Below, piece after piece: positions 1-64,000 of a stretch of 64,000 nt of DNA. The DNA is from an uncultured Pelagibacteraceae bacterium (GTDB lineage Bacteria > Pseudomonadota > Alphaproteobacteria > Pelagibacterales > Pelagibacteraceae). The stretch covers positions 170,261 to 234,260 of the forward strand of contig CACAFC010000001.1 of the NCBI GenBank assembly GCA_902531765.1. The letters run 5' to 3'. The stretch's first letter is position 1. Each line of letters starts with the position of its first letter. The translations under genes and the position numbers were made by a program. The notes beneath the pieces are model-generated. The model worked only from the letters and a program-made list of their open reading frames with translations, did no database searches and was not told the origin of the DNA.

Positions 1-2
1 CA

Positions 3-530
3 AATGATGTTTTTTTTGCATTAAGTCACGGTGTACATAGAGGTCAATTAAAAAGTCGATCTTCTGATGACAGAGAAAAATTCATAAAATCTCTAATTAA
101 TAAATGTAAAAATATAAGGTTTGATATTTTTGGTATGGATAATATTCAACCAATTTGGGCGGATCAATATTTCAAAAATATATCTAATTCAAAAATGGGT
201 CTCAACTTAAGTAGGGGAACACCAATAAAATACTACAGTAGTGATAGAATTACTCAAATTATAGGTAATGGCTTGGTCACATTAATTGATGAAAAAACAT
301 GTTATGGTGATTTTTTTGATGATACAGAGATGGTTTTTTACAAGAATATCAATGATTTATCCGAAAAAATTGAAAAAATTTCAGAGGATGAAAAGTTGCG
401 TAAAACAATTGGACAAAAAGGTAAAAATAAATACATGAAATATTTTAATTCAACACTTGTCGCTGATTTTATTATTAATAAGACCTATGAGATAAATGGT
501 GAAAAAAAATATTTATGGCATAAACCATAG
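3..530 (+). CDS. Glycosyltransferase, GT-B/CgeB-like C-terminal domain (5'-partial)
   Basis: The frame of ORF 135..530 stays open back to position 3 (NDVFFALSHGVHRGQLK...). SKMGLNLSRG...YYSSDRITQIIGNG and 'LRKTIGQKGKNK' fit the Glyco_trans_1_2 pattern. Next to a GT2 and an FkbM gene. Confidence 0.7.
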   Translation, partial: NDVFFALSHGVHRGQLKSRSSDDREKFIKSLINKCKNIRFDIFGMDNIQPIWADQYFKNISNSKMGLNLSRGTPIKYYSSDRITQIIGNGLVTLIDEKTCYGDFFDDTEMVFYKNINDLSEKIEKISEDEKLRKTIGQKGKNKYMKYFNSTLVADFIINKTYEINGEKKYLWHKP

Positions 531-531
531 A

Positions 532-1365
532 ATGATTTCCATATTAATTCCAACTTATAATAATTTAGATTATCTAAAACTATGTTTAAAAAGTTTAGAA
601 AAAAATTCTTCTTTAACCCATGAAATAATTATTCATATTAATAATGGCTCAGATGGCACATTAGATTTTATTAAAGCTAACGATTATAAATATACAAGCT
701 CAGATGATAATATAGGTCTCTGTTCATCAATCAATAAGGCTGCAAAATTAGTTTCAAATAAATATATTCTTTATAGTCATGATGATATGTATTTTTGTCC
801 TAATTGGGATAAAGTTTTATTAGATGAAGTTAAAAGTTTAAATCATGATAATTTCTATCTATCTGGAACAATGATTGAACCTAACTCTGGTCATATAGTT
901 TGTAATTTCGGAGTCGATCTAGATACTTTTAACGAGGATGAGTTATTATCTAAGTTTAAAGATATTAATTTTTATGATCATCAAGGCACTCATTTTGCTC
1001 CACATTTAGTTTCAAAAAAAATGTGGGATAAAGTTAGTGGTTTTAGTGAAGAATTTAACCCTGGTATAGGTTCTGATCCAGATTTTAACATGAAGTTGTG
1101 GAGAGAAGGTGTGAGAATATTTAAAGGTTTAAATGATTTTAAAGTTTATCATTTTGGTTCGTTAACAACAAGAAAGAAAAAGAATTTTATCCAAAATAGA
1201 GGCGACAAAACATTTTTAAAAAAATGGGGTTTTTCCACTAAATTTTTCAAGAAACATTATTTAAAATCTAAATCAAAATATGAAGGACCCTTAAATGAAC
1301 CAAAAAAAACTTTTACCTATTTCTTTGATTTACTAATTTGTAAAATAAGATTATTTTTCATATGA
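532..1365 (+). CDS. Glycosyltransferase family 2
   Basis: ISILIPTYN start motif, SHDD (DxD-like), GSDPDFNMKLW, VYHFGS. The in-frame ATG at 532 is preferred to 496 because it follows the upstream stop at 530. Confidence 0.85.
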   Translation: MISILIPTYNNLDYLKLCLKSLEKNSSLTHEIIIHINNGSDGTLDFIKANDYKYTSSDDNIGLCSSINKAAKLVSNKYILYSHDDMYFCPNWDKVLLDEVKSLNHDNFYLSGTMIEPNSGHIVCNFGVDLDTFNEDELLSKFKDINFYDHQGTHFAPHLVSKKMWDKVSGFSEEFNPGIGSDPDFNMKLWREGVRIFKGLNDFKVYHFGSLTTRKKKNFIQNRGDKTFLKKWGFSTKFFKKHYLKSKSKYEGPLNEPKKTFTYFFDLLICKIRLFFI

Positions 1366-1371
1366 AATTTT

Positions 1372-2067
1372 ATGTCTAAATTAATTGATAAATTAAGTAT
1401 TTTAAAAAAAAAAGTTTATTCCCAAAAAAAAAGTTATTCTTTTGGCGGATGTGATCTACTTATTGAATATATTTTCAAATCAAAAAAAAAAGGTTTTTAC
1501 TTAGATGTTGGATGTCAACACCCAGTATCTAATAATAATACCTATTTACTTTATAAAAGAGGTTGGAGTGGAATAAATATTGATTTAGACCCCAAAAATA
1601 TAAGGTTATTCAATTTAGAAAGACCAAATGATATAAATATTTGTAAATGTATATCTTCAGATAATGCTGAAAAAAATTTATTTTTTTTTCACCCTGGATC
1701 ACCAATTAATTCATTAGAAAAAAAAACTATTAAAGATAAATCAAATTTTTCTTTAAAAAAGATCAAAACATTCACACTTAATTCAATTTTAGAAGATTAT
1801 AAAATAAAAGATATAGATTATTTCAATCTAGACGTTGAAGGACATGAAATTGATATATTAAAAAACTTTGATATCAAATATTACAAACCTAAAGTTATCT
1901 CTGTAGAGTTTATTGATTATCAAATGAAAGAATTAGAGTTTAAAAATAACAATATTGATAGAGTATTACAATCTGATCTTTACAAATATTTTATTTCTAA
2001 TGATTATTATTTTGTTAATTGGTCTCATGCAGATTTAATTTTCGTATATAAAGATTTTAGGAGCTAG
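1372..2067 (+). CDS. FkbM family SAM-dependent methyltransferase
   Basis: YSFGGCD, FYLDVGCQHP..NNT, GWSGINID and IDYFNLDVEGHE motifs. Confidence 0.85.
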   Translation: MSKLIDKLSILKKKVYSQKKSYSFGGCDLLIEYIFKSKKKGFYLDVGCQHPVSNNNTYLLYKRGWSGINIDLDPKNIRLFNLERPNDINICKCISSDNAEKNLFFFHPGSPINSLEKKTIKDKSNFSLKKIKTFTLNSILEDYKIKDIDYFNLDVEGHEIDILKNFDIKYYKPKVISVEFIDYQMKELEFKNNNIDRVLQSDLYKYFISNDYYFVNWSHADLIFVYKDFRS

Positions 2068-3017
2068 ATCTTTATTTTATTTAAAGCATTATTCTTAAAT
2101 ATATTCGCTTCTCTAATATATCTTCTAACCATTTGTGTTGTTTTATGACCCGTCATAGCCATTATACTTCGCTCATCTGCACCAGATTCGGCAGCTACTG
2201 TTGCAAAACCTGACCTTAAACTATGACCAGCAAAATTTTTATTTTCTATACCTGCTAAATTTAAATATTCTTTTATCAATAAAACTACAGATTGATCGGT
2301 TAATCTTTTATCCGTCAATGATGAACCTTTAGAAAATCTTCTAAAAATTGGTCCAGACTTAATTTGAGAAACCTCTAACCATTTTTTTACATTCATGACT
2401 GGACAGTAAATTTCATTGGTGAAGAAGGGTAGTCCCTTGATCATTCCCTCGCCAAATTGATCAGTTTTAGATCTTTTTATAGAAATTTTAAGACCCTCCG
2501 GAACAAATTCTAAATCTTCATGATCAATAGAAATCAGTTCTGTTCTCCTAAATCCACCTCCAAAGCCAATTAGTATTATTGATTTGTCTCTAAGTTTTTT
2601 AATTTCATTAACTTTTTGCTCATCTATTACATTTATAATTAATTTTAAATGATTGATTAATAATGGTTTTTTTCCTTTTTGAATACTTCCTTTGACCCTT
2701 CTTATTCCCATTAAATTTTCAACTATAATTGGATGTTTAGTGTCTAGATAATGCCCTTTCAACTTGTGAACCATACTTATAGATACTAGTCTTCGTCTTA
2801 AAGTGCTTATTTTTGAGTTTTTTGATAAATGTGTAAGGTACAGAGAAACTATTTTTGGTTCAGTTGGCAATGAATTTAAGCCATGCCTTGCACAAAAAGC
2901 TCCAAAGTCTTTAAAATCAGATTTATAAGCTCTCAAAGTGTTATTTGCCTTCGAACTTTTGAGGTTATTTAATGTTGCCTCATGCAATGATTTTAGGTCT
3001 GTTATTAACTCGCTCAT
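2064..3017 (-). CDS. Tyrosine recombinase, Cre-like (N-terminal SAM-like domain plus complete catalytic domain)
   Basis: Catalytic set present: GFRRTEL (R), RSKTDQ (K), GHSLRSG (HxxR), MTGH (H), MVRRYIR (Y). The N-terminus NTLRAYKSD..F..FC...LP..P..V..YL...STLRRRLVSI is typical of Cre-like integrases rather than XerC/XerD. Confidence 0.9.
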   Translation of the reverse strand: MSELITDLKSLHEATLNNLKSSKANNTLRAYKSDFKDFGAFCARHGLNSLPTEPKIVSLYLTHLSKNSKISTLRRRLVSISMVHKLKGHYLDTKHPIIVENLMGIRRVKGSIQKGKKPLLINHLKLIINVIDEQKVNEIKKLRDKSIILIGFGGGFRRTELISIDHEDLEFVPEGLKISIKRSKTDQFGEGMIKGLPFFTNEIYCPVMNVKKWLEVSQIKSGPIFRRFSKGSSLTDKRLTDQSVVLLIKEYLNLAGIENKNFAGHSLRSGFATVAAESGADERSIMAMTGHKTTQMVRRYIREANIFKNNALNKIKI

Positions 3018-3019
3018 AT

Positions 3020-3056
3020 TATTACTATTGATAACAATTAATTATCATTAGTAATA
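3020..3056. other. Putative recombination/binding site: 15-bp inverted arms with a 7-bp asymmetric spacer (lox/dif-like)
   Basis: TATTACTATTGATAA-CAATTAA-TTATCATTAGTAATA. The arms match at 14/15 as reverse complements. It begins 2 bp upstream of the recombinase ATG. Confidence 0.7.
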
Positions 3057-3079
3057 TATCAAGTGATTTTTAATGTCAA
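3051..3079 (-). promoter_or_regulatory. Probable sigma70 promoter of the recombinase
   Basis: Perfect TTGACA at 3079-3074 on the minus strand. The -10 position (about 3058-3051, TATATT/TATTAC) is imperfect and falls in the right arm of the inverted repeat. Confidence 0.45.
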
Positions 3080-3098
3080 TAGTTTAAATTAATAAGTT

Positions 3099-3275
3099 AT
3101 GGGTTCAATTGATGGCGAAATTCCTGCGGTATGGTTTTTAATAAGTTCTATTGGTTTCATGATCTTAACTTTTATACAATATAGAAATACAGGAAAAAGC
3201 TTTAATACGATATTTCTGTCTGTGATGGCGATCATTTTCTTTGTTAGTTACATAATTTTATTAATTCCACGCTAA
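3099..3275 (+). CDS. Small membrane protein, 58 aa, two hydrophobic segments (not in the ORF track)
   Basis: Manual translation MGSIDGEIPAVWFLISSIGFMILTFIQYRNTGKSFNTIFLSVMAIIFFVSYIILLIPR*. It fills the gap between the recombinase promoter and ogt. Confidence 0.6.
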   Translation: MGSIDGEIPAVWFLISSIGFMILTFIQYRNTGKSFNTIFLSVMAIIFFVSYIILLIPR

Positions 3276-3281
3276 AAATCA

Positions 3282-3551
3282 GTGAAAGGAACAAAGTTTC
3301 AATTAAAAGTTTGGAAATACCTTAAAACTATACCAAAAGGTAAGGTAAAAACCTATAAAGAGGTTGCTATTGGCATTAAAAGTCCTAAATCAGCTCGTGC
3401 TGTAGCCAACGCTTGTGCTAAAAACCCATATGCCCCAAAAATACCCTGTCATAGGGTGATTAGGTCCGATGGGGCTCTTGGAGGCTATTCAGGAAGAGGT
3501 GGAATTAAGCAAAAGCTTAAACTTCTTAGATCTGAAAAGGTAGTGATTTAA
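3282..3551 (+). CDS. ogt: Methylated-DNA--protein-cysteine methyltransferase (C-terminal domain only)
   Basis: FQLKVW..L..IP.G.V.TY, ARAVANACAKNP, and the active-site IPCHRVI motif. GTG start. Confidence 0.9.
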   Translation: MKGTKFQLKVWKYLKTIPKGKVKTYKEVAIGIKSPKSARAVANACAKNPYAPKIPCHRVIRSDGALGGYSGRGGIKQKLKLLRSEKVVI

Positions 3552-4009
3552 ACCTATTTTGAAGCTTTTTTTTTAAAAAAAACTAGTAAAATCAATGTTT
3601 TTTGATATTTTTACTTGATTTTCCATAAAATAGTATAATTCACCCTTCAGTTGTACTATATATTAACCTACGCCTAAAATAGACCCCTATATGGCCGTTT
3701 AAATGGTATATTCAGTTAGTGCATCGCTCTACTATTCAACTATATCAACACTTTTAAAACACCCTATTTATTCATGATTTTATATTTTCTGAAGCCTAAA
3801 AAGCCCTGATTTTAAATGATAATTTAATATTTATAGATTTAGTTACTAATTTTAACAAATTAAGCTAAAAAAATTTTTTTTAATCAAATAAAATCATTTT
3901 TAATTGAGTTCTTATAGAAATTAATATCTAATAAATATCTAATAATTACAATGGTTTACATTTTATAATTAATATAATGCTTTAAGTTTTAGTAAATAAA
4001 TAATACCTA

Positions 4010-4861
4010 TTATTTAATCTTTTTAACCAAGTTCTCTCTTCTAGAAATATAGATGCCACTTAATATAATTATAAATAATCCTAGGAAGGTCCAATTATCT
4101 GGAAAGTCACTAAAGAAGTAATAACCTATAATGATGTTTGTAATGATTTCGAAATAACTAAATGGAGCTAATTTAGAGGCATCAGCATATTCAAGGGATA
4201 ATATTAAAAATAAATGACCAATACAGGCAAATATCCCAATTGCAGCCATCATAGACCACTGATTTAAAGTAGGCGTTACCCAAACAAATGGCATTATTGT
4301 GGAAACTATTATAGCCCCTACTACACCAGTTAATAACAAAGTTAATAAAGGGTTGTCTGAAACACTTAATTTACGGGTAATAATCAAATAAAATCCATAC
4401 ATTATACCTGTACCAAGAGCAGCTATACTCGCTAAGTTAATTTCTACAAACCCAGGTCTTATAACAACTAATGAACCTATAAATCCAATAATTACAGCAG
4501 ACCATCTTCTAAAACCGACCTTTTCTCCCAAAAAAATTGGAGAGAAAGCTGTAACAATTAAAGGTGCAACAAAAGCTAAAGTTAATGCTTTTGCTAAAGA
4601 AATTACTGAAATTGAATAAAAAAAACAGATATTAGCTGTTAAAAGAATTAGACCTCTTATAAATTGTAATTTTGGTTTATCTGTCCAAACAAGATTTTTT
4701 CTAAAAAAGAAAAACATAATCGGAAGAGTAAATGCAACTGTAAAAAAATACCTAGCCCATGTAATTTGTAAAACAGGAAGATCTGCACTCAAATATTTTG
4801 CAAATCCATCCATAATAGGAAGCATTACCCACGCTAAAAGATTGAAAGTTATAGCCTTCAT
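4010..4861 (-). CDS. DMT/EamA family transporter
   Basis: About 10 hydrophobic segments, LAFVAPL..LGEKVG.RRW.A and ASKLAPFSY motifs. Confidence 0.9.
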   Translation of the reverse strand: MKAITFNLLAWVMLPIMDGFAKYLSADLPVLQITWARYFFTVAFTLPIMFFFFRKNLVWTDKPKLQFIRGLILLTANICFFYSISVISLAKALTLAFVAPLIVTAFSPIFLGEKVGFRRWSAVIIGFIGSLVVIRPGFVEINLASIAALGTGIMYGFYLIITRKLSVSDNPLLTLLLTGVVGAIIVSTIMPFVWVTPTLNQWSMMAAIGIFACIGHLFLILSLEYADASKLAPFSYFEIITNIIIGYYFFSDFPDNWTFLGLFIIILSGIYISRRENLVKKIK

Positions 4862-4879
4862 GAACTTAAAGGATATAGA

Positions 4880-5776
4880 TTAATTGAAGTATTTTAAAGC
4901 AAAGAATACAACAACTGGAATAGTTATAAAGGACATTAAAGTTGAAGTAACTATTGTACTGGCAACACTATCAACAATTTTTTTTGGTGAATACATGCTG
5001 CCAACTAAATAGTTCAATATAGCACTTGGCATTGCACTTTGTATAAGTAAAACACCCGCGGCCAGTCCAGATAAATCAAAATTATAAATCAAAGTAAATG
5101 CTATTAAGGGTCCTATTATTACCCTACATAAGGATAAAATAATTGAGTTTTTCAATGAAAATTTAAATTTAGTAAGAGCAATACCTAATGACATTAAAAC
5201 TAAGAAAATTGTTGCGTATGTTAAAAGAAATGTTGTGTTTTCAAGAAATAAAGGTGTGTCAATTTCAAAATATAAAAAGAAAACAGATATAAAAATAGCG
5301 TACACAGGTGGACTTTTAATTAAAATATCAAAAGAAAAACTTTTTTTTGCTAAAAAAACACCTAGTGTAAAATGAAACAAAATTATGACGGATGCTATAG
5401 CAGATGCAACACCAAGACCCTGAGTACCATATGCAAAAAGACAAATTGGTACACCCATATTACCTGTATTTGGTAGAATTAATGGAGGAAGCTCCATACT
5501 TAGATCCTTTTTAAGAAAAAAAAGAAGAAAAAGCCCAACAATTGCAAAACCAGCAATCATTATTATGGCATAAATAAAATAATGAATAAAAATACTTAAA
5601 GTAATTCCTGTTGTTGTTACTGTATAAAAAATCATTGCTGGTGTACCAATGTTTCCAGCAAAATTTGTTATAAAATTAGTATCGAATTTAGGGTTTTTCT
5701 TACCCAGATAATAACCAACACCAATAACAAAAAAAACAGGAAAAATAACTTCAAAAATTTTAATATAAATTTCCAT
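4880..5776 (-). CDS. AEC (auxin efflux carrier/malate permease) family transporter
   Basis: PNTGNMGVPICLFAYG and IQSAMPSA motifs; multi-TM. Confidence 0.85.
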   Translation of the reverse strand: MEIYIKIFEVIFPVFFVIGVGYYLGKKNPKFDTNFITNFAGNIGTPAMIFYTVTTTGITLSIFIHYFIYAIIMIAGFAIVGLFLLFFLKKDLSMELPPLILPNTGNMGVPICLFAYGTQGLGVASAIASVIILFHFTLGVFLAKKSFSFDILIKSPPVYAIFISVFFLYFEIDTPLFLENTTFLLTYATIFLVLMSLGIALTKFKFSLKNSIILSLCRVIIGPLIAFTLIYNFDLSGLAAGVLLIQSAMPSAILNYLVGSMYSPKKIVDSVASTIVTSTLMSFITIPVVVFFALKYFN

Positions 5777-7068
5777 TAATTATATAATCTAATTAATGTT
5801 GGAAATTTTAAAATATTTCTATTCTTTCTAAATATCGATAAACAATTTCTTGCATTTTTTTCTGATGTTTTATGGGTAATTATAACAATAGTAGCTGAAT
5901 TTCTTTTTTTTTCAGGTGTTTGTATAATTCTTTTTACAGAAATTTTATATTTAGCAAGTTGATTAGTTATAGAAGATAGAACACCTTGCTTATCTTTAAC
6001 CTCAAATCTTAAATATAATGAGTTTGAATAGTCGTCATTATTAAAGATTTTTACTACTTTTCTTTTATTTGAGGAAATTCCAAAAGGATACTTAATATTT
6101 CCTCTTAGAATAGATAATAAATCAGATAATAAAGAAGATGAAGTAGGTCCTGGTCCTGCGCCCTCCCCTTGAAGTATGCTCTCACCAACGGGCTTTCCCT
6201 CCGTAATAACAGCGTTCATGACACCATTAACATTACCTATGTATGTGTCTTTATTAACTAAACACGGATGAACAGTTTCAAATAAACGATTATTTATCAT
6301 TTCACATATACCAAGTAACTTAATTCTAAGATTTAATTGATTTGCAATTTTAATATCTTTTAGATCAATATTTTCTATACCTTCCATAATACATTTGTGA
6401 TTTGAAATTTGATTATTAAATGCAAGAGCTGACAAAATTCTAATTTTTGCGAAAGCGTCAAACCCATTCAAATCTAATTTAGGATTACCAGGTTCAGCAT
6501 ACCCTAGTACTTGAGCTTTTTTTAAAACTTTATCAAAATTTTCATTTGATTTTTCCATTTCAGTTAAAATATAATTAGTAGTTCCATTTAAAATTCCATA
6601 AACTTTTTTTATTTTGTTCGTAGCCAAGCCCTCTTTAATTGTTCTAAGTATTGGGATACCTCCAGCAACAGAAGCTTCAAATTCTAAATTTACATTATTC
6701 TTCTCAGCTAATTTAGCTAATTCATTTCCATGTTTTGCAATTAAAGCTTTATTCGGTGTAATGACATTAACCTTGTTTTTTAACGCCATTACAACAATTT
6801 TTTTTGAAATTCCATCGGATTGACCAATAGACTCAAATAAAATGTCTATCTTCTTTTCTTTTAAAATTTTAAAAGGGTTCGTATAAAAAATTTTTTTATT
6901 AATACTATATTTTCTTTTTTTATTTCTATTTTTTGCAGATATTGCAACAATATTTATCTTTTTTCCTGTTTTAATTTCTATTTCTTTTTTTTTTAGTCTT
7001 AATTCATTGTAAAGATAAATGCCTACCTGACCCAAACCAACAACTGCGATGTTAACTATTTTATTCAT
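5776..7068 (-). CDS. hom: Homoserine dehydrogenase with C-terminal ACT domain
   Basis: GLGQVG, ITPNKA, FEASVAGGIP, GILNGTTNYIL, GYAEP, GAGPGPT. Confidence 0.95.
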   Translation of the reverse strand: MNKIVNIAVVGLGQVGIYLYNELRLKKKEIEIKTGKKINIVAISAKNRNKKRKYSINKKIFYTNPFKILKEKKIDILFESIGQSDGISKKIVVMALKNKVNVITPNKALIAKHGNELAKLAEKNNVNLEFEASVAGGIPILRTIKEGLATNKIKKVYGILNGTTNYILTEMEKSNENFDKVLKKAQVLGYAEPGNPKLDLNGFDAFAKIRILSALAFNNQISNHKCIMEGIENIDLKDIKIANQLNLRIKLLGICEMINNRLFETVHPCLVNKDTYIGNVNGVMNAVITEGKPVGESILQGEGAGPGPTSSSLLSDLLSILRGNIKYPFGISSNKRKVVKIFNNDDYSNSLYLRFEVKDKQGVLSSITNQLAKYKISVKRIIQTPEKKRNSATIVIITHKTSEKNARNCLSIFRKNRNILKFPTLIRLYN

Positions 7069-7222
7069 CTATATTTGGGAAATCACTGTTATCTACGTAA
7101 ATTTTTAAATTTGATTTAAATTCTTCAAAAGTTAGATCTTTTGAAAACTTTATTTCTTTCTCAGTATGAACAGGGGCACAAGAAATAACTAGTAATAAAA
7201 TCAATAATGGTAATTTTTTCAT
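7061..7222 (-). CDS. Small lipoprotein, 53 aa (not in the ORF track)
   Basis: Manual translation MKKLPLLILLLVISCAPVHTEKEIKFSKDLTFEEFKSNLKIYVDNSDFPNIDE*. Lipobox-like LVISC, ATGA overlap with the argC stop, and overlap with the hom start. Confidence 0.75.
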   Translation of the reverse strand: MKKLPLLILLLVISCAPVHTEKEIKFSKDLTFEEFKSNLKIYVDNSDFPNIDE

Positions 7223-8241
7223 GATAATCCCTCACTAATTTTATAACCAAATTTCAAATTCATATTTTGAACCGCTTGACCCGCTCCTCCTTTAATAAGA
7301 TTATCAATGGCTGATAAAATTATTATTTTATCTTTAAATTTAGTTTTGCAGACAGAAATAAAGCAATAATTAGTATTCATAACGTCATTTGTGCTCAAAA
7401 AAGAGTTAACACTCTTTATTTTTACAAATTTATTCTTTTTATGAAATTTTTTCAAAATATTTTGGACATTATTTAAAGTAGTGCCTGGTTTTAAATCCAA
7501 ATAAATAGTACTTAAAATTCCTCTAAACATTGGAATAATATGAGGGGTAAATGTAAAATTAATTTTTGAAGATGTATTTTTTTTTAATTCTTGATGAATT
7601 TCTGAATTATGTCGATGAAATCCTACTCCATATGCACTGAGAGATTCGTATAAATTTTTATTTTTGAATTTTTTGTGTACTCCTCTACCCGCTCCAGAAT
7701 ATCCAGATTTCGAGTCTATAATGATATTATTTAAGTTAATTGATCTTTTTTTAACTAATGGAATAAGTGGTAAAAGTATTGATGTGGGGTAGCAACCCGG
7801 GCAACCAATAATATTAAATTTTTTTACTAATTTTCCTGTTATTTCCGGCAAAGCATAGATACTTTTTTTTACATTACTTAATGCCTTATGTTTTTGTTTA
7901 TACCATTTTAAATAATCAGAACCTTTTTTTAGTCTAAAATCTGCAGCTAAATCAATTAAAGTATTTTTTTTTAATAAATCTTTTGAGATAGCTTGAGCCT
8001 CTCCATTTGGTAAGGCAGTAAATATAATGTCAACATTAACCAAATATTTTTTATTGTACTTAGTAATTCTTGGTAAATTTTTTGACTTTAAGGAAATATC
8101 ATAAGATGAGATTTTTTTTCCAGCTGAGGAATTTCCGCATAGATATTTTATATTAATATTCTTATGTTTAATTAATAATTTAATTAATTGAACACCAATA
8201 TATCCAGTTGATCCAGCAATTAGTACATTAAGCTTAGACAT
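7219..8241 (-). CDS. argC: N-acetyl-gamma-glutamyl-phosphate reductase
   Basis: GSTGYIG, DLAADFRL, PGCYPTS, SGYSGAG, IDNLIKGGAGQAVQN. Confidence 0.97.
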   Translation of the reverse strand: MSKLNVLIAGSTGYIGVQLIKLLIKHKNINIKYLCGNSSAGKKISSYDISLKSKNLPRITKYNKKYLVNVDIIFTALPNGEAQAISKDLLKKNTLIDLAADFRLKKGSDYLKWYKQKHKALSNVKKSIYALPEITGKLVKKFNIIGCPGCYPTSILLPLIPLVKKRSINLNNIIIDSKSGYSGAGRGVHKKFKNKNLYESLSAYGVGFHRHNSEIHQELKKNTSSKINFTFTPHIIPMFRGILSTIYLDLKPGTTLNNVQNILKKFHKKNKFVKIKSVNSFLSTNDVMNTNYCFISVCKTKFKDKIIILSAIDNLIKGGAGQAVQNMNLKFGYKISEGLS

Positions 8242-8274
8242 TTAATATTATAACAGTTAAAAGTTAAAAAAGAA

Positions 8275-8712
8275 TTATCTTTTAGAAAATTGAAAGCTTC
8301 TTCTAGCTTTTTTACGTCCAGGTTTTTTTCTTTCAACTGATCTGGAGTCTCGGGTGGTCAATTTTTCAGTTTTAAGTGTAGATTTTAGTTTTTCATCGAA
8401 TAAAACTAAAGCTTTAGAAATACCGTGAACCATTGCTCCTGCTTGTCCTGTTGGTCCTCCTCCTCTTACACTGCACTTTACGTCATAATCTGTTGCTTGA
8501 TTTATAAGTTCAAAAGGTCTAACTATTTGCATTTTATGATTATCACTTGAAAAATAATCACTAAAAAGTTTACCATTTACATAAATTTTACCTGAACCTT
8601 TTTTTAACCAAACTTTAGCTATTGAAGTTTTTCTTCTTCCGGTAGCATACTTACTATCTTTGAAGTCCGGCTTTATTTTAAGTTCTTTGGATGGTGTTTG
8701 AGTATTTTCCAT
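8275..8712 (-). CDS. rpsI: 30S ribosomal protein S9
   Basis: ATGRRKTS, GGGPTGQAGA, C-terminal ERKK...ARRSFQFSKR. Confidence 0.98.
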   Translation of the reverse strand: MENTQTPSKELKIKPDFKDSKYATGRRKTSIAKVWLKKGSGKIYVNGKLFSDYFSSDNHKMQIVRPFELINQATDYDVKCSVRGGGPTGQAGAMVHGISKALVLFDEKLKSTLKTEKLTTRDSRSVERKKPGRKKARRSFQFSKR

Positions 8713-8713
8713 T

Positions 8714-9172
8714 TTAATTACGTGCTATATTTTTTGAATTTAATTTGTTTAACTCAATGACTTGAGGATTTTGAGCAGAGTGAGGATGATCATTACCTAC
8801 ATATATTTTCAATTTAGTAAGTTGTTTTTTTCCTAATACTCCACCTGGCAGCATTCTTTTTACTGCTAGTTTTAGAGCTTCGCCTGGTTTTTTTTTAGCA
8901 AGATTTTCAGGTGTAGTTTCTTTTATTCCGCCAGGATGACCTGTGTGTCTGTAATATTTTTTGTTTTGAAATTTATTTCCAGTAAATTTGATTTGTTCTA
9001 TATTTTTTACAACAACAAAATCTCCATCATCCATATGTGGTGTAAAAGTTGTTTTATTTTTTCCTCTGATAATTTTTGATATTACAGTAGCTAATCTGCC
9101 AACTACAGCATTTTTAGCATCTATTTCGTACCAATTAGAGGATAATTCATCTTTTTTAAGGAATTTTGTCAT
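8714..9172 (-). CDS. rplM: 50S ribosomal protein L13
   Basis: WYEIDA..VVGRLA, FTPHMDDGDFVVV, YYRHTGHPGG, AVKRMLP. Confidence 0.98.
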   Translation of the reverse strand: MTKFLKKDELSSNWYEIDAKNAVVGRLATVISKIIRGKNKTTFTPHMDDGDFVVVKNIEQIKFTGNKFQNKKYYRHTGHPGGIKETTPENLAKKKPGEALKLAVKRMLPGGVLGKKQLTKLKIYVGNDHPHSAQNPQVIELNKLNSKNIARN

Positions 9173-9256
9173 TGTGCCAGGATTAATACTATTAATAAGC
9201 TTAAAGTCAAATTGATATTTATATTGTTTTAAGCCTCTTTTTTGTTATATTGATAT

Positions 9257-9298
9257 TGCCGATTTGTTCCTATTGCGGGCTTACAGCTAAAAAGGAAA
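9257..9298 (+). ncRNA. SAM-II-like aptamer (compact or degenerate), 5' of SAM-V
   Basis: GCCGAUUUG-UUCCUAUUGC-GGGC-UUACAGCUAAAAAGGAA mirrors SAM-II hallmarks (GAUUU loop, UAUUGC, AGCUAAAAAGG tail; UUCCU/AGGAA pseudoknot pairing). P1 is only 3 bp and the linker is short. Confidence 0.5.
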
Positions 9299-9316
9299 TC
9301 ATTAAACAAACTCGGT

Positions 9317-9371
9317 AGGCATTTGAACTGTATTGTGCGCCTTGCATAAAGCTAAAGCACTAAAAAAGGAG
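9317..9371 (+). ncRNA. SAM-V riboswitch controlling metY translation
   Basis: AGGCAUUUGAACUGUAUUGUGCGCCUUGCAUAAAGCUAAAGCACUAAAAAAGGAG matches the SAM-V pattern (P1 AGGC/GCCU, GUGC/GCAC, 3' AAAAAAGGAG containing the SD), 4 nt before the metY ATG. Confidence 0.93.
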
Positions 9372-9375
9372 TAAA

Positions 9376-10704
9376 ATGACTAAAAAAAGAAATAATCCTG
9401 AAACTATCGCAATACATGGCGGTGATTACAGAAGTGACCCAGCAACTAACGCTGTTGCTGTGCCAATTTATAGAACAACATCATATCAATTTCAAAGCAC
9501 TGAACATGCAGCCAATTTATTTGCATTGAAAGAATTTGGGAATATTTACACTAGGATTATGAATCCTACTAATGATGTTTTGGAAAAAAGAATTGCAGCA
9601 TTGGAAGGTGGACTATCTTGTGTAACAGTTTCATCTGGACAAACCGCTTCAAGTTTTGCTGTTCTAAATGTTGCTCAATCAGGTGATAATATTGTTAGTT
9701 CTACAGATCTTTATGGTGGAACAGTTTCATTATTCACACATACATTGAGTAAACTAGGAATAGAAATTAGATATGCCGATCCAAGTGATCCTAAAAACTT
9801 TGAAAAGGCAATAGATAGTAAGACCAGAGCTTTTTATGGTGAAACATTACCTAATCCATATTTAAGAGTATTCCCTATCAAAGAAGTTTCTGATATTGGA
9901 AGAAAATACAACATTCCACTAATAATGGATAATACTGCAGCTCCAGTGATATGTAAACCAATAGAACATGGAGCGGCTGTTGTTATACATTCATTAACAA
10001 AATATATTGGAGGACATGGAACTGCTGTTGCTGGGAGCATAGTTGATAGTGGTAACTTTGATTGGACTGCAGATCCTAAAAGACAACCTTTATTTAATGA
10101 GCCTGATGCAAGTTATGGGGGTGTAGTTTGGGGAAAGGCTGTACCAGAATTAACTGGAGCTAATGTACCTTTTGCAGTTAGAGCAAGAGTTTGTTTGCTT
10201 AGAGATTTAGGTTCAGCTTTAGCACCAGATAATGCTTTTGCAATAATCCAAGGTCTTGAAACAGTGGCTCTAAGAATGAGGCAACATTGTGAAAATGCGG
10301 AAAAAGTAGTTAATTTCTTAAAAAAACACAAAGAGGTTACTAAAGTTATATATTCAACTCAACATGAAAAGAAAATTGCTGATAGAGCTAAACAATATCT
10401 TAAAGGTGGAAATGGACCAATGGTTGGTATTGAACTTAAAGGTGGTATTGAAGCTGGAAAAAAATTTATTGAGTCTTTAAAAATGTTCTATCATGTAGCA
10501 AACATTGGTGATGCAAGAAGTTTAGCTATACACCCTGCTAGTACTACTCATAGTCAATTAAACGAAAAAGAGTTAGCAGCATCAGGTGTGACCCAGAGTT
10601 ATGTAAGACTTTGTATAGGTATTGAGCACATTGACGATATTGTTGATGATTTAGACCAAGCCTTGAACAAGTCATCGAAAGGAAGTTTAAAAGCTGTTAG
10701 TTAA
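9376..10704 (+). CDS. metY: O-acetylhomoserine aminocarboxypropyltransferase
   Basis: GNIYTRIMNPT, PLP lysine motif HSLTKYIGGHG, ANIGDARSLAIHPASTTHSQL. Confidence 0.95.
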   Translation: MTKKRNNPETIAIHGGDYRSDPATNAVAVPIYRTTSYQFQSTEHAANLFALKEFGNIYTRIMNPTNDVLEKRIAALEGGLSCVTVSSGQTASSFAVLNVAQSGDNIVSSTDLYGGTVSLFTHTLSKLGIEIRYADPSDPKNFEKAIDSKTRAFYGETLPNPYLRVFPIKEVSDIGRKYNIPLIMDNTAAPVICKPIEHGAAVVIHSLTKYIGGHGTAVAGSIVDSGNFDWTADPKRQPLFNEPDASYGGVVWGKAVPELTGANVPFAVRARVCLLRDLGSALAPDNAFAIIQGLETVALRMRQHCENAEKVVNFLKKHKEVTKVIYSTQHEKKIADRAKQYLKGGNGPMVGIELKGGIEAGKKFIESLKMFYHVANIGDARSLAIHPASTTHSQLNEKELAASGVTQSYVRLCIGIEHIDDIVDDLDQALNKSSKGSLKAVS

Positions 10705-11713
10705 ATTTTGTATTTAAATAAAAAAAATAAATACTTGAGCTAACTAAAAAAATTGAACTTATTTGGTGCAGAGATGCAACATAAATCTGTGCACCAAATA
10801 AGACTGTGAAAATACCTAATATAATCTGAAGAATTATAAATATACCCAAATAATTGATAGATTTATATAAATCATACATCCTGTTTCTATAAATCTTATA
10901 GAAAATAAAAATATAAAAAATTCCTATCAAGTAAGCTAAGTTACGATGAATAAATTGTGCTAATGAGGGATCACTTAGAGCCGTAACTTTAAATAGATCA
11001 TTAAAATTATTATCATTAGGAAAATATGAACTCCCCATAAGAGGCCATGAATTGTAGATTTTTCCTGCATCCATACCAGAAACAAAGGCACCAATTGAAA
11101 TTTGTAAAAAAATTAGGATTAAGAATAATAAAGGAATAAATGTATTTAGTTTGTTTGTTGTGTTTCTTGATACGTTAATTTTTAGATAATTCCAATATAT
11201 TAAAGATAAAATTAGAAAAGCGATTAGTAGATGTAAAGATAACCTAAAGTGACTTACATCTACTCTATTAACTAATCCACTACTAACCATATACCAGCCA
11301 ATGAAACCTTGGAAACATATAAGAAAAAAAATAAAATATAGATTTAATAATTTAGTAATATTAATCTTAAAAGAAAAATAAATTAATGGTATTAAGTATC
11401 CAAGACCAATCAGTCTTCCAAGAAATCTGTGAGCCCATTCCCACCAAAAAATAACTTTAAACTCACTTAAAGTCATATTGTAGTTTTGTAACTTAAATTC
11501 AGGGATTTGTTTATAAAGATTAAAATAAACAGACCAATCATTTTGATTAAGAGGTGGAAAAAAACCAGAAAATAATTCCCACTCAGTTATTGAAAGGCCT
11601 GAGTCGGTAAGTCTTGTTAAACCACCGACTATTATCATAAAAGACAAAATCCAAAACATAAAGATTAACCAAATTGATAGCTGATTATTTATTTTTGCAT
11701 TTGTTGTGTACAT
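10697..11713 (-). CDS. ctaA: Heme A synthase (COX15/CtaA)
   Basis: VGGLTRLTDSGLSITEW, WEWAHRFLGR, VSHFRLSLHL, QFIHR. Confidence 0.93.
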   Translation of the reverse strand: MYTTNAKINNQLSIWLIFMFWILSFMIIVGGLTRLTDSGLSITEWELFSGFFPPLNQNDWSVYFNLYKQIPEFKLQNYNMTLSEFKVIFWWEWAHRFLGRLIGLGYLIPLIYFSFKINITKLLNLYFIFFLICFQGFIGWYMVSSGLVNRVDVSHFRLSLHLLIAFLILSLIYWNYLKINVSRNTTNKLNTFIPLLFLILIFLQISIGAFVSGMDAGKIYNSWPLMGSSYFPNDNNFNDLFKVTALSDPSLAQFIHRNLAYLIGIFYIFIFYKIYRNRMYDLYKSINYLGIFIILQIILGIFTVLFGAQIYVASLHQISSIFLVSSSIYFFYLNTKFN

Positions 11714-11756
11714 GTAGGGATAAATATAATAATTTTCATATTATCCAAATATATAA

Positions 11757-12047
11757 ATGTCGCCTTTAAAAAGAAAAAAACTTAACAAGATAAGATTAAA
11801 GTTAGATAAATTAGATAATTCATTGATTAAACTAATTAAACAAAGAACTAATCTTGTAAATCAAGTTTTAAAACTTAAGGACAAAAAAAAAGAGATTATT
11901 GACAATAAAAGAATTAAAATGATTTTGAAAAATATAAGAAAAAAATCTTTAGCAAATAAAATAGACCCTAAAATTACCAATCGTATATGGAAAAATATGA
12001 TTTGGTCTTATATTGATTACGAAAAAAGAAATTTTAAAAGAAAATAA
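11757..12047 (+). CDS. Monofunctional chorismate mutase (AroQ type)
   Basis: LNKIRLKLDKLD..LIKLI..R...V..V...K...IID..R pattern. Confidence 0.8.
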   Translation: MSPLKRKKLNKIRLKLDKLDNSLIKLIKQRTNLVNQVLKLKDKKKEIIDNKRIKMILKNIRKKSLANKIDPKITNRIWKNMIWSYIDYEKRNFKRK

Positions 12048-12239
12048 TTACTTACTGTGCGGGGGAAGTTTTTTTTCGACAAAAACTTCATGTTTTCTAG
12101 TACTCGGGTTATATTTACGCGCTGATAGTTTAACTTTAGCTTTTTCACCACCAGCTGGTTTTTTTACATAATAAAAAAATGGACTGTCTGGCTTGCTTTC
12201 AGGAACCAATCTAACTTTTACGTGTGTTTTTTTTGCCAT
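12048..12239 (-). CDS. rpmG: 50S ribosomal protein L33 (Cys-free form)
   Basis: KYNPSTRKHEVFVEKK motif. Confidence 0.92.
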   Translation of the reverse strand: MAKKTHVKVRLVPESKPDSPFFYYVKKPAGGEKAKVKLSARKYNPSTRKHEVFVEKKLPPHSK

Positions 12240-12622
12240 TATTTATAATTTTTTAAATTTTTAACAATTTTAGAAATTTTTAAAACTTTATTTTTAAAAT
12301 TATTCGTTCTTATAGAATTATTTGAAATTTCGTCAAGTTTTAAAGTATCGTTATTATTTGGATTATCTAAGATTTTCTTTACTCCGTTAATAGTCATGCC
12401 TTGGTCTTTAAGAAGAAATTTTATTTTTTTTAAAATATCGATAGTTTTTTGATCATAATATCTTCTATTAGAATTTAGTAATTTTGGTTTAACTTGTTTA
12501 AATTGTTTTTCCCAAAATCGAATAGTGTGAGTTGAGAAAACTCCTTTTTTTTTTGAATTTAATCTTAAAATTTCAGCTACTTCCCCAATTGTTTTATAAG
12601 CACTCTCAGATTTATCAGTCAT
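12239..12622 (-). CDS. MerR-family HTH transcriptional regulator
   Basis: AYKTIGEVAEIL, HTIRFWE, NRRYY, GMTINGVKKIL. Downstream of ihfA, as usual in Alphaproteobacteria. Confidence 0.88.
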   Translation of the reverse strand: MTDKSESAYKTIGEVAEILRLNSKKKGVFSTHTIRFWEKQFKQVKPKLLNSNRRYYDQKTIDILKKIKFLLKDQGMTINGVKKILDNPNNNDTLKLDEISNNSIRTNNFKNKVLKISKIVKNLKNYK

Positions 12623-12908
12623 TTTTATTTATAAATTCCTTAAAATCTTTTGAAGGTTTAAATAAAACCACATCTCTACTCGAAATAACTTTAGGTTCTT
12701 GAGTTTTGGGATTTCTGCCAACTCTAGATTTTTTTCTTCTTATTGAGAAAGTTCCGAATCCAGACAGTTTAAGTTTTTTTTCTTCTTTTAAATTAAGAAC
12801 AATTGTTGAAAGAAAATCATTAATAAGATTTTCAGATACTAGTTTTGAAAAACCTAACTGCATATAAATTTGATTTATTAAGTCTTTTTTAGTTAAATTT
12901 ATTCTCAT
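12615..12908 (-). CDS. ihfA: Integration host factor alpha subunit
   Basis: KLSGFGTF, RVGRNPKT, RDVVLFKPS; lies downstream of plsX. Confidence 0.9.
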   Translation of the reverse strand: MRINLTKKDLINQIYMQLGFSKLVSENLINDFLSTIVLNLKEEKKLKLSGFGTFSIRRKKSRVGRNPKTQEPKVISSRDVVLFKPSKDFKEFINKND

Positions 12909-12911
12909 TCT

Positions 12912-13913
12912 TTAAATGTTATACTTTATTTTTTCTATCAAATGACCTTTAACGATCTTATTACAAACATCTAAAGAATTTGAAAACCCAATAAAATCAG
13001 TGCCACCATGACTTTTTACAACTGGGGAGTCTAAACCTAAAAAAATTGCACCATTATATAGTCTAGGATCTAGTCGGTTTTTAAATTTTTTCAAATTATA
13101 AAAATTTAATATTGAAGAAATTTTTCCTATAAATGAACCAGTCATTGCTTTTTTTAATTCTTTAACAATAAAATTTGCAGTTCCTTCTGCTGTTTTTAAA
13201 GCTATGTTCCCAGTAAATCCATCTGAAATAATTACATTCATTTCACCATCCATAATTTGATTACCTTCAATATATCCTGCAAAATCATAATTTTCTGATT
13301 TTTTATTACTCAATATCTTAAAAGTTTCTTTAATAGTTTCATTTCCTTTAAGTTCTTCAGAACCTATATTTAATAAACCTATATTTGGTTTTTTGTCTGG
13401 ATATAAAGATGTGTAAAGAGATGCTCCCATAATTGAAAAATCGAATAAATTTTTTGAGTTACACTCTATATTAGCACCCAAATCTAATACCACACTCATT
13501 CCATTTTTATTGGGCCATAATGCCGATAATGCAGGCTTGTCAATATCTTGTATCATCTTGAGATTTAATTTTGCAATTACTAACAAAGCTCCGGTATTAC
13601 CTGCAGAAATAATTATATCTGCTTCTTTTTTTTTTACACTCTCTACTGCCAACCACATACTTGTATCTTTACCTTTTTTTGCAGCCTCTAAAGGACTATC
13701 TGTGCTCAAAACAAAATTTTCTGTATGAATTATCTCATAATATTGACCCTCGATTTCATTTTTCACTAATGAAATTATCTTATTTTTATCACCAAAAATT
13801 TTAAAAAAGTTTCCTTTATTCTTTTTGTGATTATGAATTATGCCATCGATAACTTTTTTCGGAGAATTGTCTCCACCCATTGCATCAACTGCAATTTTAA
13901 TCAAATCAGCCAT
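12912..13913 (-). CDS. plsX: Phosphate acyltransferase PlsX
   Basis: IAVDAMGGD, SAGNTGA, LDLGAN, GLLNIGSEE.KG, VVKSHG. Confidence 0.97.
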   Translation of the reverse strand: MADLIKIAVDAMGGDNSPKKVIDGIIHNHKKNKGNFFKIFGDKNKIISLVKNEIEGQYYEIIHTENFVLSTDSPLEAAKKGKDTSMWLAVESVKKKEADIIISAGNTGALLVIAKLNLKMIQDIDKPALSALWPNKNGMSVVLDLGANIECNSKNLFDFSIMGASLYTSLYPDKKPNIGLLNIGSEELKGNETIKETFKILSNKKSENYDFAGYIEGNQIMDGEMNVIISDGFTGNIALKTAEGTANFIVKELKKAMTGSFIGKISSILNFYNLKKFKNRLDPRLYNGAIFLGLDSPVVKSHGGTDFIGFSNSLDVCNKIVKGHLIEKIKYNI

Positions 13914-13931
13914 TGTTTAATATTAGATTAT

Positions 13932-14114
13932 TTAATCTTTAGGGTCTATAACTTGACGGCCTCTATACATACCGGTTTTTAAATCTAAATGGTGAGATAA
14001 TCTGTATTCACCTGATTTTTTATCTTCAACGACATTTTTGACGGAAAATTTCATGTTCTTAGCCCTTCTCATTCCGGTCCTTGAAGGAGTTTGTTTACGT
14101 TTTGGAACTGCCAT
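13932..14114 (-). CDS. rpmF: 50S ribosomal protein L32 (Cys-free form)
   Basis: [17 protein letters not shown]...GMYRGRQV. Confidence 0.95.
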
Positions 14115-14116
14115 AA

Positions 14117-14578
14117 TTATGGGTTAATTACACTTTTTAAATAAGAATTCAAAGTATTTTTTGACAAATTTAAATAGTAATCATTGAAATAATCAACTAA
14201 TTCCTCAATATTCTTAAAATTTTCTAAAAATTTAGATATAATTTCTCTCTTTTTTATATCCTCTAAATTATCCCAAAAATGAATATCAGAAACAATGGCA
14301 TGAAAAACATTGATATAATCTTTCATTTTTTTATTAATAGATTGATCACCATATCCAATTTCTCTTATACTTAGTTCTAATTGTCTGAAATTAAAATCAT
14401 AGATTTCTTGTAATTTTTTTTCATTTTCTTGAGATTTGAAAACTTTTAAAAAAAAGGCAAAATGGAATAAAAAAACAAGTAACCTGTCATTAAAACTATC
14501 CTGTTTATTAAGACTTTTATATAGTTTTTTATTAGTAGTTAATTTAATTAATTTGTTATAAAAATATATGTAATTCAT
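14117..14578 (-). CDS. Ubiquinol-cytochrome c chaperone (Cbp3/UQCC1 family)
   Basis: [20 protein letters not shown] motif; usual position between rpmF and bamE. Confidence 0.85.
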
Positions 14579-14581
14579 TTC

Positions 14582-15049
14582 ATGAAAATTATTTTAATTA
14601 TTTTAGCAATATTCTTAAGTAGTTGTAAATTAAATAAAGTTGTTAATCATCATGGTATTCATAATTTAGAGGCTAAAAGTAAAGAATTATTTATAAATGA
14701 GACTAATATTAATCAAATAAAAAATTTGTTAGGACCACCATCATCTACAAGTTATTTTGATAAAGATATTTTAATATATCTAGAAAGAAAAACATCTAAT
14801 TCAAAATTATTAAAACTTGGGAAAAAAAAATTAATCGCAAATAATGTTTTGTTGTTGGAGGTGGATAATAAAGGAATGTTAATTAATAAAAAATTTTTAA
14901 ATCAAGATGACCTTAATAAACTTGTTTTTACAAAAAAAACAACCAAAACAACTGTTGACCAAGAGTCTTTTGTATCTAGAGCATTGTCTGGTGTTATTAC
15001 TAAAATCGATGATCCACTTGGTAAAAAAAGAGGAACATTAGGTAGATAA
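14582..15049 (+). CDS. bamE: Outer membrane protein assembly factor BamE (SmpA/OmlA) lipoprotein
   Basis: Lipobox LSSC, HHG, and LLGPPSSTSYFD..LIYL. Confidence 0.8.
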   Translation: MKIILIILAIFLSSCKLNKVVNHHGIHNLEAKSKELFINETNINQIKNLLGPPSSTSYFDKDILIYLERKTSNSKLLKLGKKKLIANNVLLLEVDNKGMLINKKFLNQDDLNKLVFTKKTTKTTVDQESFVSRALSGVITKIDDPLGKKRGTLGR

Positions 15050-15050
15050 C

Positions 15051-17156
15051 TTAACCAGCGATTACAGCTAACAACAAAAGAGCAACAATATTAGTGATTT
15101 TAATCATCGGATTTACAGCTGGTCCAGCAGTATCTTTATATGGATCTCCAACTGTATCACCAGTTACAGCAGCTTTATGAGCCTCTGAGCCTTTACCTCC
15201 ATGATTACCATCTTCAATATATTTTTTTGCATTGTCCCAGGCACCACCACCTGCAGTCATTGAAACTGCAACAAAAAGTCCAGTTATAATAACCCCAAGT
15301 AACATTGCACCAACTGCAGCTAGAGCTGCAACTTGTCCGCCAATTGAAAAAATTATAAAATATAATACCACTGGTGAAAGAACGGGTAATAGTGATGGTA
15401 TAATCATTTCTTTTATTGCGGCTACTGTTAATAAATCTACTAATTTAGCATAATCAGGTTTTTGTTTTCTTTTCATTATACCTGGGTATTTTTTAAATTG
15501 TCTCCTAACTTCAACAACTACAGCACCACCTGCTCTACCTACAGCTTGCATTCCCATCGATCCAAATAAATACGGTAACATACCTCCTATTAACAACCCA
15601 ACAACAACATAAGGGTTTGATAAATCAAATGTTACCACTATACCTTCTAATGCAGATCCTGCTTCTTTTGAGAAGTGTTTTATATCCTCTGTATAAGCAG
15701 CAAATAAGACTAGAGCACCTAAACCTGCAGAACCAATAGCATAACCTTTAGTTACAGCTTTTGTAGTATTTCCAACGGCATCCAATGCGTCAGTAGTTTT
15801 TCTCACTTTTTTATCAAGATTAGACATTTCAGCAATACCACCTGCATTATCTGTTACGGGTCCATAGGCATCTAGTGCTACAACCATTCCAGCTAATGCC
15901 AACATTGTTGTGACAGCAATAGCAATTCCAAAAAGCCCAGCAATCGAATTGGTAATTAAAATACCAGCAACAATAATTATTGCGGGAACTGCTGTCGCTT
16001 CCATAGATATGGCTAATCCTTGAATTACATTAGTTCCATGACCTGTTGTGGATGATAAAGCAACTGATTTAACTGGTCTATAACCGGTTCCAGTATAATA
16101 TTCAGTGATCCATATTAATAAACCTGTAATTACAAGACCGATAACTCCACAATAATATAAATCTTTACCATTAAAGGTTTTGTCATTTGCAGTATATTCA
16201 TTCGAAAAACCAATTACATGGTCAGTAACTGGCCAAAGAATTAACAGTGAAGCTACCGCAGATACTATAAAACCTTTATATAATGCATTCATTACGTTGT
16301 TATTTTTTCCAAGTTTTACAAAGAAAGTTCCAATAATTGATGTAATTAAACATGCGGCACCAATTGTTAAAGGATAAACCATCATATTTAGATCACCAAT
16401 GAAAAAAATGGATGAAAGAACCATTGTTGCAACAATAGTAACTGCATAAGTTTCAAATAAATCCGCAGCCATACCAGCACAATCTCCAACATTATCTCCA
16501 ACATTATCTGCAATAACAGCAGGGTTTCTTGGATCATCCTCCGGTATTCCAGCTTCTACTTTACCAACTAGATCAGCACCAACATCAGCACCTTTGGTAA
16601 AAATTCCACCACCTAATCTTGCAAAAATTGAAATTAATGATGCACCAAATCCCAATGCAACAAGCGCATTAACTATTTCTCTCTCATCAACTTCAAATTT
16701 AAGTAATAAAAAATAATAAACTGCAATTGCTAATAGGGCTAAACCTGCAACTAACATACCTGTAACAGCACCAGATTTAAAAGCAACAGAAAGTCCCTCT
16801 GCTAAACCTTTTCTTGATGCTTCTGCAGTTCTGACATTTGCTTCTACAGAAACTAGCATACCAACATAGCCAGCAATTCCAGATAAAGCAGCACCAATTA
16901 AATAACCTAGACCAACAAGTGGACTAAAAGCAATACTAACAATAACCAAAACTACAACTCCAACAATAGCTATAGTTTTATATTGTCTTGCAAGGTATGC
17001 TTTTGCTCCAATTTGAATAGCTGAAGCAATGTCTTGCATTTTCGAATTTCCTGTACTTGAATTAAGAATATTTTTTCCAGTTAAAAATCCATAAACGATT
17101 GATAATAAACCTGCTACGATTGTGTATAAAAGAATAGTTTCTGCTGTTGCATTCAT
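15051..17156 (-). CDS. hppA: Membrane-bound proton-translocating pyrophosphatase, K+-independent type
   Basis: [35 protein letters not shown] (Lys at the K+-dependence position), [10 protein letters not shown]. Confidence 0.95.
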
Positions 17157-17234
17157 ATAAACCTTAAGTTGTTGGTTGTTAATTTTTTAAGCCCGGACAA
17201 TACAAAAAAAGATGAAAAAGACAATCATTAACTT

Positions 17235-18194
17235 TCAAAATTGATGAATATAACCTTTATTTTTAGCCTCAATTTGCTTGTCTTTTAAATTAATAATCTT
17301 AGACCTATTTTTACCAGATATAATATTACCAATTTTAGTAATTTTAATACCTGTAATTTTTGATATTTTTTTAATAATTCTCGATTTAAAACGACTAGCT
17401 GTAAAAAGTATCTGATAATCATCACCTCTAGTTGTAATATTTATCTTTTTAAATTTTTTAATTTTAATTAATTGACTGAGAGTTTTTGATACCGGTATTT
17501 TTTCCTCGAAAATATGAAATGAAAATTTTTGTCTATTAATCAATTTTTTTAAATCATCAATTAGCCCATCTGAAATATCAATTGAAGTGTTTGCTAATTT
17601 TAAAAGATAATTGATTAATTTTGTTTGAAGATCAGGTTCATAATATTTTTTAATAAAAAATTTAGACATCTTATTATTAACTTTGATTTTACCTTTAAGT
17701 ATTTGTAGACCAATAAAACTATCACCTAAATTTCCAGTTACATAAATATCATCATTTAATTTAGATTTATTTCTGTAAACTATATTATGTGAGTAGCCTA
17801 ATGATGTGATAGTGAAACTTAACTTATTTGAAAAAGTTGTATCTCCTCCACATAAACTTATACTATATTTTTTTTGTTCATTTTTAAGAGATTTTGATAT
17901 TTTTAATAAATTTTTTTTTGTAAAGTTGCTCTTGTTACCAGACGCTGAAATAAAATAAAATTGTGGTTTAACACCCTTACAAATCAAATCTGATATTGAT
18001 GATCTCAAAATTTTTTTGATTACAAGATCAGGAGATTTAAAATCTATAAAATGAGTACCTATATTATAAGTATCAATTGAAATAACTAATTTTTTCTTTT
18101 TATCAAAAAAAACATCATCATTTAAATCAAGAGCAGATACATTATGTTTGGTTAATTTAGAAAAAAAATTATTTATCAATTCAAATTCATGCAT
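17235..18194 (-). CDS. thiL: Thiamine-monophosphate kinase
   Basis: EFELI, LNDDV, SISDL, GGDT, YVTGNLGDS, DISDGL, GDDYQILFT. Confidence 0.93.
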   Translation of the reverse strand: MHEFELINNFFSKLTKHNVSALDLNDDVFFDKKKKLVISIDTYNIGTHFIDFKSPDLVIKKILRSSISDLICKGVKPQFYFISASGNKSNFTKKNLLKISKSLKNEQKKYSISLCGGDTTFSNKLSFTITSLGYSHNIVYRNKSKLNDDIYVTGNLGDSFIGLQILKGKIKVNNKMSKFFIKKYYEPDLQTKLINYLLKLANTSIDISDGLIDDLKKLINRQKFSFHIFEEKIPVSKTLSQLIKIKKFKKINITTRGDDYQILFTASRFKSRIIKKISKITGIKITKIGNIISGKNRSKIINLKDKQIEAKNKGYIHQF

Positions 18195-18591
18195 TTTTAG
18201 ATCTCAATTTTTTACCTAAATCATCTAATAAAGCATTTAGATATTTTGTTTGAGAGTCTTCAAGAAAAAAATTAGAAGAATTCAGATATTCTTTAATAAT
18301 AATGTTAATTGATAAATTAGGTTTATACATAAATTCGTAAGTTGCAGCTTTAAGAATAGTTTGGAAAATTTTATCTAATTTCTTAAAGATAAACTGATCA
18401 CCAAGTTTACTGTTTAATTCATCTAAAATAAGATCATTTCTCTCTATAGTCCCTAAAACAATATCTTTAATAAATTTCTTAAACCTGTGTTTAGGGAAAT
18501 CTAAATCATTATCTTCGTTATAAAACTTGCCATAAAGTTTTTGAATTATAATTACTCTAGGATTATTTTTTGGCTTAAAGTATGTCTTCAT
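18187..18591 (-). CDS. nusB: Transcription antitermination factor NusB
   Basis: ILKAATYE, IIIKEYL, YLNALLD; between ribH and thiL. Confidence 0.85.
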   Translation of the reverse strand: MKTYFKPKNNPRVIIIQKLYGKFYNEDNDLDFPKHRFKKFIKDIVLGTIERNDLILDELNSKLGDQFIFKKLDKIFQTILKAATYEFMYKPNLSINIIIKEYLNSSNFFLEDSQTKYLNALLDDLGKKLRSKNA

Positions 18592-18977
18592 TTTTGTGAT
18601 AGTATTGAAATTGCTGCATTTGCAGCTTCAGCACCTTTATTTTTTCTTGCTTTTGCTTGTTTCATATTAAGACAAGTAATAATACCATTACTGACAGGTT
18701 TTTTTTGACTTACTGAAATATCCATTATTGCATTAGTAGATGCTTGCGAAATAAAATCAAAATGAGGTGTTTGACCCTTGATAACACAGCCTAAAGCCAA
18801 AAATGCATCAAATTTTTTTAAATTTTTTGATATTGTAACTGGGATTTCAAAAACACCTGGAACTCTAATAATTTTTATTCGATTTGACCTAGGTATCTTT
18901 TTTAAAGCACTTTTAAGTAGTCCATCACTTATATCTTTATAATAATCAGCTAAAACAATTAAAATTTTTTTATTCAT
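18588..18977 (-). CDS. ribH: 6,7-dimethyl-8-ribityllumazine synthase
   Basis: VPGVFEIP, ALGCVIKGQTPHFDFI, NGIIT. Confidence 0.95.
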   Translation of the reverse strand: MNKKILIVLADYYKDISDGLLKSALKKIPRSNRIKIIRVPGVFEIPVTISKNLKKFDAFLALGCVIKGQTPHFDFISQASTNAIMDISVSQKKPVSNGIITCLNMKQAKARKNKGAEAANAAISILSQK

Positions 18978-20077
18978 TATATAAGTTCCTGTTTCTTAAT
19001 TTTAATTCCATAGCCATCAAGCCCAATAACTTTTTTTAAAGATCTAGTAATTAATATCATATTTTTGATTTTTAGATCTTTAATTATTTGAGCTCCAATT
19101 CCATAATTTTTAATTGATTTATCATTTCCTTTTTTGATAAATTCTTTATTCTTATATTTTTTTAACGTCTGTGATACTGATCTTAAATTTGAATCTTTTA
19201 TAAACACTAAAACACAATTTTGATATTTCTTGAAATAATTTAGAGTTTTGTTAAATGAATTTGGCAGCTTTTGATTTATCAAATAATTTTGAACAATATT
19301 AGATGATATTACTCTTACTCTTGGAGTGATACCTCTTTTGATTTTACCTTTTATAAGAGCAAAATGTTCTGCACCATCTAATAAATTTTCATAAATTCTA
19401 ATCTTATATTTTTGATTTTTTACTTTGATTTGGCTCTGCTTTTTTAACCTTATAAGTTTCTCTTTCTTTAATCTATAAGCTATTAAATCCTCTATTTTTC
19501 CAATTTTAAGCTTATGTTTTTCTGCAAAATTAAATAGATCTTGACCTTTTGCCATTGTTCCATTTTCATTCATTATTTCACAAATAACCGCTGAATTATT
19601 TTTTTTTGCTAATTTTGATATATCAACAGAGGCCTCTGTATGACCTGCTCTTACAAGAACACCCCCATCTTTAGCAATGATTGGAAAGACATGCCCAGGT
19701 GATACTATTTCTTTTTTGATAACATTTTTTTTTGATGCAATCTTTATTGTTTTAGCTCTGTCTTTAGCTGATATACCTGTTGTAATCCCCTTTTTTGCTT
19801 CTATAGAAATTGTAAAAGCTGTTTTATTTCTCGATTGATTCACAGGAGACATTAAGGACAAGTTTAATCTCTTAGCTTGCAAACTGTCTAGTGCTAAGCA
19901 AATCAAACCACGACCATATTTTGCCATGAAATTAATATTTTTTGCTGTTGAATCAGATGATGATATTACTAAATCACCCTCGTTTTCTCTTTTTTCATCA
20001 TCAACTAATATGAACATACCACCTTTTTTCGCAACGTTTATGATTGTTTCTATAGATGCAAAATTATTTTTTTTCAT
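18977..20077 (-). CDS. ribB: 3,4-dihydroxy-2-butanone-4-phosphate synthase fused to a degenerate GTP cyclohydrolase II-like domain (RibBX)
   Basis: Intact RibB motifs (DDEKRENEGDL, PGHVFP, RAGHTEA, CEIMN). The C-terminal domain lacks the RVHSEC..GD..GS.RCDC zinc motif but keeps YGIGAQI. Confidence 0.9.
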   Translation of the reverse strand: MKKNNFASIETIINVAKKGGMFILVDDEKRENEGDLVISSSDSTAKNINFMAKYGRGLICLALDSLQAKRLNLSLMSPVNQSRNKTAFTISIEAKKGITTGISAKDRAKTIKIASKKNVIKKEIVSPGHVFPIIAKDGGVLVRAGHTEASVDISKLAKKNNSAVICEIMNENGTMAKGQDLFNFAEKHKLKIGKIEDLIAYRLKKEKLIRLKKQSQIKVKNQKYKIRIYENLLDGAEHFALIKGKIKRGITPRVRVISSNIVQNYLINQKLPNSFNKTLNYFKKYQNCVLVFIKDSNLRSVSQTLKKYKNKEFIKKGNDKSIKNYGIGAQIIKDLKIKNMILITRSLKKVIGLDGYGIKIKKQELI

Positions 20078-20657
20078 AAAAATAATTTCTAACGTATTTA
20101 GATAAGATATCTATCTCAATATTTACTAAACTATATTTATTGAGCTGAGATAAATTAGTTTCTTTATAAGTATGAGGAATTATCCAAATTTGAAAACCCT
20201 TTTTGGTTATTTTTGAAATTGTCAGTGATATTCCATTTACACAAATTGAAGCCTTTTCAATAAGATGTTTTCTCTCTTTTTTGGGGATCTCAAAATCAAA
20301 AATAAATGATTTATCAATTTTTTTAATATTTAATACTTTTGCAACTGTATCAACATGACCCTGACAAATATGCCCTGAAATTTTAGTTCCATATTTCAAT
20401 GGTAGCTCTAGATTAATTATGTCTTTGTTCTTTATATATTTAAATTTAGAGCGGATTATTGTCTCTTTTGAAAGATAAAATTCCATCAATTTTGATTTAT
20501 AAGATATCAAGGTTAAACATACACCATCACATGCTACTGATAATCCAATATCCTTTTTAGATACTTTAAGATTACTTTTTACAAATATATTAATTCCTTT
20601 AGGTCTTTTGATAATTTTTTTAATTGTGCCCTGATTATATATTATTCCATTAAACAT
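20064..20657 (-). CDS. ribE: Riboflavin synthase (alpha chain)
   Basis: MFNGII, ACDGVCLT, INLE..L..G..ISGHICQGHVD, VNIEIDILSKY. Confidence 0.95.
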   Translation of the reverse strand: MFNGIIYNQGTIKKIIKRPKGINIFVKSNLKVSKKDIGLSVACDGVCLTLISYKSKLMEFYLSKETIIRSKFKYIKNKDIINLELPLKYGTKISGHICQGHVDTVAKVLNIKKIDKSFIFDFEIPKKERKHLIEKASICVNGISLTISKITKKGFQIWIIPHTYKETNLSQLNKYSLVNIEIDILSKYVRNYFYEKK

Positions 20658-20658
20658 A

Positions 20659-21765
20659 TTAATTTTTATACAATGTTATTTTGTTATTTACTAAATTTAG
20701 TTTTAAGTTAATTTTTTTTTTGTATTTCTGTTTTAACAAATTTAAACTATTAAAATATAGATATTCTGATTTTTTTGAGAGTTTTTTATTGCTTTCGTAT
20801 AAATAAAATCTATTAAAAATTTTATTTCTCAATAAATGGTTGGTTAATTCATCACCTCCCTCTATTAACAAATTCCTACAATTCATCTTATAAAGTTTTT
20901 TTAATAGAATTTTGATATCAAATCTTCCTTGATTATCAATTTTAGAGGATATCAAATTTATTCCTCTTTTTCTAAAATTTAAAATTTGGGATTTACATGC
21001 CTTATTGTAAAAAATAATTGTATTAGATTTATTTGCTGTATTTATTATATAACTATTGATATTTGTATTAAGCTTATTATCTAAAATAATTCTTCTTGGA
21101 GAGTATTTCTTTAACCCCTTTAACCTGCAATTTAATTTAGGATTATCATTATTTAAAGTTTTATATGAGATCATCAATGAATCATTCTTATATCTTAATA
21201 GATGAGTAAATCTATCAGCCTTAATATTAGTAATTTTTCTATCCAATTTGCTATAAATTAGATTGTTTTTTGAAACAGCTATTTTACCAGTAACATATGG
21301 CAATTTTTTTTTTCTATTAAAAAAATATGTTGAATAAAAGCTTTTAACTTTTTCTCCTAAAAGCCCTTTTCTTACTTTAATTTTTTTTGAACTTAAAATT
21401 TTAAAACTCTTGTTTCTAACTCTAACATCTATATCTGTAACTGAATAAATAACCTCTGAAATTTTAGATTTTACTATTAAATCTGTACATGGCGGAGTCA
21501 CACCATGATGGCAGCATGGTTCCAAAGTCACGTACATTTTGGATCCACTCAAATTTTCTATGGAATTCTCGATTGCATTAGTCTCTGCATGAGGTCTACC
21601 ACTAATTGATGTTTGACCAATAGAAATAATCTTATCGTTTTTAACAATCACACATCCAACAGAAGGATTTGATCCTGTATGACCATGTCGAGATATAGCC
21701 AGTTTTAAGGCTATCTCCATATATAATTTATCTTTAGTTGAAAATTTATCTTTTTTTGTAGACAT
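20659..21765 (-). CDS. ribD: Bifunctional pyrimidine deaminase/reductase RibD
   Basis: [25 protein letters not shown], reductase IEGG. Start moved to the Met at 21765 (MSTKKDKF) to avoid a long overlap with nrdR. Confidence 0.9.
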
Positions 21766-22204
21766 CAAGCTTGTCCACGAATTGTACAAAATCTTTTTCC
21801 TCTCGGAAATTTCTATAAACAGATGCAAAACGAACATATGCGACAGGATCTAATTCCTTTAAACCTTCCATAACCATAGTGCCAATCGTATTTGTTGATA
21901 TTTCACTTTGACCAAGCTCTTCAAGAGTTCTTGAAATTTTACTTATGAATTTTTCTGCGGTTTCTGTATCAATTGGACGTTTCTTTAAAGCTATATAAAT
22001 TGATTTTGATAATTTATCTCTATCAAACGCAGATTTTCTACCATTCTTTTTAATCACCATAATTTCTCTAAATTGAACCCTCTCAAATGTTGTAAAACGT
22101 GCGCCACAAACACAAAGTCTTCTTCTTCTTATTGCTGTGCCATCTTCTGTAGGACGTGAGTCGACAACAGAGGTCTCCCCTTTTTTACATATTGAACAAA
22201 TCAT
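21746..22204 (-). CDS. nrdR: Transcriptional repressor NrdR
   Basis: CSIC...VVDSR...[19 protein letters not shown]-cone, [10 protein letters not shown]. Confidence 0.97.
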
Positions 22205-22207
22205 TGA

Positions 22208-23515
22208 TTATAAGTTCTTATATATCGGAAACGATGAAGTTAAAGAGATAACTTCATTTTTTACTTCATTTTCTACTTTGCTGTTATCATTTGGATTTTC
22301 GGATAAACCTTTTAAAGTTTTTGTAATTAATTCACCAACAGTTTTAAATTCATTTAAACCAAAGCCTCTAGTAGTAGCAGCTTGAGTTCCTAATCTAATA
22401 CCTGAAGTAATCATTGGCTTTTCAGTATCAAAAGGAATTCCATTTTTGTTACAAGTAATGTTTGCTCTTGAAAGGCTTTCAGCCGCAAGATTACCTTTAA
22501 CATTGTAAGGTCTCAAATCTACCAACATTAAATGTGTATCAGTTCCGTTAGAATAAATTTTAAAACCATTATTTTTTAAAGTTTCAGCTAACATTTTTGC
22601 ATTCGCTAGGACTGACTTTATGTAGTCTTTAAATTCCGGTTGTAAAGCCTCTAGAAAACCTGCGGCTTTAGCTGCGATAACGTGCATTAATGGACCACCT
22701 TGGTATCCTGGAAAAACTGCAGTGTTAAATTTTTTCGCAAGATCCTCATGGTTAGTTAAAATTATTCCACCTCTTGCACTTCTAAAAACTTTATGTGTTG
22801 TTGATGTAACAACATGAGCATGATCACATGGGTTTGGATACCCTTTTCCTGCAACTAAACCAGAAAAATGTGCCATATCAACCATGAGATAAGCTCCAAC
22901 TTTATCAGCAATTTCTCTAAATCTTTTAAAATCTATTACTCTTGAGTAAGCACTTCCACCAGCTATAATTAATTTCGGTTTATGTTCTAAAGCAAGTTTT
23001 TCAACATTATCATAGTCTATAAGCTCAGATTTTTTATCAACGTCATAACTAATTGCATTAAACCATTTGCCTGACATTGAAATTTTTAAACCGTGAGTTA
23101 TATGTCCACCAGAATTTAAACTCATTCCCATAAATGTATCACCTGGACTTAATAGAGCTAAAAATACAGCACCATTAGCTTGTGCGCCTGAGTGAGGTTG
23201 AGAATTTGCAAATTTACAATTGAATAATTTCTTTAGTCTTTCATTTGCAAGATTTTCTGCGACATCAACATGTTCACAACCGTTGTAATAACGCTTACCT
23301 GGGTAACCTTCTGCATATTTGTTTGTTAATACTGAACCTTGGGCTTCCAACACAGCTTGAGAAACTATATTTTCTGAAGCAATTAACTCAATATGTTGTT
23401 GCTGTCTTATTAATTCATCTTTAATAGCTTTATATAACTCAGGATCTTTTATAGATAAACCATCCTCAAAAAAACTTTTGTAGCTATCATTCAAATAACT
23501 TTTTTCACTAGACAT
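22208..23515 (-). CDS. glyA: Serine hydroxymethyltransferase
   Basis: [46 protein letters not shown]. Confidence 0.98.
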
Positions 23516-23517
23516 AA

Positions 23518-23943
23518 TTAAATTTTTTTAACTCTTTTTAAGTGTCTACCACCTTCAAATTTAGTATTTAAAAAAATTTTTATAAATTCGAAAGCCTTTT
23601 TTTTACTAATTAATCTGGACCCTAATGTAATGATGTTTGCATCATTATGCAATCTGGATAATTTGGTAGATTTTGTGCTAAAACACTGTGCTGCACGTAT
23701 ATTTTTATGCTTATTTGCCGCAATATTCATTCCGGTTCCTGAGCCACACACTAGGATTCCAACATTATTTTTACTAACTTTGACTTTTTTTGCTAATTTA
23801 TGTGCGTAATCAGGATAATCAACCCTATTATCATTCACAGGTCCAAGATCTTTAAAATTTAATTTTATACTTTTAAGGAGTTTTTTTATGTCTTCTTTTA
23901 ATTTAAATCCGGCGTGATCTGAGGAAATAAAAATTTTTTTCAA
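23518..23943 (-). CDS. rpiB: Ribose-5-phosphate isomerase B
   Basis: SDHAGF.LK, DYPDYA, CGSGTGM.IAANK, HNDAN, FEGGRH. Confidence 0.95.
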
Positions 23944-23944
23944 A

Positions 23945-24583
23945 TTAGTTGAACTTATAATCTAAAACACATGCAACAAGATGTATTCTATTTTCCTCAC
24001 CACCATTAAAGGCATTGTGATATTTTGTATTATTTGTGATCCAAACTGATCCGTCTGCTGGCATGTGTTTAGCAACATTATCAATAACCATAATACAACC
24101 TGGGTTGGTAATAATAGGTATATGTAATCTAGGCTCTGGATCTCTATGCCAACTTAAAGTTGATCGTGGTTCCTTAAGTAAAACTCTCATCCTACCTAAT
24201 TTATACTTTGAGGACAAAACATCATACACATGTTTAAAGTACGTATTATCGTAATCTTTAACAAACTCACTATATGCAGATTCATTTATAGCTCCTTCCC
24301 TCATTACTTCTTTGCCAGATCTGTCAGGTTTTGTCCAATAAAGACCTCTTGCTTTATTTCCTTTGATAGAATCTGGATCACCAGGAATTTGTGTTAAAGA
24401 TATGGCACCAAAATGTGTAACACCTGCGTCTTCAAACTTTTTAGTCTGGATAATTTGATTATACGCCTCTTGAAGTTTTGAGATGTCAAATTTTATTTCT
24501 TGTTTTTGGAAGTCGCTAAAATCTAGAACTCGTTCTTCTTTTTTTACATTTAAATTTATTATCTTTGTATTTTCAACTGTCAT
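23945..24583 (-). CDS. Fe(II)/2-oxoglutarate oxygenase, aspartyl/asparaginyl beta-hydroxylase-like domain
   Basis: HxD..H triad (WHRD ... YHNAFN), RLHIPIITN and NRIHLV motifs; soluble. Confidence 0.75.
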   Translation of the reverse strand: MTVENTKIINLNVKKEERVLDFSDFQKQEIKFDISKLQEAYNQIIQTKKFEDAGVTHFGAISLTQIPGDPDSIKGNKARGLYWTKPDRSGKEVMREGAINESAYSEFVKDYDNTYFKHVYDVLSSKYKLGRMRVLLKEPRSTLSWHRDPEPRLHIPIITNPGCIMVIDNVAKHMPADGSVWITNNTKYHNAFNGGEENRIHLVACVLDYKFN

Positions 24584-24657
24584 CGTGATTGCTTTGTACC
24601 TTTTTTACTATATATTTGTATATTACATTTGTCGCATTTTTAAAATAAAAATTAAAT

Positions 24658-25647
24658 ATGATTACAGGAAAATATCCTAGTTTGAGACTAAGAAGAAATA
24701 GAAAAAACAGCTGGTCAAGAAGACTTGTCTCAGAAAACAATTTATCACCAAATGACTTTATACTTCCTATATTCTTGATTGAGGGTAAAAACAAGACCCA
24801 ACCAATAAAATCTATGCCTGGTGTATATAGATATACTATTAATAGATTGGGAATAATCTTAGATCGAGCTATTAAAAATCAGATACCTATGGTTGCTTTA
24901 TTTCCTTATACGTCACCTAAATTAAAAGATGATTTAGGAAGTGAAGCTCTAAATGAAGATAATTTAGTATGTAAAGCTATAAAATACATTAAAAAAAGGT
25001 ACAAAAACAAAATTGGAATAATGTGTGACGTAGCTCTAGATCCTTACACAAAACATGGTCATGATGGAATTCTCAAATCAAACAGTATAATGAATGACGA
25101 AACTATAGAGATCTTAATTCAGCAATCTTTATTACAAGCTCAAATGGGATGTGATGTGTTAGCACCATCAGATATGATGGATGGGCGAATTGGAAGAATT
25201 AGAAAAGCTCTAGACAAAGAAAATTTCAAAAATACTCAAATTCTTTCTTACGCGGTTAAATATGCCTCTAACTTTTATGGGCCTTTTAGAGATGCTGTTG
25301 GATCTAAGGTTGCCTTAAAAGGAGATAAAAAAACTTATCAAATGGATTTCAGGAATTATGATGAAGCAATAAGAGAGGTGGCTTTAGATATAAAAGAAGG
25401 TGCAGATATGGTCATGGTAAAACCTGGTTTACCCTATCTTGATATTATAAGATCAATAAAAAATAAATTTAAGATACCAGTTTTCGCCTATCAAGTTTCT
25501 GGTGAATATAGCATGTTATCCAACGCTGTAGAAAAAAAGATAATAAATAAAGATGCGATCTTTGAAAATTTGATGAGTTTTAAAAGAGCTGGTGCAAACG
25601 CAATAGTAAGTTATTACGCAGATAGATTAAATGAAATTTTACCTTGA
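24658..25647 (+). CDS. hemB: Porphobilinogen synthase (ALA dehydratase)
   Basis: RLRRNR, DVALDPYTKHGHDG, APSDMMDGR, SNFYGPFRDA, MVKPG, YQVSGEY. Asp/His-rich metal site, i.e. the non-zinc type. Confidence 0.97.
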   Translation: MITGKYPSLRLRRNRKNSWSRRLVSENNLSPNDFILPIFLIEGKNKTQPIKSMPGVYRYTINRLGIILDRAIKNQIPMVALFPYTSPKLKDDLGSEALNEDNLVCKAIKYIKKRYKNKIGIMCDVALDPYTKHGHDGILKSNSIMNDETIEILIQQSLLQAQMGCDVLAPSDMMDGRIGRIRKALDKENFKNTQILSYAVKYASNFYGPFRDAVGSKVALKGDKKTYQMDFRNYDEAIREVALDIKEGADMVMVKPGLPYLDIIRSIKNKFKIPVFAYQVSGEYSMLSNAVEKKIINKDAIFENLMSFKRAGANAIVSYYADRLNEILP

Positions 25648-26331
25648 TTATCTCAGCGAATTTATAAACTGAATTCTGCTAATTGGATAGTTTAGATTAT
25701 TTGGTTTTAATATGGTTTTTTCTAAAAAATCACTTACTAATTTCAATCCATTTAAAAGTATATTTAAATCATTAACTACAATTTTCTTATCCATTAAAAA
25801 ATTTGGTATTATCTTTTTTTCATTTTTAGATTTAACTACATATATTATTTCATCATCTAATAACTCTTTGGTTGCAAAATTACTTAATTCTAAATCAAAA
25901 CCTATGGTTTTGAGTAATTCTAATTCCCAAAAAATATAATCTTTTAACCACTCATCATTTGAGAGTATCAAATAAAATTTCTCAATAAGGTTAAATATTT
26001 TAATATTAGATTGAGACTCAGCTGTTAATAAACGAATTAAACTCATTGCAGAATTAATGCATGAAAGTTTTTGAGAATTTTCAAAATATATGGGTGAATA
26101 AACTTTTTGGATTTCTAATTTAAAATATCCTAATTTATTCTCAGATTTAGAGTTATAATTAAGATATAGTTGATTTCCAATTTGAAGATAATTTTTGATT
26201 TTTTTTGAAGTACCACCAAAAACGATACCGGATATTTTTCCATGATTTTTAGTATAAAATTCCGAAATAAGAGAGTTTTCGTTATATCTATTTTTTGAAA
26301 GTAAAAAACCTGTATCGTCCCAATTCATCAA
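25648..26331 (-). CDS. recO: DNA repair protein RecO
   Basis: W.D.GFLL....E.S.I, HGK..G, WELELLK.IGF.L; downstream of rnc. Confidence 0.85.
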   Translation of the reverse strand: MMNWDDTGFLLSKNRYNENSLISEFYTKNHGKISGIVFGGTSKKIKNYLQIGNQLYLNYNSKSENKLGYFKLEIQKVYSPIYFENSQKLSCINSAMSLIRLLTAESQSNIKIFNLIEKFYLILSNDEWLKDYIFWELELLKTIGFDLELSNFATKELLDDEIIYVVKSKNEKKIIPNFLMDKKIVVNDLNILLNGLKLVSDFLEKTILKPNNLNYPISRIQFINSLR

Positions 26332-26996
26332 ATCAAACTATCATTTAAACAAAGTAAAGCTGCATTCTGCTCTGCTTCTTTTTTAGATTTTCCCTCACCA
26401 TTATAAAATTTCGTATTTTGTAATTTTACAGCTACTCTGAATATAGGTTTATGTCTAGGCCCGGTATTAGAAATAATTTTATAAGTAGGGAGTTTTTTAA
26501 ATTTTTTTAAAGAAAATTCTTGAAGTTTTGTTTTTGCATCAATTTGTGTAATCACACTTTCTTTAATCTTTTCTTTCCATAAGTCTAATATAATTTTTTC
26601 TGTTATATTAAATCCTCTATCAAGATAAATCGCTCCGATCAATGCTTCACAACTATCCGATATCACTTTATCTTCAATTTTAACTGATCTATTTTTTGGA
26701 TTAAAAATTAAAATATAATTTTGTAAATTAATACTCTTGGCAATTTCTAAACATGTTTTTTTATTTACTAATGAAGCGTATTTTTTATCAAGAATTCCTT
26801 CCTTTTCTTCTGGATAGATCTCTAAAAGTTTTTTTGCAATAACTAAACCCAAAACTCTGTCTCCTAAAAATTCTATTTTTTCATTATTGTTCATTTTATT
26901 AAAACTTTTATGAGTAAGACTTTGAACAAGTAAATTTTTATTTTTAAATTTGTAATCTATTTTTTTTTCAAGTTTAGAATAATCAATTTTCATCAA
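26328..26996 (-). CDS. rnc: Ribonuclease III
   Basis: NEKIEFLGDRVLGL, SDSCEALIGAIYLD, dsRBD DAKTKLQE...GPRH. Confidence 0.97.
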   Translation of the reverse strand: MMKIDYSKLEKKIDYKFKNKNLLVQSLTHKSFNKMNNNEKIEFLGDRVLGLVIAKKLLEIYPEEKEGILDKKYASLVNKKTCLEIAKSINLQNYILIFNPKNRSVKIEDKVISDSCEALIGAIYLDRGFNITEKIILDLWKEKIKESVITQIDAKTKLQEFSLKKFKKLPTYKIISNTGPRHKPIFRVAVKLQNTKFYNGEGKSKKEAEQNAALLCLNDSLI

Positions 26997-27727
26997 ATAA
27001 TTTTCTTAAAAAATCTGTCAAATCGAATAGATTTGTTCCATTTCCAAAAAGCAAAAATACTACCAACTGATCTATCAGATGAAAAAAAAATAAATCTTGC
27101 TTTACCAACTAGATTATCTTCATGAACATAACCCACACTAGTTAAATATCTACTATCTTTTGAACAATCTCTATTATCACCTAAAAAGAAATAGTGATTA
27201 TTAGGGACGTAAAAAACGTCTGAATTCTTAAAAGTAAAATTTTTAAGATAAACAGTTTTATATATTTTTCCGTTTGGTAGTTTTTCCTCAAATGTAAAAA
27301 CATTGATAGTCTTGTCCCCACAATAAATTGGATCTTTTTCTGAGATTTTAGATTTTAAAATTTCACTATTATTTAAATATAAGTTTGTGTCTATAAACTG
27401 AATTCTATCTCCTGGTAAACCAATAAGTCTTTTAATATAATCTGTTCTATTATCAGCAGGTGTTTTAAAAACTATTACATCACCTCTTTGTGGCTTAATA
27501 GAAAAAATTCTATTCTTAAAAATAGGTGGACTAAATGGAAATGAGTGCTTGCTGTACCCATATGAATATTTTGTTACAAAAAGTCGGTCTCCAACTAATA
27601 GACCAGGTTCCATGGATGAAGATGGAATATAGAATGGCTGAATAATTAAGGATCTAATAATTATAGCTATTATTAAAGCGTAAAATAGTGTCTTAAAGTT
27701 TTCTATAAAAAATTTTTTATTAAACAT
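26993..27727 (-). CDS. lepB: Signal peptidase I
   Basis: IPSSSMEPGL..GDR, YIKRLIGLPGD, GDNRD.S.DSR. Confidence 0.97.
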   Translation of the reverse strand: MFNKKFFIENFKTLFYALIIAIIIRSLIIQPFYIPSSSMEPGLLVGDRLFVTKYSYGYSKHSFPFSPPIFKNRIFSIKPQRGDVIVFKTPADNRTDYIKRLIGLPGDRIQFIDTNLYLNNSEILKSKISEKDPIYCGDKTINVFTFEEKLPNGKIYKTVYLKNFTFKNSDVFYVPNNHYFFLGDNRDCSKDSRYLTSVGYVHEDNLVGKARFIFFSSDRSVGSIFAFWKWNKSIRFDRFFKKII

Positions 27728-28112
27728 TTTTTGCCTGAATTATGGTAAATGCAATTGAATATTCTTTTTCATCAGATATTGAAAGAAATATATCAAAATT
27801 TTTCACTTTTAATGTTTTCAATATAATTTTTTTGATATTGTTATTAAGTCTAAAATATGGTTTGCCTAAATTATCATTTAAAATTTCAACATCTTTAAAA
27901 TTTAAACCTTTTCTGAAACCAGTGCCAAGCGCTTTAGAGAAAGATTCTTTTGCTGCAAATTTTTTTGAATAATAGATAGATTTATCTTTTACCAACCTAG
28001 AATTTTTAATTTCAGATAAAGTGAATAATCTTGAGATAAAAATCTTATTTTTAACAGATTTTTTTAGTCTTTTATTTTTAACAATATCTACACCAATACC
28101 TAAAATTTTCAT
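27720..28112 (-). CDS. acpS: Holo-[acyl-carrier-protein] synthase
   Basis: GIGVDIV, FAAKESFSKALGTG, GKPY, LSISDE. Confidence 0.95.
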   Translation of the reverse strand: MKILGIGVDIVKNKRLKKSVKNKIFISRLFTLSEIKNSRLVKDKSIYYSKKFAAKESFSKALGTGFRKGLNFKDVEILNDNLGKPYFRLNNNIKKIILKTLKVKNFDIFLSISDEKEYSIAFTIIQAKNV

Positions 28113-28113
28113 T

Positions 28114-28833
28114 CTAATTTTTGATAATTCTTTTAAACTTTTTTATGACAAATGGTAAACCATAAAAAATAGACTCACCAATAATAAAATGCCCAATATT
28201 GAATTCTACTATTTCATTTATTTTAGTAAGTATCTTAGTAGATTTGAAATCTAGACCGTGTCCAGCATGTACTTCCACCCCAATTTTTGATGCTAATATT
28301 GCACATTTCTTTATCTTTAAAAATTCCTTAATAAAGGATTTTTTTGATTTTATCAGATTGGAAAAGTGTCCTGTATGTATTTCAATACAATCGGCACCTA
28401 TTTCTTTAGACAAATAAATATCATTTATATTTGGGTTTACAAATAAACTTGTTCTAATCTTTTTTTTTTTAAATTGTGATATTATCTTTTTAATTTTATT
28501 TTTATTCTTCTTTAAATCTAATCCACCTTCAGTAGTTATTTCATTTCTATTTTCAGGTACAATACAAATAAATTTTGGTTTTATTCTCAAAGCATTCTTA
28601 ACAATATTACTATTTGTTGAAATTTCTAAATTTACTAATAATCTTTTTATTGAACAAATCTTTTTTGCATCTAAATCTCTTATATGTCTCCTGTCTTCTC
28701 GAAGGTGTATAGTGATTGAGTCAGCTCCTTTTTTTTTTACAAACAATGCAGCTTTATATGGGTCAGGATGAATTTCACCTCTAGCATTTCGAACTGTCGC
28801 AACATGATCAATATTTACACCTAATCGTTTCAC
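28114..28833 (-). CDS. pdxJ: Pyridoxine 5'-phosphate synthase
   Basis: LGVNIDHVATVRNAR, ITIHLREDRRHI, TTEGGL, VHAGHGL, EFNIGH. Confidence 0.97.
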   Translation of the reverse strand: MKRLGVNIDHVATVRNARGEIHPDPYKAALFVKKKGADSITIHLREDRRHIRDLDAKKICSIKRLLVNLEISTNSNIVKNALRIKPKFICIVPENRNEITTEGGLDLKKNKNKIKKIISQFKKKKIRTSLFVNPNINDIYLSKEIGADCIEIHTGHFSNLIKSKKSFIKEFLKIKKCAILASKIGVEVHAGHGLDFKSTKILTKINEIVEFNIGHFIIGESIFYGLPFVIKKFKRIIKN

Positions 28834-29417
28834 TTAATAAATCTGCTTCCTGGTGTTGAAATGGGTATTGAATCTAATTCTTTTGGTATTTTGTTTGATT
28901 TATAAGTTGGTACTTCAATTTTAAGATGTGAAATTATTCTTTTTTTTATTTTCAATGTTTTCTTTGATGATCTGTCTATAATTGTGGCAAAACCCACTAA
29001 TATTGCTTTAGATTTTTTTATTAGTTTTACACATTCCATACTAGATTTTCCTGTTGTTATTACATCTTCAATAATAATGACCTTAGACCCTTTTTTAATT
29101 TTAAAACCTCTTCTTAATGTAAATTTCCCTTTAACTCTTTCACAAAAAATCGTTTCTTTTTTCAAAATTCGACCAATTTCATAACCTATCACAATACCAC
29201 CAATGGCCGGTGCCAAAATTAAATCAAATTTTCTAAAATTTTTTTTGATTTTTAAAGCCAATGATTTACATATTTTTTCTGCTTTTGATGGATAACTTAA
29301 AAGTTTAGCACACTGGATATACTTTGAAGAATGTAATCCAGAAGATAAAATGAAGTGTCCTTCTAATAAAGCATTAGTCTTTCTTAAAATATCTAAGGAT
29401 TTTTTGTGTGAAAGCAT
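28830..29417 (-). CDS. pyrE: Orotate phosphoribosyltransferase
   Basis: GHFILSSGLHS, PRPP motif IIEDVITTGKS. Confidence 0.95.
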   Translation of the reverse strand: MLSHKKSLDILRKTNALLEGHFILSSGLHSSKYIQCAKLLSYPSKAEKICKSLALKIKKNFRKFDLILAPAIGGIVIGYEIGRILKKETIFCERVKGKFTLRRGFKIKKGSKVIIIEDVITTGKSSMECVKLIKKSKAILVGFATIIDRSSKKTLKIKKRIISHLKIEVPTYKSNKIPKELDSIPISTPGSRFIK

Positions 29418-31119
29418 TTCTTTTATCTTCGTGTCTAATTATCTTAAATTTTATACCCTTTTGTTTAAGCTCTGCAATAAAATTAGTAAAATTTTTCAAA
29501 TCTCTTATTATCAGCTGAAATTTAAAATTGATATAGTCAGGTTTTTTTCCAGCCATTACTAAATTTGAAATATTTAATTTATGTTCACCTATTAATGAAC
29601 TTACATTTCCTAATTGACCTGGTTTATCAGGTAATGAAATCCATAAAGTGGTATTGTATTTTTTTATTCTTTCCTGCTTCTCCTCACCCCTATCATGCCA
29701 ATATCTTCTTATAGCAGCTCTGGCTTTTCCAGTTTTTGTTGTTGGAATCCAGTGTAAGGATGGTGACTGTTTTTTTGATGTGATAATTTTTATTCTATCA
29801 CCATTTCTTAAGATTGATTGGAGTTCACTTTTATTTCCATTAATTTCACATCCAACAGCTGTATCACCTATTTTTGTATGTACAGCGTAAGCAAAATCAA
29901 TCGCTGTTGCATCCCTTGGTAATTTAATTACAGAACCTTTAGGTGTAAAACAAAATACATTCTCCTGGAACATTTGAAGTTTAGTATATTCATAAGAGTG
30001 TTCGGGATTCTCATTTTTTTCTATAATTTCAACTAAGTCTTTCAACCAATCATACTCTTTCCAAGTAAGTGAATTGAATTTTTCTGATGATTTATATTGC
30101 CAATGAGACGCTATACCTCGTTCTGCGAAATCGTGCATCTCTTTGGTTCTTATTTGAATTTCTATTGGTTTTCTATTAGATCCTATAACTGCAGTATGAA
30201 TTGATTTATAACCATTTATTTTTGCAGAGGATATATAATCTTTAAATTTTCCAGGTATACAATTGTATTCTTTGTGAATTATACCCAAAGTTTTATAACA
30301 GTCGTCAACATTATCCAAAATAATTCTAAAACCAATAATATCTGTGATTTGTTCTAAAGAAACTCTTTTTTTTTGAACTTTTCTCCAGATTGAAAAAGGT
30401 GTTTTTTCTCTTCCATATATTTTAGAAGAAATTTTATTTTGATTTAATAATTTACTAATTTCAGATGATAAAGACTCAAAAATATCTTTTTTATCCAATT
30501 TTATTTCATCTAGTCTTTTTTGAATTAATAATCTTGCTTCATTATTCAAAATTTCAAAGGATAGATCTTCTAGCTCATCTCTTATTCTATGCATTCCCAT
30601 CCTGTCCGCTAATGGGGCATAAATTTCCATAGTTTCTTGAGAAATTCTTTTTCTTTTTTCCTCTTTTGAAATTGCTTTAATAGTTCTCATGTTATGTAAA
30701 CGATCGGCTATTTTGACTAATAAAACTCTTATATCTTTTGAGGTTGCTAAAATTAATTTTCTGAAATTTTCTGCTTTGGAATTAGATGATGCATTATTTT
30801 CGAGAGCAGATATTTTGGTAACTCCATCAACTAAATCTGCAACTTCATCTCCAAACTCACCTTTGATAGTTTCATAAGTTGCATATGTATCTTCTATTGT
30901 GTCATGTAATAAACCTGTAGTTATGGTTGCACTATCTAATTTTAAATCAGTTAATATGTTTGCTACTTCAATTGGATGGACTGAGTACGGATCACCTGAG
31001 GCTCTTTTTTGATTGCTATGCGCCTTTACCGCAAAGTCATAAGCCTTATTTAACCTATCTGGATTTAAAAACTTATTATATCCTTTTACTTTATTTATTA
31101 AATCATCTGAATTAAGCAT
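29374..31119 (-). CDS. spoT: (p)ppGpp synthetase/hydrolase (long RSH: HD, SYNTH, TGS, ACT)
   Basis: HSNQKRASGDPY..HP, LLHDTIEDT, KIADRLHNMRT, GREKTPFSIWRK, NGYKSIHT, FTPKG, DFAYAVHT. Confidence 0.95.
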   Translation of the reverse strand: MLNSDDLINKVKGYNKFLNPDRLNKAYDFAVKAHSNQKRASGDPYSVHPIEVANILTDLKLDSATITTGLLHDTIEDTYATYETIKGEFGDEVADLVDGVTKISALENNASSNSKAENFRKLILATSKDIRVLLVKIADRLHNMRTIKAISKEEKRKRISQETMEIYAPLADRMGMHRIRDELEDLSFEILNNEARLLIQKRLDEIKLDKKDIFESLSSEISKLLNQNKISSKIYGREKTPFSIWRKVQKKRVSLEQITDIIGFRIILDNVDDCYKTLGIIHKEYNCIPGKFKDYISSAKINGYKSIHTAVIGSNRKPIEIQIRTKEMHDFAERGIASHWQYKSSEKFNSLTWKEYDWLKDLVEIIEKNENPEHSYEYTKLQMFQENVFCFTPKGSVIKLPRDATAIDFAYAVHTKIGDTAVGCEINGNKSELQSILRNGDRIKIITSKKQSPSLHWIPTTKTGKARAAIRRYWHDRGEEKQERIKKYNTTLWISLPDKPGQLGNVSSLIGEHKLNISNLVMAGKKPDYINFKFQLIIRDLKNFTNFIAELKQKGIKFKIIRHEDKRNAFTQKILRYFKKD

Positions 31120-31140
31120 ACTTATTATTATATCATTAAT

Positions 31141-31653
31141 TCAGATTTGTTTAATAGATCTTATGTCTCTATTTGGTAATGATATTATGAGTTTTTTAAT
31201 GTGATCTTTGGAAATTGGGTGTTTCCAATTTTTATTTAATTCAAATAATGGAAAAAGAACAAAATTTCTATTGTGCATTCTTGGATGAGGTAAATTGATT
31301 TTTTGACTAATTTTTTTACTTTTATAATCAATTATGTCTATATCACATTCTCGAGGGGCATTTTTATACCTTTTTTTACGACCAAGACTGATTTCAATGT
31401 CTTTGGATACTTTAAGTAATTCTAAAGGTTTTAAATCAGAAATAACTTCTAAGACTATGTTTAAATATTTAGGTTTGCTTTCATCTGGCCATGATAGACT
31501 CTCATAAAAATTTGATGATTTGACAAGCCTGATATTTCTCAACGATAATTCATACTTTGCTTTTTCAATTTTGTATCGTCTGTTTCCTAAATTTGAGCCT
31601 ATACCTAAGTAGATACGATTAGCTTGATTTTCTAAAATATCTTGATTTATCAC
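31141..31653 (-). CDS. folK: 2-amino-4-hydroxy-6-hydroxymethyldihydropteridine diphosphokinase
   Basis: [37 protein letters not shown]. Start uncertain (GTG at 31653 chosen; the track extends it to 31692). Confidence 0.9.
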
Positions 31654-32089
31654 GATTCCAATCCCTATCCTTTTTACTTGCTCTTTTGTCATGAAGTTTT
31701 TTTCCTTTTGCTACCGCAAGTTCAATTTTTGCTTTTCCTTTTTTAAAATACATTTTAGTGGGAACAATTGTAAGACCGTCTCTTTGCATTTTTCCTATTA
31801 ATTTATTTATTTCCCGTTTATTTAAAAGTAACTTTCTTTCATCTGTAGGATTATGATTAGAATAACTGGCTTGTTTATAAGATGCTATATGAGAATTAAT
31901 TAAAATTAGCTCACCATCTTTTTCAACAGCATATGAATCTGCAATATTAACTTTTCCTTCTCTAATTGATTTAATCTCAGAGCCTTTAAGGACAATCCCA
32001 GCTTCTAATAAATCTTCAAAAAAATAATTAAAACTAGCCTTTCTATTCAAACATATTATTTTTAAACCAGAATTGGTTTTTTTGTTCAT
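31619..32089 (-). CDS. smpB: SsrA-binding protein
   Basis: [37 protein letters not shown]. Confidence 0.97.
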
Positions 32090-32970
32090 TAAATTAATTT
32101 AGCTGTATGAAGAGCCTTTTTAACAATTTCTTTAGTAGCATCTGTTACTTTTACTAATGGTAATCTTACATCGTCATCACATAAATCTAATAATTTTGCA
32201 GCATACTTAACTGGGCTTGGATTACTTTCAACAAACATAGCATGATGGACAGGCTGCAATATTTCATTTAATCTCTCAGCCTCTTTAATTTCATTATCAT
32301 TGTTAGACTTTGAAAATCTTTGGAAATCAGAACAAAGTTTTGGAGCAATGTTAGCTGTTACACTTATAGCACCTACTCCACCTTTTTTATTAAACTCTAG
32401 CGCGTTATCATCATTGCCTGTTAATTGTATAAACTCTTTGCCTAATTTTTTTAATGTTTTATCTACTCTAGTTAAATCCCCTGTTGCATCCTTGACACCA
32501 ATAATATTTTTTAATTCAAATAATCTTGCCATTGTCTCAACTGACATGTCGATTACTGATCTTCCAGGAATGTTGTAAATGATAATTGGAATTCCACATT
32601 TATCATTTATAGCTTTATAATGTTGATAAAGTCCCTCTTGGGTAGGTTTGTTATAATATGGTGTGACGATTAAAGCTCCATCTGCTCCCATTTTTTCAGC
32701 ATGAGTTGTCAGTGAAATTGCTTCCTCAGTAGAGTTTGAACCTGTGCCAGCAAATACAGGCAATTTTCCATTACTTTCCTTGACACATAAATCAATTACT
32801 CTTTCATGCTCATCATGGCTTAAAGTTGGGGACTCACCAGTTGTTCCAGCGGGTACCAAACCATTTGTCCCATTTTCAATATGAAAATGGATTAACTTAA
32901 TGTAAGTTTCATCATCAAGTTTATCATTTTTAAACGGAGTGACTAAAGCAACATTTGATCCTGTGAACAT
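32089..32970 (-). CDS. dapA: 4-hydroxy-tetrahydrodipicolinate synthase
   Basis: [42 protein letters not shown]. Confidence 0.97.
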
Positions 32971-33013
32971 AAATACTTATAACATAGTTTGTAGATTCAT
33001 ATACTAAAAGATT

Positions 33014-35233
33014 ATGCTAAAAAAATTAATATTTTTTATCAATTTATTTTTCTTCTCTAGTATTACCATTTTATCATTTGCGGAAATAATACCCCTAAAA
33101 AAACCAATCCAGACTAAAGAGCAAAAAGATCAAAAATTATTAATTGATGTAATGAAACCTCTGCCAAAACCAATTCCTAAAAAAATAGTAGAGGAAATTG
33201 AAAAAAACCCTGAAAAGGAAATTAAATTAAAAGCTGAAAAAGATTTAGGTATTATTTTACCTAAAAAGAAACCTTTAATCGCTGGAGCAAAAAAAACCGA
33301 TACAGCAAAGAAATCCAAATATTATAATAAAAAAGATTTTGAAATTGCGAAAAAGGCTATTTCAGAAATGAAACAAGCAAAATGGCCTACAGCATTGAAA
33401 ACTGCAAAAAGAGCTAAAGATAAATCAATTTATAATTTCATACAATGGAGACACCTGCTCACCAAAGGAAATAAGGCCTCGTATTATGATTACAAAACTT
33501 TTATTGACTCTAATGGAGATTATCCAAGATTAGGAAGAATAAAATATTTAGCAGAACATAAGCTTTCTACAGACACTATCTCACCTAAAAAAATTATTGA
33601 TTGGTTTGGTGCCGATGAACCTTTAAGTGGTTTTGGGAAAATGATACTTGGAGAAAGTATAATTCTCAACGGCAACATACAAAAAGGTATATCTTATATT
33701 AAAGAAGGCTGGATTACAGCAGAACTGAGTAAATCTGAATTAAGATTTTATAGAAAAAAATTTAAAAAGTATCTCAATGCTGAAGATTATATTAAAAGAG
33801 CGGATTACTTAGCTTGGAATAATAAATACTGGGATTTAAAAAGATTATTAAGATATTTACCTAAAGATTACGAATTACTTTATACGGCTAGACAATTGTT
33901 AATGAGTAAATCTTATGGAGTAGATGATGCTATTTCTAAAGTTCCAACAAAATTTAAAAATGATGCAGGTTTAAATTACGATAGATTAAAATGGAGAAGA
34001 AAAAGAGGAAGAGTTGATAGCTCTGTCGAAATCTTAGTAAAAATAAAAAATACTAAAGATTATTTGGTAAGACCAGATAAGTGGTGGTTTGAAAGAGAAA
34101 TTATTTCAAGATCATTAATTTATAAAAAGAAATATGAATTAGCATATAAAATTGCGAGTAATCACGCTTTGACTGATGGACCTGAATATGCTGCTGCAGA
34201 ATGGATGAGTGGATGGATAGCATTAAGTTTTTTAGATGATCCTTTGTTAGCAAAAGATCATTTTGAAAATTTTTACAACAATGTTGGTTATCCAATAAGT
34301 ACATCTAGAGGAGCATATTGGTTAGCCAAAACTTATCAGAAACTTGGTAAAAAAGAATTAGCAAATGAATGGTTTAGTAAAGCATCTAATTTTCTAACTA
34401 CATATTATGGTCAATTAGCATTTATAGAGTTAAACCCCAATCAACCTTTTGAATTATCTAAAGATATTGAAGTTTCAAAAGAATATAGAGACTACTTCTT
34501 CAAAAAAGAATTAGTTAAAACGATTTATCTTCTTGATGAGCTAAATGAGGATAAATACTCAAAACATATATTAAGACATTTGGCTAATGACAACATAAAT
34601 AATGGTAGTGAAGTTTTGGCAGCAGAGTTAGCAACAAGTATTGATAGATTTGATTTTGCTATTCAAATAGCCAAAATTGCATCATATGAAAAAAGATTCC
34701 ATAACAAATATAATTATCCAATTATAAGTACACCAAATTATATAAATGGAAGAAAAATTCCTGATACTGCATTTATATTATCAATAATAAGACAAGAAAG
34801 TGAATTTGATTTAAGTGCTAATAGTCATGCAGGAGCAAAAGGATTAATGCAGCTCATGCCCTACACTGCAAAAGTAGTTGCTAAGCAAGCTAAACTTCCT
34901 TATTCAAAATCTAGATTAACGAGAGATGCAGAATATAATATCAATTTAGGTTCTCACTATATAGCTGGTCTAATTCTGGAATATGACGGTGCTTATCCGT
35001 TTGCGATAGCGGCTTATAATGCTGGACCTAAAAGAGTTAGATATTGGAAAAAAATAAATAAAAATCCGCAAAAGAACCAAATTGATTATGTAAATTGGAT
35101 TGAATTAATAAAATTTAAAGAGACAAGAAATTATGTGCAAAGAGTGCTAGAAAACTATAATGTCTATCGTTATATTTTAGCTCAAAAGCCAGTTTCAATG
35201 ATAAACTTCTTTAAGGATGATCCTTTATACTGA
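33014..35233 (+). CDS. slt: Soluble lytic murein transglycosylase (Slt70-like)
   Basis: Signal peptide, helical U-domain, catalytic IRQESEF, GAKGLMQLMP, AAYNAGP, ETRNYVQRV. Confidence 0.9.
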   Translation: MLKKLIFFINLFFFSSITILSFAEIIPLKKPIQTKEQKDQKLLIDVMKPLPKPIPKKIVEEIEKNPEKEIKLKAEKDLGIILPKKKPLIAGAKKTDTAKKSKYYNKKDFEIAKKAISEMKQAKWPTALKTAKRAKDKSIYNFIQWRHLLTKGNKASYYDYKTFIDSNGDYPRLGRIKYLAEHKLSTDTISPKKIIDWFGADEPLSGFGKMILGESIILNGNIQKGISYIKEGWITAELSKSELRFYRKKFKKYLNAEDYIKRADYLAWNNKYWDLKRLLRYLPKDYELLYTARQLLMSKSYGVDDAISKVPTKFKNDAGLNYDRLKWRRKRGRVDSSVEILVKIKNTKDYLVRPDKWWFEREIISRSLIYKKKYELAYKIASNHALTDGPEYAAAEWMSGWIALSFLDDPLLAKDHFENFYNNVGYPISTSRGAYWLAKTYQKLGKKELANEWFSKASNFLTTYYGQLAFIELNPNQPFELSKDIEVSKEYRDYFFKKELVKTIYLLDELNEDKYSKHILRHLANDNINNGSEVLAAELATSIDRFDFAIQIAKIASYEKRFHNKYNYPIISTPNYINGRKIPDTAFILSIIRQESEFDLSANSHAGAKGLMQLMPYTAKVVAKQAKLPYSKSRLTRDAEYNINLGSHYIAGLILEYDGAYPFAIAAYNAGPKRVRYWKKINKNPQKNQIDYVNWIELIKFKETRNYVQRVLENYNVYRYILAQKPVSMINFFKDDPLY

Positions 35234-35236
35234 TAA

Positions 35237-35328
35237 TGGCGGAAGAGGAGGGATTCGAACCCTCGGTACAAGTTTCCTCGCACGGTCATTTAGCAAACGA
35301 CTGGTTTCAGCCTCTCACCCACTCTTCC
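35237..35328 (-). tRNA. tRNA-Ser (GCT)
   Basis: The reverse complement reads GGAAGAGTGGGTGAGAGGCTGAAACCAGTCGTTTGCTAAATGACCG...GGTTCGAATCCCTCCTCTTCCGCCA: 7-bp acceptor stem, anticodon loop TT-GCT-AA, long variable arm, TTCGAAT T-loop, encoded CCA. Confidence 0.97.
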
Positions 35329-35351
35329 AATAAATTTGTCACTTCTGATTG

Positions 35352-35389
35352 TATTGAATAATCAATATTTATAAAGTAATTATTCAATA
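35352..35389. promoter_or_regulatory. Candidate operator upstream of soxB (11-bp inverted repeat)
   Basis: TATTGAATAAT (35352-35362) and ATTATTCAATA (35379-35389) are exact reverse complements, 16 bp apart. The background is AT-rich, so chance is possible. Confidence 0.35.
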
Positions 35390-35392
35390 ATT

Positions 35393-36646
35393 ATGAAAAA
35401 TAAGTATTCAATATTTTCACTTATTAAAAACGCTTTTTCATATCATGAAAATTGGGAGAAAGCTTGGAAAGATCCTGAACCAAAAAAAGAATATGATGCT
35501 GTAATAGTCGGTGGTGGAGGACATGGTCTTGCAACTGCCTATTATCTAGCAAAAAAACACAATATGAAGAATATTGCTGTTGTTGAAAAAGGTTGGATAG
35601 GAGGAGGAAATACAGGTCGAAATACTACAATAATTAGATCTAATTATTTGTGGGATGCAAGCGCAGGTCTATATGATCATGCTCTTAAAATTTGGGAAGG
35701 TTTATCTCAAGAACTAAATTATAATGTTATGTTTAGTCAAAGAGGGGTTATGAATCTTGCACATAATTTGCAAGATGTTAGAGATTTAAAAAGAAGAACT
35801 CACGCGAATAGATTAAACGGTATTGATGCAGTTTATTTAAATACCGAGGAAGTTAAAAAATTTTGTCCAATTATAAATACTTCACAGGATATTCGTTATC
35901 CAGTTTTAGGTGGAACTCTTCAAAAAAGAGCTGGTACAGCTAGGCATGATGCTGTTGCGTGGGGATATGCAAGAGGTGCTGATGAAATGGGTGTGGATAT
36001 AATTCAAAATTGTGAGGTAAAAGGAATTAAAAGAAATGGTGATACGGTTGAAGGAATTGAAACAACTAAAGGATTTATTAAAACAAAAAAAATTGGAGTT
36101 GTAGCTGCTGGTCATTCTAGTGTTATAGCTAATATGGCTGGATTGAAATTACCTTTAGAGAGTAAACCACTTCAAGCTTTAGTGTCTGAACCAGTAAAAC
36201 CGATAATAGATACAGTTGTAATGTCTAACGCTGTTCATGCATATGTTAGCCAATCTGATAAGGGAGAATTGGTTATAGGAGCAGGAACTGATGACTATGT
36301 ATCTTACTCTCAAAAAGGAAGTCATGATATTGTGGAAGGAACTTTAAATGCAATTTTAGAACTATATCCAATATTTAGTAGAATGAGAATGCTTCGTCAG
36401 TGGGGTGGAATAGTTGATATATGTCCTGATGCGAGTCCAATCATAAGTAAAACGTCAATTAAGGGTTTGTACTTTAATTGTGGTTGGGGAACAGGAGGTT
36501 TTAAAGCTACGCCTGGTTCAGGGGATTTATTTGCTCACACAATTGCAAATGACGAACCTCATAAATTAAACGCTGCCTTTAATATAAATAGATTTGTAAG
36601 TGGTGATCTAGTTGATGAACATGGTGCAGCCGCTGTTGCACACTAA
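35393..36646 (+). CDS. soxB: Sarcosine oxidase subunit beta
   Basis: [66 protein letters not shown]. Confidence 0.96.
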
Positions 36647-36921
36647 TGTTTTTAATTAATTGTCCTTTTTGTGGTGAGAGAGAACAAAGCGAATTTAAAG
36701 CTGGTGGTGAAGCTCACATAGTAAGACCAAAACAACCCACTGAACTAAGCGATGATGAATGGGCAGAATATTTGTTCATGAGAAAAAATATTAAAGGAGT
36801 TCAGTTTGAAAGATGGAATCATGTTCATGGTTGTAGAAAATGGTTCAATATGGTTAGAGATACTTCAAACGACCAAATAAAAGCTGTATACAAAATGGGT
36901 GAAAAACCACCAGTAGAGTAA
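36646..36921 (+). CDS. soxD: Sarcosine oxidase subunit delta
   Basis: CPFCGER..EF..GGEAH..RP, W.H.HGCRKWF...RDT. Confidence 0.95.
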   Translation: MFLINCPFCGEREQSEFKAGGEAHIVRPKQPTELSDDEWAEYLFMRKNIKGVQFERWNHVHGCRKWFNMVRDTSNDQIKAVYKMGEKPPVE

Positions 36922-36922
36922 A

Positions 36923-39900
36923 ATGACTAATAATTTAAGATTTAAAACAAGCAGATTTATTGATGAAACTTATCGAATTTCTTTTAAGTTTAATAACAAA
37001 ACTTATTTTGGTTTTAAAGGTGATACTCTCGCATCAGCTTTATTAGCAAATGGTATTCATCTTGTAGGAAGGAGTTTCAAATATCATAGGCCTCGTGGAA
37101 TAATGACATCTGGTTCTGAAGAACCTAATGCAATTATTCAATTAAACGATAATTCTTCAAGAACTGAACCCAATGTGAGAGCTACAGAGGTTGAAATTTA
37201 TGAAGGTTTGGTTGCTTCAAGCCAAAATTGTTGGCCTAGCGTTAATTTTGATGTTGGTGGAATTAATAATCTACTATCCCCTATTTTGCCTGCAGGTTTT
37301 TATTATAAAACTTTTATGTGGCCTGCAAGTTTCTGGGAGAAGTATGAATACTTTATTAGAAAATCTGCAGGTTTAGGTAAATCACCTAAAGTAGCTGATC
37401 CAGATATATATGAACATCATTACATGCATTGTGATGTTTTAGTAATTGGTGGAGGTATCTCAGGAATTATGGCTGCCAAAATGGCAGCTAAAAATGGTTT
37501 TAAAACTCTTTTAGTTGAGGAAAAATCTTATTTGGGTGGATCATCTATTTATGATAACTCAGAATTTTCAAAGATTAATAATCAAATAACAAGTTCATGG
37601 TTAGAAAAAGAAATCAACGAAATATCTAAATTAGAAAATTTAGAAATAAAAACAAGAACTAGTGTTGCAGCATATCATGGATACAACTTTTTATTAGCTC
37701 GTGAAAATCTCACTGATCATTTACCAATCAGTCAAAGAGAAAATAAAGTAAGACAAAGATTATTAAAGATTAGAGCAAAAAAAGTAATCACAGCTACTGG
37801 TTCAATCGAAAGACCTTTAATATTCGACAATAATGATCGCCCAGGGATAATGTTATCCTCAGCAATTAAGAAGTATATTGATTTATATGGTGTAGCTTGT
37901 GGTGAAAATAATATTCTTTTTACCAATAACGATACGGCTTATGAAACAGCCATGAGTTTAATTCAAAGAGGAATTAAGATAAATGCAATAATTGATAATA
38001 GAGAACAAATTGACTCTAAAATTTCATACGAAGTTGAGAAAAATAATATTAAAATTTATAAAGGCTACTCTGTTGTTGATACTTACGGCTATAGAAGAAT
38101 TAATAAAATATCCATCATGAAACTTTCAAAAGATGGTCAAACAGTTATTGGTGACAAAACAAAGTTGAATTGTGATTGTTTAGGTTTATCCGGTGGTTGG
38201 ACCCCAGCAGTACACTTGTTTACACAATCAGGAGGTAAATTAAAATTTAGAGAAGAAGACCAAGTATTTATACCTAATGTTTATCCTTCAGATCAAATAA
38301 GTATTGGATCTTGTAATGGAGACTTTAGTTTAGATGAAATAATAAAGAATACCTTATCCTCTATTAAAAAGTTTCTTGATATTGATAATTCTGAATACAA
38401 AACTATTGAAACTATATCAGGTTTAAATCAATCAAAGAGAAATATTTGGTTATTACCATCTGACAAATCCATAGGGAAAACTAAGTCTTTTGTTGATTAT
38501 CAAAACGATGCAACTGCAAAAGATATTAAATTAGCTCTAAGAGAAGGGTTTAGATCTATAGAACATGTAAAAAGATACACTACTACTGGTATGGGAACTG
38601 ATCAGGGTAAACTTGGTAATATGCATGCTCTTGGAATTATCTCAGAAACAGCGGGAACTAAAATGGGTGAACATGGAACTACAACTTTTAGACCTCCTTA
38701 TACACCTCTTACTTTTGGAACTATTGTTGGAAGAAATGTAGGAGAATTTTTTGATATATTTAGACGTACTCCGATACATGATTGGCATGTTGCCAACAAC
38801 GCTGAGTTTGAAAACGTTGGTCAATGGAAAAGAGCTTGGTACTATCCAAAGGATAATGAAAATATGCATCAAGCAGTACAAAGAGAAAGTAAAGCCGCTA
38901 GAGACTCAGCAGGTATTCTGGATGCATCTACATTAGGAAAAATTGATATTCAGGGTACAGATGCCTCAGAATTTTTAAATCGTGTTTATACTAATGCTTG
39001 GTCAAAACTAGCAGTGGGTAAATGTCGTTATGGTTTAATGTTAAATGAAGATGGAATGGTTTATGACGATGGCGTTACAACTAGACTAGGTGAAAATCAT
39101 TACATTATGACCACTACTACTGGCGGTGCGGCTAATGTATTAGGGAAACTTGAGGACTACCTTCAGACAGAATGGCCTGAATTAGATGTCTATTTATCAT
39201 CTGTAACCGATCATTATGCTACAATAAGTGTATGTGGACCTAATAGTAAAAAAATTGTTTCAAAAGTTATTCCTGATTTAGATCTTTCTGATGAAAAGTT
39301 TCCACATATGTCATTTAAAAATGCGAAAATAAATAACATTAAATGTAGAGTAATGAGAATTAGTTTTACTGGAGAACATAGTTATGAAATTAATATTCAA
39401 GCAAATTTTGGTAAATCTGTTTGGGAAAAATGTATGGAAGCGGGTAAAGATTTTAATATAACGCCCTATGGAACAGAAACGATGCACTTATTAAGAGCAG
39501 AAAAAGGTTTTATAATAGTTGGTCAAGATACTGATGCAACGCTGACACCAATTGATTTACAGATGGATTGGATAGTAAGTAAAAAGAAATATGATTTTAT
39601 TGGAAAAAGATCATTATATAGATCTGATACTATTAGAGAAGATAGAAAACAATTGGTTGGTTTATTGACAGAAAATCCTGAGGAAGTTTTGGAGGAAGGC
39701 GCACAGATAGTTGCTGATATAAAAAAATCACCAATTGAAATGCTGGGTCATGTTACTTCAAGTTACTATAGCCCCAATTTAAAAAAATCGATCGCATTAG
39801 GTGTTGTTAAAGGTGGAAAAAATATGTTGGGACAAAAATTAATTATACCAATGGAAAATAAAAACATTAATGTGACTGTAGCTGATCCAGTTTTTTTAGA

Positions 39901-39934
39901 TAAAGAAGGTGAAAGATTAAATGCTAAATTATAA
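36923..39934 (+). CDS. soxA: Sarcosine oxidase subunit alpha
   Basis: GDTLASALLANG, RSFKYHRPRG, HVKRYTT.GMG.DQGK, GcvT-like domain (DASTLGKI, ISFTGE.SYE, R.EKGF). Confidence 0.96.
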   Translation: MTNNLRFKTSRFIDETYRISFKFNNKTYFGFKGDTLASALLANGIHLVGRSFKYHRPRGIMTSGSEEPNAIIQLNDNSSRTEPNVRATEVEIYEGLVASSQNCWPSVNFDVGGINNLLSPILPAGFYYKTFMWPASFWEKYEYFIRKSAGLGKSPKVADPDIYEHHYMHCDVLVIGGGISGIMAAKMAAKNGFKTLLVEEKSYLGGSSIYDNSEFSKINNQITSSWLEKEINEISKLENLEIKTRTSVAAYHGYNFLLARENLTDHLPISQRENKVRQRLLKIRAKKVITATGSIERPLIFDNNDRPGIMLSSAIKKYIDLYGVACGENNILFTNNDTAYETAMSLIQRGIKINAIIDNREQIDSKISYEVEKNNIKIYKGYSVVDTYGYRRINKISIMKLSKDGQTVIGDKTKLNCDCLGLSGGWTPAVHLFTQSGGKLKFREEDQVFIPNVYPSDQISIGSCNGDFSLDEIIKNTLSSIKKFLDIDNSEYKTIETISGLNQSKRNIWLLPSDKSIGKTKSFVDYQNDATAKDIKLALREGFRSIEHVKRYTTTGMGTDQGKLGNMHALGIISETAGTKMGEHGTTTFRPPYTPLTFGTIVGRNVGEFFDIFRRTPIHDWHVANNAEFENVGQWKRAWYYPKDNENMHQAVQRESKAARDSAGILDASTLGKIDIQGTDASEFLNRVYTNAWSKLAVGKCRYGLMLNEDGMVYDDGVTTRLGENHYIMTTTTGGAANVLGKLEDYLQTEWPELDVYLSSVTDHYATISVCGPNSKKIVSKVIPDLDLSDEKFPHMSFKNAKINNIKCRVMRISFTGEHSYEINIQANFGKSVWEKCMEAGKDFNITPYGTETMHLLRAEKGFIIVGQDTDATLTPIDLQMDWIVSKKKYDFIGKRSLYRSDTIREDRKQLVGLLTENPEEVLEEGAQIVADIKKSPIEMLGHVTSSYYSPNLKKSIALGVVKGGKNMLGQKLIIPMENKNINVTVADPVFLDKEGERLNAKL

Positions 39935-40484
39935 TCATACAATTAAAGAGGAAAAATCATATCAAGGTCTACAAATGAGCGAGGTCAAACCTATTATGAA
40001 ATTGATAGTAAGAGGTAAAAAAAGAGAATTTTTATCAGCTATTGGTAAATCTTTAAATATGGTTTTGCCTACAAAAGCAAATACTTCCACTCAAAGTGAA
40101 AAATTAACTGCTTTATGGTTGAGTCCTGATGAATGGATGATTTTTTCAAATGGCATTGTTAAAGAAAATACAAATTCTTATGAAACTGAAACACTTTTGA
40201 ATAAAAACATATCTAAATTAAATTTAGGAGCTGTGGTGGATGTCACAGATCAATTTGTAAGGATTAATCTCAAAGGGGATAAGATATATGATTTGTTTCA
40301 AACAGGCTCTCCTTTTAATTTTAATGATTTTAAGGGTAAAATTGGCTCAGTGACCCAAACAATTCTCACAAAAATTGATGTAATCATTCATAATCAAAAT
40401 AAAAATGAGGTTAATTTGTTTGTCAGGCGCTCATTTTCTGAGCACTTAATCGCATGGATAAATGATAGTGCGTCAAGATTATAG
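39921..40484 (+). CDS. soxG: Sarcosine oxidase subunit gamma
   Basis: LWLSPDEW, VDVTD, LFVRRSFSEHL..W; fourth gene of soxBDAG. Confidence 0.92.
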   Translation: MLNYNHTIKEEKSYQGLQMSEVKPIMKLIVRGKKREFLSAIGKSLNMVLPTKANTSTQSEKLTALWLSPDEWMIFSNGIVKENTNSYETETLLNKNISKLNLGAVVDVTDQFVRINLKGDKIYDLFQTGSPFNFNDFKGKIGSVTQTILTKIDVIIHNQNKNEVNLFVRRSFSEHLIAWINDSASRL

Positions 40485-40518
40485 TCACATTTAGATCTCA
40501 AATAAGTTAAAAAAAATT

Positions 40519-41286
40519 ATGAAAAAATTATTTTTAATAGCATTATTTGCTCTTTTACCCTTCTCACTTAACGCAGAATCTAATCTAGATAAAATTTTGT
40601 CTTCTGGAGTACTTAAAGTTGGTACTACTGGAGATTGGGATCCTATGACAGTCAAAGATCCTGCAACTAACAAATACAAAGGCTTCGATATCGATGTAAT
40701 GAATCAATTAGCTAAAGATATGGGTGTAAAAATTGAGTTTGTACCTGCAGAATGGAAAACTATTGTTTCAGGAATAACATCTACAAGGTATGATATCTCG
40801 ACTAGTGTTACAAAAACGCCAAAGAGAGCTGAAGTAGCTGGTTTTACTGACACCTATTACAAATATGCTACTGTGCCACTTGTTCTCAAAAAGAACTTAA
40901 AAAAATTTCCAACTTGGGACTCGCTTAATAATTCAAATGTAACAATTGCAACTACTCTTGGTACTTCTCAAGAGGAAAAGGCTAAAGAATTTTTTCCAAA
41001 ATCAAAATTAAACTCAATTGAAGCACCAGCAAGAGACTTTCAAGAAGTCTTGGCAGGTAGAGCTGATGGTAATATTACAAGTACAACAGAGGCAAATAAA
41101 TTGGTTATTAAATATCCTCAATTAGCAATTGTTCCAGATGGTGGAAAAAATCCAGCATTCTTAGCAATGATGGTACCAAAAGGCGATACTAAGTGGAATG
41201 ATTATGTAAACAAATGGATTAAAGATAAAAAATCCTCAGGCTTCTTCGCCAAGTTATTAGCTAAATATAATCTGAAAAGCTTATAA
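40519..41286 (+). CDS. Amino-acid ABC-type substrate-binding protein (SBP family 3; cyclohexadienyl dehydratase-like)
   Basis: Signal peptide, [21 protein letters not shown]...RYDI, LGTSQE. Confidence 0.85.
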
Positions 41287-41326
41287 TAAATTAGTAATTA
41301 ATTTTTTATTCTTTATAACTTAAAGA

Positions 41327-42058
41327 GTGAAAAATCTTTTATTATTAATTCTAATTTTTCCATTAACATCATGCGGTAAAAGTGAATTAAACTGGTTAAT
41401 CTTATCACCAAACAACATTGAGGGGTTAACTAATCTAAAGTTTTTATTAAGTGGTTTAACAACTACTATTTATATTAGTTTAGTCTCAATCATTATTTCT
41501 ATTATTCTTGGCCTTTTAGTCGCTATTCCATCACTGGCTAAAAGTAAATTCTTAACCTACCTTAATATTGGCTATGTTGAAATTGTAAGAGCAATTCCTT
41601 TGCTAGTTTTAATTTTATGGATTTATTATGGTCTTCCAATCATGACGGGTATAAGTTTTAGCCCATTCGTTTCTGGTATCATAGCGCTATCAATTAGCGA
41701 AAGTGCTTTCCAAGCAGAAATATTTAGAGCAGGAATTAATTCAATAAAAAAATCACAATGGGAAGCTGGAAGCTCTTTAGGATTAAGTTTTTTTAGAAAA
41801 TTAAGATTAGTAATTCTACCTCAAGCAATAAAGAATATTTTACCAGCTATTGGTAATCAATTTGTATATGTGCTTAAAATGTCCTCTCTTGTATCGATAA
41901 TTGGTATTGGAGATCTGACTAGAAAAGCAAACGAATTGGTTGTGACGACTTATCGGCCACTTGAAATATATACATTTCTGATTCTAGAATATTTAGTCTT
42001 GATATTAATTGTTTCTTATCTTGTTAGAAAATTAGAAAAAAAATTACAAAAAGATTAA
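41327..42058 (+). CDS. Polar amino-acid ABC transporter permease (HisM/GlnP family)
   Basis: YVEIVRAIPLLV, EAA loop AEIFRAGI.SI...QWEA..SLG, ILPQA. GTG start; N-terminus has a lipobox-like LTSC. Confidence 0.9.
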   Translation: MKNLLLLILIFPLTSCGKSELNWLILSPNNIEGLTNLKFLLSGLTTTIYISLVSIIISIILGLLVAIPSLAKSKFLTYLNIGYVEIVRAIPLLVLILWIYYGLPIMTGISFSPFVSGIIALSISESAFQAEIFRAGINSIKKSQWEAGSSLGLSFFRKLRLVILPQAIKNILPAIGNQFVYVLKMSSLVSIIGIGDLTRKANELVVTTYRPLEIYTFLILEYLVLILIVSYLVRKLEKKLQKD

Positions 42059-42534
42059 TTTTTTCTTCTATAGTCCCAAGGATACTCAAAAGTCATTGCC
42101 CACATACCTTTTTTATTTTTTTTGGCATAATCCTCATCTGGAATGTATTTTGTTGAATATTTCCTGTAAGCAAAAGCATAACCCTCTCGAACAAGATACT
42201 TAGATAGACTTTGATTATTTACAAAACATTCAGCTAAAATTCTCTTATATCTATCTACACCCTCCTTGACACATCTTACTTTGTTTTTACCTATCTTATT
42301 AATAAGTAATTGTTTTGCTTGAACTCCACATTTGATAACCTCATTATTCTTATTACAAATTTGTTTAATTTCAGGAGTGTCAATGCCACTAAAACGAATT
42401 TTTTCGTTTTTTAAATGAATGGTATCTCCGTCTATAACCTTTAATTCACTAGATTTTACATCAAGGTATGTGACAAAGAAAAATATTAAACAAATACTAG
42501 TAAGTAAAAAGACTTTTATTTTGTTTGAAAACAT
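42055..42534 (-). CDS. Thermonuclease (SNase-like) family protein with N-terminal anchor
   Basis: VIDGDTI, IRFSGIDTPE, DRYKRILA, LVREGYA, Y...E..AK..KKGMW. Confidence 0.9.
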   Translation of the reverse strand: MFSNKIKVFLLTSICLIFFFVTYLDVKSSELKVIDGDTIHLKNEKIRFSGIDTPEIKQICNKNNEVIKCGVQAKQLLINKIGKNKVRCVKEGVDRYKRILAECFVNNQSLSKYLVREGYAFAYRKYSTKYIPDEDYAKKNKKGMWAMTFEYPWDYRRKN

Positions 42535-43867
42535 TATTCAAAAAATACCCAATAAATATTAGAACTGCAATTCCCATAAACCAATTTGTTACTAAAATCG
42601 TATAAAAAATATCCTCATAATCCCCTCCTTTAATATTAATTACATACCATAAACTTAAGAATGGAAGAGCTGTTAATCGAAGAACACTTAGATAAAGACT
42701 GTACAATGGTTTTTTCACTGCTTGGAATACTGCAGTGGTTATAAAAAAAACAGGATAAATTGGGCCAATTAGTGCAGCAACCTTTAAGTATATTGCACCA
42801 TGCTTTATTGCCTCTTGGTTATCAGTAAATAATGAAACTAAAAACTCTGCACCCAAAAATATTATTATTCCTGCACAGATCATGAAAGATGATCCAAACA
42901 TCAGAGCTTTTCTGTATAATTCTCTCAACCTATCATAATTTTTTGCACCAAAATTTTGTCCCCCAATAGATAATACTGCTGTATTTAATCCAATTACAGG
43001 AAGTAAAAAAACTTGTTCAATTCTTAAAGCAGCACCATAACCAGCAGTTGCCAAGTCTCCAAATTGACCAATGAAGTAAAGGATGTTGAACAAACCAACA
43101 CCAATCAACAACATGCTAAACATCACAGGTATCGTCTGATACAAGAGTTCTCCAAGAAGATCAAATTTTGGAATAAAACACTCAGGCTTAAGATATTGTT
43201 TTAATTCACAACAATAAACTTTATATGCTAAATACAAAAGACCAACAAACTGAGCCACTACAGTAGCTATTGCAAGTCCAGCTATACCAAATGCTGGAAT
43301 AAAACCATAACCAAAAATAAATAACGGATTTAGAATAATATTTAAAAAGAAACTAAAAATTAAAACATTTCTATAACTTTTTGTATCACCTTGTGCATTT
43401 AGTGTTCCATTTAGAGAAATTTGTATCAAAACAATTATGGTTCCATAAAAAATAACATCTAGATACTTTCTAGTTAATATAATTGCTTCTTGGTCTGATC
43501 CCATAAGAGAAAGTAAAAAATCTGAAACATTCAAACCAAAAAAAGTAACTAGTATGGATAAAAAGATTGCAAAAATAATTGATTGAGCTACAAATAATGA
43601 GGCCTTCTTTTTATTATTAGCCCCTATATTATTTCCAATCAAAGTATTAGTTCCAGCAGTTAATCCAACACCTATTGCAATAATAGTAAAATAAATTGGA
43701 AAAGATTTCGCGATCGCTGCTATTGCTTCAGCAGATATTCTTCCTGCGAACCATGTGTCTACTAGATTGTAAAAGGTTTGAAATAATGAACCAACACTTG
43801 CTGGAATAGTAACTTTTCTCAATAAAAACCATATTGGATCTTTAGTTAATTTGAAAGATTGTGACAA
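42497..43867 (-). CDS. MATE family efflux transporter
   Basis: FQTFYNLVDT.FAG, GDTK, LNIILNPLFIFG, GIAGLAIAT, GQNFGAK; about 12 TM. Confidence 0.92.
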   Translation of the reverse strand: MSQSFKLTKDPIWFLLRKVTIPASVGSLFQTFYNLVDTWFAGRISAEAIAAIAKSFPIYFTIIAIGVGLTAGTNTLIGNNIGANNKKKASLFVAQSIIFAIFLSILVTFFGLNVSDFLLSLMGSDQEAIILTRKYLDVIFYGTIIVLIQISLNGTLNAQGDTKSYRNVLIFSFFLNIILNPLFIFGYGFIPAFGIAGLAIATVVAQFVGLLYLAYKVYCCELKQYLKPECFIPKFDLLGELLYQTIPVMFSMLLIGVGLFNILYFIGQFGDLATAGYGAALRIEQVFLLPVIGLNTAVLSIGGQNFGAKNYDRLRELYRKALMFGSSFMICAGIIIFLGAEFLVSLFTDNQEAIKHGAIYLKVAALIGPIYPVFFITTAVFQAVKKPLYSLYLSVLRLTALPFLSLWYVINIKGGDYEDIFYTILVTNWFMGIAVLIFIGYFLNNVFKQNKSLFTY

Positions 43868-43875
43868 ATAAATCC

Positions 43876-44784
43876 TTAGTTAAATTCTTTTTGAAAATTA
43901 TATTTTTTTCCTGATAGCTTTGCCTTGTATATCTGACTTTGTCTCATTCTAAAACGAGATTTTTGATTTTTTGAGAGTTTATCAAAACAATTAGGACAAG
44001 TCACACCCTCCTCGTATCTTCTTGATTTTTTATCTTTAATAGAGATTGGTTCTCTACATCCACCACAAATTGAATATGTGCCTTGAGCCAGTCCATGTTT
44101 TAAACTTACTCTGTTGTCAAATACAAAACATTCACCTTTCCATAAACTTTTTTTTGGTTTGATTTTTTTTAAGTAATTCAAAATTCCACCCTTTAATTGA
44201 TAAATATTTTTAAAACCTTTTTTTTCTAAAAATACAGAGGCTTTTTCACACCTAATTCCACCAGTGCAAAACATTGCTATTGGCTGATCTTTTTTTAATT
44301 TTTTTAAATATTTTGGGAAATCTCTAAAGTTACCTATATTTGGATTTATAGATTTTTTAAAAGATCCAACTTTATGCTCAAAAGGTTTTCTTGCATCTAA
44401 TAAAAGAGTTTCTTTTTTTTTAATTAATTTATTCCATTTTGTTGGATCAATATGAGTATTCTTTTTTGTGATCCTATTCGACATTTTAAGATCCATTGGA
44501 ACAACCTCTTTTTTAATTTTTACTTTTGGTTTATGAAAAGGTTTAAATTCACTTTTTGAATTATTGAAACTATCAAATTCTTTAATACTTAAAATTTTTT
44601 TTAATCTAATAATGGTAGACTTAATGTCTTTATTTTTTCCTGATATAGATCCATTTAAACCCTCTTTGGATATGATAATTGATCCATTTATATTTTTATT
44701 AATTAAAAGATTACTCAATATTTTTTGATTTTTTTTTAAATCATTTATTTTTTGAAATTTATAAAAACCAAATACAGTGAACAT
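43876..44784 (-). CDS. trhO: tRNA uridine(34) hydroxylase TrhO (YceA/UPF0176 rhodanese-domain protein)
   Basis: FYKF, G.II.S.EG.NG, KVKIKKEVV.M, FCTGGIRCEKAS, LKGGILNYL, W.GECFVFD.RV. Confidence 0.88.
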   Translation of the reverse strand: MFTVFGFYKFQKINDLKKNQKILSNLLINKNINGSIIISKEGLNGSISGKNKDIKSTIIRLKKILSIKEFDSFNNSKSEFKPFHKPKVKIKKEVVPMDLKMSNRITKKNTHIDPTKWNKLIKKKETLLLDARKPFEHKVGSFKKSINPNIGNFRDFPKYLKKLKKDQPIAMFCTGGIRCEKASVFLEKKGFKNIYQLKGGILNYLKKIKPKKSLWKGECFVFDNRVSLKHGLAQGTYSICGGCREPISIKDKKSRRYEEGVTCPNCFDKLSKNQKSRFRMRQSQIYKAKLSGKKYNFQKEFN

Positions 44785-45434
44785 TAAATCTTCCTACAAA
44801 CAGTCATTCCATCACCAAAAGGTACCATGACCTTTTCAATTCTTGTATCCTTAGAGATAAAATCATTCAAATCTCTAATACTTTTTGTAATTTTGTCATT
44901 TATATCTTTGTTAACAACTTCCCCATGCCATAATACGTTATCGATTATTACTAAACCCTCTTTATTCAATAAATCTAAAGAAATTTCATAATATCTTTTA
45001 TAATTCATCTTATCTGCATCAATAAAAACTAAGTCAAATTTTTCATTTCTTATACTCATTAAAGTTTCTAATGCTGGTTTAATCATTGTTTTAATCTTAT
45101 GATCTTGATTGGCCTTTTTAAAAAAGCTTTGTGCAACTTTGGTTGTTTCCACATTTTTATCTAATGCAATTATACTGCCTTCATCTGGTAAGGCTAGTGC
45201 CATGGATAATGTACTTAAACCTGTAAAAGTTCCTATCTCTAGGACTTTTTTAATTTTGGAAACTTTAATAATCAAATGTAGAAATTGACATTGGGAAATA
45301 GAGATTTGCATTCTTTTCGAGTCACCAAGTGATAAGTTATAATCTATTATTTCTTTTTGAATTGGATGCAATTTCAAACCATTTTTTAAGATATAATCTT
45401 GTAAATGTTTTGTGATATTAAGGTCTGAACCCAT
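44784..45434 (-). CDS. Class I SAM-dependent O-methyltransferase (caffeoyl-CoA OMT-like)
   Basis: MQIS, VLEIGTFTG.S, FDLVFIDADK.NY, IIDNVLWHG, PFGDG. Confidence 0.9.
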   Translation of the reverse strand: MGSDLNITKHLQDYILKNGLKLHPIQKEIIDYNLSLGDSKRMQISISQCQFLHLIIKVSKIKKVLEIGTFTGLSTLSMALALPDEGSIIALDKNVETTKVAQSFFKKANQDHKIKTMIKPALETLMSIRNEKFDLVFIDADKMNYKRYYEISLDLLNKEGLVIIDNVLWHGEVVNKDINDKITKSIRDLNDFISKDTRIEKVMVPFGDGMTVCRKI

Positions 45435-45438
45435 AACC

Positions 45439-46914
45439 TTATAATTTTTTCTTTAGGATCTCATTTGTTAATTGAGGGTTAGCTTTTCCACCTGATGCCT
45501 TCATTGCTTGACCAACAAAAAAACCAAATAATTTTTCTTTTCCCTGTTTATATTCAATAGCTTTCTCTCTATTATCATTAATTATTTTATCAATTAAAGC
45601 CTCTAAAGCCTTTGGATCACTTTGTTGCTTTAATCCTTTTTCCTCAACAATTTTTTGTGGATCTTTATCTCCATCAATCATTAATTCAAAAACAGTTTTT
45701 GCTATTTTTCCTGAAATGGTTCCATTCTTAATTAGATTTATCAATATGGCAAAATTCTTTGCACTTACTGGACTTTGAGAAATTTCTAAACCTTTACTAT
45801 TTAAAAAAGCAAATAGTTCTCCTGTAATCCAATTGACTGCTAACTTAATGTCTTTATTCTTACCCATTTTTGCTACAACTTCTTCAAAATATTTCGCTGT
45901 ATCAATATCAGACACTAAAATATTTGCTTCATAAGGAGACAATTTGAACTCTTCAATAAATCTTTTCTTTTTATCATCTGGGAGTTCTGGAATATCATTT
46001 TTAAGTTCTTCAATAAATTTTTCTGAAACCTCCAGAGGTAACAAATCAGGATCAGGAAAATATCTATAATCATGAGCATCTTCTTTTGATCTCATTGATC
46101 TTGTCTCATTTTTCTTCGTATCAAAAAGTCTTGTTTCTTGATCAATAGTTTTGCCCTCCTCTATTAAATCAACTTGTCTATTAGCCTCATATTCTATTGC
46201 CATCTGCATAAATTTAATTGAATTAACGTTTTTAATTTCACACCGTGTACCAAATTCTTTTGAACCTTTTGGTCTTACAGAAACATTCACATCAGCTCTT
46301 AGAGAACCCTCTTGCATATTACCATCACAAGTTCCCAAATACCTCATTATAGATCGTAATTTTTTAATATAAGCATTAACTTCATCTGGGGATCTTAGAT
46401 CAGGCTTGCTTACTATTTCCATTAAAGCTACCCCTGATCTGTTCAAATCAACAAAGGTATTTTGTGGGTCAAGATCATGTATACTTTTTCCAGCGTCTTG
46501 TTCTAGATGTAATCTTTCTATCCCAACTTCTTTTTGACCATAAGGCATATCTAAAATAACTTTACCCTCTCCTACTATTGGATCTTTAAATTGTGATATT
46601 TGATATCCTTGAGGTAAATCAGCATAAAAATAATTTTTTCTATCAAATACTGAGCGTTTATTAATTTTTGCATTGAGACCGATGCCAGTTTTAATTGCTT
46701 GTTTAACACAAAATTCATTTATTATTGGTAACATTCCTGGAAATGCAGCATCAACTAAACTAACCTGCGTATTAGGCTCTGCTCCAAATTTTGTTGCAGA
46801 AGTAGAAAATAATTTAGACTCAGATAAAACCTGAGCATGAACTTCTAAACCAATTACAACCTCATACTGATTATCTTTTCGATTGATCAAATATTCTGAA
46901 TCTTTTTTACTCAT
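45439..46914 (-). CDS. gatB: Asp/Glu-tRNA amidotransferase subunit B
   Basis: [57 protein letters not shown]. Start at 46914 gives an ATGA overlap with the gatA stop. Confidence 0.97.
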
Positions 46915-48368
46915 TTTATCCACCAATCGGTAATTTTGTTTTTAAAATTGATCTTTTCTTCCATGGCATAAGCTATATTCAATATATTTTGTTCATCAAA
47001 AGCTTTGCCAATAATTTGTAAACCTAAAGGATAACCTTTTGAGTCATGTCCTGCAGGTATTGAGATGCCTGGAAGTCCAGCTAAGTTAACAGGAACTGTA
47101 AATATATCATTAAGATACATTGAAACTGGATCATTCGTTTTTTCACCTATTTTGAATGCTGAGCTAGGTGTTGATGGAGTTAAAATTGCATCGACTTTTT
47201 TATAAGCCTCATCAAAATCATTTTTGATAAGTTTCCTTACTTTTTGAGCTTTAAGATAATAAGCATCGTAGTACCCAGAAGATAAAACATAAGTTCCGAT
47301 CATAATTCTTCTTTGAACTTCAGCTCCAAAACCTTCTGATCTAGTTTTTTCGTACATATCAATTAAATTTTCACCTTTAGCTCTAAATCCATACTTAACA
47401 CCATCATATCTTGCTAAGTTTGATGAAGCCTCTGCTGGAGCAACTATATAATAAGTAGGTAAAGCATAACTTGTATTCGGCAGAGAAATATCAATGGTTT
47501 CAGCACCACAATCTTTAATATATTGAATACCCTTTTGCCAAAGATCTTCAATTTCTTTTGGCATACCGTCGACTCTATATTCTTTTGGTATTCCAATTTT
47601 TTTTCCTTTTATGTTATTTGTAAGTTCTTTACTGTAATGATTTCTTTTGAAATCTATTGAAGTAGAGTCTTTAGGATCATAGGAACTGATCACTTCATAT
47701 AATAAAGCACAATCTTTGACATTTTGTGCCATTGGTCCTGCTTGATCCAATGATGAAGCAAAAGCAACTATTCCATATCTTGAACAACTTCCGTAAGTAG
47801 GTTTCAATCCAACAATACCAGTGAAAGAAGCTGGTTGTCTAATTGATCCACCTGTATCAGTACCAATTGTAACAGGAGTCAATTGTCCAGCCACCGCTGA
47901 GGCTGAACCACCAGATGATCCACCAGGAACTAAATTTTTGTCAATAGGACTTTGCACATTACCAAAAAAACTTGTTTCATTTGATGAACCCATTGCAAAC
48001 TCATCACAGTTTAACTTACCTAGAAGTATTGCACCTTCATTCCAAATATTTTCTGTAACTGTTGACTCATAAGTTGGAACAAAATTATTTAAAATTTTAC
48101 TACCAGCAGTTGTTTTAATATTTTTTGTACAAAATAAATCCTTAACTGCCATTGGAATACCAGGCAGTTTTAAATTAAAATTGGGTTTTTGATCGAATTT
48201 TTTTGCTTTATCTAAAGCCGATGTAAAGTCATTTGTAATATAAGTATTCAATTTTTCAGATTTTTCAGATCTATCAATAAATGCTTTGGTCACATCTGTT
48301 GAAGAAAGTTTTTTATTTTTAATATTTTCAACAAGTTCTGTAAGGGACTTTTTTGTAATATCTGACAT
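46911..48368 (-). CDS. gatA: Asp/Glu-tRNA amidotransferase subunit A
   Basis: Amidase signature [29 protein letters not shown]. Confidence 0.97.
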
Positions 48369-48655
48369 TATTCAATCACCTTAGGTACAACAAAATAGTC
48401 CTCGTTATCCTGAGGAGAATTTTTAATAATTTGTTCTCTGATATTTTTACTTTTTACTTCATCAGATCTTAATTTTAAGGTTGTTTCTGCAATAGAAGTT
48501 AATGGTTCTACATTATCAGTTTTTAATTCGTTAAGTTTTTCAATAAATTCAAAAATAGAATTTAAATCACCAGCTAATTTTTCAGCTCTTTGCTCGTCAA
48601 CTGAAATTCTTGCCAATTTAGATATATGTTTTATTGTTTTAAGATCTATACTCAT
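48368..48655 (-). CDS. gatC: Asp/Glu-tRNA amidotransferase subunit C
   Basis: HISKLARI, VEPL, LR.DEV, YFVVPKVIE. Confidence 0.95.
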   Translation of the reverse strand: MSIDLKTIKHISKLARISVDEQRAEKLAGDLNSIFEFIEKLNELKTDNVEPLTSIAETTLKLRSDEVKSKNIREQIIKNSPQDNEDYFVVPKVIE

Positions 48656-48705
48656 ATGCTATTTAAATATGACGCAAAGTATCACTTAAGTTTAAAATAT
48701 ACAAT

Positions 48706-49161
48706 ATGATCACTTTAGAGGAATTTAAAAAAAAACACTCAGATAAGTGTAGATTGATAGGTTTAGACCTTGGATCTAAAAGAATTGGTGTGTCAATCTG
48801 TGATGACAAGCAACTAATAGCCACTCCATTAAAAACAATAAATAGAAATTCGTTAAAAGATCTCGTTGATGAACTAAGATTAATCATTAATGAAAATGAT
48901 ATAAAAGGAATTATTATTGGAAATCCTTTAAATATGGATGGATCCTCAGGTAGGTCAGCTCAATCTGTAAAAGATACAACTGAAAATATTGAAAGAAACT
49001 TGGATATTCCAATTTGTCTCTGGGATGAGAGACTCTCAACTGTTGGTGCTTTTAATCTGTCTAGCCAGTTAGATATTAATGTGAGTAAAAGAGAAAAAAA
49101 GATCGACGAAAACGCTGCTGCTTTTATATTACAAGGAGCTTTAGATTTTTTGAATAATTAA
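48706..49161 (+). CDS. ruvX: YqgF/RuvX pre-16S rRNA maturation nuclease
   Basis: LIGLDLGSKRIGVS, IGNPLNMDG, WDERLST, AAAFILQG. Confidence 0.93.
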   Translation: MITLEEFKKKHSDKCRLIGLDLGSKRIGVSICDDKQLIATPLKTINRNSLKDLVDELRLIINENDIKGIIIGNPLNMDGSSGRSAQSVKDTTENIERNLDIPICLWDERLSTVGAFNLSSQLDINVSKREKKIDENAAAFILQGALDFLNN

Positions 49162-49203
49162 TACTTGCTATTATAGAGGTTTATAGTTATAGAGTTGGTT
49201 TTA

Positions 49204-50145
49204 ATGGCAATTAAATCAAATCAGGCTATTAAAATTTCTCAAAAACATCTATTAGGAATTCAAGATTTATCAATTAATGATGTTAATTTAATACTTGATG
49301 AAGCAAATTCATTTGTAAAAGTAAATCAAAGTAAAAATAAAAAAGTTGACGTTTTAAGAGGTAAAACTCAAATTAATTTATTTTTTGAACCGTCTACTAG
49401 AACTCAAAGCTCTTTTGAACTAGCTGGTAAAAGACTTGGGGCTGACGTTATGTCAATGAATATTAGCAACTCTGCAATTAAAAAAGGTGAAACATTAATA
49501 GATACAGCAATGACACTTAATGCGATGCATCCTGATATTATTGTAATTAGACATCAAGACTCTGGAGCGTGTAATCTACTTTCACAAAAAGTAAACTGCT
49601 CAGTTCTTAATGCTGGTGATGGCAGAAGAGAGCACCCAACCCAAGCTTTATTAGATGCATTAACAATCATAACTCGTAAAAAAAAGATACAAGGATTAAA
49701 AATTGCAATCTGTGGAGATATTCTTCATTCAAGAGTTGCTAGATCAAATATTTACTTACTTAGTATGTTGGGAGCAGAAGTGAACATAGTTGCTCCAACA
49801 AATCTTATGCCAAAAGAAATTGAAAAATTTGGTGTTAATACTTTTACTGATATGAAAAAAGGATTGAAAGATTGTGATATTGTTATGATGTTGAGATTAC
49901 AGAATGAGCGAATGACAAGTTCATATCTTTCATCTAATAGAGAATATTATGAATATTACGGATTAACTCCTGACAAATTAGAACATGCTAAATCTGATGC
50001 CTTAATTATGCATCCTGGTCCAATGAACAGAGGTATAGAAATAGATACAATGCTAGCTGATGATATCAACAAAAGTGTAATTAAAGAGCAAGTTGAATTG
50101 GGTGTCGCGGTAAGGATGGCTTGTCTTAAAATATTTTGTACATAA
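49204..50145 (+). CDS. pyrB: Aspartate carbamoyltransferase catalytic subunit
   Basis: [58 protein letters not shown] at 49204 preferred. Confidence 0.97.
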
Positions 50146-51431
50146 TGAAAAAACAATATTTTATAAACGCTAATATAATTGATCCTTATAACTCCATGAA
50201 TGAAAATGGAGGTCTAATTATAAGTGAGGATGGAAAAATTGAAGCTATAGGGAAAAAAGTAAATATTAATAATTTACCAAGTAGAGAAAAACCTACCGAT
50301 TTAAAGGGTAAATATATTTTTCCTGGATTAGTTGACATGAGGGTTTTTGTTGGTGAACCGGGCTATGAATATAAAGAAAATTTTAGAACTCTGAGCAATG
50401 CGGCACTTTCAGGTGGTGTTACTTCTGTCGTAACAATGCCTAATACAGATCCAATCATTGATAACGTTTCTATAGTCGATTTTCTTAAAAGAAGAGGAAG
50501 AGATAAATCAAAGATAAATATTTTTCCATGCGCCTCCTTAACAAAAAATACTGAGGGTACAAACATGACTGAATTTGGTTTGTTACAAGGTAAAGGAATA
50601 ATTGCATTCACCGATGGTGTTAAAACGATTCAAAACCCAAGATTGATGTCTAGAATAATGAACTCTGCTAAAGATTTGGGTAGTTTAATAATGCAGCACG
50701 CTGAAGATTATGAGCTAGCAAAAAATGGTATGATTAACTCTGGAATAATTGCTTCAAAATTAGGTCTATCCGGTATACCTGAAATCGCTGAGCGTATTCT
50801 GATCGAGAGAGATTTAACATTACTAGAAAAGGTTAAATGCAGATATCATATCTCTCAATTATCATCACAAAAGTCTGTTGAGGTAATTAAATCAAGAAAG
50901 GAAATAGTAAAATTCACATGTGGTGTTTCAATTAATAACTTATCTTTAAATGAAAACGACATAGGAGATTTCAAAACATTTTTGAAATTATCACCACCAT
51001 TGAGAAGAGAAGAGGATAGACTAGCTTTAGTGCAAGGTTTAAAGGACGATTTAATTGATGTAATAGTTTCAGATCACAAACCTGAAGATGAAGAGTCAAA
51101 AAGATTAACATTTGCTCAAGCAGCGACTGGTGCTTCAGGGATAGAAACTTTGCTTTCTCTAAGTTTAGAATTATATCATAATGGATCGCTCAAATTAGAG
51201 ACAATAATAAAAGCCTTAACATCAAACCCTGCTAAAATATTAAAAATAAACAAAGGGAATCTATCTATTGGTAATAATGCTGATCTTTGCATAGTAGATA
51301 TAGATAAACCATGGATTGTAAAAAAAGATAAACTTATCTCAAAATCAAAAAATACATCTATCGAAGATAAAAAACTTCAAGGCAGAGTCACAAATACATT
51401 TGTAAACGGTAAAGAATTATTTAAGCTATAG
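50145..51431 (+). CDS. pyrC: Dihydroorotase-like protein, probably the inactive PyrC' subunit of ATCase
   Basis: Amidohydrolase fold (FREPG-like VGEPG, MPNTDP, PPLR, SDH, G..GIET). The metal-binding HxH is replaced by R-V-F (DMRVFVGEPG). Confidence 0.8.
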   Translation: MKKQYFINANIIDPYNSMNENGGLIISEDGKIEAIGKKVNINNLPSREKPTDLKGKYIFPGLVDMRVFVGEPGYEYKENFRTLSNAALSGGVTSVVTMPNTDPIIDNVSIVDFLKRRGRDKSKINIFPCASLTKNTEGTNMTEFGLLQGKGIIAFTDGVKTIQNPRLMSRIMNSAKDLGSLIMQHAEDYELAKNGMINSGIIASKLGLSGIPEIAERILIERDLTLLEKVKCRYHISQLSSQKSVEVIKSRKEIVKFTCGVSINNLSLNENDIGDFKTFLKLSPPLRREEDRLALVQGLKDDLIDVIVSDHKPEDEESKRLTFAQAATGASGIETLLSLSLELYHNGSLKLETIIKALTSNPAKILKINKGNLSIGNNADLCIVDIDKPWIVKKDKLISKSKNTSIEDKKLQGRVTNTFVNGKELFKL

Positions 51432-51432
51432 C

Positions 51433-52011
51433 ATGGATATTTTAATCATAGGTATAATTTCATATTTGATGGGTTCAATTCCATTTGGATTGATACTAAC
51501 AAAAATTTTTTTGAAAAAAGATATAAGAGATATCGGATCTGGAAATATTGGAGCTACAAATGTACTTAGAACTGGTAATAAGGAAGTTGGTTACATCACA
51601 TTATCTCTTGATATTTTAAAAGCTGTTATCCCTGTTATATTTGTTAAAATTTATTACACAGATTTTTTATATTTAGCATCATTATGTGCATTTATAGGTC
51701 ACGTATTTCCTATATGGCTTAAATTTAAAGGAGGAAAAGGTGTAGCAACATACGTTGGTATTCTATTTGCTATTAATATTTATTTTGGAGTTATTTTTGC
51801 TTTATCTTGGTTTGTAATTTTTGCTATAACAAAATTTTCATCTTTGTCTTCATTAATTGCTTCTTTATCAGTTCCTGTTTATTTACTAGTCACGGGTCAA
51901 TTTAAGGATATATTTTTTTTTATAATCATGTTCGTGTTAATATTTTTTACCCATCGAGAAAATATTAAAAGATTGAAAAATAAAGAAGAAACTAAGACAA
52001 AAATTTATTAA
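51433..52011 (+). CDS. plsY: Glycerol-3-phosphate acyltransferase PlsY
   Basis: YLMGSIPFG, GSGNIGATNVLR, GHVFPIWL.FKGGKGVAT, H.ENI.RL. Confidence 0.97.
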   Translation: MDILIIGIISYLMGSIPFGLILTKIFLKKDIRDIGSGNIGATNVLRTGNKEVGYITLSLDILKAVIPVIFVKIYYTDFLYLASLCAFIGHVFPIWLKFKGGKGVATYVGILFAINIYFGVIFALSWFVIFAITKFSSLSSLIASLSVPVYLLVTGQFKDIFFFIIMFVLIFFTHRENIKRLKNKEETKTKIY

Positions 52012-52012
52012 T

Positions 52013-52040
52013 TTGACTATATAACTCTTTTAGGTAGTTT
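52013..52040 (+). promoter_or_regulatory. Probable sigma70 promoter of topA
   Basis: TTGACT (52013-52018), 16 bp, TAGTTT (52035-52040). The predicted +1 falls at about the ATG at 52048. Confidence 0.4.
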
Positions 52041-52047
52041 GTCATTT

Positions 52048-54627
52048 ATGAACTTGGTCATTGTAGAAAGTCCAGCTAAAGCCAAAACTATCAATAAATA
52101 TTTAGGTGATAATTATAAAGTATTAGCTAGTTATGGGCATATTAGAGATTTACCTTCTAAAAATGGATCTGTTGATCCAGATCAAGATTTTAAAATGGAA
52201 TGGGAGATCGATAGTTTTTCTAAAAAATATCTTAAAGAAATTACTGATGCAGCCAAAGATTCCTCAAAAATAATATTAGCTACCGATCCTGATCGTGAGG
52301 GCGAAGCAATAGCTTGGCATGTAAAAGAGTATCTAAATGAAAAAAAACTTCTTAAAGATAAAGAAATAGAAAGAGTTGTGTTTAACGAAATTACAAAAAA
52401 AGCAGTAATTCACGGTATTGAAAACCCAAGACAAATTGAACCGCTTTTAGTTGATGCTTACATGGCTCGAAGAGCCTTAGATTACTTGGTTGGCTTTAAT
52501 ATTTCACCAATATTATGGACAAAACTTCCAGGCTCTAAATCTGCGGGTAGAGTTCAATCAGTAGCTTTAAAATTAATAACTGAAAGAGAACATGAAATTG
52601 AATCTTTTAAGCCAGAAGAATTTTGGACTTTAAGTGTCAAATTTAAAGATGAAAAAAATCAAAATATCCTAGCTAGTATTAGTCAACTCGATAACAACAA
52701 GGTTGAAAAATTCTCTTTTAGAAATAAAGATGAAATAAATAAGGCCATATCAAGTATCAATCAAAAAAAATTTAATATTACTGATATATCTAGTAAAGTG
52801 GTAAATCGTAATCCATCAGGACCATTTACTACATCAACTCTTCAACAAACAGCTTCAAGTCGATTAGGTTTTGGTGCATCAAGAACTATGCAAATTGCTC
52901 AAAAGCTTTACCAAGGAATCGAAATTGAAGGAGAAACTATAGGTTTGATAACATATATGAGAACAGATGGTACTAATTTATCCAAAGATGCTGTTGTGGC
53001 TTTTAGAGATTATATCAAAAAAGAAATTGGTAATGAATATTTACCTGAAAGTGCTTTAAATTACTCTGGCAAAAAGGCAAAAAATGCACAAGAGGCACAT
53101 GAAGCAATAAGACCCACGGATATTATCAGGACTCCCCAAAGTGTAAAAAAGTATCTAAGCACTGATCAAAATAAACTTTATGATTTAATATGGAGTAGAG
53201 CTTTATCTTCTCAAATGCAATCTGCTAAATTTGATAGAAATACTATAACGATTACATCAAATAATAATGATACAGTATGCAAAGCAAGTGGATCAGTTCT
53301 TAAATTTGATGGATTTTTAAAGATATATAATAATCAAGGCAAGGATGATGATGAAAACATTCTACCCTCTGTATCTAAAGGACTTGTAAATATTGAGTCC
53401 TTAATAGATGAGCAGCATTTTACACAGCCTCCTCCAAGATATTCAGAGGCTAGTTTGGTAAAAAAACTAGAGGAGTTAGGAATAGGAAGACCATCTACTT
53501 ATGCAAGTATAATTTCTACAATAGCTAATAGAGGTTATGCAGAGATATTGAATAAAAGATTTTTTCCTACAGATAGAGGAAAACTTATTTCGGCTTTTCT
53601 TGAAAAATTGTTCTCAAAATACGTGGATTATAACTTTACCGCTGGTTTAGAGGATCAATTGGACGAGATTACAACTGGTAAAGAAAGCTGGATAAAAGTT
53701 TTGGAGCTGTTCTGGAAAGACTTCAATAACAATGTAGCTGAAGTAAAGGAAAAAAGAACAAGAGAGGTTTTAGATCTTTTAAATGATAGTTTAGGAGATT
53801 TGGTTTTCGATAAGGATGATAAAGGAAATATTGTAAGAAAGTGCCAATTATGTAATTTAGGGACACTAAGCTTAAAGAATAGCTTTAGAGGTGGCGCGTT
53901 TATTGGTTGTTCAAATTACCCTGAGTGTAAATTTACTAGACCTTTATCTAAAGCTAAAGCAGCTGCACAAGCACAGTTAGCAGAACCAAAATTTATTGGA
54001 AAACATGAGAATGGTAATGATATATATCTTAAAAACGGAAGATTCGGTCCATATTTGCAATATGAAAAAATTCCTGAGGATATAGAAGTTGAAAAAACAC
54101 CAAAGAAAAAAAGGAAAACAAAAAAACCTAAATCAGATGTAAATGAACTTTTAAAAAATGTCTCTATTCCAAAGGGTTTGGAATTAGATAGTATTGATTT
54201 AGAAAAAGCACAATTTTTATGTTCACTACCTAAATCTTTAGGAATAAATCCTGACAATCAAAAAGAAATTACTTTAAACACTGGAAGATTTGGTCCTTAC
54301 TTAAAGTGTGAAAACAAATCAGCTCGAATAGAAAATATTGAGGAAATCTTCTCTATTGGTTTAAATAGAGCTGTGACATTGATTGCTGAAGCTAAACCAG
54401 GAAGAATGTCATCTTCGATGATCAAAGATTTAGGTGAACACCCTGAAGATAAAAAACCAGTAAGAATTATGAAGGGACAATACGGTCCTTATATCAAATA
54501 TAAATCTCTAAATGCAACCATTCCTGAGGAAAAGGATCCTACTGAACTTACAATGGAAGAGGCGTTAATATTGATTGAGAAAAGAAGAGAATACGATAAA
54601 ACAAAAAAGAAAAAAAAGAAAAAATGA
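52048..54627 (+). CDS. topA: DNA topoisomerase I
   Basis: LVIVESPAKAKTI, ATDPDREGEAI, SAGRVQS, LITYMRTD, QEAHEAIRPT, GIGRPSTY; one Zn ribbon plus C-terminal GRFGPY repeats. Confidence 0.98.
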   Translation: MNLVIVESPAKAKTINKYLGDNYKVLASYGHIRDLPSKNGSVDPDQDFKMEWEIDSFSKKYLKEITDAAKDSSKIILATDPDREGEAIAWHVKEYLNEKKLLKDKEIERVVFNEITKKAVIHGIENPRQIEPLLVDAYMARRALDYLVGFNISPILWTKLPGSKSAGRVQSVALKLITEREHEIESFKPEEFWTLSVKFKDEKNQNILASISQLDNNKVEKFSFRNKDEINKAISSINQKKFNITDISSKVVNRNPSGPFTTSTLQQTASSRLGFGASRTMQIAQKLYQGIEIEGETIGLITYMRTDGTNLSKDAVVAFRDYIKKEIGNEYLPESALNYSGKKAKNAQEAHEAIRPTDIIRTPQSVKKYLSTDQNKLYDLIWSRALSSQMQSAKFDRNTITITSNNNDTVCKASGSVLKFDGFLKIYNNQGKDDDENILPSVSKGLVNIESLIDEQHFTQPPPRYSEASLVKKLEELGIGRPSTYASIISTIANRGYAEILNKRFFPTDRGKLISAFLEKLFSKYVDYNFTAGLEDQLDEITTGKESWIKVLELFWKDFNNNVAEVKEKRTREVLDLLNDSLGDLVFDKDDKGNIVRKCQLCNLGTLSLKNSFRGGAFIGCSNYPECKFTRPLSKAKAAAQAQLAEPKFIGKHENGNDIYLKNGRFGPYLQYEKIPEDIEVEKTPKKKRKTKKPKSDVNELLKNVSIPKGLELDSIDLEKAQFLCSLPKSLGINPDNQKEITLNTGRFGPYLKCENKSARIENIEEIFSIGLNRAVTLIAEAKPGRMSSSMIKDLGEHPEDKKPVRIMKGQYGPYIKYKSLNATIPEEKDPTELTMEEALILIEKRREYDKTKKKKKKK

Positions 54628-55085
54628 ATTATCAAGAAAATTTAAAAAAACTTGGCTTAAAACTTCCTGAAGCTAAAGCACCTGTAGGAAATTATGTTGC
54701 AACAAAAATTTCAGGAAAAATGTTATTTGTGTCAGGTCAAATTTCAATTGATGAAAAAGGTGAATTAATTAAAGGAAAAGTTGGAAAAGATTTAGATGTA
54801 GATTCAGGATATAATGCAGCAAAAAGATGTGCTTTAAGTATTATTTCTCAAATAATGAAGACATGTGCTAATGATCTAACAAAGATCAAATCTTGTATTA
54901 AACTAACAGGTTTCGTTAATTCTACTGATAATTTTGTGGATCAACCTAAAGTAATAAATGGTGCCTCTGATTTAATCGCATCTGTTTTTGGAGATGCAGG
55001 AATGCATACAAGAGCAGCTGTAAGTGTTAATAGTCTTCCTTTGGGTGTTGCGGTAGAGGTCGATGCTATATTCGAGCTTAATTAA
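54624..55085 (+). CDS. RidA/YjgF/UK114 family protein
   Basis: P.GNY, LFVSGQI, NGASDL...FGDAG.HTR.AV.V.SLP..VAVEV. Confidence 0.9.
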   Translation: MNYQENLKKLGLKLPEAKAPVGNYVATKISGKMLFVSGQISIDEKGELIKGKVGKDLDVDSGYNAAKRCALSIISQIMKTCANDLTKIKSCIKLTGFVNSTDNFVDQPKVINGASDLIASVFGDAGMHTRAAVSVNSLPLGVAVEVDAIFELN

Positions 55086-55088
55086 AAT

Positions 55089-56390
55089 TTATCTTCCAAT
55101 ACTATAATATTTAAAACCTTGTTTTTTAATTTTTATTGGAGAGTATATATTTCTCATATCATAAATAACAAATTTTTTACCTTTAACTAAATTCTTAAAA
55201 TTAATTGATTTAAAATCATTCCATTCTGTATGAATTATTACAAGATCTGAGCCTTTAACAGAATCTTTTATATTATCTATGTAATTAACGTCTTTAATCT
55301 TTGAAAATTCTTTTTTAAATCCAGTAGGATCAAAATATTTTATTTTTGCACCTTTTTTTACTAAAGCTGGTATCATTGATAAACTTGATGAATCTCTCAT
55401 ATCGTCAGTATTAGCTTTAAATGTAACTCCCAAAAAAGTTATTCTCTTGTTTCTAATCTTATTTTTCAAAATTTCGAAAACTCTACTTAGTAAAAGATTA
55501 GATCGATTTTGGTTAGATTTAATTACTGACTTTATAACAGATAAATCAGTTTTGAATCTATCTGCAGTCGAGGTTATAGCTTTTGTATCTTTTGGAAAAC
55601 AAGATCCACCATATGCCGGACCGGCTCTTAAAAAACGACCACCTATCCTTTTATCTAGACCCATCCCAATTGAAATATCTTCGACATTTATCCCTGTTTT
55701 TTCACATAAATTTGCAATTTCATTAATGAATGTAATTTTTGTAGCTAAAAAGGCATTTGATGCATATTTTATTAATTCAGCAGCTCTTCTTGGCGTATGA
55801 ATATATTGAGCTCCTTTAGAAATTAAAGGCGCATATAAATTATTCATAAAACGGTTAGATTTTTTGTCATTAGATCCAACAACTATTCTATCAGGAAAAA
55901 TAAAATCTCGAATAGCTTCACCTTCTCTTAAAAATTCGGGATTAGATACGACAGAAAATTTATTCTTATTATTCTTTTTTTTTAATAAAATTTTCTCAAT
56001 TTCGTCACCTGTTGTTACAGGCACTGTTGACTTTGTGACTATTATCTTAAACTTATTAATAGATAAACTTATCTGTTTTGCTACTTGATAAATTTGACTT
56101 AAATCTGCACTACTACCTCCCATTTTTGTTGGTGTTCCAACGCAAATAAAAATTATATCAGAGTCTTTTATTGATTTTTTCAAATCTGATGAAAATTTTA
56201 ATCTTTTATTTTTATAATTTTTATTAACTAATTCAGAAAGACCAGGTTCATAAATAGGAATTTTTCCTCTAGAAAGTAGATCTATTTTTTTTATGTCTTT
56301 ATCAACACATATTACATCATTACCTAAGTCTGCAAAACATACTCCACTAACTAAACCTACATAACCTGTTCCTATCATACAAAGTTTCAT
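55089..56390 (-). CDS. ugd: UDP-glucose 6-dehydrogenase
   Basis: IGTGYVGLV, PIYEPGL, FICVGTP, KSTVP, NPEFLREG, KYASNAFLA, GGSCFPKD. Start set at MKLCM (56390), overlapping the galU stop. Confidence 0.95.
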   Translation of the reverse strand: MKLCMIGTGYVGLVSGVCFADLGNDVICVDKDIKKIDLLSRGKIPIYEPGLSELVNKNYKNKRLKFSSDLKKSIKDSDIIFICVGTPTKMGGSSADLSQIYQVAKQISLSINKFKIIVTKSTVPVTTGDEIEKILLKKKNNKNKFSVVSNPEFLREGEAIRDFIFPDRIVVGSNDKKSNRFMNNLYAPLISKGAQYIHTPRRAAELIKYASNAFLATKITFINEIANLCEKTGINVEDISIGMGLDKRIGGRFLRAGPAYGGSCFPKDTKAITSTADRFKTDLSVIKSVIKSNQNRSNLLLSRVFEILKNKIRNKRITFLGVTFKANTDDMRDSSSLSMIPALVKKGAKIKYFDPTGFKKEFSKIKDVNYIDNIKDSVKGSDLVIIHTEWNDFKSINFKNLVKGKKFVIYDMRNIYSPIKIKKQGFKYYSIGR

Positions 56391-57202
56391 GATTTTGCTA
56401 TTTCTAATGTTGATTTGATATAACCATTCATGCTTCCACAATCTAAATATTTTCCAGTAAAATTATGAGCAATAAATTTTTCATTACTTTGTATTAATGA
56501 TTGTATTGCATCAGTAATATGAATTTCGCCACCTTTACCTGGTTTTTGATTAATCAACCTAGAAAATATTTTTTTTGGAAGAATATATCTTCCTATCACA
56601 GCTTTATTTGATGGTGCTTTAGAGATTGAAGGTTTTTCAATAACATCTTTGATAACATAATTTTTTTTGTCTAATTTTTTTCCTAACTTGTAAATTCCCC
56701 ATCTAGACACAGTTTTTTTTGGAACATTAGTACTTGCCATTACAGATGATCTATAACGATTGTGTATATTAATCATCGACTTAGAACAATTTTTTTTAAT
56801 TATTAGATCATCGGGTAATAACATAAGAAAAAAATCATCAGTAATATATCTTTTTGTCTTTAATACAGCATCACCTGTTCCCAAAGGTTCATTTTGGTAA
56901 ACAAATTTAATCATCTTTTTGTATTTCAAAATTTTTTTATACTCATTAATAACTCTAGGATCTTTTTTCTTTTTTATTATCTTTTTGTAGAAACTATCTT
57001 TGTAAAAGTAATCTTTAATCATTTGCTTCTTTTTTGAAATTATAAAGATTATTTTTTTTATACCAGCATTTGCACACTCATCCAAAATATATTCAATACC
57101 TGGTTTGCCATTAATGGGAAGTAGTTCTTTAGCAAATATACTAGTTAAAGGTAATAACCTTGTCCCTAACCCAGCTAATGGAATAATTGCTTGTTTAATC
57201 AT
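56387..57202 (-). CDS. galU: UTP--glucose-1-phosphate uridylyltransferase
   Basis: AIIPLAGLGTRLLP.T, KELLPI, QNEPLGTGDAV, LLPDD, EKP, GRYIL, GEIHITDA. Confidence 0.92.
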   Translation of the reverse strand: MIKQAIIPLAGLGTRLLPLTSIFAKELLPINGKPGIEYILDECANAGIKKIIFIISKKKQMIKDYFYKDSFYKKIIKKKKDPRVINEYKKILKYKKMIKFVYQNEPLGTGDAVLKTKRYITDDFFLMLLPDDLIIKKNCSKSMINIHNRYRSSVMASTNVPKKTVSRWGIYKLGKKLDKKNYVIKDVIEKPSISKAPSNKAVIGRYILPKKIFSRLINQKPGKGGEIHITDAIQSLIQSNEKFIAHNFTGKYLDCGSMNGYIKSTLEIAKS

Positions 57203-57236
57203 TTAAATGTTTTACTTATTAAAATGTTTTATACAA

Positions 57237-58049
57237 ATGAAAATTTTATTAAACAATATTGATTTAAATGAGGCATTATTTGGCAAAACAAATATTGGAT
57301 TTGTACCTACTATGGGTAGTCTTCATGATGGTCACATATCATTAATCAAAAAATCATTAAAACTATCCAATAAGACCATTGTAAGTATATTTGTAAATCC
57401 TAAACAATTTAACAACAAAAAGGACTACAAAAGATATCCTAGGAATATAAAAAAAGATTTAAGAATTTTAAAAAGGCTAAAAGTTGATTTTGTATATTTG
57501 CCTAAAATTAAAGATGTCTACAAGTTTGCAAATAAAGTAAAAATTAAACTTAAAAAACAAGATAAAATACTATGTGCTAAATATAGAAAAGGTCATTTTG
57601 AGGGTGTGATTAACGTAATGACCCGTTTCACACAAATAATAAATCCCACAAAAATATTCATGGGAGAAAAAGATTTTCAACAACTATTGTTAGTAAAAAG
57701 ATATATTGAAAAAAATTTCAAATCTAAAATTATTTCTTGTAAAACAATAAGAGCTAAAAATAAATTAGCTTTATCATCCAGAAATATTCTTTTAACTAAA
57801 AAGAATCTAAAGAAGGCAGGTCAAGTAGCAAGAAATCTTATTATTTTTAAAAAAGAATTATTTAAAAAAAAAGATTTAAAGAATTTAATATCAACGAAAA
57901 AAAATGAGTTAATAAAAAAATTTGATATTAAGATAGATTATCTTGAGTTGCGAAATACAAAAAATCTAAAATTAACTAATAAGATTAAAGATACAAAAAT
58001 TTTTATTGCTTATTATATTAATAATATAAGATTGATAGATAACTTTTGA
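57237..58049 (+). CDS. panC: Pantoate--beta-alanine ligase
   Basis: FVPTMGSLHDGH, SIFVNPKQF, RKGHFEGV, MGEKDFQQ, ALSSRN, RLIDN. ATG at 57237 preferred. Confidence 0.93.
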   Translation: MKILLNNIDLNEALFGKTNIGFVPTMGSLHDGHISLIKKSLKLSNKTIVSIFVNPKQFNNKKDYKRYPRNIKKDLRILKRLKVDFVYLPKIKDVYKFANKVKIKLKKQDKILCAKYRKGHFEGVINVMTRFTQIINPTKIFMGEKDFQQLLLVKRYIEKNFKSKIISCKTIRAKNKLALSSRNILLTKKNLKKAGQVARNLIIFKKELFKKKDLKNLISTKKNELIKKFDIKIDYLELRNTKNLKLTNKIKDTKIFIAYYINNIRLIDNF

Positions 58050-58052
58050 TAT

Positions 58053-59426
58053 TTACAAAAAGTAAGCTCCAACACCTAGGAATGATACAAACCCAATAAC
58101 ATCAGTTATAGTTGTTACGAAAACACTTGATGCTATTGCTGGATCTATATTCATTTTTTTTAATGTAACAGGTACCAATATTCCAAATAGACCTGCAACT
58201 ATCATAGTTAAAATCATTGAGATAGAAATTATTAAGGATAGCTGAATATCCTGAAACCATAACTGAACAACGAAAGAACTTATGATTGCAAATATAATTC
58301 CGTTTAAAATACCTATATTAAATTCTTTAAAAATATTTTGATTAAAATTATTTTTTGTTAAATCATTAGTAGCAAGAGTTCTAACAGTAACTGCCAATGT
58401 TTGCATTCCTGCGTTACCACCCATAGATGCTACTATTGGCATCAAAAAAGCTAGAACAACCATTTGTTCAATTGTTGCTCCAAATAAACTAATACAATAT
58501 GTAGCTAAGAACGCAGTGAAAAGATTTAATAACAACCAATTAAATCGTCTTTTTGTTTTTGTTATTACACCATCAGTTATCTCTTCATCTCCTACACCTG
58601 CTAATCTTAATGCATCTTCCTCAGCTTCTTCCTTTAAAACAGTCAGAACATCATCCGAAGTTATCATTCCAACTAATTTATTATTTTTATCAATCACGCA
58701 CGCAGAATTTAAATTATAATTTTCAAATGAGTTACCAACCTCTTCTCTATCCATGTCTACTGGCACTAAAAAGATAGAATCATCCATTATTGATGACATC
58801 TTTGTTTCTCTTGGTGTTCTTAGAACTTTTGATGATGGTACAGCACCAATGGGTTTAAAATTTTCATCTACAATATAAATTTCTAAAAATTGTTCGGGTA
58901 AATCTTTATTTTCTCTTAAATAATCAATAGTTTGTCCAACAGACCAGTTGCTTGGTATTGCAGTAAATTCTCGCTGCATTATTCTAGCTGCACTATCCTC
59001 AGGATAACTAAGACCTTCCAATAAAGCAAAACGATCTTTAGGTGGTAGTAAGCTTAAAATAGAGTTTTTATTTTTTTCATCTACATTTTCAAGAATCGCT
59101 ATAGCATCGTCAGATTCTAAATTTTTTAATATTCTAACTATTGCATCAGATGAAAGATATTTTATAATTTCAGTTTGAACTGACTCATTTAGTTCAATAA
59201 AAACTTCGGGATCTATTTTAAAGTTATTAAGTTTTATTAAATTTTCTCTGTCATTTTGACTCAAATGTTCAATGATATCTGCTGCATCAGCAGGATGCAT
59301 TTCTTTAAAAGAATTCGTAATAAAACTTGCGTCATTATTTGAAATTTTATCAGTGACTACTTTTATGTATTCTTTATTAAATTCAAAATTGACTTTTTTA
59401 TCTTTGATTTTTTTAATTAAAGTCAT
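58053..59426 (-). CDS. mgtE: Magnesium transporter MgtE
   Basis: MHPADAADIIE, CBS pair (SAARIM...), MPIVASMGGNAGMQT, DPAIASSVFVTTITDV. Confidence 0.96.
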   Translation of the reverse strand: MTLIKKIKDKKVNFEFNKEYIKVVTDKISNNDASFITNSFKEMHPADAADIIEHLSQNDRENLIKLNNFKIDPEVFIELNESVQTEIIKYLSSDAIVRILKNLESDDAIAILENVDEKNKNSILSLLPPKDRFALLEGLSYPEDSAARIMQREFTAIPSNWSVGQTIDYLRENKDLPEQFLEIYIVDENFKPIGAVPSSKVLRTPRETKMSSIMDDSIFLVPVDMDREEVGNSFENYNLNSACVIDKNNKLVGMITSDDVLTVLKEEAEEDALRLAGVGDEEITDGVITKTKRRFNWLLLNLFTAFLATYCISLFGATIEQMVVLAFLMPIVASMGGNAGMQTLAVTVRTLATNDLTKNNFNQNIFKEFNIGILNGIIFAIISSFVVQLWFQDIQLSLIISISMILTMIVAGLFGILVPVTLKKMNIDPAIASSVFVTTITDVIGFVSFLGVGAYFL

Positions 59427-59486
59427 AAATTTTCCTGTTATTTAGGTCGATCTTTTAATACATAATCAAAAGAATACAATTTTTAA

Positions 59487-60107
59487 ATGAGTATAGAAAT
59501 TAAAAAGTCTGAAAAACCTGTCATTTATGAAGATGCTAAAAAACTGATGGAAGAAAGATTGTCGAATGTAGATTTAAATAAATCAAATGAATTAATTTGG
59601 ACTTTAGAACATCCAGATATTTACACAGCAGGTACAAGCTATAGTGAGAGTGATATTTTAGATAAATCGATTAAGATTTTAGAGACAAATAGAGGTGGTA
59701 AAATTACCTATCATGGACCAGGTCAATTAATTTGTTATTTTGTAATAGACTTAAAAAAAAGAAAAAAAGATATTAGAAATTTTATTTCAATAATAGAAAA
59801 AACAATAATCGAGACATTAAATTTTTTTAATATTAAAAGTTTTGCTGATAAAGAAAATATTGGAATATGGTACAATGATAATAAAAAAATAAAAAAAGTT
59901 GCTGCAATTGGGGTAAGAATAAGTAAGTGGATAGCGTATCATGGTTTTTCAATTAATATTTGTAATAACTTAGAAAAGTATAACGCGATCATTCCTTGTG
60001 GCATTAAAGATAAAGGTGTGACTAATTTAAAACAAATTAAAGATCAAGATTATAAAGAATTAGACAAAAAACTAGTTGAAATCTTTATTTCAAATTTGAA
60101 TAAGTAA
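59487..60107 (+). CDS. lipB: Octanoyltransferase LipB
   Basis: [37 protein letters not shown]. Confidence 0.96.
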
Positions 60108-61002
60108 GTCTTTTAATTTTTAATAATTTTTTAAAATAATCAGGTAGTAAAGCTTTATAAGTATATTTTTTTTCTTTGATCATGAATTTTATTTCGTAAG
60201 CATGAAGCATTAATTCTTTATTGATACCAATTGTTTTATTTAAAGATTTATATTTATTATCTCCAAAGATTGAGTGACCAACATTAAAAAGTTGTTTTCT
60301 TAATTGATGTTTTCTACCAGTAATAGGTTTCATCTCAACAAGACTAGAATTTGAATTTTTATCAATGACTTTGTAAATTGTTTTTGCTTTTTCAATAATT
60401 TTTTTTCCGTTATCGTAACGTACTAAATCGTCATTCCATTCTCCTGAATTTTTTTCAAGTTCACCATGACATATAGCTAAATAAGTTTTATGCACTTTTC
60501 TTAATCTAAACAATGATGTTAATAATTGTGCTGTCTCTCTGTTTTTAGCCATTAAAAAAACACCTGATGTGTCTTTGTCTAATCTGTGGACAGAAAAAGG
60601 TTTTGAGTCTGAAAAAATTTCACTTTTTTTGAATATATCAATTAAATTTTTTTTTGATTTCGTTCCACCCTGAACAGAAATACCAGCACTTTTATTTAAA
60701 ACGATAAAATTTTCATTATTATCTATTATTAAATCTTCATTGGCTTTGATTATTTGATTAGAAGGATTAAAACTTATTTTTTTTTGTTGAATTCTTTCTT
60801 CAAATTTAAAGTCATAAAAGTCAATTTTGTCATTAAATTTTATCTTATGAGAACTTTTTATTTTTTTTTTATTAACTTTGATTTTGCCTGATCTTAGAGA
60901 TTTTTCAATTAGTCCTTGAGGAATTCTCCCTATAGTATTACGTATCCATCTATCAACACGCATATTATTACACGTTGAGTCAACGATGTAACTTTTTAAC
61001 AT
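60085..61002 (-). CDS. rluC: RluA-family 23S rRNA pseudouridine synthase with S4 domain (RluC-like)
   Basis: [42 protein letters not shown]. Confidence 0.85.
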
Positions 61003-61009
61003 AAAATTA

Positions 61010-61459
61010 TTATTTTGATGCAGCTACTGGTTTTTTATCTTCTTTTTTTTCAGGCTCTTTTGAGGCAGATTTTTTCTTTTTATCAACTTTTTTTGCTTCA
61101 ACATCTCTGTCTATAAATTCAATAATTGCCATCGGTGCATTATCACCATATCTGAAGCCAGCTTTAATTATTCTTGTATAGCCGCCTGTTCTTTTTTCGT
61201 ATCTTTTTGACAATGTTTTTTTAACTTTATTTGCAGATTTAATATCTTGTAACTGTGAAACTAAAGCTTTAGTGTTATGAAGAGTATCTCTCTTACCTAA
61301 TGTAATAATCTTATCAGCTTGAGGCTTTAAAAACTTTGCCTTTGGTAATGTAGTTTTGATTTGCTCATATTTTATTAGAGAGTTGAGCATGTTTTTTAAC
61401 AATGCTTTTCTATGCTCAGATGTTCTATTTAGCTTCTTATTGGCAAATCCGTGTCTCAT
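61010..61459 (-). CDS. rplQ: 50S ribosomal protein L17
   Basis: MRHG...[34 protein letters not shown]. Confidence 0.98.
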
Positions 61460-62488
61460 TTAGATAGCTTCCTCTAGCTTTTTAGACATTTCAGCAATGT
61501 TATCTGGTGGCCAATTTGGTATCTCCATACCCAAATACAATGACATTCCTGTTAAAACCTCTTTAATTTCATTGAGTGATTTTCTTCCAAAATTTGGTGT
61601 TCTAAGCATTTCACCTTCAGACTTTTGAACAAGATCACCAATATAGATTATGTTATCATTTTTCAAACAATTCATTGATCTAACAGACAATTCCAACTCA
61701 TCAACTTTTCTTAATAAATTTTTATTAAATTCAGGTTCTGTTGATACTTCTTTAACAGGTGCCTCTACTGGCTCATCAAAATTAATAAACATTTTAAGTT
61801 GATCTTGGAAAATTCTAGCAGAATAGGCTACAGCATCTTCTGCTGATATTGAACCATCTGTTTCAACTTCCATTGTAAGTTTATCATAGTCTAGGGCTTT
61901 ACCTTCTCTTGCGGTACTTACAGAATAAGAAACTTTTTTTACAGGACTGTATAAAGAGTCTATAGCAATCAATCCTAAAGGTGGTTCCTCAGGTTTATTT
62001 AATTCAGCTGGCACGTAACCTTTTCCTGTGTTAACATTCATCTCCATGTGAAAACTTGTATTTTCGTCTAAATTACAAATTACTAATTCAGGATTTAAAA
62101 TTTCAACATCAGCTACTGGGGTTATATCAGAAGCTTTTATTTCACCAGGTCCTTTTGCATCTAAAATGAGCTTCTTAGTGCCTTCAGAAGATGACTTTAA
62201 TGCTAAAGATTTTACGTTTAAAACTATATCAGTAACATCTTCTCTTACACCTTTTATAGATGTAAACTCATGTAATACACCGTCTATTTGTATAGATGTG
62301 ACTGCTGCACCTCTAATCGAAGATAATAAAATTCTTCTTAATGAATTACCCAAAGTTAAACCATAACCTTTTTCTAAAGGCTCAGCTACTATTTTTGCTT
62401 TAGATAAATCATCACTCATTTGAACATCAATTTTTGATGGTTTAATAAGAGATTTCCAGTTTTTAATATTTACATTTTCAGTTTCCAT
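61460..62488 (-). CDS. rpoA: RNA polymerase alpha subunit
   Basis: [48 protein letters not shown]. Confidence 0.98.
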
Positions 62489-62937
62489 TAAACTCTCCTT
62501 TTTTTTGGTGGTCTAGTACCATTATGTGGCATCGGTGTTGTATCTTTAATTGATAAAATTCTAAATCCTCTTGCTTGTAAAGCTCTTAATGCTGTTTCTC
62601 TTCCTGAACCTGGACCTTTAACTTCAACTGATAATGTTTTCATTCCATATTCTAAAGCCTTTGATGCAGCTGCATCTGCTGCAATTTGTGCAGCATATGG
62701 TGTAGATTTTCTAGAACCCTTAAAACCTTTTTGGCCTGCTGAAGCCCATGAAACTACATTTCCATTTGTGTCTGCGATAGAGATAATAGTATTATTGAAA
62801 GTTGATTGAACATAAGCAATACCGTTCAGAATGTTTTTTTTAACTTTTTTCTTTTTAGAGTAAGAACTCTTTTTAACTTTACTTACACTCTTTTCACTTT
62901 TTTGGTCTTTCTTGTCAACCTTATCAACTTTAGCCAT
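62488..62937 (-). CDS. rpsK: 30S ribosomal protein S11
   Basis: [38 protein letters not shown]. Confidence 0.98.
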
Positions 62938-62939
62938 GT

Positions 62940-63323
62940 TTATTTTTTAAGTGGAGTTAATTTTTTACCCGCGATTGCAATTGCTTTACCTTTTCTTGTC
63001 CTCGCATTACATCTAGTTCTTTGACCTCTAACAGGTAATTTTTTTCTATGTCTTGATCCTCTGTAGCAAGCTAGATCTATTAATCTTTTAATACTTAATG
63101 AATAATCTCTTCTCAAATCTCCCTCTACTTTGAAATTTTGATCTATATATTCTCTAATTTTAAGGATTTCATCATCAGTTAGTTGATTCACTCTTTTTTC
63201 TTTTGGAATTTTTAATGATGAACAAATTTGCGAAGAAAACTTATCACCAATTCCGTAGATGTACGTAAGACCTACATGAACAAGTTTGTTCTGTGGAATA
63301 TTTATACCTGCAATACGAGCCAT
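62940..63323 (-). CDS. rpsM: 30S ribosomal protein S13
   Basis: [37 protein letters not shown]. Confidence 0.98.
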
Positions 63324-63379
63324 ATATTTAGTGATAATTTTCAGCCTTTTATATAAGATGATCTTTTAAAGTCAACGGG

Positions 63380-63943
63380 TTAAACATTGAGAAAACTGTT
63401 GATTTTAGCTGTTATTTCCTCAATTTTAGAACTACCATCTAACTCATAAAAATTAGAATTTTTAGAATAGAAGTCTAGAACCGGTTTAGTGGTTTCCATG
63501 TATTTATCATACCTTTTCACAATAGTATTTAAATCGTCATCAGATCTATTTTCTATACTTTTTCTTTGTTCAATTCTTTTGATTATCGTCTCCTTATTTA
63601 CATTAAGAAAAAATACAAAATCAATTTTTTGATTAGTTTTATCTAATAATTTTTCTAAGTTTTTAGCTTGTGTCAGGGATCTAGGATACCCATCAAATAT
63701 TAATTTATTTTTCTTCTTTGGATCAAATACTACATTTTCAATTAATGAGTTAACTATTTCATCACTAACAAATCTACCTTCGCTCATATCTTCAACTATC
63801 TTTTTTCCTATTTCAGAGTTTTTTTGAATTTCATCTCTCAGCATATCACCTGTAGAAATTTGGAAACTATCTAATTGTTTAACTAAAAATTTAGCTTGTG
63901 TGCCTTTACCAGCTCCTGGAGGTCCAAACAAAATTACATTCAC
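63380..63943 (-). CDS. adk: Adenylate kinase (short, LID-less form)
   Basis: GPPGAGKGTQA, ISTGDMLR, FDGYPR, R.DD. GTG start. Confidence 0.96.
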   Translation of the reverse strand: MNVILFGPPGAGKGTQAKFLVKQLDSFQISTGDMLRDEIQKNSEIGKKIVEDMSEGRFVSDEIVNSLIENVVFDPKKKNKLIFDGYPRSLTQAKNLEKLLDKTNQKIDFVFFLNVNKETIIKRIEQRKSIENRSDDDLNTIVKRYDKYMETTKPVLDFYSKNSNFYELDGSSKIEEITAKINSFLNV

Positions 63944-63952
63944 TTTTTTTAT

Positions 63953-64000
63953 CTATCTACCGAATTTAGTTTTTTTGATTAGTTGCTCATATTGTGAGCT
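63953..64000 (-). CDS. secY: C-terminal end of SecY (5'-partial)
   Basis: The minus-strand frame reads SSQYEQLIKKTKFGR* (TAG at 63955-63953), resembling the SecY tail, and sits just upstream of adk. Confidence 0.75.
   Translation of the reverse strand, partial: SSQYEQLIKKTKFGR

What the first reader, a model, noticed from the sequence alone, without database searches (positions are those of the whole stretch)
2064..3056. Cre-like recombinase with its own lox/dif-like site: candidate single-enzyme chromosome dimer resolution system in SAR11
Seen: a 317-aa tyrosine recombinase with all catalytic residues (R, K, HxxR, H, Y) and a Cre-type N-terminus. Starting 2 bp upstream of its ATG is TATTACTATTGATAA-CAATTAA-TTATCATTAGTAATA, i.e. 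15-bp arms (14/15 symmetric) around a 7-bp asymmetric spacer. No phage, transposon or cargo genes are adjacent. Established: tyrosine recombinase sites are two inverted binding arms around a 6-8 bp asymmetric core (loxP 13-8-13; dif 11-6-11 with an ATAA-N6-TTAT core). Single-recombinase systems (XerS/difSL in streptococci, XerH/difH in epsilonproteobacteria, archaeal XerA) use near-symmetric sites, and difSL lies next to xerS. By my alignment the right arm TTATCATTAGT matches the E. coli XerD arm TTATGTTAAAT at 7/11. Inference: this could be a domesticated Cre-like enzyme replacing XerCD in streamlined SAR11, and a possible new Cre/lox-type tool.
Basis: partly seen in the sequence, partly recalled or inferred. 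Interest (0 to 1): 0.9.

Follow-up and report, generated by a model that had tools for sequence, protein, structure and literature searches.

The report
Cre-type dimer-resolution system in SAR11
SAR11 bacteria, long said to lack the usual machinery for separating fused sister chromosomes, carry one Cre-like recombinase gene beside its own palindromic target exactly where replication ends, and SAR11 phages that have no recombinase of their own carry copies of that target.

Summary

- **Conservation:** gene 2064-3017 (-) and palindrome 3020-3056 form a cassette found once per genome in nearly all Pelagibacteraceae searched.
- **Position:** the cumulative GC-skew maximum lies 1-2 kb from the site in six genomes of three genera. 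The gene lies 0.40-0.48 chromosome lengths from dnaA in 25 of 26 complete genomes.
- **No XerCD:** the family shows no XerC or XerD, while a sister family in the same order has both. RecA and FtsK with its gamma domain are present.
- **Protein:** it belongs to none of XerC, D, S, H, A or L. Its predicted fold is closest to Cre (TM 0.70-0.75).
- **Wider family:** it sits inside a large family, partly phage- and plasmid-borne, whose members carry TTCCGATAA-N7-TTATCGGAA near the gene. The spacer differs between lineages.
- **Phages:** HTVC106P-type pelagiphages, published as lytic and without integrase, carry the host site with the host's spacer and arm variants, and no recombinase.

Most likely this is a single-recombinase, dif-like chromosome dimer resolution system of Cre type (about 0.7). 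Published work states that P. ubique has no dif/Xer system. No recombination has been shown experimentally.

The parts
2064..3017 (-). Cre-type tyrosine recombinase gene, 317 aa. By position it is the orthologue of HTCC1062 SAR11_1019, which is annotated 'xerD'.
   Evidence: ORF. PF00589 68.9 bits. Catalytic R157, K184, H265, R268, H291 and Y300 invariant in 21 orthologues. AF2 model pLDDT 81.7. Foldseek's 33 best hits are all Cre/Tre, TM 0.70-0.75. It is the only PF00589 hit in the genome.
3021..3034 (.). Arm distal to... (correction: arm next to the ATG), ATTACTATTGATAA on the + strand. This is the promoter-distal arm.
   Evidence: Sequence. Conserved in all 20 orthologous loci. Changes in step with the other arm between lineages.
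3035..3041 (.). Asymmetric 7-bp central region, CAATTAA on the + strand (TTAATTG in gene orientation). Presumed strand-exchange region.
   Evidence: TTAATKG is conserved across the family. The same spacer is found in pelagiphage copies. Relatives outside SAR11 have a different 7-bp spacer in each lineage.
3042..3055 (.). Promoter-proximal arm, TTATCATTAGTAAT on the + strand. It overlaps the candidate -10 hexamer.
3030..3046 (.). Invariant 17-bp core, GATAA-N7-TTATC.
   Evidence: One exact copy per genome, always next to the gene, in 139 of 151 family genomes. Unique in the own genome.
3051..3058 (-). Candidate -10 hexamers of the recombinase promoter: TATTAC at 3056-3051 with a 17-nt spacer, or TATATT at 3058-3053 with a 15-nt spacer. 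Both lie inside or at the edge of the outer arm.
   Evidence: Read from the sequence. The position is inferred. The simple promoter scan did not list this pair.
3074..3079 (-). Conserved -35-like TTGACA, 27-28 nt upstream of the inner GATAA.
   Evidence: TTGACA is present at the same distance in all 21 loci. MarineAlpha5 has TTGACT.

Best explanation
The gene and its adjacent palindrome form a single-recombinase, dif-like chromosome dimer resolution module of Cre type. It replaced XerCD/dif in the ancestor of Pelagibacteraceae.

**Proposed mechanism (inferred):**
1. Two recombinase monomers bind the two 14-bp arms.
2. When RecA-mediated crossing-over has fused the sister chromosomes, the two sister sites are brought together at the closing septum by the FtsK translocase.
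3. A tetramer exchanges strands across the 7-bp asymmetric centre, as Cre does at loxP, and returns two monomers.
4. The site sits on the gene's own promoter, with the -10 region inside the outer arm. Bound recombinase therefore probably represses its own synthesis and keeps the level low.

**Shown here:** conservation, single copy, position at the skew switch, absence of XerCD, presence of RecA and FtsK-gamma, intact catalytic residues, Cre-like predicted fold, family-wide pairing of gene and site, and copies of the site in recombinase-less pelagiphages.

**Inferred:** binding, catalysis, involvement of FtsK, and autoregulation.
For: 1. **Core gene.** 98 of 100 family genomes have a match, mostly a single one. 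The orthologues form a monophyletic clade with SH-aLRT 99.
2. **Site conserved and single-copy.** It lies directly upstream of the gene in all loci examined.
3. **At the terminus.** The cumulative GC-skew maximum is 975 bp from the site on the own contig, and 914-2071 bp from it in five other genomes of three genera. The gene is 0.40-0.48 chromosome lengths from dnaA in 25 of 26 complete genomes. Neighbouring genes differ between genera while the cassette stays.
4. **No XerC or XerD in the family.** The sister family has both.
5. **Partners present.** RecA and FtsK with its gamma domain.
6. **Catalytic residues invariant**, with Cre as the closest fold.
7. **Family-wide pairing.** Relatives in other phyla and in viral contigs keep (T)TCCGATAA-N7-TTATCGGAA near the gene, with lineage-specific spacers. 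Conserved arms with a free spacer is the pattern expected of a recombination site.
8. **Phage copies.** About 22 IMG/VR pelagiphage contigs and the isolate HTVC106P carry the site, with the host spacer TTAATTG and either host arm type, and no recombinase gene.
9. **Precedent.** Cre-loxP placed in ter substitutes for XerCD-dif in E. coli and depends on KOPS-guided FtsK translocation (PMC2680272).
10. **Expression.** The HTCC1062 orthologue (SAR11_1019, 'xerD') is induced together with recA (PMC3090418, PMC5069961).
Against: - No experiment shows binding or recombination.
- Gene and site are inseparable, so 'site at the terminus' cannot be told apart from 'gene at the terminus'.
- The site overlaps the promoter, so an operator role alone would explain its conservation next to the gene.
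- Cre-type enzymes have no known FtsK control. An uncontrolled recombinase could also make dimers.
- A 7-bp centre differs from Cre's 8.
- G031 places dnaA only 0.14 chromosome lengths from the gene.
- No convincing KOPS-like polar motif was found.
- Two of 100 family genomes show no gene. Both are multi-contig assemblies.
Confidence: 0.7

Rival explanations
1. The palindrome is only an autoregulatory operator. The recombinase binds it to repress its own promoter, and its real recombination targets lie elsewhere, for instance on incoming phage or plasmid DNA.
For: The site lies between a conserved TTGACA and the ATG, over the likely -10 and transcription start. As a bare palindrome it is within chance expectation.
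Against: - No other copy of the site exists in the genomes, so no chromosomal target would be left.
- An operator role gives no reason for the cassette to sit within 1-2 kb of the skew maximum in three genera with different neighbours.
- The asymmetric spacer is conserved in the hosts and copied by the phages.
- In Cre-type systems, gene-adjacent palindromes are real targets in about half of tested cases (PMC10250229).
- An operator role and a recombination role can coexist.
Confidence: 0.12
2. It is the integrase of a genomic island. The gene abuts a variable block of glycosyltransferase and methyltransferase genes, and it would mediate gain, loss or exchange of that block.
For: GT2 and FkbM genes lie just downstream at window 496-2067. 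They vary between genomes of the same genus. The wider family is carried by plasmids, phages and multi-copy elements.
Against: - There is only one site per genome, with no second att-like copy bounding an island.
- In genera g2 and g3 the neighbours are entirely different, yet the cassette is kept.
- The gene is universal and vertically inherited.
- Variable regions commonly collect at termini anyway.
Confidence: 0.08
3. The host enzyme mainly serves phage biology. It would act as an integration or cyclisation factor that the phages depend on, or as a defence that breaks phage genomes. Dimer resolution would be done otherwise or not at all.
For: Pelagiphages without any recombinase carry the site, often in tandem versions matching two host arm types.
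Against: - A host gene kept family-wide at the terminus only for the benefit of phages is unlikely.
- Mobile elements that exploit Xer (IMEX) do so in the same way without Xer being 'for' them; LME-1 at the XerL dif site is the example read here (PMC9765430).
- No integrated prophage was found among 401 genomes.
Confidence: 0.05

Closest known systems
Cre/loxP of phage P1
   Same: - Closest predicted fold, full length, TM 0.70-0.75.
- Best profile score among the references, 51 bits.
- Groups with Cre against all Xer families, SH-aLRT 99, though Cre sits on a long branch.
- The site lies just upstream of the gene; in P1, lox is 430 bp before cre.
- One protein acts on a near-perfect inverted repeat.
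- Cre keeps the P1 plasmid monomeric and can replace XerCD-dif in ter.
   Different: - About 19% identity.
- 14-7-14 rather than 13-8-13.
- A chromosomal core gene at the terminus of a free-living bacterium, not a phage gene.
- The site overlaps the promoter.
XerS/difSL of streptococci and lactococci
   Same: One recombinase. The gene is adjacent to its site at the terminus. It is taken to have been acquired as one module that replaced XerCD (PMC2731167, PMC9765430).
   Different: Unrelated lineage: 40.8 bits on NF003462 against a cut-off of 267, and 17-19 bits with the SAR11 profile.
XerH/difH of Helicobacter and Campylobacter
   Same: A single recombinase with its site near the gene, and a structurally characterised synapse.
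   Different: 26-36 bits with the SAR11 profile. Foldseek E 2e-7 against 5e-13 for Cre. A separate clade in the tree.
XerL/dif of Legionellales
   Same: It fills the other gap left by the 2009 survey. It is a single recombinase with long inverted arms at the GC-skew maximum, and it was revealed by a mobile element carrying a dif mimic (PMC9765430). That parallels the pelagiphage copies found here.
   Different: No detectable similarity, -1.3 bits. xerL lies more than 400 kb from its dif, or on a plasmid. XerL has been demonstrated experimentally.
XerCD/dif (canonical)
   Same: Same proposed task and chromosomal position. The inner ATAA...TTAT motif resembles dif.
   Different: Two paralogous enzymes and a 6-bp centre. 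The SAR11 protein scores 71.5 and 58.6 bits against cut-offs of 329.6 and 335.15. XerCD is present in the sister family but not in Pelagibacteraceae.

Membership tests
Tyrosine recombinase superfamily (PF00589) | Catalytic domain match above Pfam's cut-off, with the R-K-H-R-H/W-Y residues | tested here: met
   68.9 bits against a cut-off of 27.1. R157, K184, H265, R268, H291 and Y300 are invariant. The alignment to XerA and XerD places them correctly.
XerD (TIGR02225) / XerC (TIGR02224) | Score above NCBIfam's equivalog cut-off | tested here: not met
   71.5 against 329.6, and 58.6 against 335.15. True XerD and XerC of the sister family score 316 and 314.
XerS (NF003462) | Score above the curated cut-off | tested here: not met
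   40.8 against 267.
XerA (NF040815) | Score above the curated cut-off | tested here: not met
   68 against 220.
XerH | Sequence and clade membership with H. pylori and C. jejuni XerH | tested here: not met
   phmmer to 5jjv gives E 6e-4. Profile scores are 26-36 bits. XerH lies on the other side of a 99% branch.
XerL | Detectable homology to L. pneumophila XerL | tested here: not met
   -1.3 bits, E 0.75. The sequence was taken from Table S3 of PMC9765430.
Cre-type recombinases | Cre-like two-domain fold including the five-helix N-terminal domain | tested here: met
   The 33 best Foldseek hits are Cre or Tre over about 320 columns, TM 0.70-0.75. The model has five N-terminal helices. This rests on a predicted model of pLDDT 81.7.
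Cre-type recombinases | Clade with Cre in a sequence tree | tested here: inconclusive
   SH-aLRT is 99 for {Cre + family}, but Cre sits on a branch of length 2.96 and the program warns of long-branch joins.
Cre-type recombinases | lox-type target: 13-bp inverted arms around an 8-bp spacer | tested here: not met
   14-bp arms around a 7-bp spacer, here and throughout the wider family.
dif/Xer chromosome dimer resolution systems (functional class) | Site is single-copy, non-coding, about 30 bp, partly palindromic, and at the cumulative GC-skew maximum with varying flanking genes | tested here: met
dif/Xer chromosome dimer resolution systems (functional class) | The recombinase is necessary and sufficient for recombination at the site, and its loss gives filamentation | not testable with these tools
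   Needs excision assays and genetics.
dif/Xer chromosome dimer resolution systems (functional class) | Coupling to FtsK | tested here: inconclusive
   FtsK with its gamma domain is present. No clear polar motif was found. No interaction could be tested.

The most novel reading that the evidence does not exclude
SAR11 resolves chromosome dimers with a domesticated Cre-type recombinase, which would make a seventh kind of Xer-like system. In addition, an abundant group of pelagiphages (HTVC106P type, GOV VC_67), published as strictly lytic and without integrase, depends on this host enzyme.

These phages carry tandem mimics of the host site, matched to the two arm types of SAR11 lineages and placed beside the small terminase gene. 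They would use them in one of two ways:
- to integrate at the host terminus, as IMEX elements do; or
- to cyclise and monomerise their headful-packaged genomes, as P1 does with its own Cre and lox.
Probability: 0.4. Interest if true: 0.85.

Novelty: new variant of a known kind. Interest (0 to 1): 0.78.

Why it matters
- **It reverses a published conclusion.** Pelagibacter was the textbook free-living exception said to have lost dif/Xer through genome streamlining (PMC2731167). If this reading is right, the most abundant bacteria in the ocean did not lose dimer resolution. They swapped two enzymes for one of Cre type.
- **A natural version of a laboratory experiment.** Replacing XerCD-dif with Cre-loxP was previously done only artificially in E. 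coli.
- **A precise terminus marker** for SAR11 genomes.
- **A new recombinase-target pair.** It defines a large, uncharacterised Cre-type family with a simple target (TTCCGATAA-N7-TTATCGGAA) and a freely variable 7-bp spacer. Published screens for new recombinase tools looked only at 8-bp spacers and would have missed it (PMC10250229).
- **A testable phage question.** It raises the possibility that pelagiphages regarded as purely lytic exploit a host recombinase.

Tried and rejected
- **KOPS-like polar motifs converging on the site.** Some G-rich words are skewed (AAGAGGG 27:5 and 19:2), but this cannot be separated from GC skew and gene orientation. Inconclusive.
- **Integrated HTVC106P-type prophages next to the cassette.**
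  - A portal search of 401 family genomes found only G017, on two small separate contigs, and a weak hit in G123.
  - No SAR11-type recombinase occurs in IMG/VR contigs.
  - The apparent double site in G137 is a 99% identical contig overlap.
- **Exact HTVC106P site variant** (CCGATATTAATCGTTATCGG) in 185,579 species genomes: no hit.
- **Secondary core matches.** The nine 1-mismatch matches I inspected in SAR11 genomes all lack the outer arms and look like chance.
- **Statistical weight of the palindrome alone:** rejected as evidence.
rejected as evidence.
- **Simple promoter scan.** It did not list the TTGACA/-10 pair, so the promoter assignment rests on conservation only.
Full report
**What is there.**
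The window is G000:C1:170261-234260, from a 1.05-Mb SAR11 assembly of 29% G+C in 25 contigs, 91.6% complete.

On the minus strand, 2064-3017 encodes a 317-aa protein. It matches PF00589 at 68.9 bits and, weakly, the SAM-like N-terminal domain PF02899.

The arms pair at 14 of 15 positions.

As a bare palindrome this is unremarkable. The genome holds six of equal quality, and Markov-1 simulations give 0-6. Its significance comes from position and conservation.

**Conservation.**
- A PF00589 search of 100 further genomes of the same GTDB family found a match in 98. It is usually the only one, at about 70 bits in a 325-aa open frame.
- I fetched twenty of these loci from five genera. All encode full-length orthologues, 52-83% identical.
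- All twenty carry the palindrome directly before the start codon, preceded at a fixed distance by TTGACA.
- R157, K184, H265, R268, H291 and Y300 are invariant.
- The 17-bp core GATAATTAATKGTTATC occurs in 139 of 151 family genomes, beside the gene. All extra hits carry one mismatch. The nine I inspected lack the outer arms, and their number is about what the reversed control pattern gives. One apparent duplicate is a contig overlap.
- In the own genome nothing else comes within 8 mismatches of the 37-mer.
- Two arm types exist: ACTAAC/ACTATT-GATAA in most Pelagibacter, and TTCC-GATAA in other genera. Left and right arms switch together.
- The asymmetric centre TTAATGG/TTAATTG is kept throughout.

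**Position.**
- On the own contig the cumulative GC skew rises for 172 kb and then falls. Its maximum is 975 bp from the site.
- I took 80 kb around the cassette from five complete genomes of three genera. The skew changes sign at the site in every one, and the maximum is 914-2071 bp away.
- In 25 of 26 complete genomes the gene lies 0.40-0.48 chromosome lengths from dnaA (coordinates). G031 is an exception at 0.14, though its local skew still flips at the site.
- The cassette occurs in either orientation relative to the replichores.
- Its neighbours are conserved within a genus but wholly different between genera. The unit that stays at the terminus is therefore gene plus site.

**What is missing and what is present.**
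- The own genome has no other tyrosine recombinase.
- No family genome shows hits of XerC/XerD strength. Their extra hits are of 80-94 bits in 340-357-aa frames and look like phage-type integrases.
- All 20 genomes of a sister family in the same order have two hits of 133-163 bits. In the one checked, these score 316 bits on the XerD model and 314 on the XerC model. The method therefore does find XerCD in equally A+T-rich relatives.
- RecA is present, so crossovers between sister chromosomes are expected.
- FtsK is present with its gamma domain.

**What kind of enzyme.**
- It fails every curated Xer model: XerD 71.5 against 329.6, XerC 58.6 against 335.15, XerA 68 against 220, XerS 40.8 against 267.
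- I took reference sequences from Table S3 of PMC9765430 and Cre from the P1 record. The SAR11 profile scores Cre best at 51 bits, XerH at 26-36, XerS at 17-19 and XerL at -1.3.
- An AlphaFold2 model (pLDDT 81.7) finds Cre and its engineered derivative Tre as its 33 best PDB matches. These are full length, with TM 0.70-0.75 and E down to 5e-13. XerA, XerH and the integron integrase follow at about 1e-7.
- In a tree, Cre and this family stand together against XerC, D, A, H, S and L (SH-aLRT 99). Cre's branch is long, so this needs caution.

**The wider family.**
- A profile search of 1.84 billion representative proteins gives 4277 hits below 1e-30.
- The nearest non-SAR11 relatives are 37-44% identical over their full length and are annotated only as 'site-specific integrase'.
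- They occur in Acidobacteriota, Armatimonadota, Bacillota, Chloroflexota, Myxococcota and Alphaproteobacteria, and on an Alicyclobacillus plasmid. They also occur in viral contigs.
- SAR11 is a single clade within this family. Its sister is a protein of the marine MAG MarineAlpha5_Bin12.
- That MAG has ATTACTTCCGATAA-CATACAA-TTATCGGAAGTAAT right before the ATG, and no XerCD-strength hit.
- Many distant relatives, including viral ones, have (T)TCCGATAA-N7-TTATCGGAA 0.05-0.9 kb upstream, with a different spacer in each lineage.
- Conserved arms, a fixed 7-bp distance and a free spacer are what a recombination target looks like. The pairing is clearly older than SAR11.

**Phages.**
- A scan of IMG/VR for the exact 17-bp core returned 33 contigs.
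- About 22 of them also have the outer arms of one of the two host types and the host spacer TTAATTG. One group shares about 34 bp with the Pelagibacter-type site.
- None of the 33 loci encodes a tyrosine recombinase.
- They are related to one another. They encode small and large terminase, portal, protease and major head protein. They are 75% identical to Pelagibacter phage HTVC106P.
- The same phage type assembles repeatedly as circularly permuted contigs of about 36.4 kb. The site lies between terS and terL.
- HTVC106P has no annotated integrase, but it does have LexA-like and HTH regulators. Its authors concluded it is lytic (10.1101/2019.12.14.876532).
- HTVC106P carries TTCCGATA-TTAATCGT-TATCGGAA at 35411-35436, next to a Pelagibacter-type half-site.
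- Most of these phages carry two adjacent versions: one with the host spacer, and one with the other arm type and a different spacer.
- I found no integrated copy, so integration is unproven.
- An alternative use fits the position beside terS. The phage could cyclise or monomerise a headful-packaged genome with the host enzyme, as P1 does with its own Cre. This analogy is from my own knowledge of P1.
- Either use requires that the host enzyme recombines this sequence. This is the same kind of clue that led to XerL (PMC9765430).

**Literature.**
- I found no paper that assigns a dimer resolution system to SAR11.
- A 2026 preprint simply calls SAR11 recombinases XerC and XerD by annotation.
- The HTCC1062 orthologue is SAR11_1019, annotated xerD. 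I assign it by gene order, because metY (SAR11_1030) lies eleven genes away, as in this window. Its mRNA rises together with recA in the light and in sulfur-limited stationary phase (PMC3090418, PMC5069961).
- Cre-loxP in ter can replace XerCD-dif in E. coli. It needs no activation by FtsK but depends on KOPS-guided translocation (PMC2680272).
- A screen for Cre-type tools found that gene-adjacent palindromes are true targets in about half of the cases tested. It searched 8-bp spacers only (PMC10250229).

**Verdict.**

The best explanation is a single-recombinase dif-like system of Cre type, with probable autoregulation through the promoter-overlapping site (confidence about 0.7).

The rivals are an operator-only role, an island integrase, and a phage-serving factor. 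Each explains part of the data, but none explains the terminus position together with universality and the single copy.

It is a new variant of a known kind of system. It is unproven at the bench but directly testable.

Noticed in passing
L143-L175 (IMG/VR contigs); L176:35360-35440 (HTVC106P); L197:6427-6698: HTVC106P-type pelagiphages have no recombinase gene but carry the SAR11 site between terS and terL. It is usually present as two adjacent versions matching the two host arm types. Only one version has the host spacer TTAATTG.
   Followed up: partly
L045:3178-3212; L047-L126; L180-L192: A very large family of roughly 320-aa Cre-type recombinases, spread across many phyla, plasmids and viral contigs, keeps (T)TCCGATAA-N7-TTATCGGAA near the gene, with lineage-specific spacers. 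One MAG locus (L070) has two such sites, 945 bp apart, just downstream of the gene.
   Followed up: partly
G031:C1:622170-702169 (L034-L037): In this complete genome dnaA is only 0.14 chromosome lengths from the cassette. A second skew reversal lies about 30 kb to its left. This suggests a rearrangement or a misassembly.
   Followed up: no
window 2064-3056 compared with L002-L021: The own recombinase (genus g1) is 78-83% identical to those of four loci from genomes labelled g5 and g2, but about 70-75% identical to those of the other g1 genomes. The spacer variant (TTAATTG or TTAATGG) follows the protein clade rather than the genus label. This may reflect exchange of the terminus cassette within SAR11.
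   Followed up: partly
window 1-2067: Glycosyltransferase (GT2) and FkbM methyltransferase genes lie directly downstream of the recombinase. They differ between genomes of the same genus. A variable cell-surface gene block therefore abuts the replication terminus.
   Followed up: partly
window 3552-4009: A 458-bp gene-free tract lies between the MGMT-like DNA-binding gene and the EamA transporter gene. A gap of similar size is kept in other g1 loci (about 540 bp in L002). No Rfam family matches it at E 0.01 or better.
   Followed up: partly
window 9308-9374: SAM-V riboswitch (RF01826, 86.4 bits) upstream of metY.
   Followed up: partly
G017:C25 and C22 (L177; L179:1222-1256): One SAR11 assembly holds HTVC106P-like phage DNA on two small contigs (portal 65% identical). 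Next to the terminase region is a degenerate site-like sequence, ATTACTTCTGATAA-TTTATCA-TTACCGCTAAC.
   Followed up: partly
G000:C3:32866, C6:52338, C20:632: Three other 15-nt-arm palindromes with 7-bp centres occur in the genome. C6 reads TAATATAACTTCCGG-TTGCGGA-CTGGAAGTTATATTA. Their nature was not examined.
   Followed up: no
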